Program-made: the position numbers and the translations under genes
Shown here: in pieces, positions 1 to 64,000 of the stretch
How positions within the stretch are numbered: position 1 is the first letter of the stretch
Layout: each line of letters starts with the position of its first letter
IMG/VR virus record: IMGVR_UViG_3300042922_001182
Span: 124,001 to 188,000 of that record
Strand: one strand, 5' to 3'
DNA length: 64,000 nucleotides
Notes under the pieces: model-generated
Database searches by the model: none
Told to the model about the DNA's origin: nothing
What the model saw: the letters and a program-made list of their open reading frames with translations, nothing else

Positions 1-43
1 CCTCATCAGCGGTGAGGAACGCCATCGACGTGTTGTCTTGCAT
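1..43 (-). CDS. 5' end of a gene running off the left edge (MQDNTSMAFLTADE...)
   Basis: ATG at 43 preceded by purine-rich GGAAAGAGAG, directly after the stop of the 65-838 ORF. Confidence 0.55.
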   Translation of the reverse strand, partial: MQDNTSMAFLTADE

Positions 44-64
44 TTTCTCTCTTTCCTTCCTGTG

Positions 65-838
65 TTAGCGGGAGACCAGGGCGATGAAGTCCGCCCGGAC
101 CTTGACCTGGAGCGACGGGCCGGAGACGTCCGAGATCGAGGGGGAGATGAACTTCTCGCAGAAATCATCACCGGCCAGGAATCCAGACTCGCCCTCCTCG
201 TCGAAGAGGATGCCCTTCACCATCTGGTAGTTGTCGTTCTCCTCGTCCTGGGCTAGCAGGACCTGGAGGACGTACACCGGGTCGTCGATGGTCCCCGGGA
301 GATCCCGGAGCACCTCAGCCAGGTGGTAGACGACGATGGCATCCTCCTGGGTCCGGACGGTCTTGCGGACGGTGGACATCATCAGGTCCTTCTTGCTCTC
401 CTCCGACTTGTAGGCCCCTGCCAGGGCCTTGCGGTTCTCGAAGCAGTAGGACACGAGGAAGCGGGTGAGGTTGTTCCTGTACGAGAGCACGAAGAACTCG
501 TACAGCTGCCTCGTGACCAATGCCATCGCGGACTCCAGGAGGTAGGTCTCCGGGAGGACGATGTTGAAGGACAGCGAGATCGCATCCAGGACCTTCTTGT
601 AGCCCTGCTTTCGGGCGGTCCTGAGGTCGTTGAGCATCTCCGAGTCGCCCTCGTTGAGGGCCTTGAGCATGCTGTGGCGCTCCTCGAACTCCCTGAGGAG
701 GTCGATCGGGCCGCCGGGCCCTCCCAGCTGGCCCACCTGCTCCGTGATGTTGCCCAGGAGGACGTCGTCGGACAGGTAGGCGATGATGTCCTCCCTGTTC
801 ATGATGCCTGCGGGGCGGTACTCCTCTTTGTCGATCAT
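65..838 (-). CDS. hypothetical phage protein (257 aa) downstream of terminase
   Basis: Long ORF with typical composition, RBS AAGGAAAGAG, tightly packed behind the terminase gene. Confidence 0.8.
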   Translation of the reverse strand: MIDKEEYRPAGIMNREDIIAYLSDDVLLGNITEQVGQLGGPGGPIDLLREFEERHSMLKALNEGDSEMLNDLRTARKQGYKKVLDAISLSFNIVLPETYLLESAMALVTRQLYEFFVLSYRNNLTRFLVSYCFENRKALAGAYKSEESKKDLMMSTVRKTVRTQEDAIVVYHLAEVLRDLPGTIDDPVYVLQVLLAQDEENDNYQMVKGILFDEEGESGFLAGDDFCEKFISPSISDVSGPSLQVKVRADFIALVSR

Positions 839-855
839 TCTTGTCTCTTTCCTTC

Positions 856-2835
856 TTACTCGTTGAGTCCGAATACCTTGCCGAACTTCCTGGCGAGGGC
901 GCTGCCGTAGCCGTTCCTGGAACGGCGGGCTATCTCCTCCCTCACTATGGAGTCGCCCAGCGATTCCTGGCCGTGTGTCGATGCTCTCTTGTTGGCCTTG
1001 CCGAGCTGGGCGATCTGGCTGAGCGCCTTGCCGTGACCTTCTGTGGTGAGCGACCCGTCTGCGTTCTTCGTGTACTTCACGAACTTGGGAATGTTCTTAC
1101 CGTAGGCCATGCCGTAGCGGACCATCAGGTACGCGAAGAGCACGTCGTCGTGCTCGCCGCTGCGGTGCTCGATCTTGCCGTTCTTCTTGCGTTCCAGGTT
1201 CTTGATCTCGTTGAAGATGTCCTGGACGCGGACGATCTCGGGTTGGTCGTTGACGATGCCGTACAGCACCTCGTTGATCATCTTCTGGCGCGAGGACTGA
1301 TCCGTGTTGATGCCGTAGGTCCTGTCCTGGACGGGACGGGTGGTCTTGGCCGTCGGGGGCTTGACCTTCTTCTCGGCCTCCTTGGTCTTGAGCTCGTAGT
1401 AGACGTTGCGCTCGAAGTGCGTCTTGAGCAGGTTGTCGATGACGCCCTTGCCGTACGAGTTCCGCTCGATGAACATCACGCAGTTGGGCATGAGCGTCGC
1501 CAGCTCGCACAGAAGCTCTGTCAGCTCGGCGGTGTCGATGGCGCTGCTCTTGAAGTGCCCCATCGGTCGCAGGTCCTCCGGGTCGCAGATGACGATGGAG
1601 CTGGGATCTCGCATCAGGCCACCGGCGACGTCCACGCCGATCAGCCACGGCCTCCTCCAGTCGGTGATCTGCTCCACGAAGTTGAAGACGTAGTTGTCCA
1701 GGAGGTAGAGCTTACCGGCCGTGGTGCGGATAACGCCGTCTGCAATGGCGCTGAGCTGTTCCTCCTGGAAGGGGGAGGTGTTCGAGGCGTAGGTCCACTC
1801 CAGCAGGATCTCGCGCTTGACCATAAACATGTCGTTGTTCAGGTTTCGGCACTGCGTCCTGTACCAGCGCTCGCTGCGCCCGAGCTCCTGGTAGCTGAAC
1901 TTGATGTAGACGAAGTCGTTGGTGGAGATCTTGTCGATGTAGGCCTTGACCCTCTCGTGATCCCACTCGTAGAAGATCTCGTCGAAGGGCACCGCCGCCT
2001 GCATCATGTCGTAGCACTCCTTACCCGCCGGGTCATCCAGGTTGTTAGGAGTGGTGGTGATGACCTTGCCGTAGGGGGTGCCGTTCTTCATCGCGTTCTC
2101 CATCGCTCGGGATTGAGCCGGAGCAGCGGAGGAGTAGATGAACTTATTGAACTTGAGGAAGGCGAACTCGTCCCAGTAGATGCAGGCGGTGGTGGCGCCG
2201 CGCCCGAGCTTCTCGGCCTGGGAGTGGGAGGTGGCCGACGCCATGGTCTTGATCGTGTTCTTGTTCTTGGTGGAGCTGATGTACTCCAGGGCGTTGTTGT
2301 CCTGCTCCTCGACGAACTTGAGGTAGGAGGGGTTCAGCTCCCTGATGTTCTTCAGGCGCTGGAGGTTCAGCTTGGAGTCGGCGTACTCCTTGTTGCCGAA
2401 CAGGATGGTGGAGTTCTTCGTCCCGAAGTCGTAGATCCACGCGTAGACGCAGAGGGTCCCGATGGTCTTACCCGTCTGTCGGGGGAGCTCGACCATGATG
2501 TTCAGGTTGTTGAGCATGCACCAGACGAGGGCGAGGTTGCCACGGTTCAGCACGAACTGGGTGATGCCGCCGTCCTCCGGGATCCTCACCACCTCCCTGA
2601 TGTAGTACCAAGGGTTCCTGGCCACCTCCACTGAGATCCTCAGCTTCTGCTCCTGGGTGAGCGTCTCGCTGTGAGGGTCCACGCCCCGGAGGGTCTGGTC
2701 GTAGAGCTTCAGGAAGAACTTGTTGTTCTTGACGCCGAGCCTGCGGAGCTCGTACCACATCTTGATGAACGACTCGTTGTGGGTCTTGTCGTCGTAGATG
2801 AACTCGCCCTTCTCGTCCTGTTGGGGAAGGATCAT
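856..2835 (-). CDS. terL: terminase large subunit
   Basis: Walker A ELPRQTGKT, Walker B IYWDEFAF, motif III ITTTPN, RNase H-like nuclease GVDVAGG and C-terminal EHDD. Confidence 0.93.
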   Translation of the reverse strand: MILPQQDEKGEFIYDDKTHNESFIKMWYELRRLGVKNNKFFLKLYDQTLRGVDPHSETLTQEQKLRISVEVARNPWYYIREVVRIPEDGGITQFVLNRGNLALVWCMLNNLNIMVELPRQTGKTIGTLCVYAWIYDFGTKNSTILFGNKEYADSKLNLQRLKNIRELNPSYLKFVEEQDNNALEYISSTKNKNTIKTMASATSHSQAEKLGRGATTACIYWDEFAFLKFNKFIYSSAAPAQSRAMENAMKNGTPYGKVITTTPNNLDDPAGKECYDMMQAAVPFDEIFYEWDHERVKAYIDKISTNDFVYIKFSYQELGRSERWYRTQCRNLNNDMFMVKREILLEWTYASNTSPFQEEQLSAIADGVIRTTAGKLYLLDNYVFNFVEQITDWRRPWLIGVDVAGGLMRDPSSIVICDPEDLRPMGHFKSSAIDTAELTELLCELATLMPNCVMFIERNSYGKGVIDNLLKTHFERNVYYELKTKEAEKKVKPPTAKTTRPVQDRTYGINTDQSSRQKMINEVLYGIVNDQPEIVRVQDIFNEIKNLERKKNGKIEHRSGEHDDVLFAYLMVRYGMAYGKNIPKFVKYTKNADGSLTTEGHGKALSQIAQLGKANKRASTHGQESLGDSIVREEIARRSRNGYGSALARKFGKVFGLNE

Positions 2836-2837
2836 AC

Positions 2838-3680
2838 CTAAGCCCTCCTGATGATCCTCAGCTGCTCGGAGATGAGCTTCCGCTGAGAGTCGGTCTTGGC
2901 TTCCCTGAGCTCCCGCTCAAGCTCTCGGATGATCTCCGCCCTGCGGTGGTGGAAGCTGAGGAGGGTGGTGGCGGCCCACTGGACCTTGCGCTCCGTCTGG
3001 GTGTCCCTCTGGGACTCCGCCATGGCGCCGAGCTTCTTGAGGACGGAGTGCAGCTCCGGCCCGTAGCCGTAGGAGATGGCCATGCTGTCGGCGGACTGCT
3101 CGATCTTGGAGCGTCGCATCTCCTCGACGAAGCCGCTGGAGAGGATGAATGCCAGGGGGATGGCGATCACGGCACCGGCTCCAGGGATGACGGCTAGCGC
3201 GGCCCCGGTCAGCCCCAGTAGGACCAGCTGCGTCGCGAGGTAGGCGGTGGCCCAGTTGCTCTCGCCCTTTAGGTCGGCCTTGTGGCCCACCTCGTGCAGC
3301 AGGACGGCCGTCATCTCCTTGGCGGTGAAAGCGCCGTCCGCAGCGCGGTCGAGGGCCTTCCCGTCGAGGGTGACGACCACCCCGGTCAGCCGGTCGAAGG
3401 TGATGCCCTTCTCCCCGCGAGCCATCCCGTTGGACACCTGCATGATGTCCTCCACCGAAGGCGAGCAGCTCATGAAGAAGAACTTATCGCCCGGAGAGGC
3501 CGGATAGATCTCGACGACGCACTGGATGCCGAAGACCTCCCTCATCAACCCACCAAGCATCTCAAGATCCGAGCTGCAATCGGGGCGATTCGACCTCTTG
3601 CACTTGCCGATGATGTTTGCGAAGCACTGATCGACCGCGTCGAGCCTAGGCTCCTCGTATACCTTCTCCATCAGATACAT
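2838..3680 (-). CDS. zincin-like (HEXXH) putative metallopeptidase, probable virion protein
   Basis: AVLLHEVGH motif, hydrophobic segment, downstream EQSAD...YGYGPEL as in M48-like peptidases; AACA-N6-TA promoter upstream. Confidence 0.65.
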   Translation of the reverse strand: MYLMEKVYEEPRLDAVDQCFANIIGKCKRSNRPDCSSDLEMLGGLMREVFGIQCVVEIYPASPGDKFFFMSCSPSVEDIMQVSNGMARGEKGITFDRLTGVVVTLDGKALDRAADGAFTAKEMTAVLLHEVGHKADLKGESNWATAYLATQLVLLGLTGAALAVIPGAGAVIAIPLAFILSSGFVEEMRRSKIEQSADSMAISYGYGPELHSVLKKLGAMAESQRDTQTERKVQWAATTLLSFHHRRAEIIRELERELREAKTDSQRKLISEQLRIIRRA

Positions 3681-3713
3681 GTCGGTTCCCTCCTACCGGC
3701 CTCTGGGCCGCGT

Positions 3714-3725
3714 TATCAACCTGTT
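3714..3725 (-). promoter_or_regulatory. late-type promoter AACA-N6-TA (peptidase/terminase operon)
   Basis: Minus strand AACA GGTTGA TA, ~35 nt upstream of the start at 3680. Confidence 0.75.
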
Positions 3726-3802
3726 AGGCGGACGCCAAACAGGTAACTCTCCGAGCTTCGGAGACACGTCTTACAAAAATCGAAACTATTGGCTAAGCGG
3801 AC

Positions 3803-3811
3803 AAATATTAT
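3803..3811 (+). promoter_or_regulatory. early-type promoter motif AAATATTAT
   Basis: Variant of the recurring ATATTAT motif, upstream of a small plus-strand cassette. Confidence 0.6.
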
Positions 3812-3844
3812 TTTGGTGAGCAGATGAAGAAAGGACCTATCATC

Positions 3845-4210
3845 ATGAATCTTAGCACCGCCGCTCGCCTCCTCGACATGGGCCTCCTGGCTCGCTCCAA
3901 GAGGAAGATCGTCGTCAACTCCGAGGACCTGGACAAGGTCATGGAGCTGGCGGCCAAGGTCAACTCACCGGGGGCCCGTATCAGCACCGATGGCCACGAC
4001 GTCACCGTCGAGCACGCCGGTGGCGTGGACACCTACCAGGTGTTCTGGAGAGGCCACAAGCAGCTCCTGGCGTCGGAGTGCCCGGCCTACAAGAAGATCC
4101 TGGACAAACAGGACTTCACGGCCAATCTTGGTCGGCTGTCCGACCTCAACCCGGAAGAGTCTATGATCCTGCCCCTGGATTTCGGTGAATTCGAGGAGCC
4201 CCAGTTCTAA
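3845..4210 (+). CDS. hypothetical protein (putative early)
   Basis: ORF; RBS AAAGGA before ATG 3845 (alternative start 3824). Confidence 0.75.
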   Translation: MNLSTAARLLDMGLLARSKRKIVVNSEDLDKVMELAAKVNSPGARISTDGHDVTVEHAGGVDTYQVFWRGHKQLLASECPAYKKILDKQDFTANLGRLSDLNPEESMILPLDFGEFEEPQF

Positions 4211-4246
4211 CCCAACCGCTTAGCCTCCCGAAAGGAGACAATTACA

Positions 4247-4390
4247 ATGAAGAACAACATCGACGTTACCAAGCCCGAAGATCTCGCCAGCATTTTCACC
4301 TACAAAAAGGCCGAGACCAAGAAGACCACGAAGACCGTTCAGCCCGACGTCACCGATCCCAAGTACCTTCGGTCCATCTTTTCCTACTAG
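4247..4390 (+). CDS. 47-aa small protein with internal duplicated motif (not in ORF track)
   Basis: RBS AAAGGAG, then MKNNIDVTKPEDLASIFTYKKAETKKTTKTVQPDVTDPKYLRSIFSY*. Confidence 0.7.
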   Translation: MKNNIDVTKPEDLASIFTYKKAETKKTTKTVQPDVTDPKYLRSIFSY

Positions 4391-4433
4391 CGCCCCACCA
4401 CTTCCACGCCCTCCCGAAAGGAGACACTCCACC

Positions 4434-4823
4434 ATGTACAAGAACAACGCCATCAAGCCCATGCACTCCGAGGTTGAGGAGGCCAAGCTGGCACACTGGC
4501 ACGTCATCCGCGACACCCTCAAAGGGGTGGACAAGGTCAACGGCGAGGAGATCAAGCTCATCCAGCTGACCAGCGACCTCACGGTCTTGGTCCAGACGGT
4601 CATGGGCTTCTACGAGATGGTCATCGACGGTGACTCGGTGGTCGCTCGCCCCTGCGTTATGACCATCGAGGATATCGACCTCCCCGTCATCTGCACCATC
4701 TACCGCGATATCAACCTCATCGGTAAAAATGATCGCAAGTCCACTGCCAAGGAGAAGATCGATACCACCGAGGTAAACCCTGCGACCTCCCTCGGTTCGA
4801 TGCTCGGCGGTATGTTCAGCTAA
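4434..4823 (+). CDS. hypothetical protein (putative early)
   Basis: ORF with RBS AAAGGAG, followed by a terminator. Confidence 0.75.
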   Translation: MYKNNAIKPMHSEVEEAKLAHWHVIRDTLKGVDKVNGEEIKLIQLTSDLTVLVQTVMGFYEMVIDGDSVVARPCVMTIEDIDLPVICTIYRDINLIGKNDRKSTAKEKIDTTEVNPATSLGSMLGGMFS

Positions 4824-4862
4824 AAAGAAAAGGGGTACCCGGTGGGTACCCTCTTCTTTTTT
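4822..4862. terminator. bidirectional intrinsic terminator
   Basis: A-rich tract, GGGTACCC-based stem-loop, T-rich tract, between convergent genes. Confidence 0.8.
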
Positions 4863-4935
4863 GCAAGCGAGAACCCGCATCCTCTCGGATGCGGGCTATC
4901 ACTTGCGAAACGGCTCTCGTCAGGAGGAACGAGAA

Positions 4936-6540
4936 CTAGGCGGGCATCGTGCCGTTGTTGTTGAGGATGGTGATCTCGCACGCCACCGGGTTCAGCTCCT
5001 CGATGGTGTCGCGACGGGTGACCATGATGTTCGGCACGTTGCCGTTCATCGGGTCGCGGTAGTCGCGCTCCACGTTGAAGGTGTACGGGTAGTACTTGAA
5101 CGTCATCTGCTTGTTGCTGGAGGGGATGAAGATCATGCGGATCTTGCCCTGCGGCACGTTGTCGGACGACACCACGGCGTAGCGGTTGGCCGCGCCGGAC
5201 ACCACGCCGAAGTTGTAGTTCACGTCCACGCCGCCCATGTCGGCCGTCGCGTTGGTGAACTGCCACTCCACGCCCACGAGCACGGCGGCGTCGATGGGGT
5301 TGCAGATGATGGCGTAGGAGCCGGAGTAGTACGAGGAGTCCGACTTCATCTTGTTGGCGAAGTAGTCGATGACGCCGCGCAGCTCCTTCTTCCACTCGGT
5401 CGGCGAACCGGCGTAACCGGCCGACGGGTGGCAGTCGAAGGAACCCTGGTAGATCTCGCCGTGGAAGTGGAACGAGCGATCCAGGAACTTCAGGATCTCG
5501 CGGTCGACCTTCTGGGCGTGGACGTTGGAGATGATGTCAACCGCCTCCAGCGCCGAGTCGATGTTGTACAGGGCCAGGTTGTCCTGCAGGAACTCGATGG
5601 GCAGGGGCGAGTTGATGTGGGCGCCGGTGCCGATGACGACTTCCTTCAGGCGGATGTCGAAGCCGACGGCCTCGCCGTGGTTGCTGTTCTCATCCGTCAG
5701 GTAGCCGCGAACGACGACGCTCTTGGCGGTGCCTTCGACCGAGGTCAGGCGCAGCAGGCCGGTGACGCGGTCCAGGGCGCCCGTCAGGGTGCAGACCACG
5801 GTCTTGGCGGTGGGGGCGGCGGAGTCGGTGTAGGGCACGACGACCTCGCCGAAGAGGCGGTTGTCGTTGCTGAGGCGCAGCTCGACATCCTCGACCAGCA
5901 CGTCGACGGTGGTGGTGTCGGTCTTGGTGACGGTCACGGTGACCTTGTCGATGACGAAGTTGGCGTCGATCGAGTCACCGGCCTCCAGCGAGGCGCCAGC
6001 GACCAGCGTGATCAGGTTCACGCCCTTGGCGGGCATGGTGATCGGGTCGGTCGACAGCTTGGTCTTCTCCAAGATGGTGTCGGCGTCGGTGCGCATCGCC
6101 TGCGGCAGGTAGGCCTTGGTGCCGTCCTGGCGCTTGATGTAGGGGGTCAGCCAGGAGATCGAGAACTTCGGCAGGCGGACCGCCTCGGTGGGGATCGCCA
6201 TCTTGAGGCCGATCTTGGGCCACGACTTGCGGATCATGGGCATCGACAGGGCCGACACCGCCGCGATGTTCGCGGTCACGCTCTCGCTCAGGAAGTGGGT
6301 GCGGTTGTTCTTGATGAGCTGCTCGAAGGCAGCGGCATCCTCGGCCCGCAGACCCTTGCTGAGGAGCTCGATGTAGCTCTCGAAGTACGCCTGGTCGGCC
6401 ATGATTTCCTTCACGCCCTCCAGGGTGGTGACGCGCACACGGTCGCCTTCGAACTTCTCGGCGGCCTCGCGGATCACCTGAGACGCCTTGTCGGTCGTGA
6501 CGGGCGCCTGGTGCATGCTGGGGTAGATAATCTCGGACAT
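4936..6540 (-). CDS. major capsid protein precursor (T4 gp23/AR9-like)
   Basis: 534 aa; FLSE processing-like site followed by SMPMIRKSWP, PIEFLQD...IDSALE...VDREIL and C-terminal PNIMVTRR, typical of gp23-like capsids; strongly biased codons; own late promoter. Confidence 0.88.
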   Translation of the reverse strand: MSEIIYPSMHQAPVTTDKASQVIREAAEKFEGDRVRVTTLEGVKEIMADQAYFESYIELLSKGLRAEDAAAFEQLIKNNRTHFLSESVTANIAAVSALSMPMIRKSWPKIGLKMAIPTEAVRLPKFSISWLTPYIKRQDGTKAYLPQAMRTDADTILEKTKLSTDPITMPAKGVNLITLVAGASLEAGDSIDANFVIDKVTVTVTKTDTTTVDVLVEDVELRLSNDNRLFGEVVVPYTDSAAPTAKTVVCTLTGALDRVTGLLRLTSVEGTAKSVVVRGYLTDENSNHGEAVGFDIRLKEVVIGTGAHINSPLPIEFLQDNLALYNIDSALEAVDIISNVHAQKVDREILKFLDRSFHFHGEIYQGSFDCHPSAGYAGSPTEWKKELRGVIDYFANKMKSDSSYYSGSYAIICNPIDAAVLVGVEWQFTNATADMGGVDVNYNFGVVSGAANRYAVVSSDNVPQGKIRMIFIPSSNKQMTFKYYPYTFNVERDYRDPMNGNVPNIMVTRRDTIEELNPVACEITILNNNGTMPA

Positions 6541-6634
6541 TCCTCATCGCTCCTTTTCTTGAAAGCCATTCGCAGGGCATCTCGCGCAATCCCATCGAAA
6601 GTACCTTATTCGAGGTCGCCCGGCGCCGCTAGTT

Positions 6635-6646
6635 TATTTTATTGTT
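6635..6646 (-). promoter_or_regulatory. late-type promoter AACA-N6-TA (major capsid gene)
   Basis: Minus strand AACA ATAAAA TA upstream of the capsid gene. Confidence 0.8.
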
Positions 6647-7264
6647 TTAGTTGGTGCTGAACTTGGAGAGCAAGTTCGCGCTGACCTCGGTGCTCATTTG
6701 CATGGCGAGATACACCGCGAGCATTTTCGTGTACTGGATGGTCGTGAGGTCGCGGGATAGGAGGAACCTCATCTTGTCGACGTTGTCGGAGACCGTGGCC
6801 AACAGCTCTCTGTAAACCTCCAGCTCCTTCCCACCCATCTCCGTTGTGTTGATCTTCTCATACGTGTTGAGAAGGTCCTCGGAAGTGGTGATGAGGTCGA
6901 GGACGTCTCCTGCAAGCAGATACTTCTTCCTCTTGTCCTCGGGGGTCTCGGGGGCGGGCTCCTCCGGGATCTCCTCCGTCTCCTCTCCCTCGACGGGCTC
7001 CTCGCCGGTGTCCTCGACGGGCTCCTCCTCGCCGAAGCCGTCGTCGGCTGGTTCCTCCTCGCCGAAGCCGTCGTCGGCGGGCTCATCCTCTACGGGCTCC
7101 TCCTCTCCCTCCTCGGGAGCGGGGGTGTCTCCGTCTCCCTCGGTGTCGTCGGGGGCTTCGAGGTCGGTTCCGACTTCCTCGCCGGTCTCCTCTACCCCCG
7201 CCGTCTTGGCCTTGGGGGCCTCGGTCAACAGGTCCCGACGGTTTCTGTATTCACTCAGGAACAT
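6647..7264 (-). CDS. acidic low-complexity head-assembly/scaffold-like protein
   Basis: Starts MFLSE...LLTEA; E/D/P-rich N-half with repeated EPADDGFGEE; helical C-terminal domain; adjacent to capsid gene. Confidence 0.6.
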   Translation of the reverse strand: MFLSEYRNRRDLLTEAPKAKTAGVEETGEEVGTDLEAPDDTEGDGDTPAPEEGEEEPVEDEPADDGFGEEEPADDGFGEEEPVEDTGEEPVEGEETEEIPEEPAPETPEDKRKKYLLAGDVLDLITTSEDLLNTYEKINTTEMGGKELEVYRELLATVSDNVDKMRFLLSRDLTTIQYTKMLAVYLAMQMSTEVSANLLSKFSTN

Positions 7265-7277
7265 CTTCCCTCCTATC

Positions 7278-7727
7278 CTATACGGCCTTGTAGCCCTTGA
7301 TCTTGTTGATGCTCCATTCGAGCTTGTGCTTGACCTCGATGAGCTTGTACCTGGCCTGCTTGGCCGATTCGCCCTTGTCCTCCTCCAGGTCCTTGATCTT
7401 GGCGTCGGTGGTCTCCAGCTCGGCGCTGAGGCGGTCGAGCAGCCTCTCCTTCTGGGCGTCGGTGATGGTCTTGGAGACCCTGCGGTTGACGAACCAGACC
7501 ATCAGCGCCAGCAGGGGGTTGATGGGCAGGATGGCGATGGAGATCAGCGCGTGCTTCAGCGTGGAGAAGAACTCCGAGTCGGCTCCTCCGTCCTCCAGCT
7601 CCTTCTCGTCCACCTGGTACATGGCCTTGACCATGTCCATGAAGCCGCTCTTCTTCTCCTCCTGCTTCTTCTCCTCCTGCTTCTCCTCCTCGGTCAGCAG
7701 CCTGTTCCTATTGTAGTACGCGGTCAC
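7278..7727 (-). CDS. hypothetical virion-associated protein with hydrophobic segment and coiled coil
   Basis: GTG start with RBS GAGGAG; LLTEE motif; ISIAILPINPLLALMVW segment. Confidence 0.65.
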   Translation of the reverse strand: MTAYYNRNRLLTEEEKQEEKKQEEKKSGFMDMVKAMYQVDEKELEDGGADSEFFSTLKHALISIAILPINPLLALMVWFVNRRVSKTITDAQKERLLDRLSAELETTDAKIKDLEEDKGESAKQARYKLIEVKHKLEWSINKIKGYKAV

Positions 7728-7740
7728 GTTTCTCTCCTCT

Positions 7741-9252
7741 CTAATCGGCGGTCAGCATGTAGAGGCACAGCACCGCCTCGTTGCCCAGCTTGCGGCTCGG
7801 CTCGCCTGCGGAGTCCAGGAGGTTCTTGGTGCTGCGCATGTTCTTCTCTGCCTCCTGGTTGGCCTCCTGGGAGAAGACACCACGCACGGAGACCGTATCG
7901 CCGTCGTAGTCGCCGTTGAGGGCGGCCAGGTAGGCGTTGGACATCTGGAGCGTGTCGACGAAGCCGTTGTCCTCCTCGGGGTAGTCGGGGAAGATCTCCG
8001 GGTAGTCCTCGAACATCCTGTTGCCCAGCTTCTGCACCTTCGTCTTCCTGGTGGAGAGAACGTGGATCTTCGAGGCGTGGATGTTCTGGTGGTGCTCGAC
8101 AGGGTACCGGGTGATGTAGACGTGCTTGTCGGCCGTCACCTTCTTCGCCACGATGTAGAGCAGGTCGATCAGGGTGAAGTCCCTGAGCAGGTCCTCCCTG
8201 TAGAGGGCCAGGGGGTACTCCTTGCCGTCGTCCGTCTTGATCATGATGGGGTCGAAGCGGTTCTCCTCGCTCTTGATGTAGAGCTGGATCATCTTCTTGA
8301 TCTTGGGGAGGGGGAACTGCGACAGAGGGTCCTTGAGCGTGTGGCGCTTGCCCTTCTCGTCCTCGATGAACTGGACGTCCCCGATCTCTGCCTGGAGGAA
8401 CTCCTGGATGCCGTGGACGAAGAAAGGGAAGAACTCCACGCACAGGTGGGACAGCGGGACGCCGGTCCTCTCGAAGCTGACCTTCATCTCCTCCGGCCGT
8501 TCGGCGTTGATCTTCGGGGCGCTGATGACGGCGCGGACGGCGTAGTCGATGCTCTTACCGAGGACGCCCTTCTGGATGATGCCGTTCTTCTTCGCCAGGC
8601 GCTGGGTCAGGTGCTCGAAGATCTCAAGCAGCTGGTCCTGGAGGGCCGCCTCGGTGGCGTGCCCGACGAAGCTGAACCCGCCGCTGGGGGAGGCGATGGT
8701 CAGGGAGAGGTTGAGCAGCCTGGAGTACATGGTGTTGAGCTCGTCAACCGAGATCTGGCCCTTCTGGGCCTTGGAGAGGTTGACGTCCCTGAAGAATGGA
8801 GGGATCACCAACCACTTGCCGACCAGGATCTCATCATCTTTGAGGGAGTTAACCAGGGCACGGCGTTCGTCTCGCAGGGCGCTGCCCGTGCTGGCGAACG
8901 TGAGCTTGCGGATGTTCCTGGTGAGGAAGTCGATACCGGTCTCGCCAGCCTCGTCCTCCACCAGCTCGCCGCCGACGATCTTGAACCTGGAGGTGCCCTC
9001 CAGGGCCTTCCGGAAGTTGCGGTCCATCGACACCATCGCCTTGAAGGCCACGGGGTGGATGAACTTCTTGCCCAGATCGATGTGGCCGAAGATCTCCCGC
9101 CTGTCCCTGCTACCGTAGGGACCGAACATCTCGTAGGAAAGCAGCCCGTCGCTCGTCGGCATGTTCCCCGGGTCGAACAGGATGGGGTTGGTGACCCTGG
9201 GGCACTGGTTGACCTCGACGATCTTGTCGAGAGGATTGATATCTAGCAGCAA
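7741..9252 (-). CDS. rpoC: multisubunit RNA polymerase beta' subunit, N-terminal catalytic part (probably virion RNAP)
   Basis: GLLSYEMFGP...RREIFGHIDL, LGKSIDYAVRAVI, TRYP and catalytic ALNGDYDGD; TTG start with GGAGG; late promoter. Confidence 0.92.
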   Translation of the reverse strand: MLLDINPLDKIVEVNQCPRVTNPILFDPGNMPTSDGLLSYEMFGPYGSRDRREIFGHIDLGKKFIHPVAFKAMVSMDRNFRKALEGTSRFKIVGGELVEDEAGETGIDFLTRNIRKLTFASTGSALRDERRALVNSLKDDEILVGKWLVIPPFFRDVNLSKAQKGQISVDELNTMYSRLLNLSLTIASPSGGFSFVGHATEAALQDQLLEIFEHLTQRLAKKNGIIQKGVLGKSIDYAVRAVISAPKINAERPEEMKVSFERTGVPLSHLCVEFFPFFVHGIQEFLQAEIGDVQFIEDEKGKRHTLKDPLSQFPLPKIKKMIQLYIKSEENRFDPIMIKTDDGKEYPLALYREDLLRDFTLIDLLYIVAKKVTADKHVYITRYPVEHHQNIHASKIHVLSTRKTKVQKLGNRMFEDYPEIFPDYPEEDNGFVDTLQMSNAYLAALNGDYDGDTVSVRGVFSQEANQEAEKNMRSTKNLLDSAGEPSRKLGNEAVLCLYMLTAD

Positions 9253-9286
9253 TTCGTTATCCTCCGTCTTTAGTCCCTTTTTTCGC

Positions 9287-9298
9287 TAATGTTTTGTT
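9287..9298 (-). promoter_or_regulatory. late-type promoter AACA-N6-TA
   Basis: Minus strand AACA AAACAT TA upstream of the beta'-N gene. Confidence 0.75.
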
Positions 9299-9313
9299 GA
9301 GAGACAAAGGTAG

Positions 9314-9342
9314 AGCCCCAACACCTGGTCGGTGTTGGGGCT
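9314..9342 (-). terminator. stem-loop after the 1540-aa gene, probable terminator
   Basis: AGCCCCAACACC-loop-GGTGTTGGGGCT inverted repeat immediately past the stop codon. Confidence 0.6.
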
Positions 9343-9349
9343 GTTGACC

Positions 9350-12300
9350 TTACATGCTCTCGATCTGGGGGCTGACCCAGACGTCGAGCTGCGTGTTGAT
9401 GGGAGCGAAACGGCGCTTGATCGGGATCTCGGAGAGATCGCCGTAGACGCCGGTGGCATCGCCCTCTAGGTTGGTGGCGTCTCCACTCAGCCCGGAGACG
9501 TCGCCGGTGAGCCCGCCGATGTTGCCGGAGAGGTTCGACACGTCTCCCTTGAGGCCGAAGTCGATCGCGGCGATGACCGCGCCGAGGTCGGCGTTCTTGA
9601 GGACGTTCGCGCCCATCTCGACCAGCTCCGACTGGACGCTCTCGATCAGGGCCTTGACGGCGTTTGAAGCCGTTGCGATCGACTCGATCTCCTGGCGGGT
9701 GCCGTGCGCCACGTCGGCGTTGGCCTGCCGGAAGATCTCGTACGGGGGCTGGTTGGCCGGGACCTGGACCTCCTCCAGTTTGACGAGCGTCCCCGCCTTC
9801 GTCTCGAACCCGCCTAGGCTCCCGGTTGCCACCGACAGCGTCTGCTTGATGGCCTCGACACCGGAGACGATGGCCACGATGATGTTGACGCCGTCGTAGA
9901 CCGAGTTGTAGAGGTCGTCGGCGTTGTCCTCCGTCTCCCAAGCCTTCTTGCGAAGGTCCCTGGCCTCGGTCCGCAGCGCCGCCCTGAGCCTGGTGGCCCT
10001 GGTGAACGCGTCGGAGTCCTTGGTGATGGAGTCCGCCATGCTGAAGGCGGAGTCGCAGGCGGCCCCGATCATCGCGGTGATGGACGCGACCGTGGTGCCT
10101 GGGATGAGCCTGCTCCTGGTCGAATCAGAGGCGACGCCCGCCGTCATGGTGGCGCTCGCAGCCTTGAGGGCCTTGAGCTCCGTGACGGCCAGCGGGACGT
10201 GCTCCCTCAGCTCGGCGATCCTGGTGTCGGTGGCCGCCGACGAGTCGACGGTCGTCATGAGCATCTGGTCGACCCGGGCCATGAGGAGGGTCAGCCTGTC
10301 CACCATCGCCTTCAGCTTCTCCAGGGCATGCGCTGGGGTCTCGATGAACGGGACGAAGACGGAGGAGGACGACTGCACGAAGCCGTTGTAGGTGTTGGCT
10401 TGACCGAGGGCCAGGTTCGAGACCGTCGCCATGGCGTCCAGGGAGTCGCTGATATCCTGCCTCACATCGGCGGATGGCATCAGCGTCTCCGAGGCCTGGA
10501 TGAACGCCTTGGCATCCGCCAGGGCGGTGTTCAGCGCTCCGAAACCAAGCGGCTCCTGAGGGGTTCCGCCGCCCACGATGGCCTGTACCATGGCCTGGGT
10601 CTGGGTCTTGAAGGGAGAGGTGGCCCCTGGTACGATGTCCTTCAGCGTACCGAGGATGTCCTGGGGCCTATTCCCCTGCAGCAGGGAGTCCAGCTCTCCG
10701 ATCTTCTGGGCCGTGAGGGAGAAGGAGTTGGCGATGGCGTTCATCTTCACCGACAGGTTCTCGTCGAACCCGACCCGCACCAGGCTCTCGTCGTGCAGGC
10801 CGAAGGCCGAGACCCTGATCGTGGAGCAGCGGGTCGCTAGCGCCGTGACGGGGCCGTCGATCGTCGTCCTGATGTACGCCAGGGCGCTGGAGTAGAGGGT
10901 GATATCCGAGAGGTTGGAGGTGATGACGCTGACGTTGGACAGCAGCTCCTCGATGGCGCCCTGGGACTGGCCGAAGCCGGTGATCTCCTCTCCTCCTTCG
11001 ACTTCCACGATGTAGGGTGCGACCTTGGATCGGAAGGACGAGTTGAGGGTGTTCAGGGCAGTGCTGACCTGGTTGGAGGAGTTCGTCGCGTCGGTGTGCT
11101 TCGTGTTCTCGTCGGCGGTCAGCGACGAGTTGCTGGTGTAGGCATCCCTGGCCACGGTCGTCACCTGGTCCCCGATCTCGAACACCTTGGTCCTGATCTC
11201 CTTGGAGAACTCCGTGGAGTAGGGGGCCAGGGTGCCGGTGACGGGGGCCTTGTGGGCCTCGATGTAGGTGAGGAGCGAGTCCACCGAGGTCTTGACCGCG
11301 TTGATGGATGCTGAGATCGATGTCCGTGAGGCCGCCTCGTACGGAGAGGTCCCTGCCGTGACCGACGTTCGGACGTGCTCAAGGGTCTCGTAGAGACGGT
11401 AGTCATCCGGCCCTGCCACGGTCCCCGATGCCTTCATGGAGACGGAGATCTCCTCAAGGATGGCGTTGATAGCCTCGTGGAGCTGGAGCATGTCCGCCTG
11501 GCCCACCGAGGGCATCGACGCCTCTCTGGCCAGGTCAGCCAGCTGGAGCGAGAGGCTGCTAGCCGCCTGCGACAGGGAGACCGCGTTCGGGATGCTGGCC
11601 TCGATGACCTCGCTCATGAAGTCGCTTCTCTGTTGCATCGCAGTAGCAAAGAGCGCCAGCGAACCCGTATCCGCACCGCCCCCCGTGCCGGGGGTAAGGA
11701 GCGAATCCGCCTTGGTCTTGAGGTCGTCGAGAAGGGGCGGGTAGGACGCCGCGAGGGAGCGCTTGACCACGAGATAGTCGGAGTTCTCCGTCGCCCCAGC
11801 GGACGTTTCTTGGGCAGCTGCCGCCAGGTTATCGGCGGCCTCCGTGGCAGAGTCCCGGAGCTGTTCCGACACGAGGTCGTCCAGGGTCCCCGGTACTTTT
11901 GCGGCGGCGCTCAAAGCGTTGCAGAGGATAAGCAGCTGAGAGGCTTTCCCCTTGAGCGCCAGAGACGCGTCAACGGCGTTCTGCTCGGTCGGGTAGGGGA
12001 GGGTGGTGTGAGATAGGAAGTTCTCGATTAGAGAAAGACTGCTCTCGCACGCCTGAAGCTGTGTTGTCACCTGGTCGTAGGACGAGGAGATCGCCGCCGT
12101 GTAGGAGTCGATGCCGTCCAGCTCCAGGCCGAAGGCCGTGGAGCGGCTCGCGAGCTCCCCCTGGATGGTGGTAACTGCGGCCTCCTCTACGGCGACTGCG
12201 GCGGTTTCCTCGGCAGTCGCCGCAAGGGGATCGAGCGCCAGCTTGGCCTTGAAGTCGATCACCTTGGTCTTGATCTGGTTGGCGGCCAGGTCCACAGCCG

Positions 12301-13972
12301 AGTTCTTGGCCGCTGCGACCGATGTACTGGAAGCGGCGGTCATCTCGGTGGCGGCCAGGTCCATCGCATCCGCCTTGGAACGGATGTCGGTAGGGTGTCC
12401 GGAGACCACCGCCAGCAGGGACTTCTTATCGTCGTAGGCCGGGCGGATGGCCGCGACCGCATTGACGATGGTCGCGCAGTAGTCGGTGATGGCCTCGATC
12501 GAGGTCGCCACACCGTCCTTGTCGTTCTCCGGTACGGACGCGTAGTTCGTGTCCACCCAATTCTGGACGGGGGTCAGCGCGGTGGTGACCTCGTCGGTGT
12601 GCCCCGACGCGGCCGTCATCGCGGCCTCCGCGTTGGCCTGGTTGAGGGTGGCGCCGGAGGCAGCGGTCGAAAGGGCCGTGATATCCGCTTCGAGGACGGC
12701 GATAGCGGCCAGCAGGTCATCTGCCAGGTCGTTGAAGGTGGCGTTCCCCGGAGTGTTTACCAGCTTGTCCTTGAGGTCTGAGGTCTCGGTGGACGCCTGG
12801 TCGATCGCCTCCCCGACCGAGTTGGCGGCGGCGCTGCAGTACGCCTTTAGGTTGAGCAGGCTGTCGATGGAGGTGGCGAAGGCCCTGGCCTTGGAGGAGA
12901 GCTCCGAGGACTTCTCGGAGACCCCGCTGATGTGAGGCGCCTTCGAATCCTCGTAGAGGCCCGCCTCCGAGATGGTGTCGAGCGCCTCCGTCAGGGTGTC
13001 GACGGCCGACCGGATGGAAGGGACATACGTGTTCAGGTTGTTGGTGGTGTCCACCTCAGAGGCAAGCGACGAAGACAGACCTTGGAGTAATGAGCTGACC
13101 TGCAGCGCCGACGCCCTTGCGATCAGGGCGTCGGCGGATATCTTCTGCGATGGGTTGGTGAGCTTCGCCGTCTCCTGGCGAACGGAGTTGATCGCCCCTG
13201 AGGCGGTCTCGGCCAGGGAGGCGGCGTTGCTGGACATGGACGCCGCAAGCACGGCGGAGTTGCAGGCGTTCAGGAAGGTCATCTCCGCATCGAAGGCGAC
13301 CTGGGACAGGCTACCAGCGATGTCCTTGAAGCTGTCGGCGGCCCCCATGACCGCGTCCATGATGTCCCTGTCGGTCCCGGCCTCGGGCATAGCCATCACC
13401 GCGTCCGCCAGGGCGTTGAACAGAGGGGTACCGAGGCTGGGGAGCTCGACCTTGATGAGGCCGTAGATCCTTGAGCAGTCCCCCTCCAGGGTGGTGATCA
13501 TCCCGGCCAGGCCGGACACGTCTCCGCTGAGCCCGGTGGCGTCCCCCCAGACCTTGGAGACGTCGCCCCTGAGGCCGGACACGTCGCCGCTGAGCATGGC
13601 CACGAGCCCGGAGATGTTGCTGACGTTGCCCCTGATGGCGTTGGTGATGCCGTAGATCCGCGTGCAATCGCCTTCGAGCTTCGTCACGTCCCCGATGAGA
13701 CCGGACACGTCGCCGCTCAGCTTGGAAACGTCGCCAGCGATCTTGGTGATGTCGCCGCTGATGTTGGAGCAGTCGCCGTAGATCATGCCGGTCAGCATGC
13801 CGCGAAGGCCGGAGCAGTCGCCCCTGAGCCCCATGGCGGTCCCCGTGATGTTGGAGCAGTCGCCCCTGAGCTCGAAGATGTTGACCACCAGACCGAGACG
13901 CGGGCCGCTGATGGGCAGCCTGTGCGTCGCGAGATCGTGGTGGTAGAGTCTCTTCTTCTTCCTTACAAGCAT
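9350..13972 (-). CDS. 1540-aa protein: heptad (LxGDxSx) repeat arrays at both ends around a ~1300-aa Ala/Ser/Thr-rich helical region
   Basis: RBS GGAGG; about 19 LSGDVSG-like repeats near the N-terminus and about 6 at the C-terminus; function not recognised. Confidence 0.8.
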   Translation of the reverse strand: MLVRKKKRLYHHDLATHRLPISGPRLGLVVNIFELRGDCSNITGTAMGLRGDCSGLRGMLTGMIYGDCSNISGDITKIAGDVSKLSGDVSGLIGDVTKLEGDCTRIYGITNAIRGNVSNISGLVAMLSGDVSGLRGDVSKVWGDATGLSGDVSGLAGMITTLEGDCSRIYGLIKVELPSLGTPLFNALADAVMAMPEAGTDRDIMDAVMGAADSFKDIAGSLSQVAFDAEMTFLNACNSAVLAASMSSNAASLAETASGAINSVRQETAKLTNPSQKISADALIARASALQVSSLLQGLSSSLASEVDTTNNLNTYVPSIRSAVDTLTEALDTISEAGLYEDSKAPHISGVSEKSSELSSKARAFATSIDSLLNLKAYCSAAANSVGEAIDQASTETSDLKDKLVNTPGNATFNDLADDLLAAIAVLEADITALSTAASGATLNQANAEAAMTAASGHTDEVTTALTPVQNWVDTNYASVPENDKDGVATSIEAITDYCATIVNAVAAIRPAYDDKKSLLAVVSGHPTDIRSKADAMDLAATEMTAASSTSVAAAKNSAVDLAANQIKTKVIDFKAKLALDPLAATAEETAAVAVEEAAVTTIQGELASRSTAFGLELDGIDSYTAAISSSYDQVTTQLQACESSLSLIENFLSHTTLPYPTEQNAVDASLALKGKASQLLILCNALSAAAKVPGTLDDLVSEQLRDSATEAADNLAAAAQETSAGATENSDYLVVKRSLAASYPPLLDDLKTKADSLLTPGTGGGADTGSLALFATAMQQRSDFMSEVIEASIPNAVSLSQAASSLSLQLADLAREASMPSVGQADMLQLHEAINAILEEISVSMKASGTVAGPDDYRLYETLEHVRTSVTAGTSPYEAASRTSISASINAVKTSVDSLLTYIEAHKAPVTGTLAPYSTEFSKEIRTKVFEIGDQVTTVARDAYTSNSSLTADENTKHTDATNSSNQVSTALNTLNSSFRSKVAPYIVEVEGGEEITGFGQSQGAIEELLSNVSVITSNLSDITLYSSALAYIRTTIDGPVTALATRCSTIRVSAFGLHDESLVRVGFDENLSVKMNAIANSFSLTAQKIGELDSLLQGNRPQDILGTLKDIVPGATSPFKTQTQAMVQAIVGGGTPQEPLGFGALNTALADAKAFIQASETLMPSADVRQDISDSLDAMATVSNLALGQANTYNGFVQSSSSVFVPFIETPAHALEKLKAMVDRLTLLMARVDQMLMTTVDSSAATDTRIAELREHVPLAVTELKALKAASATMTAGVASDSTRSRLIPGTTVASITAMIGAACDSAFSMADSITKDSDAFTRATRLRAALRTEARDLRKKAWETEDNADDLYNSVYDGVNIIVAIVSGVEAIKQTLSVATGSLGGFETKAGTLVKLEEVQVPANQPPYEIFRQANADVAHGTRQEIESIATASNAVKALIESVQSELVEMGANVLKNADLGAVIAAIDFGLKGDVSNLSGNIGGLTGDVSGLSGDATNLEGDATGVYGDLSEIPIKRRFAPINTQLDVWVSPQIESM

Positions 13973-13990
13973 TGGCGACCTCCAGTTTGC

Positions 13991-14689
13991 CTAGCGGTTG
14001 TGTACGTCGTAGTGACCGGCGGTCTCACCCTTTTGGAAGTCCTGCCGGTAGCCGAGAAGTTCGATGTGCCGCAGGCTGGCCTCGATGCCAGCCGCGTCCA
14101 GGTCGGTGTTGTAGCCGAGGATCGGGTAGAGGAACTGCTTGCCGATGGAGTCGCTGTTCCGCATGACTTCGAGGAGAATGTCGATGCGGTCGTCGATGTA
14201 CATGGTGTAATCGACGGTCTTCAGGAATTCGGACTTCGGGACCCCGGGCGGGACCGCGATCAGCTCGATCTTGTCTGAGGGCATGTGCCTGCGGAGCCAG
14301 TCCAGCTTGCTCTGCTCGGTGCCAGGGATGGTGTGGCTGACGACGTAGATCTGGTCGACGCCAGAGCTCTTCGAGGCGAGCCAGATGGCCTTGCCCATCT
14401 CGGTGATGTCGCAATCCGCATAGAAGTCGTCCTCGATGTAGAGGGACATGAACTCGGAGTGGACATCCCTGGGAAGGCCGCCGACGTTGGGCCTAGTCAG
14501 CCACTTGTCGAGGTAGTACTCGCCTCTCCCCATGATCTCCTCGATGGTCTTGGGGTCCACGTCCAGCCACGGGCCGAAGAAGTTGGCCCTCTCGACGAGC
14601 TTGCGGTGCCAGACGGGGCAGATGTTGACAAGCACCTCGTCCATATCCGTGGCGATTATGGACTTGTTCAACGCGCTGGCGAAATCCAT
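13991..14689 (-). CDS. HAD-superfamily 5'(3')-deoxyribonucleotidase-like phosphatase
   Basis: Motif I ATDMDEVLVN, SKLDWLRRH, motif IV MYIDDR; RBS AGGAG before ATG 14689 (ORF track start 14770). Confidence 0.8.
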   Translation of the reverse strand: MDFASALNKSIIATDMDEVLVNICPVWHRKLVERANFFGPWLDVDPKTIEEIMGRGEYYLDKWLTRPNVGGLPRDVHSEFMSLYIEDDFYADCDITEMGKAIWLASKSSGVDQIYVVSHTIPGTEQSKLDWLRRHMPSDKIELIAVPPGVPKSEFLKTVDYTMYIDDRIDILLEVMRNSDSIGKQFLYPILGYNTDLDAAGIEASLRHIELLGYRQDFQKGETAGHYDVHNR

Positions 14690-14776
14690 TCCTAACTCCT
14701 CATTTGTCTCTTGTGTGGGGGGAAAAGGGAGGACGGAGCCAAGATCTCTCTTGGCTCCGTCGTTGTACAACCGTTG

Positions 14777-15574
14777 CTAGCCTTCCGAGTCGAACAGGTT
14801 GTCGATCTCGCCCTCGGCGACCTTGGTCACGGGGGACTTGCCGCCGACGGCGGGGGCGCCGGGCAGCTCGCGGCGGCGGCGGCGCTGACCGCCACCCTGG
14901 ACGGACTCCGTGGCCTCGCGGCGGGGCTGGTTGCCGCCAGCGGGAGCGGGACCGGCGGACAGCAGGTGCTCCTTGTTGCAGACGCGCTCAGCCGCCTGGA
15001 GGAAGCTCTCCAGGGTGTCCAGCTCGTGGTTGAACTTGTGGGTGTGGTCCGAGTGGCCGTCGTCGTCGGGGTTGAGGGTGATGACGCGGTGCAGCGCCTC
15101 CTCGGGAAGGATGTAGATGTTGTCGGCCTTGATCTTGCCGTCGGCGTCGTACTCCTTGAGGGCCAGGTACCACAGGCCGATCTCGTTCGGGGCGAGCTCG
15201 GTCTCGTCATCGATCGCCATGTCGTTGCCGATGATGAGGACCTTCTTGCCGTTGCGGCCGGGGTGGGCGATGGCGAACGACTGCACGCCGCTGGTCTCGG
15301 GGTCCTTGATCCAGGTGAGGCCCTGCTGGATGCCCTTCACGTCGCCGAGGTCGACCTGGAAGAAGACCTTCGCGTCGTGGTTGTACATCTGGAGGCCCTT
15401 CTGGGGCTCCTTGCCAGCGTGCTCCTTGAAGACCGGCGACAGGCTGAAGAAGGCCTTGTCCTGCCAGAAGCCCAGCTCCAGGGCGCCGTAGTTGTTGTTG
15501 TAGAGGATATGGGCTCGGACAGACGTGCCCTTCTGCTGGGTGTCCTGGCCGCCGTTGGCGTTCTGCTCGGTCAT
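14777..15574 (-). CDS. putative single-stranded DNA-binding protein
   Basis: Beta-rich aromatic N-domain, G/P-rich linker, acidic tail EGEIDNLFDSEG, next to DNA polymerase; function inferred. Confidence 0.5.
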   Translation of the reverse strand: MTEQNANGGQDTQQKGTSVRAHILYNNNYGALELGFWQDKAFFSLSPVFKEHAGKEPQKGLQMYNHDAKVFFQVDLGDVKGIQQGLTWIKDPETSGVQSFAIAHPGRNGKKVLIIGNDMAIDDETELAPNEIGLWYLALKEYDADGKIKADNIYILPEEALHRVITLNPDDDGHSDHTHKFNHELDTLESFLQAAERVCNKEHLLSAGPAPAGGNQPRREATESVQGGGQRRRRRELPGAPAVGGKSPVTKVAEGEIDNLFDSEG

Positions 15575-15611
15575 TTCCGGGGTGTCCTTTCTCTCGTTGG
15601 GGGAATTGCGG

Positions 15612-15623
15612 TATCGACTTGTT
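15612..15623 (-). promoter_or_regulatory. AACA-N6-TA promoter
   Basis: Minus strand AACA AGTCGA TA upstream of 15574. Confidence 0.7.
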
Positions 15624-15668
15624 GGGGCCCCCCTAACCGGATAAGCTAGGGGGGAACCCGAGACGCTC

Positions 15669-16432
15669 CTAGAACGTCACGATGTTGCTGTACTGGGAAC
15701 CAGCCGGTGTCTTGATCACCTTGAGGTCCATGCTCTCAAGAACGATGAAGCCGTTCCTGACGTTGTCGGAGGCGATGGTGTCCATGTCGATGAACTGGAT
15801 CAGCCACTCCGGGATGCGGTCGACCGACTTGGGGATGGCCAGGATGGTGAACCCGAACCGCTCCATCTTGGGGCTCTTGAAGACCGCCCTGTGGATGGCC
15901 TCGTACTGCGGGGTGCCGAAGATGGGGGCGAGGTCGCCGATCTTCTCCGCCTTCATCTTGAACAGGAGCACGTCCTCCGGGGCCGACAAGACCGGGAGTC
16001 TCTCCTCCGGGGGCAGCGCCTCCTGGAGGGCGTTCCACACGATGGAGCCGCGCACGGGGGCCTGGGTGTACGGGGCCTTGTACGCGCCGGAGCCGTCGAT
16101 GTACTCGTCGTTCGCGTCGCGGTCGCCGGGGTCGTTGAGGCGACCGGGCACGCCGAAGGTCACCTCGCCACGGGCCAGGCTCTCCTTCACGGACTTCTCG
16201 AACTCGCGGAACTTGCCCAGGACCCCGGACGTGCTCATGTCATCCGAGCCGAGGACGTCGTCCTTGATCAGCTTGGTGAAGAACTGGCGGGTGGTCTTGT
16301 TGACCGTGGTCTTCTTGATCGACAGGCCCTTGATGTCCAGCTTGGGCGGATCGATGATCGTGCCCTCCTGGGCCTTCAGGAGCCCGGCGTACTGCTTCTT
16401 GTTGTTGGTGGTCATCAACCTTGTGTAGAGGA
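15669..16432 (-). CDS. polB: family-B DNA polymerase, exon 2
   Basis: After splicing reads (F)LYTRLMTTNNKKQYAG...LDIKGLSIKK, the PolB KKxY and KG motifs; no RBS of its own. Confidence 0.9.
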
Positions 16433-16624
16433 CTCGGTGTTCACCCGGGGTCGCAGGTCCCGGATCGCCCCTAGGGGCAGCTGCGCGTCTCCGCGCAGGA
16501 CAGACTATATCATCACCCGCTTGGGGTGCCTCCCGTTTGGGGTACCATTGGCTTGTACCCTACGTGCATAAAGCACTAGTCGTTGAACCTTCCCGAAAAA
16601 AGTGAAACTACCCGTCCGTCGACC

Positions 16625-16633
16625 ACATATTCT
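16625..16633 (+). promoter_or_regulatory. early-type promoter motif ACATATTCT inside intron loop L6
   Basis: CGACC-ACATATTCT, one mismatch to the ACATATTAT motif seen at 32846 and 50816. Confidence 0.6.
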
Positions 16634-16710
16634 TTACATGAGCAAGATAGGATTTAGGGTCCGTACTATCATGCCTACGTCAGCACAGGATCCCTTTAGG
16701 AGGAATAACA

Positions 16711-16896
16711 ATGCTCAGCTCTTTGTTCAACGGTATCGGTGGCGCTGTGGAGTCCATCGGCAACGGCGTGTTCGGCGCGGTAGACGAGATCTTGGACGGC
16801 ACCTGGAAGGCCGGTGAGAGCATCGTCAAGGGCGTCGGCGGTGCGGCCGATGGGGCCTGCAAGGCGGTCGACTCGCTGTTCGGCGACATCGACTAG
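16711..16896 (+). CDS. 61-aa amphipathic 11-mer-repeat peptide, antisense within the group I intron
   Basis: Strong RBS AGGAGG, C/G-ending codons like other genes, flanked by promoter motif and terminator. Confidence 0.8.
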   Translation: MLSSLFNGIGGAVESIGNGVFGAVDEILDGTWKAGESIVKGVGGAADGACKAVDSLFGDID

Positions 16897-16902
16897 TCCA
16901 TA

Positions 16903-16936
16903 GGAGGCGGGGGTAACACCCCGCCTCTCTTTTTTT
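16903..16936 (+). terminator. intrinsic terminator of the intron-nested gene
   Basis: GAGGCGGGG-loop-CCCCGCCTC followed by TCTTTTTTT. Confidence 0.85.
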
Positions 16937-17033
16937 CGGGCTTGGCTGCTGATTACCCGCTTCGGGCTTCCCAGCAATTAGAGAGGTTTGCATACGGGCG
17001 TTGCCACCCGTAGGAGCTAGGCCACGCGGGCCA

Positions 17034-18252
17034 ACTCGTTCTTCATGTTGATGATGGGGCGCTTGTCCTCGGGGATGTTCATGTTCCTGGTCAGGGTGGC
17101 GTAGGTGCTCTCGATGACCCTGGCGAGCAGGTAGATGACGACGTTGACGACGCTCACGCGGTCGACGTCCTCCTTCGTCTTGGCCCCCAGCTCGTCGCGG
17201 CAGAACCGGACGAAGGGGTCGACGTTGATGAAGTTGGAGTCCGTGTCCACCACCAGGACGGCGGCCCTGGGGTCCTGCTCGGCCCGCTGGAAGTGGTCCT
17301 CCGGGATGTGGTCGTGGTACACGAAGTGTGCCAGGTAGCCCCAGAGCTCCTTGAGGTAGGGCAGGACGTCCTCCGCCGGGTGGTCGGCGTTCGTGACCTT
17401 GAGGTCGCTGGCGAACAGGGATTCAAGCACCTTCCTGGCGTTGGCGCACCGGCGCAGGAACTCGTAGAGGTTGTTGCGGAAGAAGACTCGCGCCACCTCG
17501 TAGGGGTCCAGGGAGGACACGGCCTTGAGCAGGATCGCCCGCGCCTCGTCGGAGGGGTGCTTGCGGAACCTGGACAGCAGGTGGCCCATGAGCTCGTCGT
17601 GGGTCGGGGGATTGTCGAGGACCCACACCCTGTCCGCGCTGCGCTGGGACTCCTCCGGCATGCAACGCTCGACGAACAGCAGCGCCTCCGACAGGTCGTT
17701 GAACGGGCAGTTACCGGCGAGGAACTGCTCGAAGGCCATGACCGACGCGGTGATGATCGTGCGACCCGTGTACGTGACGCTGGGGCCGACTCGCGGGTTG
17801 AAGAAGATGCAGTTCTTCTCGCCCGACGCGCCGTAGTAGGAGTTGGCCAGGAGCTTGATCGTCTTCTGGTCGCGGTCGTAGTTGTCGTGGAGGGTGCGGT
17901 CCACGTCGTTGACGTGGGCCAGCATCTTCTTCTTCGCCACCTTGCGGCTCTTCATGAGCCACTCCAGCATGGCCGCGATCAGGTTGATCGAGTTGGAGTG
18001 CTGCTTGTAGGCGGTCCCGTAGGGCGTGAACACCGGCTGGTGCTTGCCCAAGAGGAAGTCCGAGAACTGCAGGACGTCGATCTGCTTGTCCGCCCCGGTC
18101 GTGTCGTTGTTGAAGGAGCACCCCGGCTTCCTCACCCTCTCGTCGACGATCGCGTCGACCTTGGCCCGGATGGCCTCGGGGTCCCTGTCGGGGAACTGGC
18201 GGACCAGGACCTCCATGACCTCTGCCTTGTAGGCCTCAAGAGTTGCTGACAT
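17034..18252 (-). CDS. polB: family-B DNA polymerase, exon 1 (spliced product 660 aa)
   Basis: Motif B QKTIKLLANSYYG, SVTYTGR, motif C VVDTDS, ends IINMKNE at the splice site; RBS GGGAGG. Confidence 0.92.
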
Positions 18253-18281
18253 GTTTAGTTTCCTCCCGTCTCTGTGGGTGA

Positions 18282-18293
18282 TACCGGGGTGTT
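18282..18293 (-). promoter_or_regulatory. AACA-N6-TA promoter for DNA polymerase
   Basis: Minus strand AACA CCCCGG TA, 30 nt upstream of the ATG. Confidence 0.7.
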
Positions 18294-18311
18294 CCGGGCG
18301 GCCCTATTGGC

Positions 18312-19184
18312 CTAGAAGTAGAACCGTTGTCCGCCGACGCCGAAGCTGTGGAAGCCGTGGACCTTCGCCACCGCTTGCCTAACGTCGTTCTCGTCCTTGG
18401 TGATGTACGTACCGCAGTCGTACCGCAGGCTGTCGGGGATACCGTCTCCGTAGTGGACCAGCACCGTCTTCGCCCGGACCCACATCGAGAGCTCCCGATG
18501 GAGCTGCCAGAAGTTGGTATGGACGTCGCTCTTACCGGCGTTCGGGCCGACGAACATCTGGCAGTCGTGGAAGACCATGTCCAGGTCCTTGCCAAGGGTG
18601 CGGTACGGGTACTGCTCAAGGAGCATCGGGTGGATCTCCTTGCAGTCGCTGGTCCAGAGCACCCGCTGGTCGATGAGCAGGCCCCAGCTGTCGTGGCCGT
18701 GGACGTGCTTCATCTTCACGGGTTTCAGGTGGATGTTCTCGAACGTCATGGTCGTCTTTTCGTTGAAAAGCGCCACGTCGAAGTAGGTGCTGATGTCCGC
18801 CTTAACGTGATTGTCCTCCTCGTCCTGTATGTCGAGCATGCCTCCAGAGAGGACGCCGCTCCACAGGGTTCCGACCTGGTCCTCCGAGACGAAGAGCCTC
18901 AGCTTGCGGCCCTTGACGAAGTAGTAGTAGAACCCCAGCGTCTCCAGGCCACCGGCGTGGTCGTCGTGGAGGTGGGTGATGTAGACCGCATCGATCTTGT
19001 CCACGGAGCCGTTCTCCATGATCCGACGAACGGTGTCTGGGCTAGCGTCGATGAGCAGGTTGTATTCTTTCCCGTGGTCCCAGTTCTTCCAGGTGAGCAG
19101 GGCGTTGGTGTTTCCGAGTCCGGTCCTCGACATGGCGGAACCCACCCCGATGAGGGTCAGGCAAAACTTCTTCTTGTTGGACAC
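18312..19184 (-). CDS. metallo-beta-lactamase-fold hydrolase (RNase Z/phosphodiesterase-like)
   Basis: LIGVGSA, LLID, ITHLHDDHAGG (HxHxDH), WTSD, VH and VHY motifs. Confidence 0.88.
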   Translation of the reverse strand: MSNKKKFCLTLIGVGSAMSRTGLGNTNALLTWKNWDHGKEYNLLIDASPDTVRRIMENGSVDKIDAVYITHLHDDHAGGLETLGFYYYFVKGRKLRLFVSEDQVGTLWSGVLSGGMLDIQDEEDNHVKADISTYFDVALFNEKTTMTFENIHLKPVKMKHVHGHDSWGLLIDQRVLWTSDCKEIHPMLLEQYPYRTLGKDLDMVFHDCQMFVGPNAGKSDVHTNFWQLHRELSMWVRAKTVLVHYGDGIPDSLRYDCGTYITKDENDVRQAVAKVHGFHSFGVGGQRFYF

Positions 19185-19200
19185 GTTTCTCTACCTTTCT

Positions 19201-19872
19201 CTAGCTGCTAAGCCCGCCGTGCAGCCGCACGGCCATCTGCTCGTCGATCTCCGCGACGACGGACTGGAGTAGGACGGACTTGTTGTACACCCAGCTCTCC
19301 CGGACGAAGCGGAGGGCCTCCCACGGCAGGCCCCTGGCCGCCTCGTTGCCGGAGGACCACTCCTGGTGGCACCACAGGGCGAACTCCAGGCGGTCGGCCA
19401 CCTTCACGATGTCCGCGATGGCGTCGGTCTTGTGCTCCGACGAGAAGGTCCACACCTGACGGATGAGCTTCTCGATGCGGTCCCTGACCTCCACGGGGAC
19501 GAACCTGCGGAAGCCGTCCCGGATCAGGCTGGCGACGTAGCCCTCGTGGGCCCTGTCGGCTGCCCCGGCGATGGCCTTCTTCAGGTTCTCGTCGCCGTTC
19601 TTGAAGGGGCCGCTGACGTCCCCCGTGATGGCCTCGTCGTAATCGTGGAGGATGGCCGCCCTGAGCACCTTGCCGGAGTCCACGTCGTTGATGTCCATGT
19701 CCTCGACGAGCATCATGCAGATGAACGCCACCTGGAACGAGTGGGCGGAGACCGATTGCGGTTGGTTGACCCGCAGCCCCGGGGCCCGCCAGGTGTAGTC
19801 CAGCTTGCGGGCGAGCTCGAATGCCTTGATCATTGATGAATCTCCTCGGGCCATCTCCAGGCCCCCTTGCAT
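19201..19872 (-). CDS. HD-domain 5'-deoxynucleotidase (YfbR-like); exact start uncertain
   Basis: QSVSAHSFQVA, ILHDYDEAITGD, IVKVADRLE motifs. Confidence 0.85.
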   Translation of the reverse strand: MQGGLEMARGDSSMIKAFELARKLDYTWRAPGLRVNQPQSVSAHSFQVAFICMMLVEDMDINDVDSGKVLRAAILHDYDEAITGDVSGPFKNGDENLKKAIAGAADRAHEGYVASLIRDGFRRFVPVEVRDRIEKLIRQVWTFSSEHKTDAIADIVKVADRLEFALWCHQEWSSGNEAARGLPWEALRFVRESWVYNKSVLLQSVVAEIDEQMAVRLHGGLSS

Positions 19873-19936
19873 CGGAGGGTTCCGGCTGGCCCTACGTGGT
19901 TAAACGCGGCGGGCCGCCAGGCGCTCCCAGCCGCGA

Positions 19937-19948
19937 AACATTCAATTA
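19937..19948 (+). promoter_or_regulatory. late-type promoter AACA-N6-TA
   Basis: AACA TTCAAT TA upstream of 20008. Confidence 0.7.
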
Positions 19949-20007
19949 GGCACGGATCCTATGCCAAGGATAAAACTGATAACACCTCTAGAGGAAGGAG
20001 ACACAAC

Positions 20008-20382
20008 ATGATGCGAGGGATTTTCCTTCAGTCGGAGAGCGCTTCCGCTCAGTACGACCCCGAAGTGACGCCCACCGAAGAGGGCAACCAGGCGATCCTG
20101 GAGATCGCTGAGCAGCTCGGCGTCCTGGAAGACGAGGGTATCGTTGTCCACCAGGAGAAGAGCATCGTCAAGCTCGACAAGCTCGCCCAGCGCGCCCGCC
20201 TCGTCAGCCAGTCGACCATGGTCCTGGCCCGCGAGGTCGGCGACTCCGACTGGGTCAAGCTGGAAAAGATCAACAAGGAGCGCCAGCGTCTCATGAAGAA
20301 GATCAGCGCCAAGTACAACAACAAGGCCGAGGCCCGCGTGAAGCAGATCCTCAAGCAGCAGAAGAGCACCATTCGCGGCTAG
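20008..20382 (+). CDS. small probable head protein (acidic N-terminus, basic helical C-terminus)
   Basis: RBS AAGGAG, ATG 20008, late promoter, downstream hairpin at about 20455-20490. Confidence 0.7.
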   Translation: MMRGIFLQSESASAQYDPEVTPTEEGNQAILEIAEQLGVLEDEGIVVHQEKSIVKLDKLAQRARLVSQSTMVLAREVGDSDWVKLEKINKERQRLMKKISAKYNNKAEARVKQILKQQKSTIRG

Positions 20383-20531
20383 CCTGCTGAGCTCTGTGGC
20401 CCGTTTAGCGGCGGCGGCCACGCCGAGAGCTACCTCCACACCCCGAAACACTCCGGAAGCCCCCAACCCATTCACGGGTTGGGGGCTTCCGCCCTTCGTT
20501 TTCTCCCGAAGGCGGGCGGGCAACTACGTTC

Positions 20532-20540
20532 ATATATTAT
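20532..20540 (+). promoter_or_regulatory. early-type promoter motif ATATATTAT
   Basis: Upstream of the operon containing beta'-C and the helicase. Confidence 0.7.
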
Positions 20541-20592
20541 CTCCTGCGCGACCTCACGGTCAGCACCCCCCAACTACTAGAGAGGAAGCAGA

Positions 20593-20940
20593 ATGCACTC
20601 GATGAAGCCGGTACCCGAGGGGAAACAGGCCACCATGCTGATCTTCGTCCCCGATTCTGTCCCGGAATCCATGGACGGGAAGCTCTACTCGCGGGCCTCG
20701 GAGCTCAAGGAGGACCTCCCGGAGGCGGAGGAGGCCTACGTATCCTTCACCGTAGCCCTCAGCCAGGGCGCAGCCGGGGCCAAGATCGTCCGCGTCCCCG
20801 GGATCGAGCGAGAGCACATCGGGATGGACCAACCGTGGCTCCACCCTCTCCTGCTGGTGGACACCATGAAGATCGAGGAGTACCGGCAGGACTACCTGAT
20901 CATCAAGGAGTTCCTTGAGAAACAGTCAAAAGTTGCGTAA
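20593..20940 (+). CDS. hypothetical protein
   Basis: ORF with RBS GAGGA. Confidence 0.7.
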   Translation: MHSMKPVPEGKQATMLIFVPDSVPESMDGKLYSRASELKEDLPEAEEAYVSFTVALSQGAAGAKIVRVPGIEREHIGMDQPWLHPLLLVDTMKIEEYRQDYLIIKEFLEKQSKVA

Positions 20941-20961
20941 AACCTGCTTCCGTGGTACAAT
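20933..20961 (+). promoter_or_regulatory. sigma70-like promoter TTGCGT-N17-TACAAT with extended -10 TG
   Basis: Exact 17-bp spacing and TGgTACAAT, 40 nt upstream of the beta'-C start. Confidence 0.5.
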
Positions 20962-21001
20962 CGGGGGTGCCCCGCACCCCGCTAGCTCCTGGGAGGAACA
21001 C

Positions 21002-22873
21002 ATGGACACTCTTACCGAAACCTACGACCTGACGGCGATCACCGCCGACCGCAATCTCTACGATCAGACCCTTCAGGCCATGAGAGATATGGCCGTTACC
21101 AACTACGCCTGCCGCTCCCAGAGCGTGGTCGTCAGCATCGGCGGGGAGGGGCGCACCATGCGCTTCAGCGACCTGCTCGTCAACCTCATCCTGGCCCGCC
21201 CGTTCGCCCACCTGTCGGTCCCGTTCGAGGCCGGGTTCATCCTCCCCACCGAGCAGGGCTTCAGCTCCGGAGGGGTCGCGGGGCATATCGACCGCATCAT
21301 CCAGCGGTTCGAGGGCAGCGACTACGAGGCGCTCAACCAGGCGATCTCCGAGTCGATCGAGATCCTGGCGGACCTGGCTGGCAAGTTCAACATCGCGGCC
21401 GGGAACAGCATCTCCATCTATTCGCTGGTCAAGGCCGCCCAGACGAACGGCGAGCTGGCCGAGCTGCTCACCCTGAAGCTCCCGCCCAACCTCCAGTTCG
21501 ACGAGATCGAGGACTTCATCGCCGACAGCACCAAGCGGTTGGTGGAGATCCTCAAGACGGAGGACACCCCTTTCCGCCCCTACCTGCGGGCGGGAACGGG
21601 CATCAACGTCAAGCAGCTGTCCCAGGCGATCATGATGATCGGGCTCAAGCCCGACCTCATCGGCAACGTCATCCCCTTCCCCATCGAGGCGAACTTCCTC
21701 ACGGGGCTGCGCCACGTCCGGGACTACTACATCAACGCCGAGGCCGCCCGAAAGGCCCAGATCGTCAACAACAAGAACGTGAAGGAGTCCGGCTACCTGA
21801 CGCGCAAGCTGTCCCTCCTCATGGTGGACATCGAGCTCGACAACGACCTGGAGGACTGCGGCACCCAGCACTACCTCACCTGCCGCGTGGAGGACGAGAA
21901 GGTGCTCCGGCGCATCGTCGGCCGTAGGTTCCTGGCCGGTGACGGCTCCTTGCAGCTCATCGAGCACGGGGACGACTACCTCATCGGCTACGAGCTCATG
22001 CTCCGCAGCCCCGTGACGTGCTGCTCCCAGAGGGTCTGCCGCACCTGCTACGGCGAGAACCTGGCGACCCTCAACCGGGACGTCCACGCAGGGCTGTTCG
22101 CCATGCTCTACCTGACCCACCAGCTGACCCAGATGCTGCTCAGCTCCAAGCACCTCCTCCAGACGACCTCGCAGAAGATCGACTGGCCGGAGGAGTTCCT
22201 GGGGCGGTTCACCGTCGACCGGAACATGGTGACCCCGAACAACACCTCCAGCGACGCCATCGTCATCGACCAGATGGACATCACCGAGGCCGAGGACGGC
22301 GCCTACCGGAGCATCAGCCGGTTCTGGATCACCTCCCGCAGCAAGAACCGGACGGAGGTCTACGTTCCCATCGAGTTGGTGCTCAGCCGAGAGACCGAGC
22401 GCCTGCTCGCCAACTTCAAGACGTCCGACAGCGAGATCACCATCCCGCTGAAGGCGTACGACGCCGAGGAGGCCGCCTTCCAGATCATCATGGAGAACAA
22501 GGAAATCTCGTCCTCCCTGAAGGGCATCCTCGACCTGATCGACTCGTCCGGCCACCTCGGCCTGGACCAGATCGACGACATCTTCAACAAGTTCGTCTCC
22601 CTGCTCAACGAGAGCGGGATCCGCCTCCAGGGCGTCCACGCCGAGATGGTCCTTCGGGCCCTCGTCAGGGACCCCGAGGACCTCCAGAAGCGCCCGGACT
22701 TCAACCAGCCGGAGTACCCCCCGTACACGGTGCTGCGGGTGGCCGAGGCCATCCACAACAGCGGCTCCGTCTCGGTGAGCCTGGCCTTCCAGGAGATCAA
22801 GCGCCAGCTGTCCTCCCCCTCGACCTTCAAGAAGAGCGAGTCGAGCAATCTCGACGCTGTCTTCCGTGGTTAG
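21002..22873 (+). CDS. rpoC: multisubunit RNA polymerase beta' subunit, C-terminal part (probably non-virion RNAP)
   Basis: Bridge helix ESGYLTRKL, EDCGT, zinc site RSPVTCC...VCRTCYG, trigger loop LTQMLLSSKH; RBS GGGAGG before ATG 21002. Confidence 0.92.
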   Translation: MDTLTETYDLTAITADRNLYDQTLQAMRDMAVTNYACRSQSVVVSIGGEGRTMRFSDLLVNLILARPFAHLSVPFEAGFILPTEQGFSSGGVAGHIDRIIQRFEGSDYEALNQAISESIEILADLAGKFNIAAGNSISIYSLVKAAQTNGELAELLTLKLPPNLQFDEIEDFIADSTKRLVEILKTEDTPFRPYLRAGTGINVKQLSQAIMMIGLKPDLIGNVIPFPIEANFLTGLRHVRDYYINAEAARKAQIVNNKNVKESGYLTRKLSLLMVDIELDNDLEDCGTQHYLTCRVEDEKVLRRIVGRRFLAGDGSLQLIEHGDDYLIGYELMLRSPVTCCSQRVCRTCYGENLATLNRDVHAGLFAMLYLTHQLTQMLLSSKHLLQTTSQKIDWPEEFLGRFTVDRNMVTPNNTSSDAIVIDQMDITEAEDGAYRSISRFWITSRSKNRTEVYVPIELVLSRETERLLANFKTSDSEITIPLKAYDAEEAAFQIIMENKEISSSLKGILDLIDSSGHLGLDQIDDIFNKFVSLLNESGIRLQGVHAEMVLRALVRDPEDLQKRPDFNQPEYPPYTVLRVAEAIHNSGSVSVSLAFQEIKRQLSSPSTFKKSESSNLDAVFRG

Positions 22874-22882
22874 GGGGCGGGG

Positions 22883-23107
22883 ATGACTGGGGCGAACCGC
22901 AAGAAAAAGAAGAAGCCGAGCATGGCGCTGCTCATGCTCCTGGTGTACATGCTGGGGGCCAACTTCGCCCTCCTGGCCGCAGCCTCCACCGGGAGGCTGT
23001 CGCCGGGTACGGTGCTGCTGGGCGAGCTGGGGTCTATGATCCTGCCCTGCATGGTGCTGCTCGTGATGCGGGTGGCTAGCCGGAGCAGCGACGATGACCT
23101 TGGATAG
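22883..23107 (+). CDS. small membrane protein with two hydrophobic segments
   Basis: Basic N-terminus then two hydrophobic stretches; overlaps the next gene. Confidence 0.55.
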   Translation: MTGANRKKKKKPSMALLMLLVYMLGANFALLAAASTGRLSPGTVLLGELGSMILPCMVLLVMRVASRSSDDDLG

Positions 23108-23480
23108 CGCTGTCGCAAGTCTGGTGATCGGCCTGGTTGTTGGAGTGCTGATCACCATCCCGGTGACCTTCGGTGATGAAATAGCGAGGTATCGCCAAAA
23201 GCGCAACCGCGATCGCCTGAAGGTGGAGACCCTGGTGGCGTCAACCAACAAGAGCCTGACCGAGCTCACCGAGGCGGCCGACAAGTACGAAGTGGGTAGC
23301 CCCGAATTCGTTCGTCGCTGCCACTGGATCGCCGACCTCTACAGATGGGAGGAGGACCAGATGCAAAAGGGATCCTTCAACGACCCAGGATGGGCGGTGA
23401 GGTATTATAGGAAGCTCAGGGGACCCGTCCCCGAGGACGTAGTGGAGATCGACCATGAGAATCGAGATCAGACCCTCTAG
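23094..23480 (+). CDS. membrane-anchored hypothetical protein
   Basis: N-terminal hydrophobic helix LVIGLVVGVLITIPV; RBS GGAG. Confidence 0.6.
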   Translation: MTLDSAVASLVIGLVVGVLITIPVTFGDEIARYRQKRNRDRLKVETLVASTNKSLTELTEAADKYEVGSPEFVRRCHWIADLYRWEEDQMQKGSFNDPGWAVRYYRKLRGPVPEDVVEIDHENRDQTL

Positions 23481-24906
23481 AATTGTCATCAAGGACTACA
23501 CCCAGCCTGTCTCCTGGTTGGAGCGGTCGCTGTCCGTGTGGGACCCGAAGATCCACTCCGTCACGTTCCAGGGGTTCGTCACGATGGAGCGGGTGGGCGA
23601 GCCCCCGGAGCTGGTCGTCCCCGGAGGGGTCCACTTCTCCGACATCAAGGCGCTGAGGGGCCTGGAGGTGGTCGACCTGCGCAAGGCGGCGGCGTGGAAG
23701 TGGAAGAAGATCAAAGCCGAGATGAGGAACAAGCCGCAGGACCAGGTCCAGGTCGACTCGGTGAACTTCCTCCTCGGCGAGGGCCGGTTCTCCCAGGAGA
23801 CCCAGAACTACCTGGTACTGGCTACGAGCAAGGGCAAGACCTTCTGCTCGCTCAACCACATCGTCAGGTCGGGTAAGCTGGCGGTGGTGTTCGCCGACCA
23901 GGACCACATCCTCGACCAGTGGGCCAGGGAGGCCCTGAAGCACACCACGATGGAGGCCGGGGACATCCTGGTCCTGAAGGGGACGGACAGGATCCGCGAC
24001 CTGAGGCGACTGGGGTCCGACCACCCCTACAAGCTCATCCTGGCGTCTCACAAGACCGTGTCGGCCTTCGCGGCCAAGGAGGGCTACCCCTCCATGGCAT
24101 CCGTCCTGGAGAGGGCGGGCGTCGGCATCAAGGTCTTCGACGAGGCGCACACGGAGTGGCTCAACACGCTCATGCTGGACCTCCACTGCGACGTCTCCGA
24201 GACGGTCTACCTCAGCGCCACCCCCATCAGGAGCAACGTGTCTGAGAACAAGGTCTACCAGGAGATCTACGCCACGGTACCGAAGCACGGCTGGGAGACG
24301 AAGTACGAGGAGGACGAGATGTACCACACGTCCATCCTCTTCGGCTACGACTCCCAGCCCAGCATGGAGGACATCCAGAGCATGAGGGGGCCCTACGGCT
24401 TCGACCTCAACGCCTGGGCGCAGTACATGATGAGGGACGACAAGTTCTACCCCTTCTTCGAGAAGTCCAAGAAGATCTTCGACAGCCTCTACAAGACCTA
24501 CCCGAACGCCCAGATGGCCATCTTCCTGCACAAGGACGCGCTGCTTGAGAAGGCGGCGGAGCACCTGAGGGAGCTCTACCCGGAGAAGAACGTCACCATC
24601 TTCTACGGCAAGGTCAAGGGCAAGAAGCGCGAGGAGGCGATGAAGGGCGACATCATGGTCACCAACCTCCAGATCTTCCAGAAGGCCGTGGACATCGAGA
24701 CCCTGGAGGTGGTGTACAACCCGGTGCCCATCCGGAGCCAGATGACGACGGAGCAGGCCATGGGGCGCCTCAGGGGCAAGAACGGCCGCAAGGCCTTCTA
24801 CATCGACGGCACCGACATGGGCTTCAAGCAGTGCAAGGACATGCGCAGCTCAAGGAAGCAGATCATCTACGCGAAATCGAAGTTGGTAAAGCAGTTGGAC
24901 CTCTAA
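23455..24906 (+). CDS. uvsW: superfamily 2 DNA helicase (UvsW-like)
   Basis: LATSKGKT, VFDEAH, LSATP and EQAMGRLR motifs. Confidence 0.88.
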   Translation: MRIEIRPSRIVIKDYTQPVSWLERSLSVWDPKIHSVTFQGFVTMERVGEPPELVVPGGVHFSDIKALRGLEVVDLRKAAAWKWKKIKAEMRNKPQDQVQVDSVNFLLGEGRFSQETQNYLVLATSKGKTFCSLNHIVRSGKLAVVFADQDHILDQWAREALKHTTMEAGDILVLKGTDRIRDLRRLGSDHPYKLILASHKTVSAFAAKEGYPSMASVLERAGVGIKVFDEAHTEWLNTLMLDLHCDVSETVYLSATPIRSNVSENKVYQEIYATVPKHGWETKYEEDEMYHTSILFGYDSQPSMEDIQSMRGPYGFDLNAWAQYMMRDDKFYPFFEKSKKIFDSLYKTYPNAQMAIFLHKDALLEKAAEHLRELYPEKNVTIFYGKVKGKKREEAMKGDIMVTNLQIFQKAVDIETLEVVYNPVPIRSQMTTEQAMGRLRGKNGRKAFYIDGTDMGFKQCKDMRSSRKQIIYAKSKLVKQLDL

Positions 24907-25013
24907 CCGTCGAGCTGTGTTTTTTCGGTCGAGACAGCCCTAACGCCTAAAGCGTTAGGGTCCTCGACTAACAGGTAAAATGGAGAGCGAACCGAACTCA
25001 ACTAGGAGGTCCA

Positions 25014-25730
25014 TTGTTCGAGTCATTGGAGAAAATCGATAAGAAGCTCTTCTCCCCTTGCAAGTACCTGAACCTGGGGATCAGCGTCAACTTGGGGAGG
25101 ACCGGGAACAACAACGTGAGGCTGGACGGCGTGTACGTCAAGACCTACCCCACGAAGAAGTACTCGGACGTCAGCACGGTGCACGCCCTGAGCATCGAGA
25201 CCAGCGAGTTCTTGGTCCTGACCTACAGCCGGGACAAGGAGTTCGAACAGGTCTACCTCAGCTACCCGCACATGAAGCAGTTCGTCACGGCCATCCAGGG
25301 GATCAACGCCCTGGTCCAGTCGAACGGCACCGAGGATAACCCCCTCTTCGTCCTCGACGAGGACGAGAGGGTGTGCATGAACTCCGCCTACGACGGGGTC
25401 GTCTTCGACGTGAAGGGCCTGGCGCAGAGCAAGAGCATCAAGATAAGGCCGGAGGTTGTCGGCTCCCGCGACGGGGACTCCCCGGGGGCGGTCATGTACA
25501 TCAACAACCCCGCCTACGAGGTGGAGATCGACGAGCTGGCCCTGGAAGCCCTCTGCTACTTCGTCGAGAACTTCAACCTCTTCTACGCCTCCCAGATGCT
25601 GGTCAACTTCGCCGGTCTCGCCGTCATCGACGCGGGCGGCGGCACGATCAGCATGGAGACGCCCAGCATGGAGACGGTAACCGCGCCCAAGAGGCGCAGC
25701 AGCAACAAGAGCAAGGAGACTCAAGAGTAA
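25014..25730 (+). CDS. hypothetical phage protein (238 aa)
   Basis: TTG start with RBS GGAGGT; typical composition. Confidence 0.75.
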   Translation: MFESLEKIDKKLFSPCKYLNLGISVNLGRTGNNNVRLDGVYVKTYPTKKYSDVSTVHALSIETSEFLVLTYSRDKEFEQVYLSYPHMKQFVTAIQGINALVQSNGTEDNPLFVLDEDERVCMNSAYDGVVFDVKGLAQSKSIKIRPEVVGSRDGDSPGAVMYINNPAYEVEIDELALEALCYFVENFNLFYASQMLVNFAGLAVIDAGGGTISMETPSMETVTAPKRRSSNKSKETQE

Positions 25731-26353
25731 TGGTCAGTCTCGAAGAACAGTACGTTGAGATCGAGGGGTTCCTGGCAAAGGTGGCCCCGGAGGACGCCGA
25801 AGAGTACGTCGTCGGCGACGCGTACGACGACGGCGAGGGTACGCTGTACCTCTTCCTCGGTAGCTACGAGGAGAACTCCCGCGACGGCGAGCGCCCCGGC
25901 ATCTACGAGCACGAGGGGGAGCCCGTGTGCATCGAGTACCCGGAGGGCGAGCGCATCACTGCGGAGATGGCGGTCTCCATGACCATGAGCCACGGCGAGG
26001 CCGTGCTCAACACCGCCAAGAAGAACAAGGCCCTCAAGGGGGTGAGGCAGCCCAAGGCCGAGTCCACCCGCTACGAGGACAACTCGAACAGCGAGGAGAT
26101 CAGCCAGAGCAGCTTCCTCTACTACGAGCCCAAGGAGGACGACCCCCCGGTGATCGCCCTCCTGAAGGAGACCATCAACGCGGCCAGGATCACCTACAAG
26201 GACGTGTACCGCCACTTCAACAAGACCAAGGGGTACAACCTGATCTACGGCCTCCGCGAGAGGTCCAAGATCACCCTGGAGTCGATCGAGAACTGGGCCA
26301 TCGTGCTCGACGTCGAGTTGCGCTGCTCCTTCGTACAACGGGAAGAACAGTAA
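25730..26353 (+). CDS. protein with a possible C-terminal helix-turn-helix (XRE-like) domain
   Basis: TAATG overlap with the upstream stop, RBS AAGGAG; C-terminal YNLIYGLRERSKITLESIENWAIVLD. Confidence 0.6.
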   Translation: MVSLEEQYVEIEGFLAKVAPEDAEEYVVGDAYDDGEGTLYLFLGSYEENSRDGERPGIYEHEGEPVCIEYPEGERITAEMAVSMTMSHGEAVLNTAKKNKALKGVRQPKAESTRYEDNSNSEEISQSSFLYYEPKEDDPPVIALLKETINAARITYKDVYRHFNKTKGYNLIYGLRERSKITLESIENWAIVLDVELRCSFVQREEQ

Positions 26354-26360
26354 GAAACGT

Positions 26361-26402
26361 ATATGGACCAACGCGGAATTCCGCGTTGGTCCATATTTTT
26401 TG
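26361..26402. terminator. 36-bp perfect palindrome, terminator between convergent genes
   Basis: ATATGGACCAACGCGGAA|TTCCGCGTTGGTCCATAT followed by a T-run. Confidence 0.8.
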
Positions 26403-26406
26403 TTGC

Positions 26407-27051
26407 TTAGCGGCCCAGAGCCAGGTTCACCAGGTCGGCCTTGGTGGCGGACTTGGGGAACTGGATCTCGTTGGCGGTCAACAGCTCCTTGAGCTGCTGG
26501 ACGGTCATGGCCTGGGCGTCCTCCTCGGTCAGCTCCTCGGCCTCTTCGCCGTCCTGCTGGTCCTGCTGGTCCTGCTGGTCCTGCTGGTCGCCGTCCTGCT
26601 GGTCGCCGTCCTGCTGGTCGCCGTCCTGCTGGTCGCCGTCCTGCTGGTCGCCGTCCTGCTGGTCCTGCTGGTCCTGCTGGTCCTGCTGGTCCTGCTGGTC
26701 CTGCTGGTCCTGCTGGTCCTGCTGGTCCTGCTGGTCCTGCTGGTCGCCGGTGGGCTCGGTGGGCGGCGGCGTGGGCACCACGGGCTCGGTGGGCGGCGGC
26801 GTGGGGACGACGCTCGGGACGAAGGGGGGAGTCAGGAGGGCGGGGTCCGTGGCCTGCTGGGCGACGGGCTCGACGATGGCGGGAGCCGCCTCCTCCTTGA
26901 CCTCGATCACGGTGAAGCCGAGGCGCTTCAACGTCTCGACCTGCTTGCGGGTCAGGGTGATCGGGGTGCGGATTGGCCCCCGGGTGCAGACGATGGGGAT
27001 GTACTTCGCGTTCGAAATGGTGACCTTGACGTTTTCGTTCTCGTTGCTCAT
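26407..27051 (-). CDS. low-complexity protein with C-terminal HeH/LEM-like (Rho-N/SAP-type) domain
   Basis: Pro-rich and DQQ repeats; C-terminal MTVQQLKELLTANEIQFPKSATKADLVNLA. Confidence 0.75.
   Translation of the reverse strand: MSNENENVKVTISNAKYIPIVCTRGPIRTPITLTRKQVETLKRLGFTVIEVKEEAAPAIVEPVAQQATDPALLTPPFVPSVVPTPPPTEPVVPTPPPTEPTGDQQDQQDQQDQQDQQDQQDQQDQQDQQDQQDGDQQDGDQQDGDQQDGDQQDGDQQDQQDQQDQQDGEEAEELTEEDAQAMTVQQLKELLTANEIQFPKSATKADLVNLALGR
26551..26748. repeat. coding minisatellite of 9-bp (GTCCTGCTG) and 15-bp units
   Basis: Perfect tandem units encoding DQQ and GDQQD on the minus strand. Confidence 0.95.
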
Positions 27052-27053
27052 GG

Positions 27054-27218
27054 TTAGTTATCTCCTTGGTTGATGGGAGTCAGGGTCTCGACCTCAGCGA
27101 ACCTGTCGATGGTATCCGCGAGGATGCTCGACATGGGGTCGAGGAGGTCCCTCTGGCTCTTCCTGTCCTCTTCCTGCTCCTCAAGCGAGGAGATGTTCTG
27201 TTCCAGTTCGTTCAGCAA
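27054..27218 (-). CDS. 54-aa acidic small protein
   Basis: AACA-N6-TA promoter, RBS AAAGGAG, TTG start at 27218 (MLNELEQN...). Confidence 0.6.
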   Translation of the reverse strand: MLNELEQNISSLEEQEEDRKSQRDLLDPMSSILADTIDRFAEVETLTPINQGDN

Positions 27219-27242
27219 TTGCCGCTCCTTTCTCTCTCCGTC

Positions 27243-27254
27243 TATTATTTTGTT
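27243..27254 (-). promoter_or_regulatory. late-type promoter AACA-N6-TA
   Basis: Minus strand AACA AAATAA TA, overlapping the upstream stop codon. Confidence 0.7.
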
Positions 27255-28447
27255 GTTGAGAGAACGGTCTCCCTGCACTTCCGAAGCGCGTAGATCGCGC
27301 AGGGAACCAGCGTGAAGGCCGTGGCATCGGCCAGCATGAACGCCGAGTCGATCCTGTCCAACAGGGCCTCCGAAGGGGTGTTGACCCCCGAGATGTACCC
27401 CGCGATCAGGTCCACGATTGGCCCCCACATGGGGTCGTCGGACTGCGCCTGGACGCCCTGCACCACGGATAGGAGGTCCGCGTGGATCGGATCGCCATCG
27501 TCGGCGTACACCGGGAGGTGGAACGGCTCCCAGTGACCACTGAACGGGAGGTCGTCCCCGGAGAGGGCGAAGACCCCGTCGTAGCGGTCCTTGGAGAGGA
27601 CCTCCGGCTTCCTGGTCCTAACGGCGTGGAAAACCGTCCCGATGTACTGGCTGATGGCGGCCAGGTTCCACTCCAGGCTGTCCTCGACCACCACGGAAGA
27701 GAGGACGGTCCCCGGGACGTAGAGGGTGTTGGTCTCCTGGATGAAGCGCACGACCATCTGATCGTAGATCAGCTTGCCCTCGCTCCTGACGGACACGATG
27801 CTACCGAACAGCTTGTTGCGGAAGCTATCGATGTAGAAGGAGGTGAGGCCGTCGGCCAGCTCCTTCATGTACTCCGCGAGGAGGAGGCCGCTCCTCTGGA
27901 CGACGAGGGGCTTGTCGTCCACTCCCCCGGTGTTGGCCGACACCACGAGGTCCCTCTCCACCTGCTCCTCGATGAGCGGGACGCTCTCCCTGGAGAGGAA
28001 GAACTCGATCCGGTAGAACTTCTTACCGTGGATGGTGTCGGGCGTGACTCCTTTGACCCTCATGAGATAGGTTGTCCCGGAGAAGGTCATCGAGAAGTAA
28101 TCGTCCACCAAGGGGCGGATGACGTCCGGGATGACGACCGCGTCCCCGCTGTAGTCGGTCGAGAGGCCGAACTGGTCGGACTCCACCGCCGCCTGAAGGG
28201 CCTGGAGGTCGTACAGCGCCAGGCCGTCCACGCGGTCGTAACGCAACGGGGACTCCGCACCGACCGTCTGGGTGACCGCATCCAGGATTACGTCCTCGGT
28301 AGAGGCCAGCCTGTTGCGGCTGTAGTAGGTCACGTAGACCGGGGTTCCCTCGAACATGGTCGAGTACTTCGAGACTACCTTGTCGCGGTACTCCTCGATG
28401 TTCTTGACGAGCAGGTCCCTGCTAGCGACACGGGTGATCCTTGCCAT
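27245..28447 (-). CDS. virion structural protein, putative neck/head-closure protein
   Basis: VYVTYY...SPLRYDRV...GDAVVIPDVIRPLVDDYF pattern recalled from jumbo-phage neck-like proteins; RBS GGAGGG. Confidence 0.55.
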   Translation of the reverse strand: MARITRVASRDLLVKNIEEYRDKVVSKYSTMFEGTPVYVTYYSRNRLASTEDVILDAVTQTVGAESPLRYDRVDGLALYDLQALQAAVESDQFGLSTDYSGDAVVIPDVIRPLVDDYFSMTFSGTTYLMRVKGVTPDTIHGKKFYRIEFFLSRESVPLIEEQVERDLVVSANTGGVDDKPLVVQRSGLLLAEYMKELADGLTSFYIDSFRNKLFGSIVSVRSEGKLIYDQMVVRFIQETNTLYVPGTVLSSVVVEDSLEWNLAAISQYIGTVFHAVRTRKPEVLSKDRYDGVFALSGDDLPFSGHWEPFHLPVYADDGDPIHADLLSVVQGVQAQSDDPMWGPIVDLIAGYISGVNTPSEALLDRIDSAFMLADATAFTLVPCAIYALRKCRETVLSTTK

Positions 28448-28495
28448 GTTTCCCTCCAATGTGGAGGGGAGGGCGGTTAGGCCCTCCCCCTGGCT

Positions 28496-31400
28496 CTAGC
28501 CGTTGAGGTAATCCTCAACGACCTTCCTTTTCAGCTCGACCAATATCTTGTTAAGGAAGAGCTTGTTGTACACATCCGTCGTCATACGCGAGACGATGGA
28601 GAGCGGTGATACGACCGCGTCGACCGATAGGTCGGGTCTGCCCTCCGAGTAGGGCTCCTGGCCGTTCGGAGTCACCTCCGCCACGATGGTCTTGAGGGCC
28701 GTGTCGAACGTGATCTTATCGCCCACGCCGAGCTTGTCCTTGTACCGCACGTAGAACTCGATCAGCACGCCGTCGAAGTCCACGCCGCCCACCTTGGCCT
28801 CCGGGGGGAGCTTCTGGACGGGCACCGGGGAGATGGCGCTCGGGGTCTGCGTATCCGTCCTGACCTTCTTGATCTTGCCCTGCCTCGTGCTGACTGAGGC
28901 GATGTAGCCCTTCACCAGCTTCTGCAGGGAGGGCGAGAGCTCCTCCAGGTCGCGGTTGTAGTAGACCTTGATGTCCACGATGTCGCCGGTGTACTTCGAG
29001 GCGATCGTGTTCTTGCCCAGCTCGTCCAGGATCTCCTCGAACTCTTCGCCGATCTTGCCGAGGAGGGCGTTGACCTCCTTGTCGTCGAACGACGTGTCGA
29101 ACTGGATGAGGGCCTCGCCGGTCTTGACCTTCTGGCCCTTCTTGGCCACCTTGAGCACGTTCGAGTTGGGGCCGATGGGCACGGCCTTCCTCATGGTGAT
29201 CATGGAGGACATGTCCTCCCGGAGGGCCATCGTCACCAGGGACGAGTCCTCGTAGGTGAACCAGCCGCTCGTGATCGCCACCCTGGTCAGCCTACCGCTG
29301 GTCAGGATGTGGTCGCCAGCGTCGTCGGGGGTGAAGTACTGGGGGTTGGCCGCGAGGACCTGGCCCTTGGTGAACTTCGCGCCCTTCTTCAGGTCGGTCT
29401 TCTTGCTGTTGGAGATGTAGAAGCCACCGGCGCTGTTCTTGGCGACGCTCTCCGAGAGGTCCACGACATCCTTCACGCCATCCTTGTAGCGGATGACCAT
29501 GATCTCGTTCTTCTCGTCGATCTCCTCCACGACGCCGTCCGCCGCAGCCTTGAACGCGAAGTCGGAGCCGACGATGTGCGCCAGGGCCTTCTCCATGCCG
29601 TTGCCGATCAGCGGCCGGTGCTGCTTGGTGATCGGGATGATGTGCTTGGACTGGGTCACCTGCATGCCGATACGCGGGGGATCGGCGTGCTGGCTGGTGA
29701 AGGGGGATAGCGCCTCCGAGGGGGAGAGCATGCCCATGGCGCTGATGGTCTCCGGGCTCATCGAGGCCAGGAAGCCACGGTTGTTCATGATCTTGGGGTT
29801 GAAGGTGAGCTGCCTCACCACGCCGACCGAGGCGCTGTCCGGGGTGTTCAGCGCAAGCAGGCCGATCATGGACTTGTCGTAGGCCCTCATCTCCCGGCTG
29901 TAGGCGTTGTCGTCGTTGATGCCGTTGGGGCCCTTGGCCGAGATCGAGCCCATCTTCTCGGCCTCAAGGACCGGGCTGAGGATCGAGTACTCGTCCAGGT
30001 TGGGGGTCTCCAGGAGGTTGCGGATGACCTCCTCCCTCGGGGCGGTGATCTTCACGGGCCTCCCGGCTCGGCTACTGTCCCTGTAGGCCTTGTAGGCCTT
30101 CGAGAAGGACTCGTAGACCAGGGAGGCGATGATCTCGCCGCCACGAACGCGGTAGTTGGTGACGTCGTTGGGCCTGGTGTGGCCGGAGGTCTCCAGCATC
30201 GTGTTGCAGTGGAGCAGCAGGCCGAGGAAGTCGTCCGGCAGCTTCATCTCGTCGAGGATGTCCCTGGTGATGGGGTCGATGAGGAGGGACGCCGTGTTCA
30301 GGATGCCCTTGGCGACGGCCCTGGACCCGGTCATGCCCTCCAGAGCCTCGACGTAGGCCTCGGGCTTCTCGAAGTCCTCGAAGGGGCGGTTAGCCGAGAA
30401 GGAGTTGAGGCCGTTGAGGAGCAGGGTGTAGCGGATGGGGTGCGCCGGGTAGTACAGGTAGCCGTCCTCGAACCTGACGACGTTCAGCCTGCGCTTCTCG
30501 TCGGGGCTCAGGTTGCGCCTGGTGGGGCTGAACTCGTAGTCGACCTTGTAGCGGTCGAGGACCGACTTGAGTCCGTACCGTAGGCCAAGCACCACGATCA
30601 GGGGTATGCGACGGCCGACAATGGTGACTCGGCTGTAGGCGTAGCTGGTACCGGCCGTCTGGGAGTAGACGGAGGCGACGACCTTGGGGTCGATGATCGC
30701 CAGCTCGTCCACCAGCATCGAGGAGATGCTGTCGGCGTAGTGGGCGCTGTGGCTGTCGTTCTTCCTGTAGACTCGCTTGAGGACTACGCCGCTCTCCCTG
30801 AGTACGGTGAAGAACACCTTCTCCGTCTTCGAGTAGCCGATGACGAACTCGTCCCAGTCCTCCAGGTTGAGGGACTGACCCGTGATGGACTCGACCTCCT
30901 TCTGGATGGCGTTGCGGTCGAAGGAGATCTTGATCTTATCGGTCTCGATCTCCATGAGGTCCTTGGAGAGCTCGTCGAACTCCACGCTGCTGGTGAGGCC
31001 ACGGTTGGAGACGCGGTTGTCCCCGAACTTGACCTTGAGCTTCCGCCCCAGGTCCTTGGCGTCGTCGGACTGGAGGTACTTCCGAAGCTGCACGGCGTGA
31101 CGGCTGGTCTTCTGGCCCTGGCGGGTGACGAAGAGGCGGTTGTAGTTGGTGGTCACCTTGACCTCGCCCTCGCCCACCTTGACGACGGGGAGGGGGATGA
31201 GCTGCTTCACGATCTGCTTCTTGCTTCCGTTGATGTGGACGAAGTTGCCGTCGATCACCTTCGGGACGTCGACCTTGAAGGTGTGCTTGGAGTTCTTGGA
31301 GTCGACGATCTCGAAGGTCAGCGTCTCCTTGATGGTCATCTCGTCGCTGGTGTCCTCCCTGTCGATCTTCTGGACGAAGACCGGCAGCTCCGGGTCCCCG

Positions 31401-32647
31401 GAGAAGGAGCTGCCGATGGCCGCCAGGTCCTTGTCGTACTGGAGCTTGTGGTAGCTCCTGTCGAAGTCCTTCAGCTTGGAGATCTTCGCGCTCTTGTTTA
31501 GAGTGGTGATCGGGATCTCCTCGACCTCGACCGCCTTGGAGCGGAAGTCCGACAGGATGTCGGAGAGCTTCAGGTTGCCGACCTTGGTGTCACCCTGCTT
31601 CAGCCTGAGCTGCTCGGTCTTACCGGCCTCCAGCTCCGCCTTCTTGGCCGAGGCAGAGTCCTCGGCGACCTTTGCAAGGTACTTGAGGAACTCCTCGTCA
31701 CCGTCCAGCTCCTCGGTGACCCTCTCCTCGGTGGCGCCGTCCCCCGCCTTCTCGGCGGCGTCCTCCACCATGTCGCGGATGCGGTCGGCGCTGTCGAGCT
31801 CTTCGCCGGTGAGGGCGTGGACCTTGGGGGTGAGGTTCAGGGCAGAGAGGATGCGGTCCGCGACCGCAGAGGCCACCGTCTTCGCGACCGTGGGGGCTGC
31901 CGCCCCAGTGGCGACGTCCAGGGCGGCCTCCCTCTCCTCGACGCCCATCTTGGCGTTCGGGTCGGAAGACTTGACGAACGAGGAGAGCTTGGAGGACAGC
32001 CTGGCGAGGTCCAGACCTTCGCCCGTCTCGAACAGGAAGAAGTCGCCCCTGGCGGGGCTGTACATGACGACCTTCATCCCCCGGAGCCTGTCCTGGAGGA
32101 ACTTCCCTCGGCACGCAACGAAGATGGCCTGCATGGCGCTACTGACCTCGTTGAGCTCCAGGGCCTTCTCGGCCCCAGCGGGGAAGTCGCAGTTGACCAC
32201 CAGGATGCGGTTCGACGCGTCGTACCTGGAGGCGATCTCCTCGATCAGGTCGAACAGGGCCGACGCCTTCGCCTTGACTGGGAGCCTCACCCGGTCGAAG
32301 AAGGTGTCCAGCTCGGCGTCCGTCGAGTAGACCAGGTTCAGGCCGCCGTAGGAACCGGTTGTCTGCATGGTCCTGACGGCCCCCGCCCTCTCCTTCAGCT
32401 CCTTGTAGTACGCCTGCTGGTTGACGCGCTTCCTGACCTCGGCGACGCCACCGGCCTTGATGCGGACCTCCCTGGGGTGGAAGACGCTCCGGAGGGCCCC
32501 CGGCTCGAACAGCCCGGACGTCACCAAGGCCCCTGCCTCGATGCCAAGGGGGATAACCATGTTGCCAGAACGCTTATCTTTCGTTGTGAATGACAGAGCG
32601 GCTCCAACGTAAGTCCGGAGCGGCACTACCTTATCAAGCTTAATCAA
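28496..32647 (-). CDS. rpoB: multisubunit RNA polymerase beta subunit, single 1383-aa chain (probably virion RNAP)
   Basis: GNFVHINGSKKQIVKQL, NTPDSASVGVV, HADPPRIGMQVTQSKH, TYEDS, GDKI...KTIV, VSPLSIVSRM; TTG start with AGGAGG; late promoter. Confidence 0.92.
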   Translation of the reverse strand: MIKLDKVVPLRTYVGAALSFTTKDKRSGNMVIPLGIEAGALVTSGLFEPGALRSVFHPREVRIKAGGVAEVRKRVNQQAYYKELKERAGAVRTMQTTGSYGGLNLVYSTDAELDTFFDRVRLPVKAKASALFDLIEEIASRYDASNRILVVNCDFPAGAEKALELNEVSSAMQAIFVACRGKFLQDRLRGMKVVMYSPARGDFFLFETGEGLDLARLSSKLSSFVKSSDPNAKMGVEEREAALDVATGAAAPTVAKTVASAVADRILSALNLTPKVHALTGEELDSADRIRDMVEDAAEKAGDGATEERVTEELDGDEEFLKYLAKVAEDSASAKKAELEAGKTEQLRLKQGDTKVGNLKLSDILSDFRSKAVEVEEIPITTLNKSAKISKLKDFDRSYHKLQYDKDLAAIGSSFSGDPELPVFVQKIDREDTSDEMTIKETLTFEIVDSKNSKHTFKVDVPKVIDGNFVHINGSKKQIVKQLIPLPVVKVGEGEVKVTTNYNRLFVTRQGQKTSRHAVQLRKYLQSDDAKDLGRKLKVKFGDNRVSNRGLTSSVEFDELSKDLMEIETDKIKISFDRNAIQKEVESITGQSLNLEDWDEFVIGYSKTEKVFFTVLRESGVVLKRVYRKNDSHSAHYADSISSMLVDELAIIDPKVVASVYSQTAGTSYAYSRVTIVGRRIPLIVVLGLRYGLKSVLDRYKVDYEFSPTRRNLSPDEKRRLNVVRFEDGYLYYPAHPIRYTLLLNGLNSFSANRPFEDFEKPEAYVEALEGMTGSRAVAKGILNTASLLIDPITRDILDEMKLPDDFLGLLLHCNTMLETSGHTRPNDVTNYRVRGGEIIASLVYESFSKAYKAYRDSSRAGRPVKITAPREEVIRNLLETPNLDEYSILSPVLEAEKMGSISAKGPNGINDDNAYSREMRAYDKSMIGLLALNTPDSASVGVVRQLTFNPKIMNNRGFLASMSPETISAMGMLSPSEALSPFTSQHADPPRIGMQVTQSKHIIPITKQHRPLIGNGMEKALAHIVGSDFAFKAAADGVVEEIDEKNEIMVIRYKDGVKDVVDLSESVAKNSAGGFYISNSKKTDLKKGAKFTKGQVLAANPQYFTPDDAGDHILTSGRLTRVAITSGWFTYEDSSLVTMALREDMSSMITMRKAVPIGPNSNVLKVAKKGQKVKTGEALIQFDTSFDDKEVNALLGKIGEEFEEILDELGKNTIASKYTGDIVDIKVYYNRDLEELSPSLQKLVKGYIASVSTRQGKIKKVRTDTQTPSAISPVPVQKLPPEAKVGGVDFDGVLIEFYVRYKDKLGVGDKITFDTALKTIVAEVTPNGQEPYSEGRPDLSVDAVVSPLSIVSRMTTDVYNKLFLNKILVELKRKVVEDYLNG

Positions 32648-32681
32648 TTATCGGTCCTCCTGATTGAGTGGCCTTTTCGCA

Positions 32682-32693
32682 TATGGGTTTGTT
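32682..32693 (-). promoter_or_regulatory. late-type promoter AACA-N6-TA
   Basis: Minus strand AACA AACCCA TA upstream of the beta gene. Confidence 0.75.
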
Positions 32694-32845
32694 CATCCTG
32701 AGGTCTCCCAGCCCGAGGCGGGGCCATCCCAGCAGCCCGTCCCCCGGGGCCATGCGGGGCGTGCAACCCCCGGCCCCTATAATATAAGGAATGGGGGCCG
32801 GAGCAACCTAGCCTTAAGGGATAAAACACCACGCAAAAATCAAAC

Positions 32846-32854
32846 ACATATTAT
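32846..32854 (+). promoter_or_regulatory. early-type promoter motif ACATATTAT
   Basis: AT-rich intergenic region upstream of the HU/H1-like gene. Confidence 0.6.
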
Positions 32855-32970
32855 GATGGCGAGTTCAAGGTTTCAAACTTCGAGCTCCAGGGTATAATGG
32901 TGCTGAGGGCTAGCACATAACGCACCAATGATAACTACCACATAGAGTTTAGGCGTTTAATGAGCAGCCC

Positions 32971-32982
32971 AACATCCCACTA
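32971..32982 (+). promoter_or_regulatory. late-type promoter AACA-N6-TA
   Basis: AACA TCCCAC TA upstream of 33056. Confidence 0.65.
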
Positions 32983-33055
32983 ACCCCGGAAGCGAGAAAG
33001 CGAACCGGGACTGGTTACACGCGTGTTAAGACCAAATAGAAAGAGGAACGAAACC

Positions 33056-34018
33056 ATGAAGAAGCTTCCGCCTAAGAAGCCCGGCGCCCCCACCACCGCT
33101 CCCGCTGCTGCGCCCGCCGCTGCCGCTCCCGCTGCCCCGAAGGCCGCCCCCAAGGTCGCTCCTGCGGCCAACGCTGCCCCGAAGGCCGCTCCGACCGCCC
33201 CCAAGGCCGCGCCCGCCGCTGCCCCGAAGGCCGCCCCCGCTGCTGCCCCCAAGGCCGGTCCCGCTGTTGGTAGCGCGGCTCCCAAGGCCGCTCCCGCCGC
33301 TGCGCCCGCTGCCGCCCCCAAGGCCGGTCCCCGCATCGGTTCGGCTGCCAAGGCGGCTCCCAAGGCGGCTCCCAAGGCCGCTGCTCCGGCGAAGCGCATC
33401 ATCATCGGTGGCAAGAAGCCGCCCTCGACGGTGTTCGCCATCAACGAGGGTGGCCGCACGACCCGCGACTCCTTCGACCACCTGGTCCAGGACGCGCTGT
33501 CGCGCTACGGCATCGACGTGCCGGTGAAGGTCGCCAGCGACATCACCCTGGCGGTCGAGGAGACCCTCCAGGAGGTCACCTCGAAGTCGTCGTTCAAGTA
33601 CGCCGGTGCGATGTTCCGCCTCCGCAAGAACTCGGGCCGCATGTACGACCCCCCGAAGGGCGCCCTGGCGACCCTCGTGCTGGAGCACGACAAGGTCAAG
33701 TACGAGCGCTACGCCTCCGACCGTCCTGTGTTCCAGGGCTACGTCACCGGCGACAACAACGAGTACTTCCAGTCGGTGGAGCTGCACACCGAGGGCGAGC
33801 TGAAGGGCAAGCCCATGACGGACGCGCAGAACAACTACATCCTGGGTCCCATCTTCACCCTGGCCGAGGTGCTGGCTCCCGTGGAGCAGACCGAGGCCGG
33901 TGAGCAGGGCGAGGCCGAGGAGGGCGGCGAGCCCGAGGAGACCGGCGAGGGCGGCGAGCCCGGCGAGGTCGAGGAGGGCGGCGAGCCCGGCGAGGGCGAG
34001 GAGCCCGCTGCCGAGTAG
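33056..34018 (+). CDS. histone-like DNA-binding protein: AAPK-repeat basic N-tail, HU/IHF-like core, acidic C-tail
   Basis: (AAPK)n repeats; core TRDSFDHLVQDAL...VEETLQEV...FKYAGAMFRLRKNSGRMYDP resembles the HU helices and beta-arm; GEPGE/EEGGE tail; RBS GAGGA. Confidence 0.6.
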   Translation: MKKLPPKKPGAPTTAPAAAPAAAAPAAPKAAPKVAPAANAAPKAAPTAPKAAPAAAPKAAPAAAPKAGPAVGSAAPKAAPAAAPAAAPKAGPRIGSAAKAAPKAAPKAAAPAKRIIIGGKKPPSTVFAINEGGRTTRDSFDHLVQDALSRYGIDVPVKVASDITLAVEETLQEVTSKSSFKYAGAMFRLRKNSGRMYDPPKGALATLVLEHDKVKYERYASDRPVFQGYVTGDNNEYFQSVELHTEGELKGKPMTDAQNNYILGPIFTLAEVLAPVEQTEAGEQGEAEEGGEPEETGEGGEPGEVEEGGEPGEGEEPAAE

Positions 34019-34046
34019 CCACCAGCTACACAGTCGGACACACTTA

Positions 34047-34094
34047 GAGGGGTACCCGGAGAGATCCGGGTACCCCTCTTCCTTTTCTTTTTTT
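34047..34094 (+). terminator. intrinsic terminator
   Basis: AGAGGGGTACCCGG-loop-CCGGGTACCCCTCT plus T-rich tail. Confidence 0.85.
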
Positions 34095-34169
34095 ACCCCC
34101 GAGACGTGTCTCGATCTTTGTGGCGACTCCCTTCACCGGGGGTCGCCACGCGTCGCTTCCCGAGTGACA

Positions 34170-34181
34170 AACAAACGATTA
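34170..34181 (+). promoter_or_regulatory. late-type promoter AACA-N6-TA
   Basis: AACA AACGAT TA upstream of the tape-measure gene. Confidence 0.75.
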
Positions 34182-34222
34182 GCAACCGGCTTTGAGGCGA
34201 CGCCTTACAAGAGGGGATCTCT

Positions 34223-37200
34223 ATGATAAACATCCAGACCTACCTGAGGAATATGGGCGCCTCGTCCCTTCTCTCTCTGAGAGACGTGGGCAAGGGCCTG
34301 TTTCCCACTCTGTCGGAGAACATCGACCGCAATAGCGATGTTATCGAACAGGCTTTCCAGCTCGTGCAAGACACCCGAAAGATCCGCACCTCTGCGGGCC
34401 GGATGTTCGACCGCGAGGAGATCAAGCTTGCCAAGACCGGCTTCAAGAACGCGATCGCGGACCTGAAGAGCGGCAACCTCTACAACGAGGAGCGCATGGA
34501 GGCGGACGCCGGTGACTTCGGCGGCGACGGCGGGTTCGACGAGTCGGCCTTCGGCGGGTTCGACGAGTCGGCCTTCAGCGGCGACGCCTCCGATGGAGGG
34601 GCCACCGCCGAGGAGTCGTCCAGCGAGGGAAGCGCCATCGACCTCGACAAGCTCAAGGACTCGCAGGGACAGAGCCTTGAGGTCAGCGCCGTCACCAACA
34701 ACTACAGGCGCACCGTCAACGTCCTGAACCGTGGCTCCAACGGCAGGGTCTCCGACCCCATGATGCAAAAGCTGACGACGGCGACGAACGCCAGGCTCGG
34801 CCAGATGCTCATGACGAGCGTGGCCGTGTCGCAGCACCAGATCCACGCGTTGCAGTCCATCGACGGCAACCTCAACAAGATGCAGGAGTTCAACCTCAAG
34901 CACACAACGGAGTTCCACAAGCGCTCCATCGACTTCTACAACATCGCCACCGTCGCCGCCACCGCCACCCAGGCGGCGGTCGAGGACATCGCGCAGCGCT
35001 CCAGGGAGCAGGCCGAGAGGAACGAGAAGTTCTTCAACCCCAGGAAGAAGGAGAGCCAGCTGGAGAGCGTGTACGGAAGCGATGGTAGCTTCGACTTCGC
35101 CGCCTACCACAAGCTCCTCCTCCGGAAGTTCGACGACGACTACGGCATGTTCGGCAACGCCCTCGGGGACATGGTGAAGGAGTTCATCTCCAGCCCGTTG
35201 TCCAGCGCCATGACGTCCGCCATCGAGAGCTCCATCCCCGCCGCCTTCCGCAAGGCGGCGTCGGAGTTCGACGAGGTGATCGCGGGTATCCCCGCCGCCA
35301 TCCTCACCCAGATGAACGCGTGGGCCGACGACTTCGATAGCCCGTTCCTGCAGAAGATCGGTCAGTTCTTCGGCATGAAGGTCGGCAACAAGAACAACGT
35401 CAACCTCTCCTCCTACGAGAAGGGGGAGGTGCCCTTCGACGGCATGACCCGTAAGTCCATCGTCGAGGTCATCCCTTCCCTTCTCGCCAAGATCCTGGCC
35501 GCCGTTAAGGGCGAGGGCCGGGGCAAGGAGCTCATCTACGACTACGACGCCGGTAGGTTCAACACCCGTGGCGCCGTGGAGCGGGAGTTCGAGGACGGCA
35601 AGCGGACGGCCAGGCTCGACAGCATGGACGGAAGCAAGTCGAAGCTCATCGAGGGCTTCAACAGGGCCAACCCAAACGCCACCAGCGAGCAGGCTACCAT
35701 CGCTCAGGGGGAAATCGAGAACGCCCTCAACGCCCTCTCCAAGCGTCAGCACATCATCAAGACCAGTGGCAAATTCTCCATGGAGGAGCACCTGAAGGCA
35801 GAGGGCATCGGCGAGCAGACTGTGAACTTCATGAAGGAAGCCTACAGTCAGATGAGCCCCACGGAGAAGCACACTCTCCACAAGGAGATCATCGCCAGCG
35901 GCATCAGCATGGACAACTACGTCAATATGCGCCAGGCCAGCCTGGACGACTCCATCAGGGCAGCCTCCAACGACAAGCTGATCCGCAGGCAGGTCACTCA
36001 GATCCCAGGTACTACAGGCGGCCATACGGGGGGCCACGGTGGACCCGGTGGTGGCCCTGGTACGCCAGGTGGAGGACCCCTCCCCGGGGGCCCCACTCTG
36101 GGGCACGAGCGCCCGGAGACCGCCGCCATCGTCGGCGGGCAGATGCCATCTCACCATGTCAACATGCGCGGCGGCGACATCCCGGAGGAGGCGTTCCAGT
36201 ACGCCGACGGCTTCATGGGGACCCTCCAGAAGATCTACCGGACTCCCTTCGACCTGGCCGCCAAGGCCATGCGCGGGGCGAACGTCAAGATCGCGGAGTT
36301 CTTCTTCGGCCACCAGGAAAACCCTCAGGGTTTCCTTGAGACCATGAAGCTGAAGCTCTTCGGCAGCGAGGCTCTGGGCACAAAGGGGATCGTCGGCGAC
36401 CTGAAGCAAAGCCTGAACGACAAGGTCGTCGATCCGCTCAAGCGCTTCCTCATCGGAGAGCGAGACGAGAACGGCATGCTCAAGGGGCCACCCGGCTTCC
36501 TGGACCAGACACAAGCGTTCTTCACGGACAAGCTCTTCAATCCGACCAAGGAGTTCCTCTTCGGACAGGGGAGCACGGACGCGGACGGCAACACCGTCGG
36601 CAAGGGAATCCTCAACTCCCTGTGGGACGGCCTCAAGCTCCACTCGCTCCGCTTCAAGGACTACCTCTTCCGCGAGGAGGAGATGATGGGCGAGGACGGC
36701 CAGATGCTCAAGAAGGGGATCCTGAAGAGCTTCTGGGAGGGCATGAAGGTCTCCGGCCTCAAGCTCAACGACTGGCTCTTCGGACCTCCTACGATGGCCA
36801 TGGACGAGAACGGCAAGACCTTCATCAAGAAGGGCGTGCTGCGCTCCTTCTGGGACGGCACGAAGCAGGCCACCGAGCAGCTCAACAAGTACCTCTTCGG
36901 CTCGGCAGACCTCGTCAAGGATGAAGCCAGCGGCAAGTTCGTCTGGAAGAAGGGCATCCTCCGCGCCCTCTGGGAGGACAAGATCGTCCCGGGCTGGAAC
37001 AACTTCGGCAACTACCTGTTCGGCACCAACCGCGAGGTCACCGGCCCCGACGGCGTCAAGTACATGGCGAAGGGCATCCTTCGCGGCCTCTGGGAGGACA
37101 AGATCGTCCCGGGTTGGAACAGGGTCAACGGCTACCTGTTCGGCACCAGGACCGTCACCGACGAGAACGGCAACGATGTGGAGAAGGACGGCCTGATGCG

Positions 37201-40200
37201 CTGGACGTGGAAGGGCCTGTCCCACCACACGAAGCGCTTCGGGGACTACCTGATGAGGGGCTCCGACACGATCGACCCAGAGACGGGAGAGCTCCTGAAG
37301 AAGGGCCTGCTGCGCCGCGCCTACGACAGCATCACCACCCACGCCAAGAACGCCTTCAACGCCAGCGGCGAGTGGCTCTTCGGCAAGACTGAGAACGGCG
37401 TCCGGACCAAGGACGGCATCTTCACCACCTCGATCAACTTCTTCAAGGGCGAGATCCTCGACCCCCTGAAGCACACCGTCATCGACAGCTGGAATCGCAT
37501 GCACAACTTCTTCATGGAGGGCGTCGTGGCCCCCCTGAAGGGCACCCTGCAGCCGTTCATCACGGAGTTCAAGCTCCAGTTCATGCTGTTCAAGAAGTGG
37601 GGCCACGACCTGTTCACCAACGGCATCAAGATCGTTAAGGACACCGTGGACGACCTGTTCCGCGACGTCTTCGGCAGGCCCCTCACCGACCTCATGAAGC
37701 AGTACGTCATCGATCCGCTGAAGGATGCCCTCAGGAGCATCAAGGACTTCATCGGCAACGTGCTGAAGAACATCATCCTCGCGCCCGTCAAGCTCATCCG
37801 TCAGGCCTCCGACAGCCTGAGGGAGCGGCACAAGGCCATGGGGATCAACTACGATGACAACCGCATCGTCGACATCTTCACCCCCGGTAAGAAGCCCAAG
37901 GGAACCAAGTCCCCCGGTGCGGCCAAGGGCGTGTGGCAGGGCATCGTCGACGCCTACAACGATCGCCGTAACACCGCCGCCCAGAGGCTCGAAGAGAGCA
38001 AGAAGCGTGCGGAGGAGGCGAAGCGCAAGCGCGACGAGGAAGAGGGCCCGGAGGCCACGGGCGGGAGCCCGGTGCCCAAGCCCACCCAGCCGAAGGGAGA
38101 CCCCGGCGGGGCCGCCGCGACCGTCCCCACGTCGCACATCGGCGAGGTGGAGCGCAACCCCATCCAGCGGACGATGGACGCCGTCAAGGAGTACATCCAC
38201 AAGCTGGACGAGCGGCTCATCCCAGACCTGCACTCCGTCAAGGCCTCCGGTGACAAGACGGCGGAGCACACCGGCAACATCGACCGTGGCATCGGCAGCG
38301 TCCTCACCCAGGTGGAGAGAATCGCCAGCACCATGCCCAGGACCCACGTCGGCGACGGCGTGAAGCACCTGGGAGGCTTCGGCGAGGGGGGCATGGAGAT
38401 CGGGACCCTTGAGAGGATCTCCGAGCACACCAGGCACCTCGGCCCCATCTCCGACATGGTGTACCACATCATGAAGACCGTTACCAAGGGCAAGGGCCCC
38501 AAGCGCGGTCTGCTCAGCATGTTCGGCAAGAAGGGCGAGTCCCATGACGACGTCGGTGCTCCGATGTTCTTCAGAGCCGTCAAGGGCATCATCACCTCCC
38601 CGGTGAAGTTCGCCAAGTGGGCCACCGAGACCATCGCCAAGAGCGGCCTCGGGAGCGTCGTCTCCAGCCTCATCCAGGCCCCCATCGCCCTGATGGACAT
38701 GGCCGTCAAGCTGACCACCGGCATCCTGCACGCCGTCGCCGAGTCCGTCAAGGCACTCGGGAGCGTCATCGCAGGTGCCGCCCAGATGATCACGGCCGGT
38801 CTCCAGGCCATCGGTCCCGCCATCGGCGGCATCCTGGGGACGATCACGGGCGTGGTGCGCGAGGGCGTCGGACTGGTGGCCGGTGCCACCAAGGAGCTCG
38901 GCATCGGCCTGGCCGGTGCCACCAAGGAGATCCTGGTGGGCGTCGGGCTCGCCGGTAAGGGCCTCCTCAACTCCCTCGGCATCCTCACCACCGGCATCGC
39001 CAAGACGACTGCGGAGCTCCTCCCGGCGCTCGGCAAGCTCGGCAAGGGAGTCCTGAACGTCCTCAACGCCCTGACCTTCGGCCTCGGCGGTAAGCTCATC
39101 GAGGGCGTCGGCGTCTCCGTCGGCAAGGCGCTCGGCCTCAAGGTCAGAGCCAGGCACGAGGTATTCGTCATCGGCGGCCACCTCGACTTGGTCAAGAAGG
39201 TCGGTCAGGTCCACCACGTCGGATCCGTCGGCAAGATCGGCGGCAAGGGCGTCCCCACGGCGGACGACGCCGTGGCCGACGTCAAGGCGGGCGGTGGCAA
39301 GATCGTCAACGGCATCAAGAACACCTTCTCCCAGATCAGTGCCCACATGACCGCCAGGGCGGAGACCAAGAAGAAGGAGGAGCTTGAGTTCAGGGTAGCG
39401 GACGCCACCATCCAGGGCGAGGCGCACCTCGAAGAGATCAAGAAGACCGGTAAGGGCATGATGAGCTGGCTCCCCCTGATCGGCACCGCGCTGACCGGGT
39501 TGGCCCAGTGGTTCATGGCCAGCAAGTTCGCCACCTCGGTGGCCGGAGCAGTTGCCGGGGCGTTCGCCAAGGGCCCTCTCCTGGAGAAGATGTCCAGCAT
39601 GTTCCGACGCAACGCCGCTCCTGCGGCGGTGGTCGCTGGCGGGGGCAACGACAACGACATCCTCGATGGCGTTGACGGCCCCGAGAGCGACAAGGACCGC
39701 AAGCAGCGGGAGAAGGACGAGAAGAACAAGCGCAAGGGGAACAGGAAGGCCGCCAAGGCCCGCCTGAACCGCATGCGCGGTGGCAGCTCCCTTCAGAAGG
39801 CCGGCAGCGCGGTCGGCGGCGGCATCAGGGCCGTCGGCGGCGGCATCGGCAGGGCGGCAGGTGGTCTGGGTAGGCTCGCTGGCGGTGCCGCGAGGCTAGC
39901 CGGTAAGGCCTTCATCCCCCTCTCCATCGCCATGGGCGCCATGGACACCTTCAGCGGTGCTATGGACGCTGGCAAGACCCTCGGTAAGGCGGAGAAGGAC
40001 GTGAACCTCGGCGACAGGATCGCGGGCGGCCTCGGCGGCCTGGCGACCGGACTGTCGCTCGGTCTCCTCGACCGCAAGCAGACCACCCAGCTCATCAGCG
40101 GCTTCATGTCCGGCTCCGCGAACCTCATGTCCGCAGCCGGTACCAAGATCGTCGAGTGGGGCAAGGGCGCTGTCAAGGGCGCCAAGGACCTCCACGCGTG

Positions 40201-42517
40201 GGCGGTCGACGGCTCGTCCAGCATCATGGCCGGGCTCTGGACCGGGACGGGCCACCTCCTCAGCGAGGCGGGCAAGCGCATGCAGGCCTTCTTCACTGAA
40301 AAGCTCCAGCAGGGCAGCGACATGCTCGGCCTGGGGGTGAAGGGAGGAGGTGACTTCGCCAGCACCCTGGGCGGTGCCGCTCAGTCCATCATGGGCAAGA
40401 TCGGCTCCAACCTGTCGGAGAACTGGACCCGCTACGACAAGATGCTCGGCGGCAACATCTACAAGGTCGGCGACGCGCTCACCAACATGGTCACCAACCT
40501 GTTGGACGCCACAGGGAAGCTCATCGGCAACATCAGCATCAAGATGGGCGAGATCGTCACCAACCTCGGCTCCAAGGGATTCGCCCAGCTCCTCGGTAAG
40601 GACCCCATCGCCACCTTCTTCGGCATGCTGATCAGCCCCGCTGGTACGCTGCTGTCGATGCTCATCAAGGGCATGTCCAAGGAGGGTGAGGGCGACCACA
40701 ACCACGAGGGCAAGGGCGGTCCGGTCAGCGACTTCTGGACCCGGACCAAGGAGGAGATCGTCAACTCCCCGGCCAACCTCGTCGACAACATCAAGAACAT
40801 CGTCGTCGGCAACGTCGACAGCAGCAAGGTCGCCACGGGGGAGTACTCCCAGGCCCCTTGGTTCGCATCGGCTAAGGGCCACAACCTGACCATCACGAGC
40901 GCCTGGGGCGCGAAGGAGGGTTTCAGGAACAGTGGTCACAAGGGCTGGGACTTCGCTGGCCCGATGAACACCCCCCTGGTCTCCCAGACGGACGGCGTCA
41001 TCACCTCGGTCTACACCGGGGCGAAGCCGGTCGGCCACCTGGGTAGCAAGGAGGGCGGTGGCTGGGGCAACCACGTCATCATCCAGGACCAGAACGGCGC
41101 CCAGCACGTCTACGCCCACCTGGCCTCGGTGGCCGACGGCATGCGAACCGGCAGGCAGGTCCGTAGGGGCGAGATCATCGGCTACCTCGGCACCAGCGGC
41201 CGGAGCACCGGTCCCCACCTCCACTACGAGATCATCCGTGGCAGCAAGAAGGTCAACCCGGCCGAGTACTTCGCGAAGGACGGCGCGGCCCTCCTCGCGG
41301 GGAGCAAGACCGTCGCGGAGCACGTCGAGGGCGCCAAGGAGGCCGTCGTCGGAGGTGCGAAGTCCCTGTGGAACATGTTCGAGTCCTCCCTCCATAAGAA
41401 CGAGGGTGGGGCCGGGGTGGCCTACAAGTTCTCCGACGCGCAGGTCGGCACCAGCGGACTCAGCTTCGGCAGGTCCCAGTTCGACATCAAAAACGGCAAC
41501 CACGATGCCAAGCTCCTGGCGATGGGCTTCTCCAAGGAGGAGATTGCCAGGCTGAAGGGCATCAGGCTCAACAAGAGCACCAGCGCCGGGGACAGGGCCT
41601 TCGTCGAGGAGGCCGCCAAGCGACTCCAGGCGAACAAGGCGCTCATCGACCAGTATGACAACCAGCAGACCGGCGGATTGCAGGATACCGCCCTGGAGAG
41701 GCTGCGCAAGCTGCCCCCCTCGGTCAAGATCAGCAACCCCAGCGTCGTGGCCCAGATGGCCGACGCCTTCAACCAGTACGGCGACGGCATCAGCTTCGAC
41801 GGCGTGCTCAACAAGAAGAGCGGCACCATCACTCCCGAGGACTTCCTCAACTGGAGGCTGAGCACGCTCTACGGCAGGAACAACCCGAGAGACGCCAGGC
41901 GCAGGTACGAGAACATCCAGAAGACCTTCACGGGTACCCAGGATGTCAACGTCACCGGCCAGAAGCTGTACGAGATGCTCAAGGGGCACGCTGGACAGCA
42001 GGCTATCATCAGCAACGGCAGCGCCGGGGGTCCCCCCGAGGACCGCATGCCGGGCATCATCAGCAACGGAAGCGCTGGCGGTCCCATCGACCCCCACATG
42101 CTCCCCTGGGACCAGAGGGCCCAGGATGCACTTCCCAAGCCTGTCACCTTCACCGACGAGGCCGCCGACAAGCTCAGCGCGGCCCTCGAAAAGAAGAAGG
42201 AGATCAGCGCAGCCTCGGCCACCAGTTCCGCCCTCGGCGGGGCCAACGCCGAGGTGGTCAGCATGCTCAAGCAGGTGCTAGGCTACCTGTCGGATATCAG
42301 CGGCAACACCGCAGAGACCGCCAGGAACACCTCCATGATCGAGGAGAACACTCAGCAGGCGCTCGCGCAGGCCGAGAAGCACAGGGTGACGGCGGACGCG
42401 TCCGGGGGCGAGGGCAAGGGCAACCCCTTCCTGAACCTCGGCAGCGAGAGCCCCCAGAGGAAGACTCAGGGGTCCATCGCCTCTCCCCTGGCCAGCACGA
42501 TCGCCAGAGGGGCCTAG
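34223..42517 (+). CDS. tape-measure-like tail protein with M23 peptidase and a putative lysozyme-like domain
   Basis: 2764 aa, helical with Trp/Phe-periodic repeats; M23 motifs HKGWDF, YAHL and STGPHLHYEI; downstream NEGG...KFSD...SGLSFGRSQFD domain. Confidence 0.85.
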   Translation: MINIQTYLRNMGASSLLSLRDVGKGLFPTLSENIDRNSDVIEQAFQLVQDTRKIRTSAGRMFDREEIKLAKTGFKNAIADLKSGNLYNEERMEADAGDFGGDGGFDESAFGGFDESAFSGDASDGGATAEESSSEGSAIDLDKLKDSQGQSLEVSAVTNNYRRTVNVLNRGSNGRVSDPMMQKLTTATNARLGQMLMTSVAVSQHQIHALQSIDGNLNKMQEFNLKHTTEFHKRSIDFYNIATVAATATQAAVEDIAQRSREQAERNEKFFNPRKKESQLESVYGSDGSFDFAAYHKLLLRKFDDDYGMFGNALGDMVKEFISSPLSSAMTSAIESSIPAAFRKAASEFDEVIAGIPAAILTQMNAWADDFDSPFLQKIGQFFGMKVGNKNNVNLSSYEKGEVPFDGMTRKSIVEVIPSLLAKILAAVKGEGRGKELIYDYDAGRFNTRGAVEREFEDGKRTARLDSMDGSKSKLIEGFNRANPNATSEQATIAQGEIENALNALSKRQHIIKTSGKFSMEEHLKAEGIGEQTVNFMKEAYSQMSPTEKHTLHKEIIASGISMDNYVNMRQASLDDSIRAASNDKLIRRQVTQIPGTTGGHTGGHGGPGGGPGTPGGGPLPGGPTLGHERPETAAIVGGQMPSHHVNMRGGDIPEEAFQYADGFMGTLQKIYRTPFDLAAKAMRGANVKIAEFFFGHQENPQGFLETMKLKLFGSEALGTKGIVGDLKQSLNDKVVDPLKRFLIGERDENGMLKGPPGFLDQTQAFFTDKLFNPTKEFLFGQGSTDADGNTVGKGILNSLWDGLKLHSLRFKDYLFREEEMMGEDGQMLKKGILKSFWEGMKVSGLKLNDWLFGPPTMAMDENGKTFIKKGVLRSFWDGTKQATEQLNKYLFGSADLVKDEASGKFVWKKGILRALWEDKIVPGWNNFGNYLFGTNREVTGPDGVKYMAKGILRGLWEDKIVPGWNRVNGYLFGTRTVTDENGNDVEKDGLMRWTWKGLSHHTKRFGDYLMRGSDTIDPETGELLKKGLLRRAYDSITTHAKNAFNASGEWLFGKTENGVRTKDGIFTTSINFFKGEILDPLKHTVIDSWNRMHNFFMEGVVAPLKGTLQPFITEFKLQFMLFKKWGHDLFTNGIKIVKDTVDDLFRDVFGRPLTDLMKQYVIDPLKDALRSIKDFIGNVLKNIILAPVKLIRQASDSLRERHKAMGINYDDNRIVDIFTPGKKPKGTKSPGAAKGVWQGIVDAYNDRRNTAAQRLEESKKRAEEAKRKRDEEEGPEATGGSPVPKPTQPKGDPGGAAATVPTSHIGEVERNPIQRTMDAVKEYIHKLDERLIPDLHSVKASGDKTAEHTGNIDRGIGSVLTQVERIASTMPRTHVGDGVKHLGGFGEGGMEIGTLERISEHTRHLGPISDMVYHIMKTVTKGKGPKRGLLSMFGKKGESHDDVGAPMFFRAVKGIITSPVKFAKWATETIAKSGLGSVVSSLIQAPIALMDMAVKLTTGILHAVAESVKALGSVIAGAAQMITAGLQAIGPAIGGILGTITGVVREGVGLVAGATKELGIGLAGATKEILVGVGLAGKGLLNSLGILTTGIAKTTAELLPALGKLGKGVLNVLNALTFGLGGKLIEGVGVSVGKALGLKVRARHEVFVIGGHLDLVKKVGQVHHVGSVGKIGGKGVPTADDAVADVKAGGGKIVNGIKNTFSQISAHMTARAETKKKEELEFRVADATIQGEAHLEEIKKTGKGMMSWLPLIGTALTGLAQWFMASKFATSVAGAVAGAFAKGPLLEKMSSMFRRNAAPAAVVAGGGNDNDILDGVDGPESDKDRKQREKDEKNKRKGNRKAAKARLNRMRGGSSLQKAGSAVGGGIRAVGGGIGRAAGGLGRLAGGAARLAGKAFIPLSIAMGAMDTFSGAMDAGKTLGKAEKDVNLGDRIAGGLGGLATGLSLGLLDRKQTTQLISGFMSGSANLMSAAGTKIVEWGKGAVKGAKDLHAWAVDGSSSIMAGLWTGTGHLLSEAGKRMQAFFTEKLQQGSDMLGLGVKGGGDFASTLGGAAQSIMGKIGSNLSENWTRYDKMLGGNIYKVGDALTNMVTNLLDATGKLIGNISIKMGEIVTNLGSKGFAQLLGKDPIATFFGMLISPAGTLLSMLIKGMSKEGEGDHNHEGKGGPVSDFWTRTKEEIVNSPANLVDNIKNIVVGNVDSSKVATGEYSQAPWFASAKGHNLTITSAWGAKEGFRNSGHKGWDFAGPMNTPLVSQTDGVITSVYTGAKPVGHLGSKEGGGWGNHVIIQDQNGAQHVYAHLASVADGMRTGRQVRRGEIIGYLGTSGRSTGPHLHYEIIRGSKKVNPAEYFAKDGAALLAGSKTVAEHVEGAKEAVVGGAKSLWNMFESSLHKNEGGAGVAYKFSDAQVGTSGLSFGRSQFDIKNGNHDAKLLAMGFSKEEIARLKGIRLNKSTSAGDRAFVEEAAKRLQANKALIDQYDNQQTGGLQDTALERLRKLPPSVKISNPSVVAQMADAFNQYGDGISFDGVLNKKSGTITPEDFLNWRLSTLYGRNNPRDARRRYENIQKTFTGTQDVNVTGQKLYEMLKGHAGQQAIISNGSAGGPPEDRMPGIISNGSAGGPIDPHMLPWDQRAQDALPKPVTFTDEAADKLSAALEKKKEISAASATSSALGGANAEVVSMLKQVLGYLSDISGNTAETARNTSMIEENTQQALAQAEKHRVTADASGGEGKGNPFLNLGSESPQRKTQGSIASPLASTIARGA

Positions 42518-42604
42518 CGGTACAATCGGAGGGGCGTAGGGGCCGGGAGACCGGTCCCTACGCTCAACTCTACAGTTCGGAAAACAAACCGAGGAGACAA
42601 GATA

Positions 42605-43960
42605 ATGCTCGATAAAGTAGTCAAGCCGGGGCTCCCCGGCACTGCGAAGCCTGGTGCCATTGAGACCGCTGATCCCAAGCAGCTCTCGAAGGTGATGGGG
42701 ATGCCCCACGTCTTCTCGGGGATGAGCGACCCCAGGGGGCGAGTCTACTCCAACACCATCATGGCGGACCTCCCGGTCCTCACCATCATCCCCGGGAAAC
42801 CGGCTATCAACACCCTCCTGCGGAAGGGACCAGATGGGAAGACACTCAGCGACAGTGAACTTTTGGAAGAGGTGAAGAAGAAGCTGAACTACAAGGAGGG
42901 CGGCGCCGACGAGACCTACGACTTCCTGGCGAAGGAGTGGTTCCACATGAAGAGCGACAGCAAGGGAGACGGTGGCAAGATCCCGGACATCCGCTACTTC
43001 TCCTTCCAAGCGGATTGGAAGGAGTACTTCGCCCACGTCACGGTCATGGTCGCTTTCCTCGCCGCACAGATGGGCCTGAAGAAGTTCTACAACTTCAACG
43101 ACGCCTTCGAGAAGCAGCTGATCGGCGGCGGCCTCCAGTACTTCGTGGACAAGGCGACCAGCATCACCGAGTCCGCCAGCAACGAGTACGGCGAGTCCGT
43201 CCTCTCGGTCACCAAGAGGGCCTCAGGCCTGGTCAACGAGCTGCGCATGATGCTCGGGACCGAGGCCACCGCCCCCGGTGAGGAGGACATGGCTGCAGCG
43301 GAGCGCGTCAAGGCGACCGAGGGCATGGTCGGTAAGATCATGGCCGGTTCCGGCGACATGATGCAGACCATCACGAGCGGCGCCAACCTGATCTACCCAG
43401 AGATCTGGAAGGACTCCAACTTCACCAAGAACTACAACATCACCATGAAGTTCAGCAGCCCCTACGGCGACCCTCAGAGCATCTTCGAGAACGTCTACAT
43501 CCCGTTCCTCAGCCTGCTCGCCCTGTCGCTTCCCAGGCAGTTCTCGGCTACCGGCTACAGCATGCCCATGGTGCTGAAGATGGGGTTCCCCGGGTGGTTC
43601 GCCTCCGACATGTGCATCGTCTCCGAGGTCTCCTTCAAGAGGGCCGAGGGCGACGACGACTGGGCGGTGAACGGGCTCCCGCTCTCCATCGAGGTCAACC
43701 TGACGGTGAAGGACCTCTACCCCACCCTCATGATCACCAAGAGCTTCCCCATGCTGACCTCCAACGTGGGCATGGCGATGTACCTCCAGAACATGGCCGG
43801 TATCCGCCTGGAGCAGCCCAACCTGACCGGCAACGTCCTGTCGTTCGTGGCTGACAAGTTCGGCTTCATCAGCAGGGGCGTCGAGAGCGTGAAGTCCACC
43901 GTGGGCCAGAACACCTCTACTGTGCTGAACGGTATCGGCAACTTCATATTCAACAAGTAG
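42605..43960 (+). CDS. baseplate/tail-tube-initiator-like protein
   Basis: Follows the tape measure; YPEIWKDS...SPYGD...LPRQ...GLPLSIEVNLTVKDLY tube-fold pattern. Confidence 0.6.
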   Translation: MLDKVVKPGLPGTAKPGAIETADPKQLSKVMGMPHVFSGMSDPRGRVYSNTIMADLPVLTIIPGKPAINTLLRKGPDGKTLSDSELLEEVKKKLNYKEGGADETYDFLAKEWFHMKSDSKGDGGKIPDIRYFSFQADWKEYFAHVTVMVAFLAAQMGLKKFYNFNDAFEKQLIGGGLQYFVDKATSITESASNEYGESVLSVTKRASGLVNELRMMLGTEATAPGEEDMAAAERVKATEGMVGKIMAGSGDMMQTITSGANLIYPEIWKDSNFTKNYNITMKFSSPYGDPQSIFENVYIPFLSLLALSLPRQFSATGYSMPMVLKMGFPGWFASDMCIVSEVSFKRAEGDDDWAVNGLPLSIEVNLTVKDLYPTLMITKSFPMLTSNVGMAMYLQNMAGIRLEQPNLTGNVLSFVADKFGFISRGVESVKSTVGQNTSTVLNGIGNFIFNK

Positions 43961-44020
43961 CGTCGCTTGCGTTAAGCGCTCGCCGAACCTAAGTATAAAC
44001 GGAAAATGGAGGGAGAAAGC

Positions 44021-44578
44021 ATGGCGAGCGAGAAAACTATTGAGCAGCTGATGGCCGACCCTAAGGTCATGGCCAAGGTCGATGCGTTTGTGGCTACCCT
44101 GGAGGAGAAGAACCCGTTCTACGAGCTGCGGTTCGAGTTCGAGGGAGTCCACGAGTCGGCCAAGAGGCCGAAGGCCTTCCGAAGGGGAGAGCACGTAAAG
44201 TTCTACGACCCTGGAGACAAGAGCAAGAAGGCCATCCGGGAGAGGGTCAAGGACGCGGTCGAGGCCCAGGTGGGCGGCGAGATGGAGATCCCCCGTGGCG
44301 AGTGCCACCTGAGGGCCGTCTACTACACCCAGACCCCTACGTCCTTCAACTCCGTCGATAGGGTCCTGGCGGAGCAGAAGATCCTTCGTCCGCTGGCTAA
44401 GCCGGACGTCGACAACCTCGTGAAGGAGTTCATGGACTCCTGCAACGGCCTCCTCTGGGAGGACGACGGCCAGGTGGTGTACGCCGGGCCGGAGAAGTAC
44501 TACTCGGAGAACCCCAGGATGGAGTTCACCGTCACGTTCCGGTGCGAGCCGGTCACTTCCAAGGTCAAGAAGGACTAG
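44021..44578 (+). CDS. rusA: RusA-like Holliday junction resolvase
   Basis: KPDVDNLVKEFMDSCNGLLWEDDGQVV signature. Confidence 0.9.
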   Translation: MASEKTIEQLMADPKVMAKVDAFVATLEEKNPFYELRFEFEGVHESAKRPKAFRRGEHVKFYDPGDKSKKAIRERVKDAVEAQVGGEMEIPRGECHLRAVYYTQTPTSFNSVDRVLAEQKILRPLAKPDVDNLVKEFMDSCNGLLWEDDGQVVYAGPEKYYSENPRMEFTVTFRCEPVTSKVKKD

Positions 44579-44590
44579 AGGTAAAGAGAG

Positions 44591-45115
44591 ATGCAGACCG
44601 TTTCGAGAAAGAAGCAGGACCTGACGAACGATCAGGTCAAGACCCTCCAGGCCCTCAAGGCCGCCAGGCGTCAGATCATGGGCTACCTGAAGCCAGAGTT
44701 CCTGGTGGAGACCATGCGCTCCACGGTGAACGCGGCCCCCACCATCAAGTTCATGTCGGCCAACGCCGAGAAGTTCATCAACGCCAAGAAGCCCATCCTC
44801 AAGCTCACGCTGGACAAGGAGGTGGCCCTGGCCGCGTACGGCGAGATCCCCACCTCCAGCGGCAAGGACGACGAGGAGGGCAACGAGGCCGTAGCCTCCT
44901 ACGTCTCCCACATCGTCTCCCAGGAGTTCATCAAGCCGTTCTCGGAGATCCTGCTCGATGCGGTCATCGAGAACTCCGAGGCGAAGGAGAAGATGCAGTC
45001 CATCGCCAGCGACGACCTTCCCGAGGAGACCATGAAGCGGTTCATCATGACCAGCATGTTCGGCCTCGGAGTCGACGTGGTCCACCTCGACTGCCTCGTC
45101 GAGTTCATGATCTAG
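44591..45115 (+). CDS. hypothetical protein
   Basis: ORF with RBS GAGGT, followed by a terminator. Confidence 0.75.
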   Translation: MQTVSRKKQDLTNDQVKTLQALKAARRQIMGYLKPEFLVETMRSTVNAAPTIKFMSANAEKFINAKKPILKLTLDKEVALAAYGEIPTSSGKDDEEGNEAVASYVSHIVSQEFIKPFSEILLDAVIENSEAKEKMQSIASDDLPEETMKRFIMTSMFGLGVDVVHLDCLVEFMI

Positions 45116-45121
45116 GAAAGA

Positions 45122-45163
45122 GAAGACCCCAACCGCCAGTCTGGCGGTTGGGGCTTTTCGTTT
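45122..45163. terminator. bidirectional terminator
   Basis: CCCAACCGCCAG/CTGGCGGTTGGG inverted repeat with A-rich and T-rich flanks between convergent genes. Confidence 0.75.
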
Positions 45164-46043
45164 AGCTGATCCGGTGCGAGGAGAACTGGCGGCAGAGGTC
45201 CTGCGCATGGCGGGGGCGCAGGGTCGAGAGGCGCATGGTGTTCAGCGACTCCAGCGCCGTGTACATGGCGACGGACTCGGCGAAGACCTTACGCATGTCG
45301 ACATCGGTACCCTCCTTGGCGAGCTTGACGGTGCCGTACATGATCGACCTGAAGAGGCTGGCCTCCTTGATCGACTTCACGAGGAACTTCTCCTTGGCGG
45401 CCTCGGTGAGGCTGGCCTCCAGCTCCTCGTTCTCGGCCTCGATCTCTCGCTCGCGCTTGACGACCTCGGTCACCTTCTTCTTGACGGTGGTGGCGACGGT
45501 CGTGGCCGCGCTCTCCACCAGGGCGGTGAAGAGGTTCAGCGCCTCGTCCTGGTCGGCGCCCTCGTTCACCACCGCGACGGCGACGTGCTCGCATGCGCGG
45601 TAGATGTCCCGGACGGTGGGGCTGGGCGAGCTGGCGAAGGCGCCGATGGTGAGGACGCCCTGCTTGAAGCACTCCTGGTAGAACGCACTGGCGTTCTCCC
45701 GGATGCTGTCGCCGTTGTCGATCATGTAGTCGGAGTCGAACACCAGCGACTCGACGTAGATCTCGCTCAGGGCCATGACGAGCGTCTGCTCCAGAAGGGC
45801 CTTCTTCTGGTGAAGCTGGTCCTCGCGCTCGCGACGGCGCTCGACGTGCTTCATGTTGACGGCGCTCTCGGCGAGCTCGCGCATCTGCATGTTGCGGCGG
45901 TCCTCGGACTCCGCCAGCTCGATCTCGCGCTTCTTCGCCTGGCTGTCGATGAAGGACTGGATGCCCTCCAGGAACCGGCTGTTCCGCTGGCCGTGGACGG
46001 TGTCGCCGAGGCGGACACCCTTGCTGTTGCTGGTAATAAGCAT
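45162..46043 (-). CDS. helical, probable virion (head-associated) protein
   Basis: RBS GAGGAG; coiled-coil character; several LxE sites; lies in a structural operon. Confidence 0.6.
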   Translation of the reverse strand: MLITSNSKGVRLGDTVHGQRNSRFLEGIQSFIDSQAKKREIELAESEDRRNMQMRELAESAVNMKHVERRREREDQLHQKKALLEQTLVMALSEIYVESLVFDSDYMIDNGDSIRENASAFYQECFKQGVLTIGAFASSPSPTVRDIYRACEHVAVAVVNEGADQDEALNLFTALVESAATTVATTVKKKVTEVVKREREIEAENEELEASLTEAAKEKFLVKSIKEASLFRSIMYGTVKLAKEGTDVDMRKVFAESVAMYTALESLNTMRLSTLRPRHAQDLCRQFSSHRIS

Positions 46044-46069
46044 GACCTATGCACTCCTCTCGCTTCGCT

Positions 46070-48646
46070 CTACAGGTAGGTGATGTCGATTCTGGGGGTG
46101 AAGCGCCTGTCGGGTGACAGGTAGCTGTTCCTATCCATGCCAACGTTCAGGTACTCCGGAACGTGGTTAATGAGTTGTTCGGCCGTCATATCGTCGGGTT
46201 TGTCCTCCGTCGCAAGAACGTTCTGGAGGGCCGCGTTGCCGTTGACGGCGTCGAACTCGATGTACACGATCAGCGGGAACTCTTGTTCGAGCCCCCTGAT
46301 GAGGTTCGATACCGAGAACCGCCTCTGCTCGTTCTGCACCGAGACGTTCGAAGCCTCGATGGTGTCGACGATGAACTTACGGATCTCCGTGTCGAGCCTC
46401 TGGGTGAGCAGGCCACGGAGCTTGATCTTCAGCTTGAGGAAGAGGTCGGTCGTCCCCGAGTTGAAGTACTTGGAAGGCCCCCAGGTGTTGTAGAACTTGA
46501 GGTCCATGTCCGTGTTGTTCTCCAGGCTACCCTTGTTCTCCCGGAGCATGCTCTCGAAGGCGTCCAGGAGGGAGTAGATGTCCTTGTAGTTGGCGAGGTT
46601 GGAGTAGTACTCGTAGCCGATCGCGGGGACGGAGTGGATCGCGACGTTGCCCGTCTCGGGGTCCACCCGGAAGTTGGACGACACGACGTTCATCGACTTG
46701 AAGAGGCTCACCACGGGGGCGGTCTCGTAGACGACCATGGTGGCGTACTCCTCGACGTCCGTCATGTCGATGAAGGTGCCGTGACGGGTGAAGTCGATTC
46801 CGCCGTCGTGCAGCAGGCCGATCTCGATTGACATGTCCTCGTCGACGTACGTCCTGGGGATGGTCGTCCCGCTGAGGACCTCCGACAGGGAGCCCACCAG
46901 GGCCATGCGGTAGCCGCTGTTGAAGGTGTCGTCGGTGTAGAGCGTCGCGGTGCACAGGTAGTTGCTGTCGGACTGCGTCTTCTCGAAGTCGAAGAAGCCG
47001 TAGGGGGCTCCGTCCTTCTTCAGGACGCCACGGACGATGACGTCTTGCATCTCCTCCGCCGCCATGTTGGTGGTGAGCGAGAAGGACACCTTGTACTCGG
47101 GCACCAGGCTGCTGTTGCGCTCCAGGTGGACGTCGCTGATGATGAACTCGTTGTTGATCTTGTAGTTGACGAAGGTGAACGGCGCCGGGATGTCCTCGGA
47201 CATCATGTTTCGGTAGTACGCGATCCGGGGGAACGGTGTGTCACGGAAGATCATCATGTACGGGATGGAGTACACGTAGTCGTCGGCGGCTGGCACCTCG
47301 ACGTTGGACATCAAGCGGAACAGCTTGCTGACCTTGTCGTAGATCACCTGGGACCCCGAGGGGATGACGCTGTTCAGAGCGGTCAGCTGGGCCAGGCTCG
47401 TCTGGAGGTGGAAGGTGTTGGTCGGGATGATGTTGCGGTTGAAGTCCCTCATCAGCGCGTAGCAGGAGATGAGGCGCCTCAGAACATCGTCCCTCTTCTT
47501 GAGGAACAGGAACCTGGAGCCGTTCTGGCTGTTCTGGGAGGCCACTCGCTCGAAGAAGAGGTTGATGTCCGTCTCGTTGATGATCGAGCCACGCGAGAGC
47601 TGGTACTCGATGACGCTCTTCTTGATCTCAAGCAGGTTCTTCGTGTCGACGCCGCCGACGGCCCCAGTGAGCGGGGTCACCTTCGGCTGAAGGCGGGCGA
47701 GCTTGCCCGTGTCGAACTTGAACTGGAGGTCGCCGGTGAAGTCGAAGACGCCCTTGCTGCCCTCGGTGACGTAGTACGCGACGGTCAGCTCGGAGTTGAA
47801 CTCCGGGCGGAAGCTACCGGGGGTGGCCGAGAAGTAGACCTGCAGCTGGCCGCGATCCCTGAAGGTGTAGAAGCAGAACTTCTCGGTGTCCGCAGGGGCC
47901 CTCAGGTCGTTGAAGTACTTCGGCAGCAGTTGGGTGCCACGGGAGTGCTTGTAGAACACGTCGAACGACGACATCTGCTTCGGGAAATCGATGAGGTAGA
48001 TGAGGTTGTCCGAGATGTCCTCCGAGTAGACGCTGAAGGTCTTGACGACCCGCTCCATCTGGTAGACGACGAGCTCCATGAACAGCCATACCTCGTTCTC
48101 CACCTCCTGCGACCACGTCCTGACGTAGGGGTTGGAGGGGACGGGAAGGGAGTCCTCGACGCCCACGGTGTCGTAGGTGGCCGTCACGGCGTAGCTGCCG
48201 CCAGCCGGGGTGAGCGTGAGTCGGACGGACCTGGGGAGCATGAACTGGAACGCCCCCGCGAAGAAGGGCTGGTTGCGGTCGATGATGAGGAGCCTGCTGC
48301 CGTCGAGCTGGGGCTCGGAGTAGCGGATGGCCTCCTCCTTCCTGAGGGCGAAGTTCACCCGCATGTTGGAGGGGGTGGCGAACGCGATGTCGAAGTTGTT
48401 GAGCTTCGCGGAGTTGTACACGCTCCGTGGGAGCCTCGCCGTGTTCAGGAAGAACTCGCGGTACAGGACGTTCCGGTGGAACACGCTCGTGCTCACCGCA
48501 TCCGACATCAGGGCGGTCATGTAGCCCAGGAGGCCGACCTTCAGGATGTTGGTCTCCTCGATGTTGAAGAAGCCCTTGGCCAGCTCCAGCGCTCTCGCGT
48601 CAAAGTCGTAGCTGGTGCTACCAATCTCTTGGATGGGATCTGCCAT
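46070..48646 (-). CDS. baseplate wedge subunit (T4 gp6/J-like)
   Basis: EFFLNTARLPRSVY...FATPS, YYVTEGSKG..F, GAVGGVD...EIKK motifs. Confidence 0.75.
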   Translation of the reverse strand: MADPIQEIGSTSYDFDARALELAKGFFNIEETNILKVGLLGYMTALMSDAVSTSVFHRNVLYREFFLNTARLPRSVYNSAKLNNFDIAFATPSNMRVNFALRKEEAIRYSEPQLDGSRLLIIDRNQPFFAGAFQFMLPRSVRLTLTPAGGSYAVTATYDTVGVEDSLPVPSNPYVRTWSQEVENEVWLFMELVVYQMERVVKTFSVYSEDISDNLIYLIDFPKQMSSFDVFYKHSRGTQLLPKYFNDLRAPADTEKFCFYTFRDRGQLQVYFSATPGSFRPEFNSELTVAYYVTEGSKGVFDFTGDLQFKFDTGKLARLQPKVTPLTGAVGGVDTKNLLEIKKSVIEYQLSRGSIINETDINLFFERVASQNSQNGSRFLFLKKRDDVLRRLISCYALMRDFNRNIIPTNTFHLQTSLAQLTALNSVIPSGSQVIYDKVSKLFRLMSNVEVPAADDYVYSIPYMMIFRDTPFPRIAYYRNMMSEDIPAPFTFVNYKINNEFIISDVHLERNSSLVPEYKVSFSLTTNMAAEEMQDVIVRGVLKKDGAPYGFFDFEKTQSDSNYLCTATLYTDDTFNSGYRMALVGSLSEVLSGTTIPRTYVDEDMSIEIGLLHDGGIDFTRHGTFIDMTDVEEYATMVVYETAPVVSLFKSMNVVSSNFRVDPETGNVAIHSVPAIGYEYYSNLANYKDIYSLLDAFESMLRENKGSLENNTDMDLKFYNTWGPSKYFNSGTTDLFLKLKIKLRGLLTQRLDTEIRKFIVDTIEASNVSVQNEQRRFSVSNLIRGLEQEFPLIVYIEFDAVNGNAALQNVLATEDKPDDMTAEQLINHVPEYLNVGMDRNSYLSPDRRFTPRIDITYL

Positions 48647-48664
48647 TTGAAGTGCTCCTTATAA

Positions 48665-50704
48665 TCAGACGGGATCGTAGAAGGTCAGGACGTACTTTTC
48701 GCCGCCGTGGCCGTGGTGGGGCCCGTGGGGCTTCCTGATCTCGACCCGGACTCTCTTGTTGTTGCTCAGGTCGGAGAAGGCGGCAGTCTCCTTGGGGAGC
48801 TGCTTCTTGATGTCGCTCTTGGAGACAGTCTTTCCCTTGTTGTCGACCACCTGGGTCTGCTGGAGTAGGCTGGCAGCGAAGTTGAAGGCCCCCTTGATCT
48901 TCTCGAAGCCGACCTCGTAGAGGGACTTCATGTCGAACCGGATAGGAGTCTTCTGCTCTTGCTCCACCAGGCCACCGGCGACCAGGTTGAAGTCGGCCAA
49001 GATGTTGGGGTCCATGTCCTCCTTGTAGCTGAACACGAAGGGGACGCTGAACTTGACGATCTCGCTGTGCTGGTCCCTCTTGGTGCCGTAGGCGCTGTAG
49101 GGGACGGCGGTGGGGGCCACGCCGGTCAGCTTCGACCAGTACACGATCTCCTTGCCGTCCGGTCCGACGACGAAGTAGTACATGCTTCCCAGGTAATCCA
49201 CGATCTTGTCGGTGACGTTGCTGGGCTTCGGGCGAATGTATCCCCTCCGGATGGCGAAGATGTAGTCGACCCAGGCCTTGAAGAGCTTGGTGATCTCTCC
49301 GCCGTGGATGTCCGTGAACTCCACCTGGAAGGTGCCGCCGGTGACGCTCTCCACGTAGGACGTGGGGGCGATGCGCTTGTAGCCGATGGTCGTCTCGTGC
49401 GTCTCCTGCGTCTTGACGACGACGTCCGACGGCTCGAACCCCTCCATCTGGTTGGTGAGGACGGGGATGAAGCGGGCCGGTGCGGCCTCCCCCAAGCTCA
49501 GCTGTTCGAGGATGCGGTGGTCCAGCTCGCCCACGATCGGCACGACCTTGGCCAGATTGGCGTCCCCGCTGATCAGGTTCATGTCCATGGCGGTGAAGAA
49601 CACGTAGCCACGGGTCTTCTCCTGGAGGTCGATGGTCGCGTTCACGATGCCCAGGTTGTTGAACGTTGTGACGACGCCCACCGGGGTCTCGCTGGTCTCG
49701 CCGTGGATCTTGCCACGGTTCCCCTCCCCTACCTTGTACCTGGAGATCGGGTTGTACGAACCGATGATCCCGTGGGAGCCGTGGGTCTCCTTAGGGTCCT
49801 TGATGTCGGCGTGGGGCTTGTTGGGGGTCTCCTTCGCCTGGCCCTTCTTGTCGGCAGCCCTCTTGGCGGCCGTATGGTACGGCTTGGGGGTTACGGATAC
49901 GGCATCCTTGGCAGATTTGACAGGGGAGAGAACGCTGTGGAAGGGGGGTCGAGATACGACTCCTGCTCCCTTCTTCCCGCTCTCGATCTTCCCCTTCGTC
50001 GTGTGGTGGGGGGACACCGACTCGACCTTGGCGCCCGCCCTGATGACCGCAGTGGGCTTCCCATCGGGGCCGGTGATGCGGAGGAAGGGGGCGACCGCGT
50101 TGGAGGTAGTGCCACGGCTGTTGCTCCTGACGGAGCGGACCAGGCTGTGGTAGTAGCCACCTCGTTGCGCGGAGCTCCTCGGAGCGCGGGCGGTCGGGAT
50201 CGCCTTCCCCGAGACCGAGATGAATGGCGAGAGGCCCTTGACCTTGGTTACCGGGGCGGTGGGGATGGTGAAGATCGCGCCCTTGCCCGTGATCCTCACC
50301 TTGGAGGTGATGTAGGGGCTGAGCGAAGGGTACTTGGTCGTGCCGTACCCAGCCCTAACTCGGAGCTGGGAGAAGGCGACCTTCCCATTGATCACGGTCG
50401 CATCCATCTGGATGGAGGAGGGGAAGACAGGGGATGTCTGCCGGTACTTGGCGATCGCGAACTCGGTGCCGCCGGTCGAGTTCACCCTCCTGCTGGTGGT
50501 GATCAGCGGGGTGACCCTTGGGGCGCTGGTGGTGGACAGGGGAACGGTAATCACCGCTCCACCCCTGGTGCTAAGCCTGGCCTTCATTAGGTGGAAGGGG
50601 GCCACGGGCTTGGTGGTAGGCCTTGACACCTTCAGCTTGTCTCGAAGGAGGCTGATATAGTACACCACCGGCTTGCTGGCGGTGGATCTGCTGGAGAAAG
50701 CCAT
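48665..50704 (-). CDS. tail-tube-fold baseplate protein with a long basic repetitive N-terminal extension
   Basis: C-half FQVEFTD...KLFKAWVDYI...DY...YYFVV.PDG..IVYWSKLTGVAP; N-half K/R/T/P-rich; RBS AGGGAG. Confidence 0.65.
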   Translation of the reverse strand: MAFSSRSTASKPVVYYISLLRDKLKVSRPTTKPVAPFHLMKARLSTRGGAVITVPLSTTSAPRVTPLITTSRRVNSTGGTEFAIAKYRQTSPVFPSSIQMDATVINGKVAFSQLRVRAGYGTTKYPSLSPYITSKVRITGKGAIFTIPTAPVTKVKGLSPFISVSGKAIPTARAPRSSAQRGGYYHSLVRSVRSNSRGTTSNAVAPFLRITGPDGKPTAVIRAGAKVESVSPHHTTKGKIESGKKGAGVVSRPPFHSVLSPVKSAKDAVSVTPKPYHTAAKRAADKKGQAKETPNKPHADIKDPKETHGSHGIIGSYNPISRYKVGEGNRGKIHGETSETPVGVVTTFNNLGIVNATIDLQEKTRGYVFFTAMDMNLISGDANLAKVVPIVGELDHRILEQLSLGEAAPARFIPVLTNQMEGFEPSDVVVKTQETHETTIGYKRIAPTSYVESVTGGTFQVEFTDIHGGEITKLFKAWVDYIFAIRRGYIRPKPSNVTDKIVDYLGSMYYFVVGPDGKEIVYWSKLTGVAPTAVPYSAYGTKRDQHSEIVKFSVPFVFSYKEDMDPNILADFNLVAGGLVEQEQKTPIRFDMKSLYEVGFEKIKGAFNFAASLLQQTQVVDNKGKTVSKSDIKKQLPKETAAFSDLSNNKRVRVEIRKPHGPHHGHGGEKYVLTFYDPV

Positions 50705-50738
50705 GTCGTATCTCCCTATCACTTTCCGGAGCTATTCA

Positions 50739-50750
50739 CATCTAAATGTT
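50739..50750 (-). promoter_or_regulatory. late-type promoter AACA-N6-TG
   Basis: Minus strand AACA TTTAGA TG upstream of the baseplate operon. Confidence 0.65.
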
Positions 50751-50815
50751 CCGGGGAGATTTTCCGCCGCAGGACCCAGGAGAGAATGGCGTCCAGGGGA
50801 TTCCGAGGTTCGTCC

Positions 50816-50824
50816 ACATATTAT
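50816..50824 (+). promoter_or_regulatory. early-type promoter motif ACATATTAT
   Basis: CGTCC-ACATATTAT upstream of a 36-aa ORF. Confidence 0.65.
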
Positions 50825-50906
50825 ATGGATGCGCGGACGAGCAACGGTTGTTGCTGGCGCTCCTAAGGTGCTTCGGTCTGCGCTGGTACAAGGAAGGTGC
50901 CTGTGT

Positions 50907-51017
50907 ATGTTTGATGATGATGACGACTTCTTCGGTTTCGGAGGGTTGTTGTCCATGGTCGAGGATGTCCTCGGTGTCCTTAGCGTCATCGAGGCAATAA
51001 CCTACGACCTGGTCTAG
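50907..51017 (+). CDS. 36-aa acidic/hydrophobic peptide
   Basis: RBS AAGGAAGGT; MFDDDDDFFGFGGLLSMVEDVLGVLSVIEAITYDLV*; own promoter motif and terminator. Confidence 0.6.
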   Translation: MFDDDDDFFGFGGLLSMVEDVLGVLSVIEAITYDLV

Positions 51018-51108
51018 TTCGAGACCCACAGCTAAAGAAATACGGTCTCGGACCACGGCTAATGAGCATACCTCACCTAGAGCAAAGCCGGTTTACCGGC
51101 TGGGGATC

Positions 51109-51147
51109 GGAGGCGGGGCCCTAGCGGCCACGCCTCCCTTCTTTTTT
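51109..51147 (+). terminator. intrinsic terminator
   Basis: GGAGGCGGGGCC-loop-GGCCACGCCTCC followed by CTTCTTTTTT. Confidence 0.8.
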
Positions 51148-51175
51148 GGGTGTGACCAAGACCCCCGTGCAAACT

Positions 51176-51187
51176 AACATTTCATTA
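51176..51187 (+). promoter_or_regulatory. late-type promoter AACA-N6-TA
   Basis: AACA TTTCAT TA upstream of 51235. Confidence 0.75.
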
Positions 51188-51234
51188 TCGAAAGCGCATT
51201 AATCCCTTCAAGGAGAGAGCGAGGAAAACTGTTT

Positions 51235-52419
51235 ATGCTTAAGGACATTTTCGAAGTGGTCCGGGCGGTGGCGGACTACGCTGACGTCGATTCGGCCAAG
51301 GAGAACATCAAGGACGCTCTCCTCACCAAGAGGAGGGATTCCATCGTCAGCAGGGCGAAGGACTCGATCGCCATGTTCCCGGCGATCTTCTCGACCAGCG
51401 TCAGCCAGACCACGGCCATGATGCTGATCAAGGCCCTGGAGGTCGAGTACGCGGAGCTGTTCCGGATCGTGCTGAGCAACGAGGGAATCATCGACCTCGA
51501 CAGCAACGACGCGAACACCAAGCGGAGTCTCGTCCGCAAGTTCCACCAGAACACCTACGTCGGCGCCCGTGACGGCATCGATGTTAGCTCCGTCGTCAGG
51601 GAGCAGGTCCAGCCCGAGCACGTCTTCCAGGCCTGCCGCGAGCTGCTGACCGCCAGCGCCGAGGACCTCAACCTGGAGAGCCTCAACGACATGACGATCA
51701 AGAACGTGCGGATCTTCACCGAGGCCCGCGAGAACGAGATCAAGAACAACGGCGTCCGGAGCCAGATCGACACCAAGGAGATCAAGAAGTTCGGCACGAT
51801 GGAGCCCCTGATCCTCCGGATCGAGGTCCAGTACAAGACGAACGCCGGTAGCACGACCACCACCGAGCTGGTCCTCGGCGTGAAGGTCGTCCCCCACTTC
51901 GTCGACACGAACGAGATGACCTACTACGTGGGCAGCTCGATCAAGCACGAGTCGGTCGTCTTCCGCATCATCCAGTGGGCCACCGGCGAGATCCAGTTCT
52001 TCCGCGACCTGCTCCTGACCGTGGACCAGGCGAAGGACGACGCCCGCTCCAGCTCGTCCATGGGCCGCACCTCGGCCTCCCTGTGGTGGCACAAGCTCCG
52101 CAGCCTGGCAAAGTCGTCGAAGTTCCGCAACCTGCTCGGCACCGAGAAGATCCTGCCCAACGCGACGATGGTCCTGACCATGGACGAGGCGCAGCACCTC
52201 AAGGCCACCGAGGGCCTGGACCTCATGGACCCCAAGAACGCCCAGAAGCTCGTCGAGGTGTTCTTCCTCATGAGGCTCACCGTGGTGGACGAGGCCGATG
52301 AGATCGCGTACATGTACGACGAGGACACCATGTCGTACAACCGCTACTCCTACTCGTCGTTGTCGAAGTCCGGCAACACCAACGAGCTCAAGGCGCTAGT
52401 CTCCCTGCTCAGCAGGTAG
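51235..52419 (+). CDS. probable virion structural protein (394 aa)
   Basis: Late promoter and RBS; TGEIQFFRDLL and ILPNATMV pattern recalled from jumbo-phage virion proteins. Confidence 0.65.
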   Translation: MLKDIFEVVRAVADYADVDSAKENIKDALLTKRRDSIVSRAKDSIAMFPAIFSTSVSQTTAMMLIKALEVEYAELFRIVLSNEGIIDLDSNDANTKRSLVRKFHQNTYVGARDGIDVSSVVREQVQPEHVFQACRELLTASAEDLNLESLNDMTIKNVRIFTEARENEIKNNGVRSQIDTKEIKKFGTMEPLILRIEVQYKTNAGSTTTTELVLGVKVVPHFVDTNEMTYYVGSSIKHESVVFRIIQWATGEIQFFRDLLLTVDQAKDDARSSSSMGRTSASLWWHKLRSLAKSSKFRNLLGTEKILPNATMVLTMDEAQHLKATEGLDLMDPKNAQKLVEVFFLMRLTVVDEADEIAYMYDEDTMSYNRYSYSSLSKSGNTNELKALVSLLSR

Positions 52420-52435
52420 TAACGGAGAGAAGAAG

Positions 52436-53422
52436 ATGAACCAGGACTTCGTTTACAGGACGATCCCCAACGTGGGCATCAACAGGGACGCGTTCCTCAA
52501 GCACACCTTGGTGCGCGAGGCCTCCGACGCCATGCGTTGGAACCGCCTCAACGAGGACGACAAGAGGGAGCTCCAGGCCAAGGTGGCGGAGTCCCTCTTC
52601 TTCACCGTGAAGGACAAGTCGTCGGAGCTCGAATACGACTCCATCGACAAGAGCGGCGGCGATATCGAGGACATGCCCGGCTACGACGTGCTGAGCAACA
52701 GCATCCACAGCCTGCAGACCATGTACGCCAGCACCAAGTCGGCTCCCAGCGAGGTCAACGACCTCTTCCGGTGCCTGACCAACCTCCAGAAGTTCAAGCG
52801 CTACTTCACCCAGGCCTACGCCAAGGGCGACGAAGCCACCAAGCTGCTCTACCGCAACATGGTGGTGGCGCTGATCGCCGGTACCTCCTTCATGGTGGCG
52901 ACCCACGTCGAGTACATCAAGGAGCCGGGCGGAGAGTTCTCCGCGAAGCTGAAGACCCTGCGCACCATGGAGCGCAGCCTCTTCCTCGACAACATCGCGA
53001 AGTTCAACAGCATGGCCGACTCCGGCCAGCTGAAGACCTTCCTCGACGCCTCCTCCGGCCGCGACAACCTCGTCGGCATGGAGCTGGTGGCGGTGGGCGT
53101 GGGCGCGGTGGCGGTCGTGGGCTTGGTCCTCTGGACCCTGCGCGAGATCGTCTTCACCTACTTCAGGTTCCGAGTCGCCCTCTCGGAGGAGTTGAAGATG
53201 CTGGCGCTGTTCGTCCAGCTCCACTCCAACTCGCTCGCCCCCGAGAAGAAGAACGTGGCCGACAAGCAGCGGGCGATCGTGGACGAACTGAATAAGTGGT
53301 CCGACCGAATCGCCGTCGATCAGAAGGCGGCTACCAAGGCGGCCGTGGCCGACCTGTCGGACGCGGATCGCGGGGCCACCATGACGGCAGTGTCGAGCGC
53401 CCCCAGCGGAAACCTGCTGTAA
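52436..53422 (+). CDS. probable virion structural protein with one hydrophobic segment
   Basis: Co-transcribed with the previous gene; IDKSGGDI; LVAVGVGAVAVVGLVLW. Confidence 0.65.
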   Translation: MNQDFVYRTIPNVGINRDAFLKHTLVREASDAMRWNRLNEDDKRELQAKVAESLFFTVKDKSSELEYDSIDKSGGDIEDMPGYDVLSNSIHSLQTMYASTKSAPSEVNDLFRCLTNLQKFKRYFTQAYAKGDEATKLLYRNMVVALIAGTSFMVATHVEYIKEPGGEFSAKLKTLRTMERSLFLDNIAKFNSMADSGQLKTFLDASSGRDNLVGMELVAVGVGAVAVVGLVLWTLREIVFTYFRFRVALSEELKMLALFVQLHSNSLAPEKKNVADKQRAIVDELNKWSDRIAVDQKAATKAAVADLSDADRGATMTAVSSAPSGNLL

Positions 53423-53438
53423 GGGACACCCTCGGGAC

Positions 53439-53450
53439 AACAAAAAGATA
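53439..53450 (+). promoter_or_regulatory. late-type promoter AACA-N6-TA
   Basis: AACA AAAAGA TA upstream of 53517. Confidence 0.75.
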
Positions 53451-53516
53451 AGGGTAAGAGGTGACCGCCGCTACGGTCCACTTTTTTGCATGCAAAAAGA
53501 AAGAAGGAGAAGCGGA

Positions 53517-54524
53517 ATGTTTCTGAACGAGAACAACAACACTTTCCGGAACGTGAACACCGGTATCGAGGCCAGCGAGACCAACCTGATGGGCGGCTCG
53601 GTCGGCATGATGGACATCGCCCTGGAGTCGGAGACGACCTGGAACAACATCTGCGTCGCCATGATGCGTCTGGAGCACACCTCCTACGTGGAGAAGGACG
53701 ACGTTCTGATGGAGCGCGGCGTCAAGGCCTTCTGGGGCAAGGTCGTCGCCTTCTTCAAGAAGATGATCGCCAAGGTCAAGGAGTGGGCCAAGAAGACCTG
53801 GAACTCGATCCAGTCGTTCTTCGCCAACTCCAAGAAGTGGCTGGAGCTGAACAAGGCCGCCCTCATGAAGAAGAACCTGAACGGCTTCAAGTTCTCCATC
53901 AACACCTTCCAGAACATCGAGACCGCCAGCGGCAAGATGGACGCCGCCGCTGCCAAGCAGGCCGTCGCCGCCTCCGCCGCTGCTGGTCGCAGCACGAAGG
54001 AAGATGACATGGACGAGTACGACTCGAACTTCCGCGAGGCCTTCCTCCAGGCCATGGGCATCGACGATGACTCCGATGCCCTCGGCACCGCCTTGAGCCT
54101 CTACTTCCGCGCCGACGAAGGCGTCAAGAAGGAGAAGGCCCTGTCGGCGGCCGAGATCGTCAAGGTCCTCGAAGAGACCCCCAAGGCCCAGCAGCAGGTG
54201 GATACCGGCGCCAAGGTGATGGAGCGCCTCGCCGCCCAGGGCATCACCCAGGCCGAGAAGGCCGAAGCCGCCGCCGAGAAGAAGGACAACGACAAGGGCC
54301 GCAAGGAGGCCGCCGGTCACCAGCGTGCCGTCAGCGCGATCCGCAGCCTGCTGGGCCTCCAGCAGCAGGTCCTGTCGGCTCTGGCCGGTGCCATCGCCGA
54401 TCGCCACAACCAGTACTTCGCCGCTGCCAAGGCCGCGCTGTCGTACAAGCCCGCGAACGTGAAGGAGTCGACCGACTTCGGCACCGACGAGGACGACGTG
54501 CTCGACGCGTTCATGCCCATCTAG
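53517..54524 (+). CDS. internal head protein (phiKZ inner-head-protein-like)
   Basis: MFLNE start, ALES, LME then GVKAFWGKVVAFFKKMIAKVKEW amphipathic motif; biased codons; RBS AAGGAG. Confidence 0.65.
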   Translation: MFLNENNNTFRNVNTGIEASETNLMGGSVGMMDIALESETTWNNICVAMMRLEHTSYVEKDDVLMERGVKAFWGKVVAFFKKMIAKVKEWAKKTWNSIQSFFANSKKWLELNKAALMKKNLNGFKFSINTFQNIETASGKMDAAAAKQAVAASAAAGRSTKEDDMDEYDSNFREAFLQAMGIDDDSDALGTALSLYFRADEGVKKEKALSAAEIVKVLEETPKAQQQVDTGAKVMERLAAQGITQAEKAEAAAEKKDNDKGRKEAAGHQRAVSAIRSLLGLQQQVLSALAGAIADRHNQYFAAAKAALSYKPANVKESTDFGTDEDDVLDAFMPI

Positions 54525-54549
54525 TAGCTCCGGCAAGCAACCAAGGAAA

Positions 54550-54592
54550 CAAAGGACCGCATCCCCACTCGGGGATGCGGTCTTTCCTTTGC
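54550..54592. terminator. bidirectional terminator
   Basis: GACCGCATCCCC-loop-GGGGATGCGGTC with A-rich and T-rich flanks. Confidence 0.8.
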
Positions 54593-54593
54593 T

Positions 54594-55922
54594 TTATCTC
54601 TTCGAGAACGTGCACGTCATCGTGCAGATCATCTCCTCCGTCTGGAGGTTGCGACCGACCCCGTGCAGCGAGAGGGCGTAGTCCCTCATGACGTACTCGC
54701 CGTTGAGCTCCTCCGACCTCTCCTTGTTGCTGAAGATGACGAAGAAGGACTTGTTGGGGGTGAAGATGGAGGGGTCGACGCCGGAGAAGCTGAAGGCCAC
54801 CTCGCTGTTGTGCTCCGTGACGTGATGAGCGTGCGTCGTTTCGGCCATCGGGTTGTCGAACCTGTTGTAGAGGACCTTGATCTTGTCCTCCCCGGCGGCG
54901 AAGTTCCCTGGCCCGGCGGCCCCGTCCGTGCTGGTGCCCTCCTGGATGGCCACCTCCCTGATCTGTCCACCCAGCTCCTGGGAGTCCGAGAGGACGAAGA
55001 GCTTGGAGCCGAAGATCTCCTTCGTAGCTCGCCCTCCACGGTTGATGGCCACGGCGTTCTGCACCTTCACCTGGAAGGTCTTGTTCTTGGTGTCCTCGAA
55101 GACGCCGTTGAGCTCCGAAGAGGCGTCCACCTTGTCAGTGACGAAGATGTGGACCTCCCCGTACTCCGTCTTCTCCTTGACCTTGGAGTCCGCGCCAAGC
55201 ATGTAGTGGCGGTCCAGGTCGAAGAAGAGGCGCATGCCGCCCTTGTAGATGCCGTAGGCGTCCTGGAGGTAGCGGAGCGAGCTGATCACGTTCCCGGGCG
55301 GGACCAGGATCTGGTCGTAGACCTTGGTGTTGTCCGGGTTGCCGATCAGCTTGGGGGCGTCCCCGGAGGCGGTCTTCAGCATGTGAAGGACCACCGGGAG
55401 AACCGGGGTCTCCGTGTAGACGTCGTTGAAGATGGCCTTGTTGATGTCCAGGTGCTTCGAGGAGAGAAGCGTGGCCGTCCACTCGATGTCCCTTCGCTCT
55501 TCGGTCTCTACGGCCTGAGCTGGTTGCTCGGTGGGGGAGCGGTCGAAGTCGATGACCCGGAACTCCAGCTGCTTCCAGAGATCGGTCGGCGGCGGGGGCT
55601 CGGAGGCGCTGTTCTCGTCGGAGCTGTCGATGGTCCTATATCGCTTGATGCTGATCACCACCTTGGCGTCGTCGGTGTACTTCTGGAAGGCCAGCAGGAG
55701 CTCGTAGTTCAGCCGTAGGCCTAGGCCGATGACGGGGAAGAACTCGTCCCCGTCCACCTTGCCCTTGACCTGAATCTCCACGATGCTCTTGATCAGGCTC
55801 ATCACCCCGGCGTCCTCCGGGAGGATGAGGTCGGCCTGGGTGATTCGGAACTTGTACCGAGTCAGGTCCCCCAGGACCTTGTTGGACAGTCTGCCGTCTG
55901 CCTCGAAACCGGTGGGTGCCAT
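54594..55922 (-). CDS. putative baseplate hub protein (gp27-like)
   Basis: DNTKVYDQILVPP...LRYLQDAYGIYK...LFFDLD and C-terminal DPSIFTPNK...NGEY pattern. Confidence 0.55.
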   Translation of the reverse strand: MAPTGFEADGRLSNKVLGDLTRYKFRITQADLILPEDAGVMSLIKSIVEIQVKGKVDGDEFFPVIGLGLRLNYELLLAFQKYTDDAKVVISIKRYRTIDSSDENSASEPPPPTDLWKQLEFRVIDFDRSPTEQPAQAVETEERRDIEWTATLLSSKHLDINKAIFNDVYTETPVLPVVLHMLKTASGDAPKLIGNPDNTKVYDQILVPPGNVISSLRYLQDAYGIYKGGMRLFFDLDRHYMLGADSKVKEKTEYGEVHIFVTDKVDASSELNGVFEDTKNKTFQVKVQNAVAINRGGRATKEIFGSKLFVLSDSQELGGQIREVAIQEGTSTDGAAGPGNFAAGEDKIKVLYNRFDNPMAETTHAHHVTEHNSEVAFSFSGVDPSIFTPNKSFFVIFSNKERSEELNGEYVMRDYALSLHGVGRNLQTEEMICTMTCTFSKR

Positions 55923-55923
55923 T

Positions 55924-56292
55924 CTAGATCCTCCTGATAACCCGGTGGCGCTTGAGCCTCATGCGCTGCGCCACATCGTACATGTTCCTCGACCCCGGGG
56001 AGCAACCGTCCCAGAGGACGACGACCCCCTTGGCCTTGCCCTGGTGGGCCATCTGGTAGTTGCGGAGGTGCCCGGCCATGTCCCCCAGGCCCTCCCAGTC
56101 GGGGGAGAAGGGGTGGATGGGGATGCCCCGCTCTATGGCGAAGCGCTCCCCCAGGTTGTCGGCCCCCCTCTTGGCACGGCCGCTGATCACCGAGGTGATG
56201 ACGACGCCGTGCATGGCCTCGAACTCCTCGGCGGCCCGGACCATGGCCGCGTAGTCCCAGAGCCCCCTGGAGCCCGCTAGTATGACCCGCAC
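55924..56292 (-). CDS. SLOG-family (YspA/DUF2493-like) protein
   Basis: VILAGSR, VISGRAKRGAD, PDW...AGHLRNYQMA, WDGCSPGSRNM motifs. Confidence 0.85.
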   Translation of the reverse strand: MRVILAGSRGLWDYAAMVRAAEEFEAMHGVVITSVISGRAKRGADNLGERFAIERGIPIHPFSPDWEGLGDMAGHLRNYQMAHQGKAKGVVVLWDGCSPGSRNMYDVAQRMRLKRHRVIRRI

Positions 56293-56294
56293 GG

Positions 56295-57401
56295 CTAGGT
56301 GCCCACCACGCCGCTGAAGCCCTCGAAGAGGTAGTCCAGCTTGATGTAGTTGGCGCCGTAGTAGCGCTCGTTCACGCGCTTGAGCGACTCGGGGTCGTAC
56401 AGGTCGGTGATCTGGGAGCGGAGCATCGCCACCTCGGCGTCGGTGATGCAGGCGAAGGAGTCCTTGATGCTCAGCACTCGGAAGTTCTGCTCCAGGACCT
56501 TCAGCTCCTCGTCGGTTAGCGCTCCCTTCCGCTCGTCCTTGGACACGCGGGCGATGAGGTCATCGGGGTCGTCGTAGGCGGTCTGGGAGATCAGGCCGTC
56601 CTCCAGCCACCCCCGGATGCGCCCCAGGGCCTTCAGCGGGCCGATGCCCCGGCGCACCGCGTCGATGTCGTACCTCTTGGACCCGGAAAGGGCGAAGACG
56701 TACGGCAGGAGCTCGGGGCTGATGAAGCCGGGCACCTTGTCGTCGCTGCCCGCCACGGAGGCGATGGCGCTCTCCCGGTCGACGACGTCGCTCTTCTCGC
56801 CCTTGGCGGTCATGACGATGGCGTACTCGTCGATCTCGGTGTACTGAACGGCCAGCGGGTCGTTGCTGATGACGCAGGTGAGCTGCCCGGGGACGTGGAA
56901 CAGGTAGGGCACCACCCGGTGATCGGTCTCACCGGTGTCGAGGAAGTAGACGTAGGGGATGTACTCGCACACGCCCCGGGCCAGCTTGATGTTGATGTCC
57001 ATGACCTCGTTCAGACCGGCGAACTCCGGCGAGGCGGGACCGCGCTTCCGGTAGTAGTCGCTGCGGTACTTGTCGTTGATCTGAAGCATCCGCTTGGCGG
57101 GCTTGCCGGAGTAGTAGAAGTAGACGTTGGTGTACATCTCCAGGCGGCTCCAGAAGTAGTGCCGGTAGTGGGCGGCGGCGTTGAGGATGCCCTCGGAGGA
57201 GATCGCCAGCCGCTGCTCCCTCTTGAGCTTGCCGAACATCTGCAGCATCTCGGGCTTGTAGAGGCTGTTCAGGATGCTCCCCACATCCAGGAAGATGTTG
57301 ACGGTGTCGTAGCCCTCGGGGATCTTCGTCTTCGTCACCTCGTTGAGCACGTCGTACCGGATCTTCTTGCTGTGCAGGATCTTTTCAAGCGCGTCGTTCA
57401 T
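56295..57401 (-). CDS. PIN/FEN-fold 5'-3' nuclease-like protein (T4 RNase H-like, divergent)
   Basis: NIFLD, YR..Y..KR, VISND and helix-hairpin GIGPLKA motifs; several acidic ligands look degenerate. Confidence 0.5.
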   Translation of the reverse strand: MNDALEKILHSKKIRYDVLNEVTKTKIPEGYDTVNIFLDVGSILNSLYKPEMLQMFGKLKREQRLAISSEGILNAAAHYRHYFWSRLEMYTNVYFYYSGKPAKRMLQINDKYRSDYYRKRGPASPEFAGLNEVMDINIKLARGVCEYIPYVYFLDTGETDHRVVPYLFHVPGQLTCVISNDPLAVQYTEIDEYAIVMTAKGEKSDVVDRESAIASVAGSDDKVPGFISPELLPYVFALSGSKRYDIDAVRRGIGPLKALGRIRGWLEDGLISQTAYDDPDDLIARVSKDERKGALTDEELKVLEQNFRVLSIKDSFACITDAEVAMLRSQITDLYDPESLKRVNERYYGANYIKLDYLFEGFSGVVGT

Positions 57402-57445
57402 GGCCGGTCGGGGCCTCCTTTGCGGGTAGGGTCGGGGGAAGGTCG

Positions 57446-57457
57446 TATGGGGCTGTT
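57446..57457 (-). promoter_or_regulatory. AACA-N6-TA promoter
   Basis: Minus strand AACA GCCCCA TA upstream of 57401. Confidence 0.7.
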
Positions 57458-57764
57458 GGCGGGGGCATTTCCAGGTTATGCGGAGGCGTGCCTCGCTCGC
57501 GGTTAATGATTCCGTATGTCAGAGTAAGTTCTAGGATACATAGTTGCAAATGAAAGAGAGAAAGGAGTACAACAACTCCTTTCTTCTTATTTAAACACGA
57601 AGTTACCTAGAGGTCCCCTAGAGAACCTGGAAAAGGTCATCAAAGGATAGTTTTGACCGGTAATTAACTTTTTAGGGAAGACCTTAAAGGTCTAAACGGT
57701 ATGTATCTGTAAATCGCGCGAAATCCCACCCAGGGAATAAAGCGAATCTAAGCCATTTCCGACC

Positions 57765-57773
57765 GTATATTAT
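57765..57773 (+). promoter_or_regulatory. early-type promoter motif GTATATTAT
   Basis: CGACC-GTATATTAT, 45 nt upstream of 57818. Confidence 0.7.
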
Positions 57774-57817
57774 TGTTGTGACGTGATTGGATACTTAGCT
57801 ATAGGAGGTTATTAATC

Positions 57818-58579
57818 ATGAACAACAACAAGCCTTTCGTCCGTGGTAACTTCGAGCAGGCCACCTGGCTGACCGAGCGGATCATGCAGCACATCGTCAC
57901 CGGCAAGGCGAAGCGCGTGCGGGACTACCTGGAGTTCGCCCGCCGCCAGCTCCAGGTTTCTGAGATCCCGGCGGACAACAAGCTGAAGGTCAGCAGCCTG
58001 AAGGTCATCGGCATCCACGAGGACGTCCTCGAACTCGCCATCGAGCTCCTCAAGTCGGAGGGCTGGAAGGCGGGCAACGTCTCCCAGGAGGACTTCCTCA
58101 ATGGTTCCCCCTGGCTCCTCGACGCCAAGATGCAGGAAGATCTCCTGAAGAAGGCGGAGAAGGACGAGGAGAAGAAATCCGAATCCATCGGGTCCATCTT
58201 CCTCTTCGTCAAGGCCAACCAGGTGGTCCTGGACAAGACCACCATCTACCGCGCCGAGTGCGTCGCGGAGGACATCGTCCTCCAGAGCAAGATGCGCAGC
58301 TGCATCGGACTGACCGTCGAGGAGATCGAGGACCGAGGCGGCTTCCTCGCGGAGGCCATGCACGACCTCCAGGGCAAGATGCTCACGAAGACCTTCAACT
58401 TCCTGAAGAGCTTCGACGACAACGAGCTCAGCACCGCCCAGCGGGACAAGCTCTTGGGCATCATCCTGGGGAACACCGTCGCTCACCTCGACGCGATCAT
58501 CCCCGGCTGCGGGGAGGCCTTCGAGGCGTCCTCCAGCGCCAAGGTCCAGGCCCTGGTCAAGACCGGTTCCAAGCGCTAA
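57818..58579 (+). CDS. hypothetical protein, monocistronic putative early gene
   Basis: RBS AGGAGGT, own promoter motif and terminator. Confidence 0.8.
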   Translation: MNNNKPFVRGNFEQATWLTERIMQHIVTGKAKRVRDYLEFARRQLQVSEIPADNKLKVSSLKVIGIHEDVLELAIELLKSEGWKAGNVSQEDFLNGSPWLLDAKMQEDLLKKAEKDEEKKSESIGSIFLFVKANQVVLDKTTIYRAECVAEDIVLQSKMRSCIGLTVEEIEDRGGFLAEAMHDLQGKMLTKTFNFLKSFDDNELSTAQRDKLLGIILGNTVAHLDAIIPGCGEAFEASSSAKVQALVKTGSKR

Positions 58580-58617
58580 GAAGAAGGGGAAGCCAGGCGG
58601 CTTCCCCTTCTTTTTTT
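58580..58617. terminator. intrinsic terminator
   Basis: AGAAGGGGAAGCC-loop-GGCTTCCCCTTCT plus T-run. Confidence 0.85.
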
Positions 58618-59380
58618 AGCCCTCGGAGTCCTTCAACCGGACCAGGTAGGCCATGAACGAGTCGTAGTCCTTGTCGACGATCTTGAAGTACCTGATTCCG
58701 AGCCTCTTCACCTCGGCCTCCTTGGCGATCTCCTTGACCCGTTCTCGCTCCCTGTAGTCGTGGGTGTTGGCGATAGATGGGTCCACGCCGTCTGCAACGG
58801 AGGAACCCTTCACCTCCACGATGAGGTCGTAGCTGGTGAGGTAGAAATCGGGGATGTAGACCCGCTTGACGCCTCCCTCCTCGTAGACGATGGTCTGCGG
58901 GGCGGGGGAGATCACGTCGCTGGGGTTCCACTCAAGGACGACGTCCATGAACTCAAGGAAGTCCCTCTCGTAGGAGCCGGTGTAGGTGGAGCTGGTGCCG
59001 TCCCTCCACTCGTAGGTGCCCGAGATGCCACGGTTGGCGAGCATCTTGCGCTGCTGCTCGGGGTCGTCCAGAAGGTGCTCCTTCCCGAACTTCTTGACCA
59101 TCCGCTCCCTGAACTGGCTGCGGTACTTCTCCCGGCAGGAGGTCTCCGGACGGGAGCACAGGCGCTCGTAGCGGCCCGCCTTCTCGTTGAACGGGACGGA
59201 CTTGCGGCACATGATGCAGCTACCCCTACGGCCGCCGTTCCTGGAGTCGAAGAGGGCCTGGAGGGGGCTGACGCCGCCGATGGCCTTGAGCCCGTCCGAG
59301 TGCTCCCGCTCGATGTGCTCGCATAGGAGCTTCTCGTCCTTGCCCGTCCTGTCGCAGAACGGGCACTTCTGCTTCCTCAT
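58616..59380 (-). CDS. zinc-finger PD-(D/E)xK endonuclease (TnsA-N / T4 gp4 head-completion nuclease-like)
   Basis: C2H2 finger CPFC...HIEREH, second Cys cluster, SYERDF, YIPDFY...IVEVKG. Confidence 0.75.
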   Translation of the reverse strand: MRKQKCPFCDRTGKDEKLLCEHIEREHSDGLKAIGGVSPLQALFDSRNGGRRGSCIMCRKSVPFNEKAGRYERLCSRPETSCREKYRSQFRERMVKKFGKEHLLDDPEQQRKMLANRGISGTYEWRDGTSSTYTGSYERDFLEFMDVVLEWNPSDVISPAPQTIVYEEGGVKRVYIPDFYLTSYDLIVEVKGSSVADGVDPSIANTHDYRERERVKEIAKEAEVKRLGIRYFKIVDKDYDSFMAYLVRLKDSEG

Positions 59381-59406
59381 ATCGTCCTCCTGTTCTTTCC
59401 TGGCTA

Positions 59407-59451
59407 TAATATGGTGTTTCCACCAGAAGGGCGAAGGCCAACAAAACCATA
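59407..59451. promoter_or_regulatory. back-to-back AACA-N6-TA promoters
   Basis: Minus strand AACA CCATAT TA (59418-59407) and plus strand AACA AAACCA TA (59440-59451) between divergent genes. Confidence 0.7.
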
Positions 59452-59481
59452 ACTTCGCAGAGCCAACAGGAGGAAAGACGG

Positions 59482-59910
59482 ATGGCAGACGAAATCGTGC
59501 CCGAGTACCAGAAGGAGGAGTTCTTCCTCCAGGTGGGCGACTTCAAGAAGGCCAACTCGGTGACCAAGAACCTAGCCCTCGCGAGGGTGCTGCAGACCCT
59601 CATCATCCTGATGCCGGGCACCTACCCCAACGCCCCCGACATGGGCGTCGGGATCGAGCAGTACCTCTTCGAGTTCCTGGACGGCGTGACCATCCAGCAG
59701 CTCACCCAGAGGCTGCGGGACCAGATCGACACCTACATCCCCAACAACGACATCAACGGGATCGAGATCCAACCGATCAAGGGCCCCGACGGCAAGACCA
59801 ACACCCTGGGAATGATCTTCACGCTGGGGAATTCGGAACAGGTGGCCTTGGCCTTCGACCTGGCCGCATCCCGCAAGACCAAGGTGGTCTCCCGCGTCGT
59901 CCTCGCCTGA
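59482..59910 (+). CDS. baseplate wedge / sheath-initiator protein (T4 gp25-like)
   Basis: LIILMPGTYPNAPDMGVGIEQYLFE...QIDTYIP matches the gp25 GER..P.FG..L..LFE pattern. Confidence 0.7.
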   Translation: MADEIVPEYQKEEFFLQVGDFKKANSVTKNLALARVLQTLIILMPGTYPNAPDMGVGIEQYLFEFLDGVTIQQLTQRLRDQIDTYIPNNDINGIEIQPIKGPDGKTNTLGMIFTLGNSEQVALAFDLAASRKTKVVSRVVLA

Positions 59911-60010
59911 CGAGTTTTAAAGAAAAAGGCATGGGGCCAACAACAGCAGTAGGGCCGCCCTGGGCCTGACCCACCGTGGCACAACACCACAGGAAAGGAT
60001 TCGAGGAAGT

Positions 60011-61534
60011 ATGGAAAGCTTCGACAACACCAACCCCCAGGCCGGGGCGGACTCCACCCCGGCCGGAACCCCCATGTACGGTAGCGATCAGGCTGAGCCT
60101 CCTTTCGCCCGTCCCAAGGCCAGCGAGCCCCAGCAGGCTCCGGCCTACGACCCTCCGTTCGAGAGGAACGCCGGTGTCCCGCTTCCCGGAGCCACCCCTC
60201 TGAAGCAGCTCGTGGAGAAGCAGCAGAGCGTGGCTCCCGTCCAGGGCTACGTCGTCGACATCGACAACGCCCCGGAGGAGACCCCCGAGGAGATCATGGG
60301 AACCGTCTCCGGCTACCTGGAGGCCTACGACAACCTCTTGGGAGAGACCCCGACCAAGAGCCAGGAGCCTTCTGCCCCGGCGGTCGAGCGGGAGCCCGTC
60401 GTCCACGCTCCGACGACCCCTCCCCCTGTGGTCGAGCAGAAGAAGGACGAGATGTGGTCGGAGCCGGTCTCGCCTCCCCCTGTCCACAACCCGCCCCCGG
60501 ATCAGCAGCCCGTCCTGGCCATCCAGCTCACCGAGGACGAGCGGCAGGAGCGAGAGAACGGCAAGATCACGACGCGCAACGTCTTCGACGGTCTGAACGT
60601 CTCGATCGACGTCAACAAGATCGTCCTCTCCGAGTCGAACAAGCTGGTCCAGATGACCTCCATGGAGTCGGTGTTCAACGCCGTGCCCACCATGAAGGTG
60701 ATCCTCACCCAGTCCGGCTGGTGGGGTGAGATGTCGGCCCTCAGCATGGCGGAGATCAACTCCATCAACCTGTCGACGAACGACCCCTACACGGACACCC
60801 GCCGCCAGTACCAGATCCTGCACAAGCACATCGAGTCCAGCAACCTGGGCAAGATCGGCTTCAACGACTTCCTGAAGGCCACCGCCTTCTACGACGTCGA
60901 CAGCTTGTACTACGGCTGCTACTGCATGACGTTCCCCGGCGAGAACGAGTTCGAGATCACCTGCCCGTCGTGCCAGAAGAAGACCGTCGCGATCATCACC
61001 AACAACAGCCTCTTCAAGCGCCCGTCGGCGGAGACGATCGCCAAGGTGAAGCAACTGCGCAACACGGTCGCCACCCCGCAGGAGCTGGTCGCCGCGTCGC
61101 TGCTCTCGGAGACGCACCGCGTCGCCCTGCCGGACAGCAAGATGGTCGTCGAGCTGCGTTCGCCCACGCTGGAGGACTACCTGGAAAACCTGAACGGCAT
61201 CACCCCCGAGCAGGCCGACAAGTACGCCAGCGCCGTCGGCATCCGGGCCTTCGTCAGCCGCCTGTTCATGCTGGACATCCCCGCCACCAAGCGGGCCAAC
61301 GAGCCCAGGTTCTTCGAGGTCCACGGCGACGTGCTGTTCGAGGCCCTGTGCCGCCTGAGCAAGGTCGACGGCAAGACCGTCAGCACGGCCATCGAGGGGG
61401 ACGTCAAGCGGTACATCATCGGCTACTCTCTGAAGCCGTTCCCCTGCCGCAACTGCAACGACACCATCCCGGAGATGCCCGTCAACATGGAGCGCGTGCT
61501 TTTCACCCAGATCGCGAAGGAGGTGAGGTCCTAA
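60011..61534 (+). CDS. baseplate-hub / tail assembly chaperone (T4 gp26-like) with Pro-rich N-terminal extension
   Basis: ITCPSC and PCRNC zinc pairs, ELRSPTL, D..SLYYG; adjacent to the gp25-like gene. Confidence 0.6.
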   Translation: MESFDNTNPQAGADSTPAGTPMYGSDQAEPPFARPKASEPQQAPAYDPPFERNAGVPLPGATPLKQLVEKQQSVAPVQGYVVDIDNAPEETPEEIMGTVSGYLEAYDNLLGETPTKSQEPSAPAVEREPVVHAPTTPPPVVEQKKDEMWSEPVSPPPVHNPPPDQQPVLAIQLTEDERQERENGKITTRNVFDGLNVSIDVNKIVLSESNKLVQMTSMESVFNAVPTMKVILTQSGWWGEMSALSMAEINSINLSTNDPYTDTRRQYQILHKHIESSNLGKIGFNDFLKATAFYDVDSLYYGCYCMTFPGENEFEITCPSCQKKTVAIITNNSLFKRPSAETIAKVKQLRNTVATPQELVAASLLSETHRVALPDSKMVVELRSPTLEDYLENLNGITPEQADKYASAVGIRAFVSRLFMLDIPATKRANEPRFFEVHGDVLFEALCRLSKVDGKTVSTAIEGDVKRYIIGYSLKPFPCRNCNDTIPEMPVNMERVLFTQIAKEVRS

Positions 61535-61563
61535 GGTTCAAGTACCGCAAGTACGCTGAACTT

Positions 61564-61704
61564 TTGGTCTCAATCATCGACCTATTCGAGGGTCGCCTCC
61601 AGATAGAGCACGTCATGAACCAGCCGATGCCGATCGTGAAGGACATGATCGACGCTAAGATAAAGCAGATCGAGAAGGAGCGGGCCAAGATGCCCAAGGT
61701 GTAG
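61564..61704 (+). CDS. small helical protein (gp51-like or chaperone extension); start uncertain
   Basis: Open frame (L)VSIIDLFEGRLQIEHVMNQPMPIVKDMIDAKIKQIEKE directly after the gp26-like gene. Confidence 0.45.
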   Translation: MVSIIDLFEGRLQIEHVMNQPMPIVKDMIDAKIKQIEKERAKMPKV

Positions 61705-61744
61705 GTCCGCTCCCCTCCCACCCACAGAAAGAGAAAGAAAGTCA

Positions 61745-62071
61745 ATGAGCACCAACGAGCAGAACGCCCCCGAGCAGAACGACGAGCAGAACGCCCCCGA
61801 GCAGTCCCCTCCTCCCGTCGAGCTGAACCTGGAGCTCTACAGCGCCACCGTCGTCGCTCAGGACGGTAGCAGCGCCCAGACGGCGCAGCTGTGGCCCAAC
61901 CGTGGGACCGCCCTTGCCGAGGCCGAGGCCATGGCCGACCGAGCCAAGGTCGCCATCGTCAAGGTCGACGTCGTCACCCACCGCATCAACAGCTCCGTCG
62001 TGGAGGCCCTGTCGCAGCACATCGCGGCCCTCCGAGCCCAGATGGCCGAGCAGCAGCAGCCGCAGGGCTAG
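61745..62071 (+). CDS. hypothetical protein with duplicated EQNAPEQ
   Basis: ORF with purine-rich RBS; short direct repeat at the 5' end. Confidence 0.7.
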   Translation: MSTNEQNAPEQNDEQNAPEQSPPPVELNLELYSATVVAQDGSSAQTAQLWPNRGTALAEAEAMADRAKVAIVKVDVVTHRINSSVVEALSQHIAALRAQMAEQQQPQG

Positions 62072-62126
62072 GAGGTAGAGCCATGCTGACCTCCGATATC
62101 CGGGGTCTGACGGTAGGAGGTCGGCT

Positions 62127-62522
62127 ATGAACATCGAGCTCTACCGTTCGGTGACAGGCGGGAGCGGCGACGTCAACGAGGACAGGGACCGCCTTCTCAA
62201 GGGCTTGAGCTTCACCAGCAACTTCAAGCGACTGGAGCAGGCGGTCAACCTCCTTCTCGAATACAGCCTCTTCTCCGTGGCCTCCAACTTCAGACCGGGT
62301 GAACTGGAAGAGTATCCCCAAGAGGCGAAGCTGGAGAGCGTCCGTCTGGACTTCTCCAGCTACGAAGACGCCGAGGCCCTCTACGAGAGGATGTCCTCCG
62401 GCGCAATCCCCCAGGTGACACCCCTCCGGTACGTCGTCCTGCACCAAGACAGCATCTACCTCTACCTCCACAACGAGGAAGAGCACGGTGTCGAGGCCAC
62501 CGAGTACTCCGTGGCACTGTAA
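62127..62522 (+). CDS. hypothetical protein
   Basis: RBS AGGAGGT. Confidence 0.7.
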   Translation: MNIELYRSVTGGSGDVNEDRDRLLKGLSFTSNFKRLEQAVNLLLEYSLFSVASNFRPGELEEYPQEAKLESVRLDFSSYEDAEALYERMSSGAIPQVTPLRYVVLHQDSIYLYLHNEEEHGVEATEYSVAL

Positions 62523-62611
62523 GGGCGAAAGACCTCCGCTGCAAGGCCAATGCGCCTTGCAGCGGAATGGTTCTCCACACTATACCAAGACAGGAAAGAG
62601 GAAAGACAACC

Positions 62612-64000
62612 ATGTCCCAGAAAAAGAAGACCGACGTGGACAGGAAGATGCCGTTGGAGGAGACCTTTATCACCTCGAACGTCGTGACCGAGGCCGACAC
62701 CCGTCGGCAGATCGGGGACACCCTGACCTTCGTCTCCAAGGCGCTCGCCAAGACGCTCGGCCCCTACGGCTCGACCACCATCGTCCACGATCGCGAGGCC
62801 ATGGCCCACTTCATGACGAAGGACGGCTACAAGGTGCTCAACTCCATCCAGATCATGGAGGAGGTCCCGCGCACGGTTCTGAACATCATCACCCGCGTCA
62901 GCCGGACCCTGGTCCGCACGGTGGGCGACGGATCGACGTCCTCGATCGTGGTTTCCAACAACCTCTACCACCGGATCGCCAAGCTCCTCCAGAAGTACTC
63001 CATCGCCCCCAAGGACATGGTGGACGCGCTCACCCTCGCCTCCCAGATGCTCGCCGACCTGATCGACAAGAAGGCGTACCAGATCCCCGACCTCGACACC
63101 GAGGAGGGGCTGGAGCTGGTCGCGTGCGTTGCCGCCGTGTCCACCAACAACGACCTGGCGTCGGGCGACCTCGTCGCCAAGATCTTCCAGGAGATCGGCC
63201 GACACGGCTTCGTCACCATCGACGACAACTTCTCCGAGACCGACGAGTACAAGATCACGAACGGCCTGGAGCACAACCGGGGCTGGATCGACTCTGTCTT
63301 CATCAACGACCACAACCGCAGGTCGGTAGAGTTCGAGAACGCATTCGTCCTCCTGGTGGACGACTTCATGACGCAGAACGACCTCCAGGTGCTGGCTGAG
63401 ATGATGACAGAGATCGTTGTCAATAACCGCTCTCCCATGGTCATCGTGGCACGCGGCTTCGACGATGCCACGACCAAGTTCTTCCGGGACAACAAGGTGA
63501 GCAGCCCCACGCTCCCCATCTGCGTGGTGGACATCGCCATGTCGAGCAAGGACCACCTGGAGCGCTTCGAGGACATCGCGGCCTTCATCGGCGGGCGACC
63601 CCTCCGCAAGAGCCAGGGCGAGAAGCTGAGCGAAATCAGCCCTGAGGAGCTCGGCATCGTGAAGGCCTTCAGCAGCGACGAGCTGAAGACGCGCTTCGTC
63701 GGCGGTCGGGGCGTCGCCACGGCGAAGCTGAACGAACGCGTGGAAAAGCTCAAGGAGAAGATCCAGGAGCTCTCCGGCGTCAGCGACCGGGTCAACCGGG
63801 ACGCCGAGATCCGACTGGTGGAGAAGCGCATCGCCGCGCTGACCTCCGGGATGGCCGTCCTCCGGGTCGGCGGCGCGACGGACTCCGAGCGGAGCGCCCG
63901 CAAGGACCTGTTCGAGGATGCCGTCTACGCCGTCCAGAGCGCCCTGCGCCACGGCATCGTCATGGGCGGCACCCTGGCGGTCCCGCACATCATCGCCTCC
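62612..64000 (+). CDS. groEL: GroEL-like phage chaperonin (3' truncated at window edge; absent from ORF track)
   Basis: Manual translation from ATG 62612: KTLGPYG, TKDGYKV, VGDGSTS, AVLRVGGATDSE...KDLFEDA...GIVMGG. Confidence 0.93.
   Translation, partial: MSQKKKTDVDRKMPLEETFITSNVVTEADTRRQIGDTLTFVSKALAKTLGPYGSTTIVHDREAMAHFMTKDGYKVLNSIQIMEEVPRTVLNIITRVSRTLVRTVGDGSTSSIVVSNNLYHRIAKLLQKYSIAPKDMVDALTLASQMLADLIDKKAYQIPDLDTEEGLELVACVAAVSTNNDLASGDLVAKIFQEIGRHGFVTIDDNFSETDEYKITNGLEHNRGWIDSVFINDHNRRSVEFENAFVLLVDDFMTQNDLQVLAEMMTEIVVNNRSPMVIVARGFDDATTKFFRDNKVSSPTLPICVVDIAMSSKDHLERFEDIAAFIGGRPLRKSQGEKLSEISPEELGIVKAFSSDELKTRFVGGRGVATAKLNERVEKLKEKIQELSGVSDRVNRDAEIRLVEKRIAALTSGMAVLRVGGATDSERSARKDLFEDAVYAVQSALRHGIVMGGTLAVPHIIAS

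What the first reader, a model, noticed from the sequence alone, without database searches (positions are those of the whole stretch)
16591..16940. Terminator T-tract of the nested gene doubles as one arm of intron helix P6a: possible antisense control of polymerase splicing
Seen: plus-strand 16930-16940 (TTTTTTTCGGG) is both the terminator tail and the complement of the P6a 5' arm; its partner CCCGAAAAAA lies at 16592-16601. The hairpin has no U-tract in the minus direction, so it should not stop the polB transcript. The nested gene has an early-type motif while polB has an AACA-N6-TA promoter. Inference: the antisense RNA could pair with L6 and invade P6a, or cause polymerase collisions, and so time the production of spliced polB mRNA.
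Basis: inference. Interest (0 to 1): 0.7.

Follow-up and report, generated by a model that had tools for sequence, protein, structure and literature searches.

The report
Backwards early gene inside polymerase intron
A giant soil phage's DNA polymerase gene is split by a self-splicing intron, and one intron loop carries a small, independently controlled gene on the opposite strand whose promoter and terminator edges also form an intron helix; whether this controls splicing remains untested.

Summary

- **Intron:** a 601-nt group I intron (minus strand, 17033-16433) splits a divergent family-B DNA polymerase gene in a 239-kb AR9-like jumbo phage from soil.
- **Cassette:** its L6a loop holds a 328-nt insert on the plus strand. 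The insert carries an AR9-type early promoter (TSS about 16640), an AGGAGG ribosome-binding site, a 61-codon ORF and a hairpin plus T7 terminator.
- **P6a:** this helix is conserved by covariation in 54 related introns. Here it is CCCG/CGGG plus six A-U pairs.
- **polB promoter:** polB has an AR9-type late motif (AACA-N6-TA), and the terminator does not read as one on the intron strand.

The regulatory inference stays untested. No RNA run was listed and no relative carries the cassette. The promoter deviates at a position invariant in 25 other sites. The predicted 297-nt early RNA would cover only the A-tract of one P6a arm. Control could equally run the other way.

My reading: a typical early-gene module lodged antisense in a tolerant intron loop and clamped off by P6a. 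New variant of a known kind; moderate interest.

The parts
17034..18252 (-). polB exon 1 (divergent family-B DNA polymerase, PF20286/PF00136); ends ...INMKNE + U
   Evidence: Pfam hits. Alignment to uninterrupted homologues. The last exon base, 17034, is U and pairs G.U in P1.
16433..17033 (-). Group I intron, 601 nt, IA2-like core, ends in G
   Evidence: Rfam RF00028 at 57.3 bits against a cut-off of 50 over 17043-16481. Boundaries come from the homologue alignment, which restores NEFLYTRLM. Fold.
15669..16432 (-). polB exon 2
   Evidence: PF20286 hit. Alignment.
16931..16940 (-). P6a 5' arm (RNA CCCGAAAAAA); its A-tract is the complement of the nested gene's terminator T-tract
16592..16601 (-). 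P6a 3' arm (RNA UUUUUUCGGG); on the plus strand its A-run overlaps the A-rich distal edge of the nested promoter
16603..16610 (+). Upstream promoter element TGAAACTA (family consensus CGAATCTA), 13 nt before the core
   Evidence: Seven other sites share this element at the same N13 spacing from a core motif. A PWM built from them scores this site 32.2 bits, against 8.5 for the next non-member.
16624..16633 (+). Early-type promoter core CACATATTCT (family CACATATTAT); predicted start G at 16640
   Evidence: Motif counts: 10 exact and 15 one-mismatch sites on the plus strand, against 1 and 0 on the minus strand; expected 0.03 and 1.2 per strand. Of the 25 other sites, 23 have G after N6. Matches the AR9 early consensus ...ATATTAT-N6-G.
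16698..16703 (+). Ribosome-binding site AGGAGG, 7 nt before the ATG
   Evidence: Sequence.
16711..16896 (+). Nested ORF, 61 aa, acidic, Gly-rich, 11-residue amphipathic repeat; no relatives found
   Evidence: Translation. GC3 0.87 against a genome mean of 0.89 +/- 0.095. AF2 predicts one long helix, pLDDT 82. No true homologues.
16903..16936 (+). Intrinsic terminator: 10-bp hairpin (8 G-C pairs) 16903-16928 plus T7 16930-16936
   Evidence: Similar hairpin plus T-run ends follow other early modules.
18282..18293 (-). Late-type promoter motif AACA-N6-TA for polB; predicted start 30 nt before the ATG
   Evidence: 35 motifs lie in the 0-80-nt upstream zones against 7.5 expected. AR9 late consensus.

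Best explanation
A standard early-gene module of this phage sits in antisense orientation in the L6a loop of a self-splicing group I intron that splits the polB gene. The module consists of a virion-RNA-polymerase-type promoter, a leader of about 70 nt, a ribosome-binding site, a small ORF and an intrinsic terminator. The intron's conserved P6a stem (CCCG/CGGG, identical in relative L029, where it closes a GAAA loop) is lengthened by six A-U pairs. These pairs come from the module's own edges: the terminator T-tract on one side and the A-rich distal end of the promoter on the other. This clamp keeps the 328-nt insert folded on itself and away from the ribozyme core, so the late polB pre-mRNA can still splice. 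Because the gene reads the other strand, no ribosome and no terminator act on the intron RNA. Shown here: the anatomy, the motif-family membership, P6a conservation and the predicted insulation. Inferred: that the promoter fires early, that the ORF is translated and that the intron splices. Cross-talk between the two transcripts is a possible side effect, not a demonstrated function.
For: The intron is detected and the splice junction restores a conserved polymerase motif. The phage was abundant in its source sample, at a contig word depth of 623, which suggests a replicating phage and hence a working polB. P6a is conserved by covariation in 54 related introns, and L029 has the same CCCG/CGGG stem on a GAAA loop. 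Related introns have a P6 span of 16-48 nt, so the insert is an addition. In the folding ensemble the insert makes about 98 expected internal pairs and 0.00 pairs with the core, and P6a is in the MFE. The promoter is the best non-training PWM match in the genome, with the N13 spacing and +1 G conserved. Other members drive the same promoter, small ORF, terminator layout. The ORF has genome-typical GC3 and a strong ribosome-binding site. The phage has two RNA polymerase beta-like genes, one of them behind an exact early motif, which fits an AR9-like two-polymerase programme. In T4, the td intron's I-TevI ORF lies in the P6 loop, and the intron endonuclease genes have their own middle or late promoters.
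Against: There are no expression data of any kind. The promoter deviates in both elements, including a core position invariant in the 25 other sites. The ORF is an orphan, so selection on it cannot be measured. The codon log-odds score does not separate the ORF from its mirror frame. The insert's fold is no more stable than shuffles, z -0.4. Only one genome carries the arrangement.
Confidence: 0.6

Rival explanations
1. The early antisense RNA pairs with the L6a insert of the polB pre-mRNA (or the two polymerases collide), blocks P6a/P6 formation or triggers double-strand RNA cleavage, and so delays production of spliced polB mRNA until early transcription stops.
For: The two RNAs are fully complementary over 297 nt by construction. 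The early-type and late-type promoters converge. A full duplex of about 83 nm cannot coexist with P6a closure across a 38-nt linker, and a fold with that region blocked loses native P6a. Both of the last two points are inference.
Against: No RNA data were listed. The RNA does not reach the 3' arm of P6a and covers only the A-tract of the 5' arm. The promoter is a deviant member. polB already depends on a late-type promoter, so it is delayed without any antisense help. The arrangement is not conserved in any relative. From my memory, not checked here: the P6a-L6a region of T4 td tolerates deletion and even splitting.
Confidence: 0.12
2. Control runs the other way. Late convergent transcription of polB, and the excised intron RNA that is complementary to the whole early mRNA including its ribosome-binding site, shut the nested early gene off at late times.
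For: The excised 601-nt intron is highly structured, MFE -229.6 kcal/mol, and would contain the full antisense sequence. The nested gene is the only plus-strand gene in a minus-strand block of about 15 kb.
Against: There are no data. The stability of the excised intron is unknown, and early transcripts may have decayed before late transcription begins.
Confidence: 0.13
3. The cassette is a decaying or neutral passenger. It is an early module that landed in a tolerant loop, its promoter is eroding, and it now has no function beyond not harming splicing.
For: There are deviations in both promoter elements, including an otherwise invariant core base. The ORF is an orphan with only low-complexity look-alikes. 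No relative shares the cassette.
Against: The ORF is intact with GC3 0.87, and the ribosome-binding site and terminator are intact. The PWM score is far above background.
Confidence: 0.13
4. The real intron ORF is on the intron's own strand (93 codons, 16977-16699), as in ordinary intron-encoded proteins.
For: That frame is open and has a coding-like codon log-odds score of 0.367.
Against: Its only start is a TTG inside P3/P4, with no ribosome-binding site. GC3 is 0.60 against a genome mean of 0.89. There is no domain hit beyond E 0.03. Mirror frames of GC3-rich genes often score high; 6% of off-frame windows exceed the nested ORF's score.
Confidence: 0.02

Closest known systems
T4 td / nrdB / nrdD introns with I-TevI, I-TevIII and I-TevII (IA2 group I introns of phage)
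   Same: A phage group I intron in a DNA-metabolism gene. For the td intron, the ORF lies in the P6 loop and part of it overlaps P6a (PMC3073962). All three endonuclease genes have their own promoter of a different temporal class from the host gene, and sequences serve both the gene and the ribozyme (PMC2988022).
   Different: There the ORF is a homing endonuclease on the same strand, and its translation is held back by a hairpin that sequesters the ribosome-binding site. Here the ORF is a 61-aa non-endonuclease on the opposite strand with its own terminator.
Bacillus phage AR9 g190 inside the intron of g189
   Same: The nearest known phage lineage: polB 37% identical, with the same early and late promoter grammar. 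An early-promoter gene lies inside an intron of a late gene (PMC5312081).
   Different: g190 is an HNH homing endonuclease on the same strand as g189. AR9's own polB is uninterrupted and sits behind an early promoter.
Antisense homing endonuclease genes in nuclear rDNA group I introns (Didymium I-DirII; L2066 introns)
   Same: A protein gene in antisense orientation inside a group I intron, expressed from its own promoter (PMC3073962; PMC9548176).
   Different: Those are eukaryotic, Pol II-driven, His-Cys box endonucleases tied to intron mobility. They are not a phage early gene, and no helix arm is reported to double as a terminator or promoter edge.
Introns at the same polB site in relatives (L004, L127, L126, L128)
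   Same: The polymerase is broken at the same NMK(N/S)E position. L004 is a group I intron with a near-identical P3-P7 core.
   Different: L004 and L127 carry a same-strand ORF of about 264 aa (faint DUF723 hits) with a short P6. L126 has an ORF-less gap of about 330 nt. L128 holds an ORF-less group II intron.

Membership tests
Group I intron (Rfam RF00028) | Covariance-model score above the curated cut-off | tested here: met
   57.3 bits against 50, E 6.5e-12, model positions 1-253 (repeated).
Group I intron (Rfam RF00028) | U at the end of the 5' exon pairing G.U in P1; terminal G of the intron; splicing restores the host reading frame | tested here: met
   U at 17034 and G at 16433. The junction gives NEFLYTRLM, against the homologue consensus NEFLYSRLM.
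Group I intron (Rfam RF00028) | Self-splicing activity | not testable with these tools
   No RNA run was listed. Splicing is only inferred, because polB is presumably essential and the phage was abundant.
P6a helix of phage-type (IA2-like) introns | Helix directly after GCCAAG and before AAGGUUCAA, maintained by compensatory changes | tested here: met
   All 5 P6a pairs have both-sides changes, in 6-32 of 54 sequences. The window has CCCG/CGGG at that place, extended by 6 A-U pairs.
AR9-type early (virion RNA polymerase) promoter | Conserved AT-rich core ...ATATTAT followed by N6 and G(+1), upstream of a gene | tested here: inconclusive
   The core is CACATATTCT: one deviation, at a base invariant in 25 other sites. 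The G after N6 is present. The ORF starts 71 nt downstream of the predicted start site. The PWM scores 32.2 bits, against 48-60 for the training members and 8.5 for background. Activity was not tested.
AR9-type late (non-virion RNA polymerase) promoter on polB | AACA-N6-T(A/G) 20-50 nt before the start codon | tested here: met
   Motif at 18293-18282 (minus strand), 30 nt before the ATG. The motif is enriched 35 against 7.5 expected in upstream zones.
Intrinsic terminator | G+C-rich hairpin followed by a T-run on the transcribed strand only | tested here: met
   Plus-strand site at 16903-16928 plus T7. No minus-strand site in 15500-18400.
Intron-encoded homing endonuclease gene | Recognisable endonuclease domain (GIY-YIG, HNH, LAGLIDADG, His-Cys, PD-(D/E)xK) | tested here: not met
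   No Pfam hit even at E 10. The only PHROG match is a marginal one to a tape-measure repeat. At 61 aa and predicted as one helix, it is too small.
cis-antisense RNA regulator | Both RNAs present at the same time, with a measurable effect on the target | not testable with these tools
   Only the complementarity and the convergent promoters are shown. No RNA run was listed.

The most novel reading that the evidence does not exclude
The nested early mRNA and the polB intron form a mutually exclusive sense/antisense switch. While early transcription runs, duplex formation across L6a prevents P6a/P6 closure (or invites double-strand RNA cleavage), so no polymerase mRNA matures. Once late transcription dominates, the intron RNA silences the early gene. 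This would be a natural trans-acting antisense control of group I self-splicing that times DNA replication in a jumbo phage.
Probability: 0.1. Interest if true: 0.8.

Novelty: new variant of a known kind. Interest (0 to 1): 0.45.

Why it matters
Intron loops are known to host homing endonuclease genes on the intron's own strand. A non-endonuclease phage early gene on the opposite strand, with its own promoter and terminator, would show that intron loops can serve as general landing pads for phage genes. It would also show that one stretch of DNA can be shaped by three demands at once: promoter, terminator and ribozyme helix. I found no such case in phage or bacterial introns in a limited literature search. 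The locus is a compact natural test bed for whether antisense RNA can gate self-splicing. It also extends the AR9-type early and late promoter grammar to a distant, high-GC soil phage.

Tried and rejected
- **Near-identical phage DNA:** none found.
- **Relatives of the nested protein:** none in its own genome, the 5.8-billion word search, metagenome contigs or viral contigs. The exhaustive HMMER search gave only low-complexity amphipathic repeats in unrelated proteins. The Atlas look-alikes (phasin, CsmB, synuclein, Rv1893) scored 0.80 or less and are leads only.
- **Closer polB relatives:** the best is 42-45% identical, so there is no comparative test of the cassette.
- **RNA evidence:** no RNA run was listed. 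The single DNA run is probably the source sample and shows no variant or cassette-less form.
- **Same-strand intron ORF or endonuclease remnant:** rejected.
- **Codon log-odds score as proof of coding strand:** not discriminating, because the mirror frame scores alike. GC3, the ribosome-binding site and the start codon decide instead.
- **DNA tandem repeat under the 11-residue protein repeat:** none.
- **Long P6 inserts in related introns:** six of my seven candidates were regex artefacts or neighbouring introns. Only L056 is real (586 nt), and it has no convincing ORF.
- **Selected structure in the insert:** z-scores of -0.4 and -1.0, so none.
- **Sigma-70-type promoter:** none in the region.
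- **My crude gene call at genome 196071-197072 (minus strand):** wrong. That locus is an ordinary plus-strand early module.

Full report
**Context**

The window is bases 124001-188000 of a 238,984-bp virus record with direct terminal repeats and 63.5% G+C. It is held at high depth by one soil-metagenome run, which is probably its source. The minus-strand ORFs at 17017-18252 and 15669-16418 match the divergent family-B DNA polymerase of phiKZ/AR9-type jumbo phages, PF20286 and PF00136. The nearest named relatives are Bacillus phages PBS1 and AR9 at 37% identity. The nearest metagenomic polB is 42-45% identical. This is therefore a lone, distant, high-GC member of the AR9-like group. It has two RNA polymerase beta-like genes, one of them directly behind an exact copy of the early motif described below. 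That fits the two-polymerase programme described for AR9 (PMC5312081).

**The intron**

Rfam finds one group I intron in the whole genome, on the minus strand at 17043-16481, with a 344-nt insertion in P6 (57.3 bits against a cut-off of 50). I placed the splice sites by aligning both ORFs to uninterrupted homologues. Exon 1 ends at U 17034 and the intron runs 17033-16433, ending in G. The junction reads NEFLYTRLM, against the homologue consensus NEFLYSRLM. The same NMK(N/S)E position is broken in at least six metagenomic homologues:

- L004 holds a group I intron with a near-identical P3-P7 core and a same-strand 264-aa ORF.
- L127 has a similar ORF.
- L126 has an ORF-less gap of about 330 nt.
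- L128 holds an ORF-less group II intron.

The site is therefore a recurrent intron target. None of these relatives has anything like the cassette found here.

**Checking the observation**

In the intron RNA they form a 10-bp helix, CCCGAAAAAA with UUUUUUCGGG. This helix appears in the minimum-energy fold of the 601-nt intron with pair probabilities of 0.66-1.0.

It is truly P6a. I pulled 118+ viral contigs that share this intron's P4-P5 core. In them the segment between GCCAAG and AAGGUUCAA is a short hairpin spanning 16-48 nt in nearly all cases. RNAalifold on 54 distinct examples predicts P6 plus a 5-pair P6a. Each of the five P6a pairs has compensatory double changes, in 6, 13, 25, 32 and 23 sequences respectively. 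One relative, L029, has exactly CCCG-GAAA-CGGG.

The window's helix is thus the ancestral 4-bp P6a plus six extra A-U pairs, and the 328 nt between them is an insertion into the L6a loop. In T4 td, the I-TevI ORF likewise lies in the P6 loop and overlaps P6a.

**The nested unit**

On the plus strand the insert reads as a complete transcription unit.

(a) *Promoter.* CACATATTAT occurs 10 times exactly and 15 times with one mismatch on the plus strand, against 1 and 0 on the minus strand. About 0.03 and 1.2 per strand are expected. The sites are almost all intergenic, mostly 25-200 nt before a same-strand gene, and 23 of the 25 other sites have G after N6. This matches the AR9 early consensus ...ATATTAT-N6-G(+1). 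Seven other sites share an upstream CGAATCTA element exactly 13 nt before the core, and they mostly drive small ORFs with their own terminators. The nested site belongs with these seven. It has TGAAACTA, N13, CACATATTCT, N6 and G at 16640. A PWM built from the seven others scores it 32.2 bits. That is the best non-training site on either strand, with the next at 8.5 bits, but it is well below the members' 48-60 bits. Its core deviates at a base invariant in all 25 other sites, and AR9's virion polymerase is reported to be intolerant of some single deviations. It is therefore a real family member of uncertain strength.

(b) *Translation signals and ORF.* AGGAGG lies 7 nt before an ATG. The 61-codon ORF has GC3 of 0.87, against a genome mean of 0.89 +/- 0.095.

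(c) *Terminator.* A 10-bp hairpin with 8 G-C pairs is followed by T7.

The predicted RNA is 297 nt (16640-16936).

The protein is acidic, about -6 net charge by my count. It is a clear 11-residue amphipathic repeat, predicted as one long helix (pLDDT 82, single sequence). It has no relatives beyond low-complexity look-alikes. Its function is unknown; lipid or surface binding is only a lead.

The other P6a arm is also dual-use. The plus-strand A-run at 16596-16601 is the A-rich stretch that precedes the upstream element in every promoter with that element. Both edges of the module, promoter distal end and terminator tail, supply the A-U extension of P6a.

**The host gene's signals**

AACA-N6-TA lies 30 nt before the polB ATG. 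AACA-N6-T(A/G) is enriched in the 0-80-nt zones upstream of genes, with 35 found against 7.5 expected and 11 for the opposite-strand control. This matches AR9's late consensus. No terminator-like site is found on the minus strand across the region. On the minus strand, the complement of the nested terminator is preceded by an A-run and is not followed by a U-run. The nested gene is the only plus-strand gene in a minus-strand block of about 15 kb.

**How it most likely works**

In the folding ensemble the insert pairs only with itself: about 98 expected internal pairs and 0.00 with the core. P6a therefore acts as a clamp that keeps a large passenger out of the ribozyme core. Antisense orientation removes the known conflict between translation of an intron ORF and splicing (the I-TevI case). 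It also means the module's terminator does not stop polB transcription. I therefore read the locus as an ordinary early module lodged in a tolerant loop, with the shared A/T tracts serving three roles at once.

**The regulatory idea**

The idea is possible but unsupported. In its favour, a full 297-bp duplex would be about 83 nm long while only 38 nt (about 22 nm) link its end to the 3' arm of P6a. Full pairing and P6a closure therefore exclude each other. A fold with that region blocked replaces native P6a with other pairings. Both points are inference.

Against it:

- The RNA does not reach the 3' arm and covers only the A-tract of the 5' arm.
- The promoter is a deviant.
- polB is already late by its own promoter.
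- Nothing is conserved in relatives.
- No RNA data were listed.

The reverse effect is equally plausible: late transcription or the excised intron may silence the early gene.

**Comparison with known systems**

The closest cases are:

- The T4 td, nrdB and nrdD introns, which have same-strand endonuclease genes with their own promoters.
- AR9 g190, an early-promoter HNH gene inside an intron of late g189, on the same strand.
- Antisense endonuclease genes in nuclear rDNA introns, which are eukaryotic and Pol II-driven.

I found no report of an opposite-strand, non-endonuclease gene with its own promoter and terminator in a phage or bacterial group I intron. The search was limited, so this is not proof of absence.

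**Verdict**

This is a new variant of a known kind, of moderate interest.

Noticed in passing
L128:2613-3153 (relative's polB locus): A relative's polB is cut at the same NMKNE position by an ORF-less group II intron (Rfam RF00029 at 67.9 bits, RF02004 at 46.8 bits). The same polymerase site is thus used by both intron classes.
   Followed up: partly
genome-wide; in the window at 3781-3817, 16603-16640, 57743-57780: Eight early-type promoters in all (seven plus the nested one) carry an extra upstream element (A-rich + CGAATCTA) exactly 13 nt before the CACATATTAT-like core. They tend to have weaker cores and to drive small ORFs with their own terminators. This may be a distinct early subclass.
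   Followed up: partly
window 18312-19184 (-): The gene just upstream of polB matches Pfam Anti-Pycsar Apyc1 (PF23023, E 6.7e-21, 75.3 bits) and metallo-beta-lactamase folds. It is a candidate cyclic-nucleotide-degrading counter-defence gene.
   Followed up: no
window 19201-19872 (-): This 223-aa ORF matches PHROG families named dATP triphosphohydrolase and deoxyribonucleoside 5'-monophosphate phosphatase. Beside polB, as in AR9 where a deoxyribonucleotidase follows polB, it hints at a non-standard DNA base.
   Followed up: no
polB homologues P0005, P0077, P0094, P0101, P0103: Besides NMK(N/S)E, the polymerase fragments end at two other recurrent places: after DTD (P0005) and after DIKG (P0077, P0094, P0101, P0103). 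The family appears to have several intron or intein hot spots.
   Followed up: no
L056:540-1126 (+): This is the only related intron among about 128 with a truly long P6 insertion (586 nt, closed by CUUGUGUGUAA/UUACACAUGGG), and it has no convincing ORF on either strand.
   Followed up: partly
window 20531-20547 and 73255-73271 (+): Two one-mismatch copies of the early core (CATATATTAT) lack the G after N6 that the other 23 sites have. They may be inactive or may start elsewhere.
   Followed up: no
window 16767-16778 (-): An AACA-N6-TG late-type motif lies on the intron strand inside the insert. About 0.4 such motifs are expected by chance in this span, so it is probably not meaningful.
   Followed up: no

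What the first reader, a model, noticed from the sequence alone, without database searches (positions are those of the whole stretch)
16711..16896. Intron-borne 61-aa peptide is built from five 11-residue amphipathic repeats
Seen: LFNGIGGAVES / IGNGVFGAVDE / ILDGTWKAGES / IVKGVGGAADG / ACKAVDSLFGD; Gly-rich, net acidic, no transmembrane stretch, no nuclease motif. Known: 11-mer periodicity marks 3/11 amphipathic lipid-surface-binding helices (apolipoprotein, perilipin, synuclein type). Inference: an early membrane-active or protein-mimic effector, for example superinfection exclusion or anti-defence.
Basis: partly seen in the sequence, partly recalled or inferred. Interest (0 to 1): 0.6.

Follow-up and report, generated by a model that had tools for sequence, protein, structure and literature searches.

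The report
Antisense early mini-gene inside phage intron
A jumbo phage's DNA-polymerase intron carries, on its opposite strand, a small self-contained gene for an orphan 61-residue acidic helical peptide where related phages carry a homing endonuclease; this arrangement is unusual and the peptide's function is unknown.

Summary
ORF 16711-16896 (+) encodes a 61-aa, Gly-rich, acidic peptide (charge -6.5) with real 11-residue periodicity: four clear repeats and one degenerate, family-wise p=0.0004. It is predicted as one helix (residues 2-58), and its hydrophobic moment peaks exactly at 3/11.

It does lie in a group I intron (17033..16433, minus strand) that splits a family-B DNA polymerase gene. 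The phage is a 239-kb AR9/PBS1-like jumbo phage. However, the ORF is antisense to the intron.

It sits in the P6a loop as a complete unit:
- an AR9-type early promoter variant, CACATATTCT-N6-G
- an AGGAGG ribosome-binding site
- the ORF, with codon usage typical of this phage
- a one-way terminator

Two relatives carry a homologous intron at the same polymerase site. There it holds a ~260-aa same-strand homing-endonuclease-like ORF (in P6 in L007).

The peptide has no homologue among 1.84 billion representatives. Its only look-alikes are 11-mer repeat regions of long proteins, mostly tape measure proteins, including this phage's own.

Its charge layout is the reverse of apolipoprotein-type lipid-binding helices. 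I therefore favour a helix-packing or oligomerising early protein. Later pairing with the polymerase pre-mRNA/intron may silence it. Membrane action is not excluded. The function is untested.

The parts
17034..18252 (-). PolB (divergent family B DNA polymerase) exon 1, ending ...PIINMKNE plus the first base (T) of a split codon
   Evidence: Pfam PF20286/PF00136. It is 37% identical to AR9 g152 residues 15-407. The U at 17034 aligns with the splice-site U of the Rfam P1.
16433..17033 (-). Group I intron, 601 nt, with no homing endonuclease gene
   Evidence: RF00028 57.3 bits over 17043..16481. Ends were set from the U.G pair in P1, the terminal G at 16433, and exon-by-exon alignment to uninterrupted AR9 g152 (NEFFYKRLM against NE|F|LYTRLM). 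The MFE fold reproduces P1-P9 plus two 3' hairpins.
15669..16432 (-). PolB exon 2, starting with TC of the split TTC (Phe) codon and then LYTRLMTTNNKKQYAG (KxY motif region)
   Evidence: 36% identical to AR9 g152 residues 399-641; Pfam PF20286.
16592..16601 (.). 3' arm (in the intron RNA) of the P6a stem that closes the inserted cassette
   Evidence: 10-nt perfect inverted repeat with 16931-16940; paired in the MFE fold.
16931..16940 (.). 5' arm (in the intron RNA) of the P6a stem; on the plus strand the same bases form the T-run of the terminator
16624..16640 (+). Early (virion RNAP)-type promoter variant CACATATTCT-TTACAT-G, with predicted start at G16640
   Evidence: Genome-wide the motif has 11 perfect copies (0.019 expected) and 13 one-mismatch copies (0.75 expected), mostly intergenic. 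Chance in this 110-nt stretch is 1.8e-4. AR9 early consensus is AAATATATATTAT-(6N)-G+1 (PMC5312081).
16698..16703 (+). Shine-Dalgarno AGGAGG, 7 nt before the ATG
   Evidence: read directly from the sequence
16711..16896 (+). 61-aa ORF (stop included): acidic, Gly/Ala-rich hendecad-repeat peptide
   Evidence: GC1/2/3 is 0.61/0.46/0.87, like the phage's genes. Codon log-likelihood is 0.622 per codon, against a real-gene mean of 0.693, and is above the 99th percentile of all five non-coding frames. Periodicity; AF2 helix 2-58, pLDDT 82.
16903..16937 (+). Intrinsic terminator: 10-bp GC-rich hairpin followed by T7. It works in one direction only, because the minus-strand reading has no U-run after the hairpin.
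   Evidence: (I5), sequence
18282..18293 (-). Late (non-virion RNAP)-type promoter AACACCCCGGTA, 30 nt before the PolB ATG
   Evidence: AACA-N6-TA is the top gapped motif in upstream regions (26 against 1.4 expected). It has 52 sites, 39 of them intergenic. AR9 late consensus is AACA-(6N)-TA/G.
38876..39022 (+). Residues 1552-1600 of the phage's 2764-aa tape measure protein: the 11-periodic Gly-rich stretch that the peptide resembles
   Evidence: 33% identity over 49 aa, E=6e-4. This is the most 11-periodic part of the TMP. The similarity beats column-preserving shuffles only at p=0.01.

Best explanation
SHOWN: the window belongs to a 239-kb AR9/PBS1-like jumbo phage. A 601-nt group I intron without a homing endonuclease interrupts its family-B DNA polymerase gene on the minus strand. 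The terminal loop of intron helix P6a holds a 328-nt cassette on the opposite strand. The cassette has an early-type promoter variant, a 71-nt leader, AGGAGG, a 61-codon ORF with the phage's codon usage, and a one-way hairpin/T-run terminator. The T-run doubles as one arm of P6a.

INFERRED: this is a real, moron-like early gene that uses the intron loop as a safe harbour, because whatever sits there is spliced out of the polymerase mRNA. It occupies the same P6 position where the homologous intron of a relative (L007) carries a same-strand homing endonuclease gene. The injected virion RNA polymerase would transcribe it straight after infection.

INFERRED, more weakly: the product is one ~57-residue (about 8.5 nm) amphipathic helix with 11/3 periodicity. 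Its apolar face (Ile/Leu at a, Val/Ile at e, Val at i) is flanked by a ridge of small residues, Gly at d and Ala at h, forming a GxxxA pair every 11 residues. This is the repeat type of the Gly-rich core of tape measure proteins. Such a face is built for close helix-helix packing, so I propose the peptide self-assembles into a bundle or docks on a helical target. I do not think it coats lipid like an apolipoprotein.

SPECULATIVE: the polymerase gene has a late-type promoter. Its pre-mRNA and the excised intron are perfectly complementary to the whole mini-gene mRNA, ribosome-binding site included. They would mask or destroy that mRNA, restricting the peptide to the early phase.
For: Intron. 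Junction restoring NEF(F/L)Y.RLM...NKK.YAG.

The coding frame is the plus strand. GC1>GC2 with GC3 0.87 matches real genes, whereas the aligned minus frame has GC1 0.46 / GC2 0.61 and an LLR of -0.30. The plus-frame LLR of 0.622 exceeds the 99th percentile of non-coding frames.

Signals: SD and terminator. Early motif: 11 perfect plus 13 one-mismatch copies against 0.02 and 0.75 expected, with G at +1. It is identical in form to the mapped AR9 early promoters (PMC5312081). [quoted passage not shown] Late motif before PolB and before the TMP gene.

Relatives: L006 and L007 break PolB at the same MK(N/S)E site. L007 shares the intron core elements and has a 264-aa ORF in P6 on the sense strand. 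There is no HEG remnant in this intron.

Peptide: periodicity, moment and wheel. AF2 single helix, pLDDT 82. Look-alikes are TMP-type repeats: PHROG TMP families at E 0.0076-0.3, own TMP at E 6e-4, and P0004, which lies between T4 baseplate and portal genes.
Against: There is no homologue of comparable length anywhere, so selection on the protein cannot be tested. The promoter has one mismatch (A to C in ATTAT) that no other site in the genome shows. The AR9 paper reports that the virion RNAP can be very sensitive to single deviations. No transcript data could be obtained. AF2 ran without an alignment and pTM is only 0.35; 21% Gly argues for disorder in isolation. Self-association has no computational support so far. 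Similarity to the TMP is largely explained by shared periodicity and composition (column-preserving shuffle p=0.01). Antisense silencing is pure inference.
Confidence: 0.45

Rival explanations
1. One reading: the peptide is a membrane-active early effector, for example for superinfection exclusion or anti-defence. It would be disordered in the cytoplasm and fold into a 3/11 amphipathic helix lying on, or oligomerising in, the host membrane.
For: The amphipathic moment is strong and continuous over 57 residues. Gly-rich helices often fold only at interfaces. The look-alike TMP segments are the hydrophobic Gly-rich parts of tape measure proteins. A net negative charge does not rule out membrane action: the human peptide dermcidin is about 49 residues long, anionic and a single long helix. 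It pre-assembles into a hexamer and enters membranes under voltage (PMC5681987). The early promoter type fits an exclusion function.
Against: Charge is -6.5, with acidic residues near the polar/apolar boundary and Lys in the centre of the polar face. This is the reverse of class A lipid-binding helices and is unfavourable on anionic bacterial membranes. There is no basic anchor, no transmembrane stretch and no signal peptide. There is no match to apolipoprotein, perilipin, synuclein or LEA families and none to dermcidin in the PDB sequence search at E<=10.
Confidence: 0.25
2. The functional product is the RNA. An early antisense transcript across the intron's P6 insert would modulate splicing, stability or timing of the polymerase pre-mRNA, and the ORF would be incidental.
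For: The whole transcript is complementary to the PolB pre-mRNA. The two promoters are of different temporal classes. AR9 also has antisense promoters.
Against: An RNA-only role does not explain the gene-like codon bias in one specific frame, a consensus AGGAGG at ideal spacing, or an 11-residue protein periodicity with a perfect helical moment.
Confidence: 0.08
3. It is a relic or silent passenger: a captured gene fragment, possibly TMP-derived, that is no longer expressed because the promoter has decayed, and that has no current function.
For: The promoter mismatch is unique in the genome, and AR9 shows a one-mismatch site can be dead. The peptide is an orphan. There is weak residual similarity to the phage's own TMP.
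Against: The ORF, SD, terminator and P6a closing stem are all intact, and codon usage is fully adapted. One-mismatch promoter copies are 17-fold over-represented and mostly intergenic, so many of them are probably used.
Confidence: 0.12

Closest known systems
Phage group I introns carrying a gene with its own promoter in a peripheral loop (T4 td/I-TevI type; AR9 g190 HNH endonuclease in the g189 intron)
   Same: A group I intron sits in a conserved site of an essential phage gene. The cargo lies in a peripheral loop (P6). It has its own promoter of a different temporal class from the host gene. For AR9 this is stated in PMC5312081 and in the annotation.
   Different: The cargo here is not a homing endonuclease. 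It is only 61 aa, lies on the opposite strand, and has its own terminator.
Antisense homing endonuclease genes in nuclear rDNA group I introns (Didymium iridis S956-2 / I-DirII)
   Same: The ORF is antisense to the ribozyme, lies in a peripheral helix, and is expressed from its own promoter (PMC3073962, PMC3679873).
   Different: Those are eukaryotic, encode endonucleases, and are Pol II-driven with a spliceosomal intron and poly(A). Here the host is a phage protein-coding gene and the cargo is not a nuclease.
Phage morons (autonomous promoter-gene-terminator units inserted between essential genes)
   Same: A compact unit with its own promoter-like element and intrinsic terminator, transcribed independently of its neighbours. 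The small accessory protein has no relatives. (The moron concept is cited from established knowledge.)
   Different: It is lodged inside an intron loop within a gene rather than between genes. It uses the phage's own virion-RNAP promoter type rather than a host sigma-70 promoter; no sigma-70-like site was found.
Hendecad (11-residue) Gly-rich repeat regions of tape measure proteins
   Same: Same repeat length and residue pattern. The only family hits are TMP PHROGs. It matches the phage's own TMP at 33% over 49 aa and TMP-like P0004.
   Different: The peptide is 61 aa instead of 1000-2800 aa. It is acidic and less hydrophobic, lies outside the tail module, and has an early rather than a late promoter. 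Homology is not established.
Class A 11-mer amphipathic lipid-binding helices (apolipoproteins, alpha-synuclein, perilipins)
   Same: 11/3 periodicity and a long uninterrupted amphipathic helix.
   Different: No sequence-family match. The charge topology is reversed and the net charge strongly negative.

Membership tests
Group I intron (RF00028) | Covariance-model score above the gathering threshold, with P1-P9 core | tested here: met
   57.3 bits against a cut-off of 50, covering the full model 1-253. The MFE fold shows the helices.
Group I intron (RF00028) | U at the end of the 5' exon paired with G in P1; G as the last intron base; removal restores the conserved reading frame | tested here: met
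   U17034 pairs with G in the Rfam alignment and G16433 ends the intron. The exons, compared separately with AR9 g152, abut at NE|F|LY with no gap. The joined sequence was not built.
Group I intron (RF00028) | Self-splicing activity | not testable with these tools
   Needs in vitro transcription and splicing, or RNA reads.
Homing endonuclease (LAGLIDADG, GIY-YIG, HNH, His-Cys, PD-(D/E)xK) | Nuclease domain or motif | tested here: not met
   No Pfam match at E<=10. tblastn of the three relatives' intron ORFs against this intron gives E>=0.87.
AR9-type early (virion RNAP) promoter | ATATTAT core, 6 nt, G at +1, intergenic and oriented towards a gene | tested here: inconclusive
   9 of 10 core positions match, G at +1 is present, and it lies 71 nt before the ATG. 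One A-to-C mismatch. Activity is unknown, and AR9 RNAP is sensitive to some single changes.
Apolipoprotein / synuclein / perilipin class A amphipathic helices | Sequence-family membership | tested here: not met
   No Pfam family at E<=10; no PDB relative.
Apolipoprotein / synuclein / perilipin class A amphipathic helices | 11/3 amphipathic periodicity | tested here: met
   Moment 0.436, maximal at 98.18 degrees, p<2e-4 against shuffles.
Apolipoprotein / synuclein / perilipin class A amphipathic helices | Basic residues at the polar/apolar interface and acidic residues at the centre of the polar face | tested here: not met
   Lys lies at a mean of 166 degrees from the moment and Asp/Glu at 136 degrees, which is the reverse.
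Apolipoprotein / synuclein / perilipin class A amphipathic helices | Lipid-induced folding and binding | not testable with these tools
   Needs CD or flotation with liposomes.
Tape measure protein | Significant family match | tested here: inconclusive
   phrog_58 E=0.0076 and phrog_305 E=0.096. Own TMP E=6e-4, but p=0.01 against periodicity-preserving shuffles.
Tape measure protein | Very long protein encoded in the tail module and expressed late | tested here: not met
   61 aa, inside the PolB intron, with an early-type promoter. The real TMP is at 34223-42517 with a late-type promoter.
Type I toxin-antitoxin | Small hydrophobic membrane toxin plus overlapping antisense RNA | tested here: not met
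   An antisense partner exists by geometry, but the peptide has no transmembrane segment and is acidic.

The most novel reading that the evidence does not exclude
The intron and its passenger form a reciprocal antisense timer around a tape-measure mimic. The virion RNA polymerase makes the peptide immediately after injection. The peptide's TMP-like hendecad helix would co-assemble with, and block, the tape measure or ejection channel of superinfecting phages. When the late-type polymerase promoter fires, the pre-mRNA and the excised intron pair with the mini-gene mRNA and shut it off before the phage's own TMP is made. An intron loop would then be a regulated safe harbour for an exclusion gene, which would be a new role for a phage group I intron.
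Probability: 0.06. Interest if true: 0.8.

Novelty: new variant of a known kind. Interest (0 to 1): 0.5.

Why it matters
Cargo in phage group I introns is almost always a homing endonuclease on the sense strand. Here a complete, oppositely oriented early transcription unit for a non-nuclease orphan peptide sits in the same P6 loop where the homologous intron of a relative keeps its endonuclease.

If it is expressed, three things follow:
- Intron loops can serve as neutral landing sites for accessory (moron-like) genes inside essential genes.
- There would be a built-in sense/antisense relation between an early gene and a later-transcribed replication gene.
- Jumbo-phage early proteomes would gain a very simple, designable-looking 11/3 helical peptide.

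Separately, AR9's two unusual promoter types turn out to be conserved in a 63.5% GC phage whose polymerase is only 37% identical. This makes temporal class predictable from sequence across this clade.

Tried and rejected
Searches for relatives:
- Word-index protein search: no candidate.
- Exhaustive HMMER over 1.84 billion representatives: four hits, all long repeat proteins, none of similar length.
- Back-translated searches of viral and metagenome contigs with the peptide, and of viral contigs with PolB exon 1: nothing.
- Megablast of the locus against GenBank phages: nothing.
- ESM Atlas: best score 0.80, the level a third of shuffled proteins reach. The Rv1893 lead was not confirmed by Pfam at E<=10.
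- PADLOC and PDB sequence searches: nothing usable.

Other attempts:
- Homo-oligomer prediction with 4 copies gave no verdict (score 0.01). It is not evidence either way.
- No sigma-70-like promoter was found in the cassette.
- I looked for a decayed endonuclease gene on the intron's sense strand. None was found, and the 69-aa minus-strand ORF 16680-16889 has the wrong codon-position GC pattern and a negative coding score.
- AR9's two small intron ORFs, g206 and g207, show no resemblance.
- Literature searches for the 11-residue periodicity of tape measure proteins did not retrieve a citable paper. That point therefore rests on my own computation on this phage's TMP.
- The resemblance to dermcidin's repeat pattern is recalled from memory and was not aligned. 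Only its general properties are cited.
- The spliced polymerase was never joined or searched as one sequence. The exons were compared separately by reference.

Full report
WHAT IS THERE. The window is bases 124001-188000 of a 238,984-bp viral record with direct terminal repeats and 63.5% GC. Its family-B DNA polymerase is 37% identical to that of Bacillus phages PBS1 and AR9, and more distantly related to those of Yersinia phiR1-37 and the Staphylococcus jumbo phages. This is therefore an AR9/PBS1-like jumbo phage with no close sequenced relative. The best metagenomic PolB is 42-45% identical.

THE INTRON. The polymerase gene lies on the minus strand in two ORFs, 17017-18252 and 15669-16418. 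Between them Rfam finds a group I intron at 17043..16481 on the minus strand. It scores 57.3 bits and is the only one in the genome. In the Rfam alignment the splice-site U of P1 is U17034, paired with G. I compared the two exons separately, by reference, with the uninterrupted AR9 polymerase g152. Exon 1 matches up to ...KRPIINMKNE and exon 2 matches from LYTRLM..NKKQYAG, where AR9 reads NMKNEFFYKRLMLTRNKKSYAG. The only junction that has a U before the 5' splice site, a G as last intron base, and the correct frame is 17034|16432. It creates a TTC (Phe) codon. The intron is therefore 17033..16433, 601 nt. The 48 nt beyond the Rfam match form two further hairpins. I did not build or search the joined sequence.

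THE CASSETTE. Rfam places a 344-nt insertion in P6. A perfect 10-bp inverted repeat, 16592-16601 with 16931-16940, forms a P6a stem that closes it. Everything between is organised for the plus strand, antisense to the intron:
- CACATATTCT at 16624-16633, six bases, then G16640
- a 71-nt leader
- AGGAGG at 16698-16703, 7 nt before the ATG
- the ORF at 16711-16896
- a 10-bp GC-rich hairpin at 16903-16928, followed by seven T's

The T-run is the same DNA as one arm of P6a. Read on the minus strand, the hairpin is preceded by A's and not followed by U's, so it should not stop polymerase-gene transcription.

IS THE ORF A GENE? GC at codon positions 1/2/3 is 0.61/0.46/0.87, which is the pattern of this phage's long genes (0.54-0.63 / 0.34-0.48 / 0.89-0.97). 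The minus-strand frame that shares the same third positions has GC1 0.46 and GC2 0.61 and gives a Pro/Ser/Thr/Ala-rich product. With a codon table trained on genes of 200 aa or more, the ORF scores 0.622 bits per codon. Real 61-codon pieces average 0.693. The 99th percentiles of the five non-coding frames are 0.571 or less, and the minus-strand 69-aa ORF scores -0.30. No real gene overlaps the ORF on the other strand, since that strand is intron. The bias therefore cannot be a shadow of another gene. I take the ORF as very probably translated (about 0.8).

PROMOTER CLASS. A de novo k-mer search of upstream regions found CACATATTAT. Its copies are followed by G after exactly six bases. There are 11 perfect copies against 0.019 expected and 13 one-mismatch copies against 0.75 expected, and most are intergenic. 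A gapped-motif search of the remaining upstream regions returned AACA-N6-TA as by far the top motif. It occurs in 26 regions against 1.4 expected. Genome-wide there are 52 sites, 39 of them intergenic, at a median of 42 nt before a start codon.

These are the two consensus elements mapped experimentally in AR9. AAATATATATTAT-(6N)-G+1 marks early promoters, read by the injected virion RNAP. AACA-(6N)-TA/G marks late promoters, read by the non-virion RNAP (PMC5312081). The mini-gene has the early type with one mismatch; the chance of such a site in its 110-nt upstream stretch is 1.8e-4. The polymerase gene has the late type, AACACCCCGGTA, 30 nt before its ATG, as does the tape measure gene.

Two caveats apply. 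The A-to-C change occurs at no other site in the genome. The AR9 study also found one single-mismatch site to be inactive. [quoted passage not shown] However, g190 is an HNH endonuclease on the sense strand.

RELATIVES. Metagenomic PolB ORFs P0091 (locus L006) and P0065 (locus L007) stop just after the same MK(N/S)E. In L007 the sequence after GAGT continues with the same intron core elements: TTAATTG.CTGGGAAG, ATCAGCAGC.AAGC, GTTCAACGACTA and GATATAGTCTG. A 264-aa ORF sits in P6 on the sense strand. L006 has a 260-aa ORF in the same place. These ORFs and a third from L005 are 40-43% identical to each other and carry faint DUF723/DUF4379 signals, so they look like homing endonucleases. They have no trace in this phage's intron (E>=0.87). 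The site is therefore a recurrent intron target whose usual cargo is a sense-strand endonuclease gene. In this phage the P6 loop, which holds that cargo in L007, holds the antisense mini-gene.

THE PEPTIDE. Periodicity at lag 11 is significant (z=5.3, family-wise p=0.0004). AlphaFold2 without an alignment gives one helix over residues 2-58, with mean pLDDT 82 and pTM 0.35. The hydrophobic moment of residues 2-59 peaks at exactly 360x3/11 degrees, at 0.436 against 0.095+-0.05 for shuffles.

On the 11/3 wheel:
- the large apolar residues lie within about +-75 degrees of the moment
- Ala (position h) lies at -58 degrees and Gly (position d) at -91 degrees, forming a small-residue ridge with a GxxxA pair every 11 residues
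- Asp/Glu lie at +138 and -123 degrees, and Lys lies opposite the moment at 156-171 degrees

This is the reverse of the class A arrangement of apolipoprotein-type helices. That classification comes from established knowledge (Segrest); the geometry was computed here. With a charge of -6.5 it makes simple adsorption to an anionic bacterial membrane unattractive. It does not exclude membrane action by an oligomer. Dermcidin is an anionic helical peptide of about 49 residues that pre-assembles into a hexamer and enters membranes under voltage (PMC5681987). I did not align the two.

RELATIVES OF THE PEPTIDE. There are none of similar size. The four HMMER hits are 11-mer repeat regions of a 4377-aa adhesin, a 1279-aa phage protein, a 345-aa membrane-anchored protein and the N-terminus of a Na/H exchanger. 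The 1279-aa protein lies between T4-type baseplate and portal genes. The only family hits are weak matches to tape measure PHROGs. In the phage's own genome the peptide matches TMP residues 1552-1600 at 33% identity, E=6e-4. This is the most 11-periodic stretch of that 2764-aa protein. Shuffles that keep each repeat column intact still score 55.5+-6.3 against the observed 72 (p=0.01), while full shuffles score 41.5+-5.2. Most of the similarity is therefore shared repeat type, and common descent is unproven.

INTERPRETATION. The shown parts are the intron, the antisense cassette with all its signals, the coding bias, the periodic amphipathic helix, and the orphan status. The inferred parts are early expression, helix packing as the mode of action, and silencing of the mini-gene by the complementary polymerase pre-mRNA and excised intron. 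Helix packing rests on the small-residue ridge and the TMP-type repeat. I rate the rivals below this reading, for the reasons given in their sections: a membrane-active effector, an RNA-only function, and a silent relic. The function of the peptide remains untested.

VERDICT. It is an ordinary kind of element (a phage group I intron with cargo) in an unusual configuration: non-nuclease, antisense, with its own early-type promoter and terminator. The product is an orphan. It is a new variant of a known kind, of moderate interest (0.5).

Noticed in passing
whole genome G000; in the window e.g. 18282-18293(-), 20531-20547(+), 32845-32861(+): The phage keeps both AR9 promoter consensus elements, ATATTAT-N6-G (early) and AACA-N6-TA (late). 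It does so despite 63.5% GC and only 37% PolB identity to AR9. Temporal classes can therefore be read from sequence (PMC5312081).
   Followed up: partly
L006:5252-6600 and L007:3521-4925: Metagenomic relatives carry a group I intron at the same PolB site with a ~260-aa sense-strand endonuclease-like ORF (shown to lie in P6 for L007). L007 appears to have a second intron about 95 nt further on (4614-4922, 81.7 bits). The PolB ORF of L005 breaks at the DTD motif instead.
   Followed up: partly
window 18312-19184 (-): A metallo-beta-lactamase-fold protein matches the anti-Pycsar Apyc1 family (PF23023, 6.7e-21, above the cut-off). It lies directly upstream of PolB.
   Followed up: no
window 19201-19872 (-): A YfbR-like HD-domain 5'-deoxynucleotidase lies next to the replication genes. 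In AR9 a 5'(3')-deoxyribonucleotidase flanks the polymerase. This may hint at uracil-containing DNA as in PBS1/AR9, which was not tested.
   Followed up: no
window 34223-42517 (+): A 2764-aa tape measure protein with a C-terminal M23 peptidase domain (PF01551, 9e-23) and a late-type promoter 42 nt upstream. Residues ~1520-1620 form a strongly 11-periodic Gly-rich block.
   Followed up: partly
G000:C1:93766-94197 (outside the window): A region elsewhere in the phage genome is related to the relatives' intron endonucleases (27-35% identity, E about 1e-6). It may be a free-standing homing endonuclease gene.
   Followed up: no
window 16716 and 16761 (-): Two AACA-N6-TG matches lie on the minus strand inside the mini-gene. 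They are probably chance, since 171 such T[AG] sites occur genome-wide and mostly in genes.
   Followed up: no
L004:24593-25028 (AR9 g206, g207): AR9 is annotated with two small ORFs (47 and 51 aa) lying within the span of virion protein gene g205, which is annotated as joined from three pieces. They lie on the sense strand and are unrelated to the peptide studied here.
   Followed up: yes
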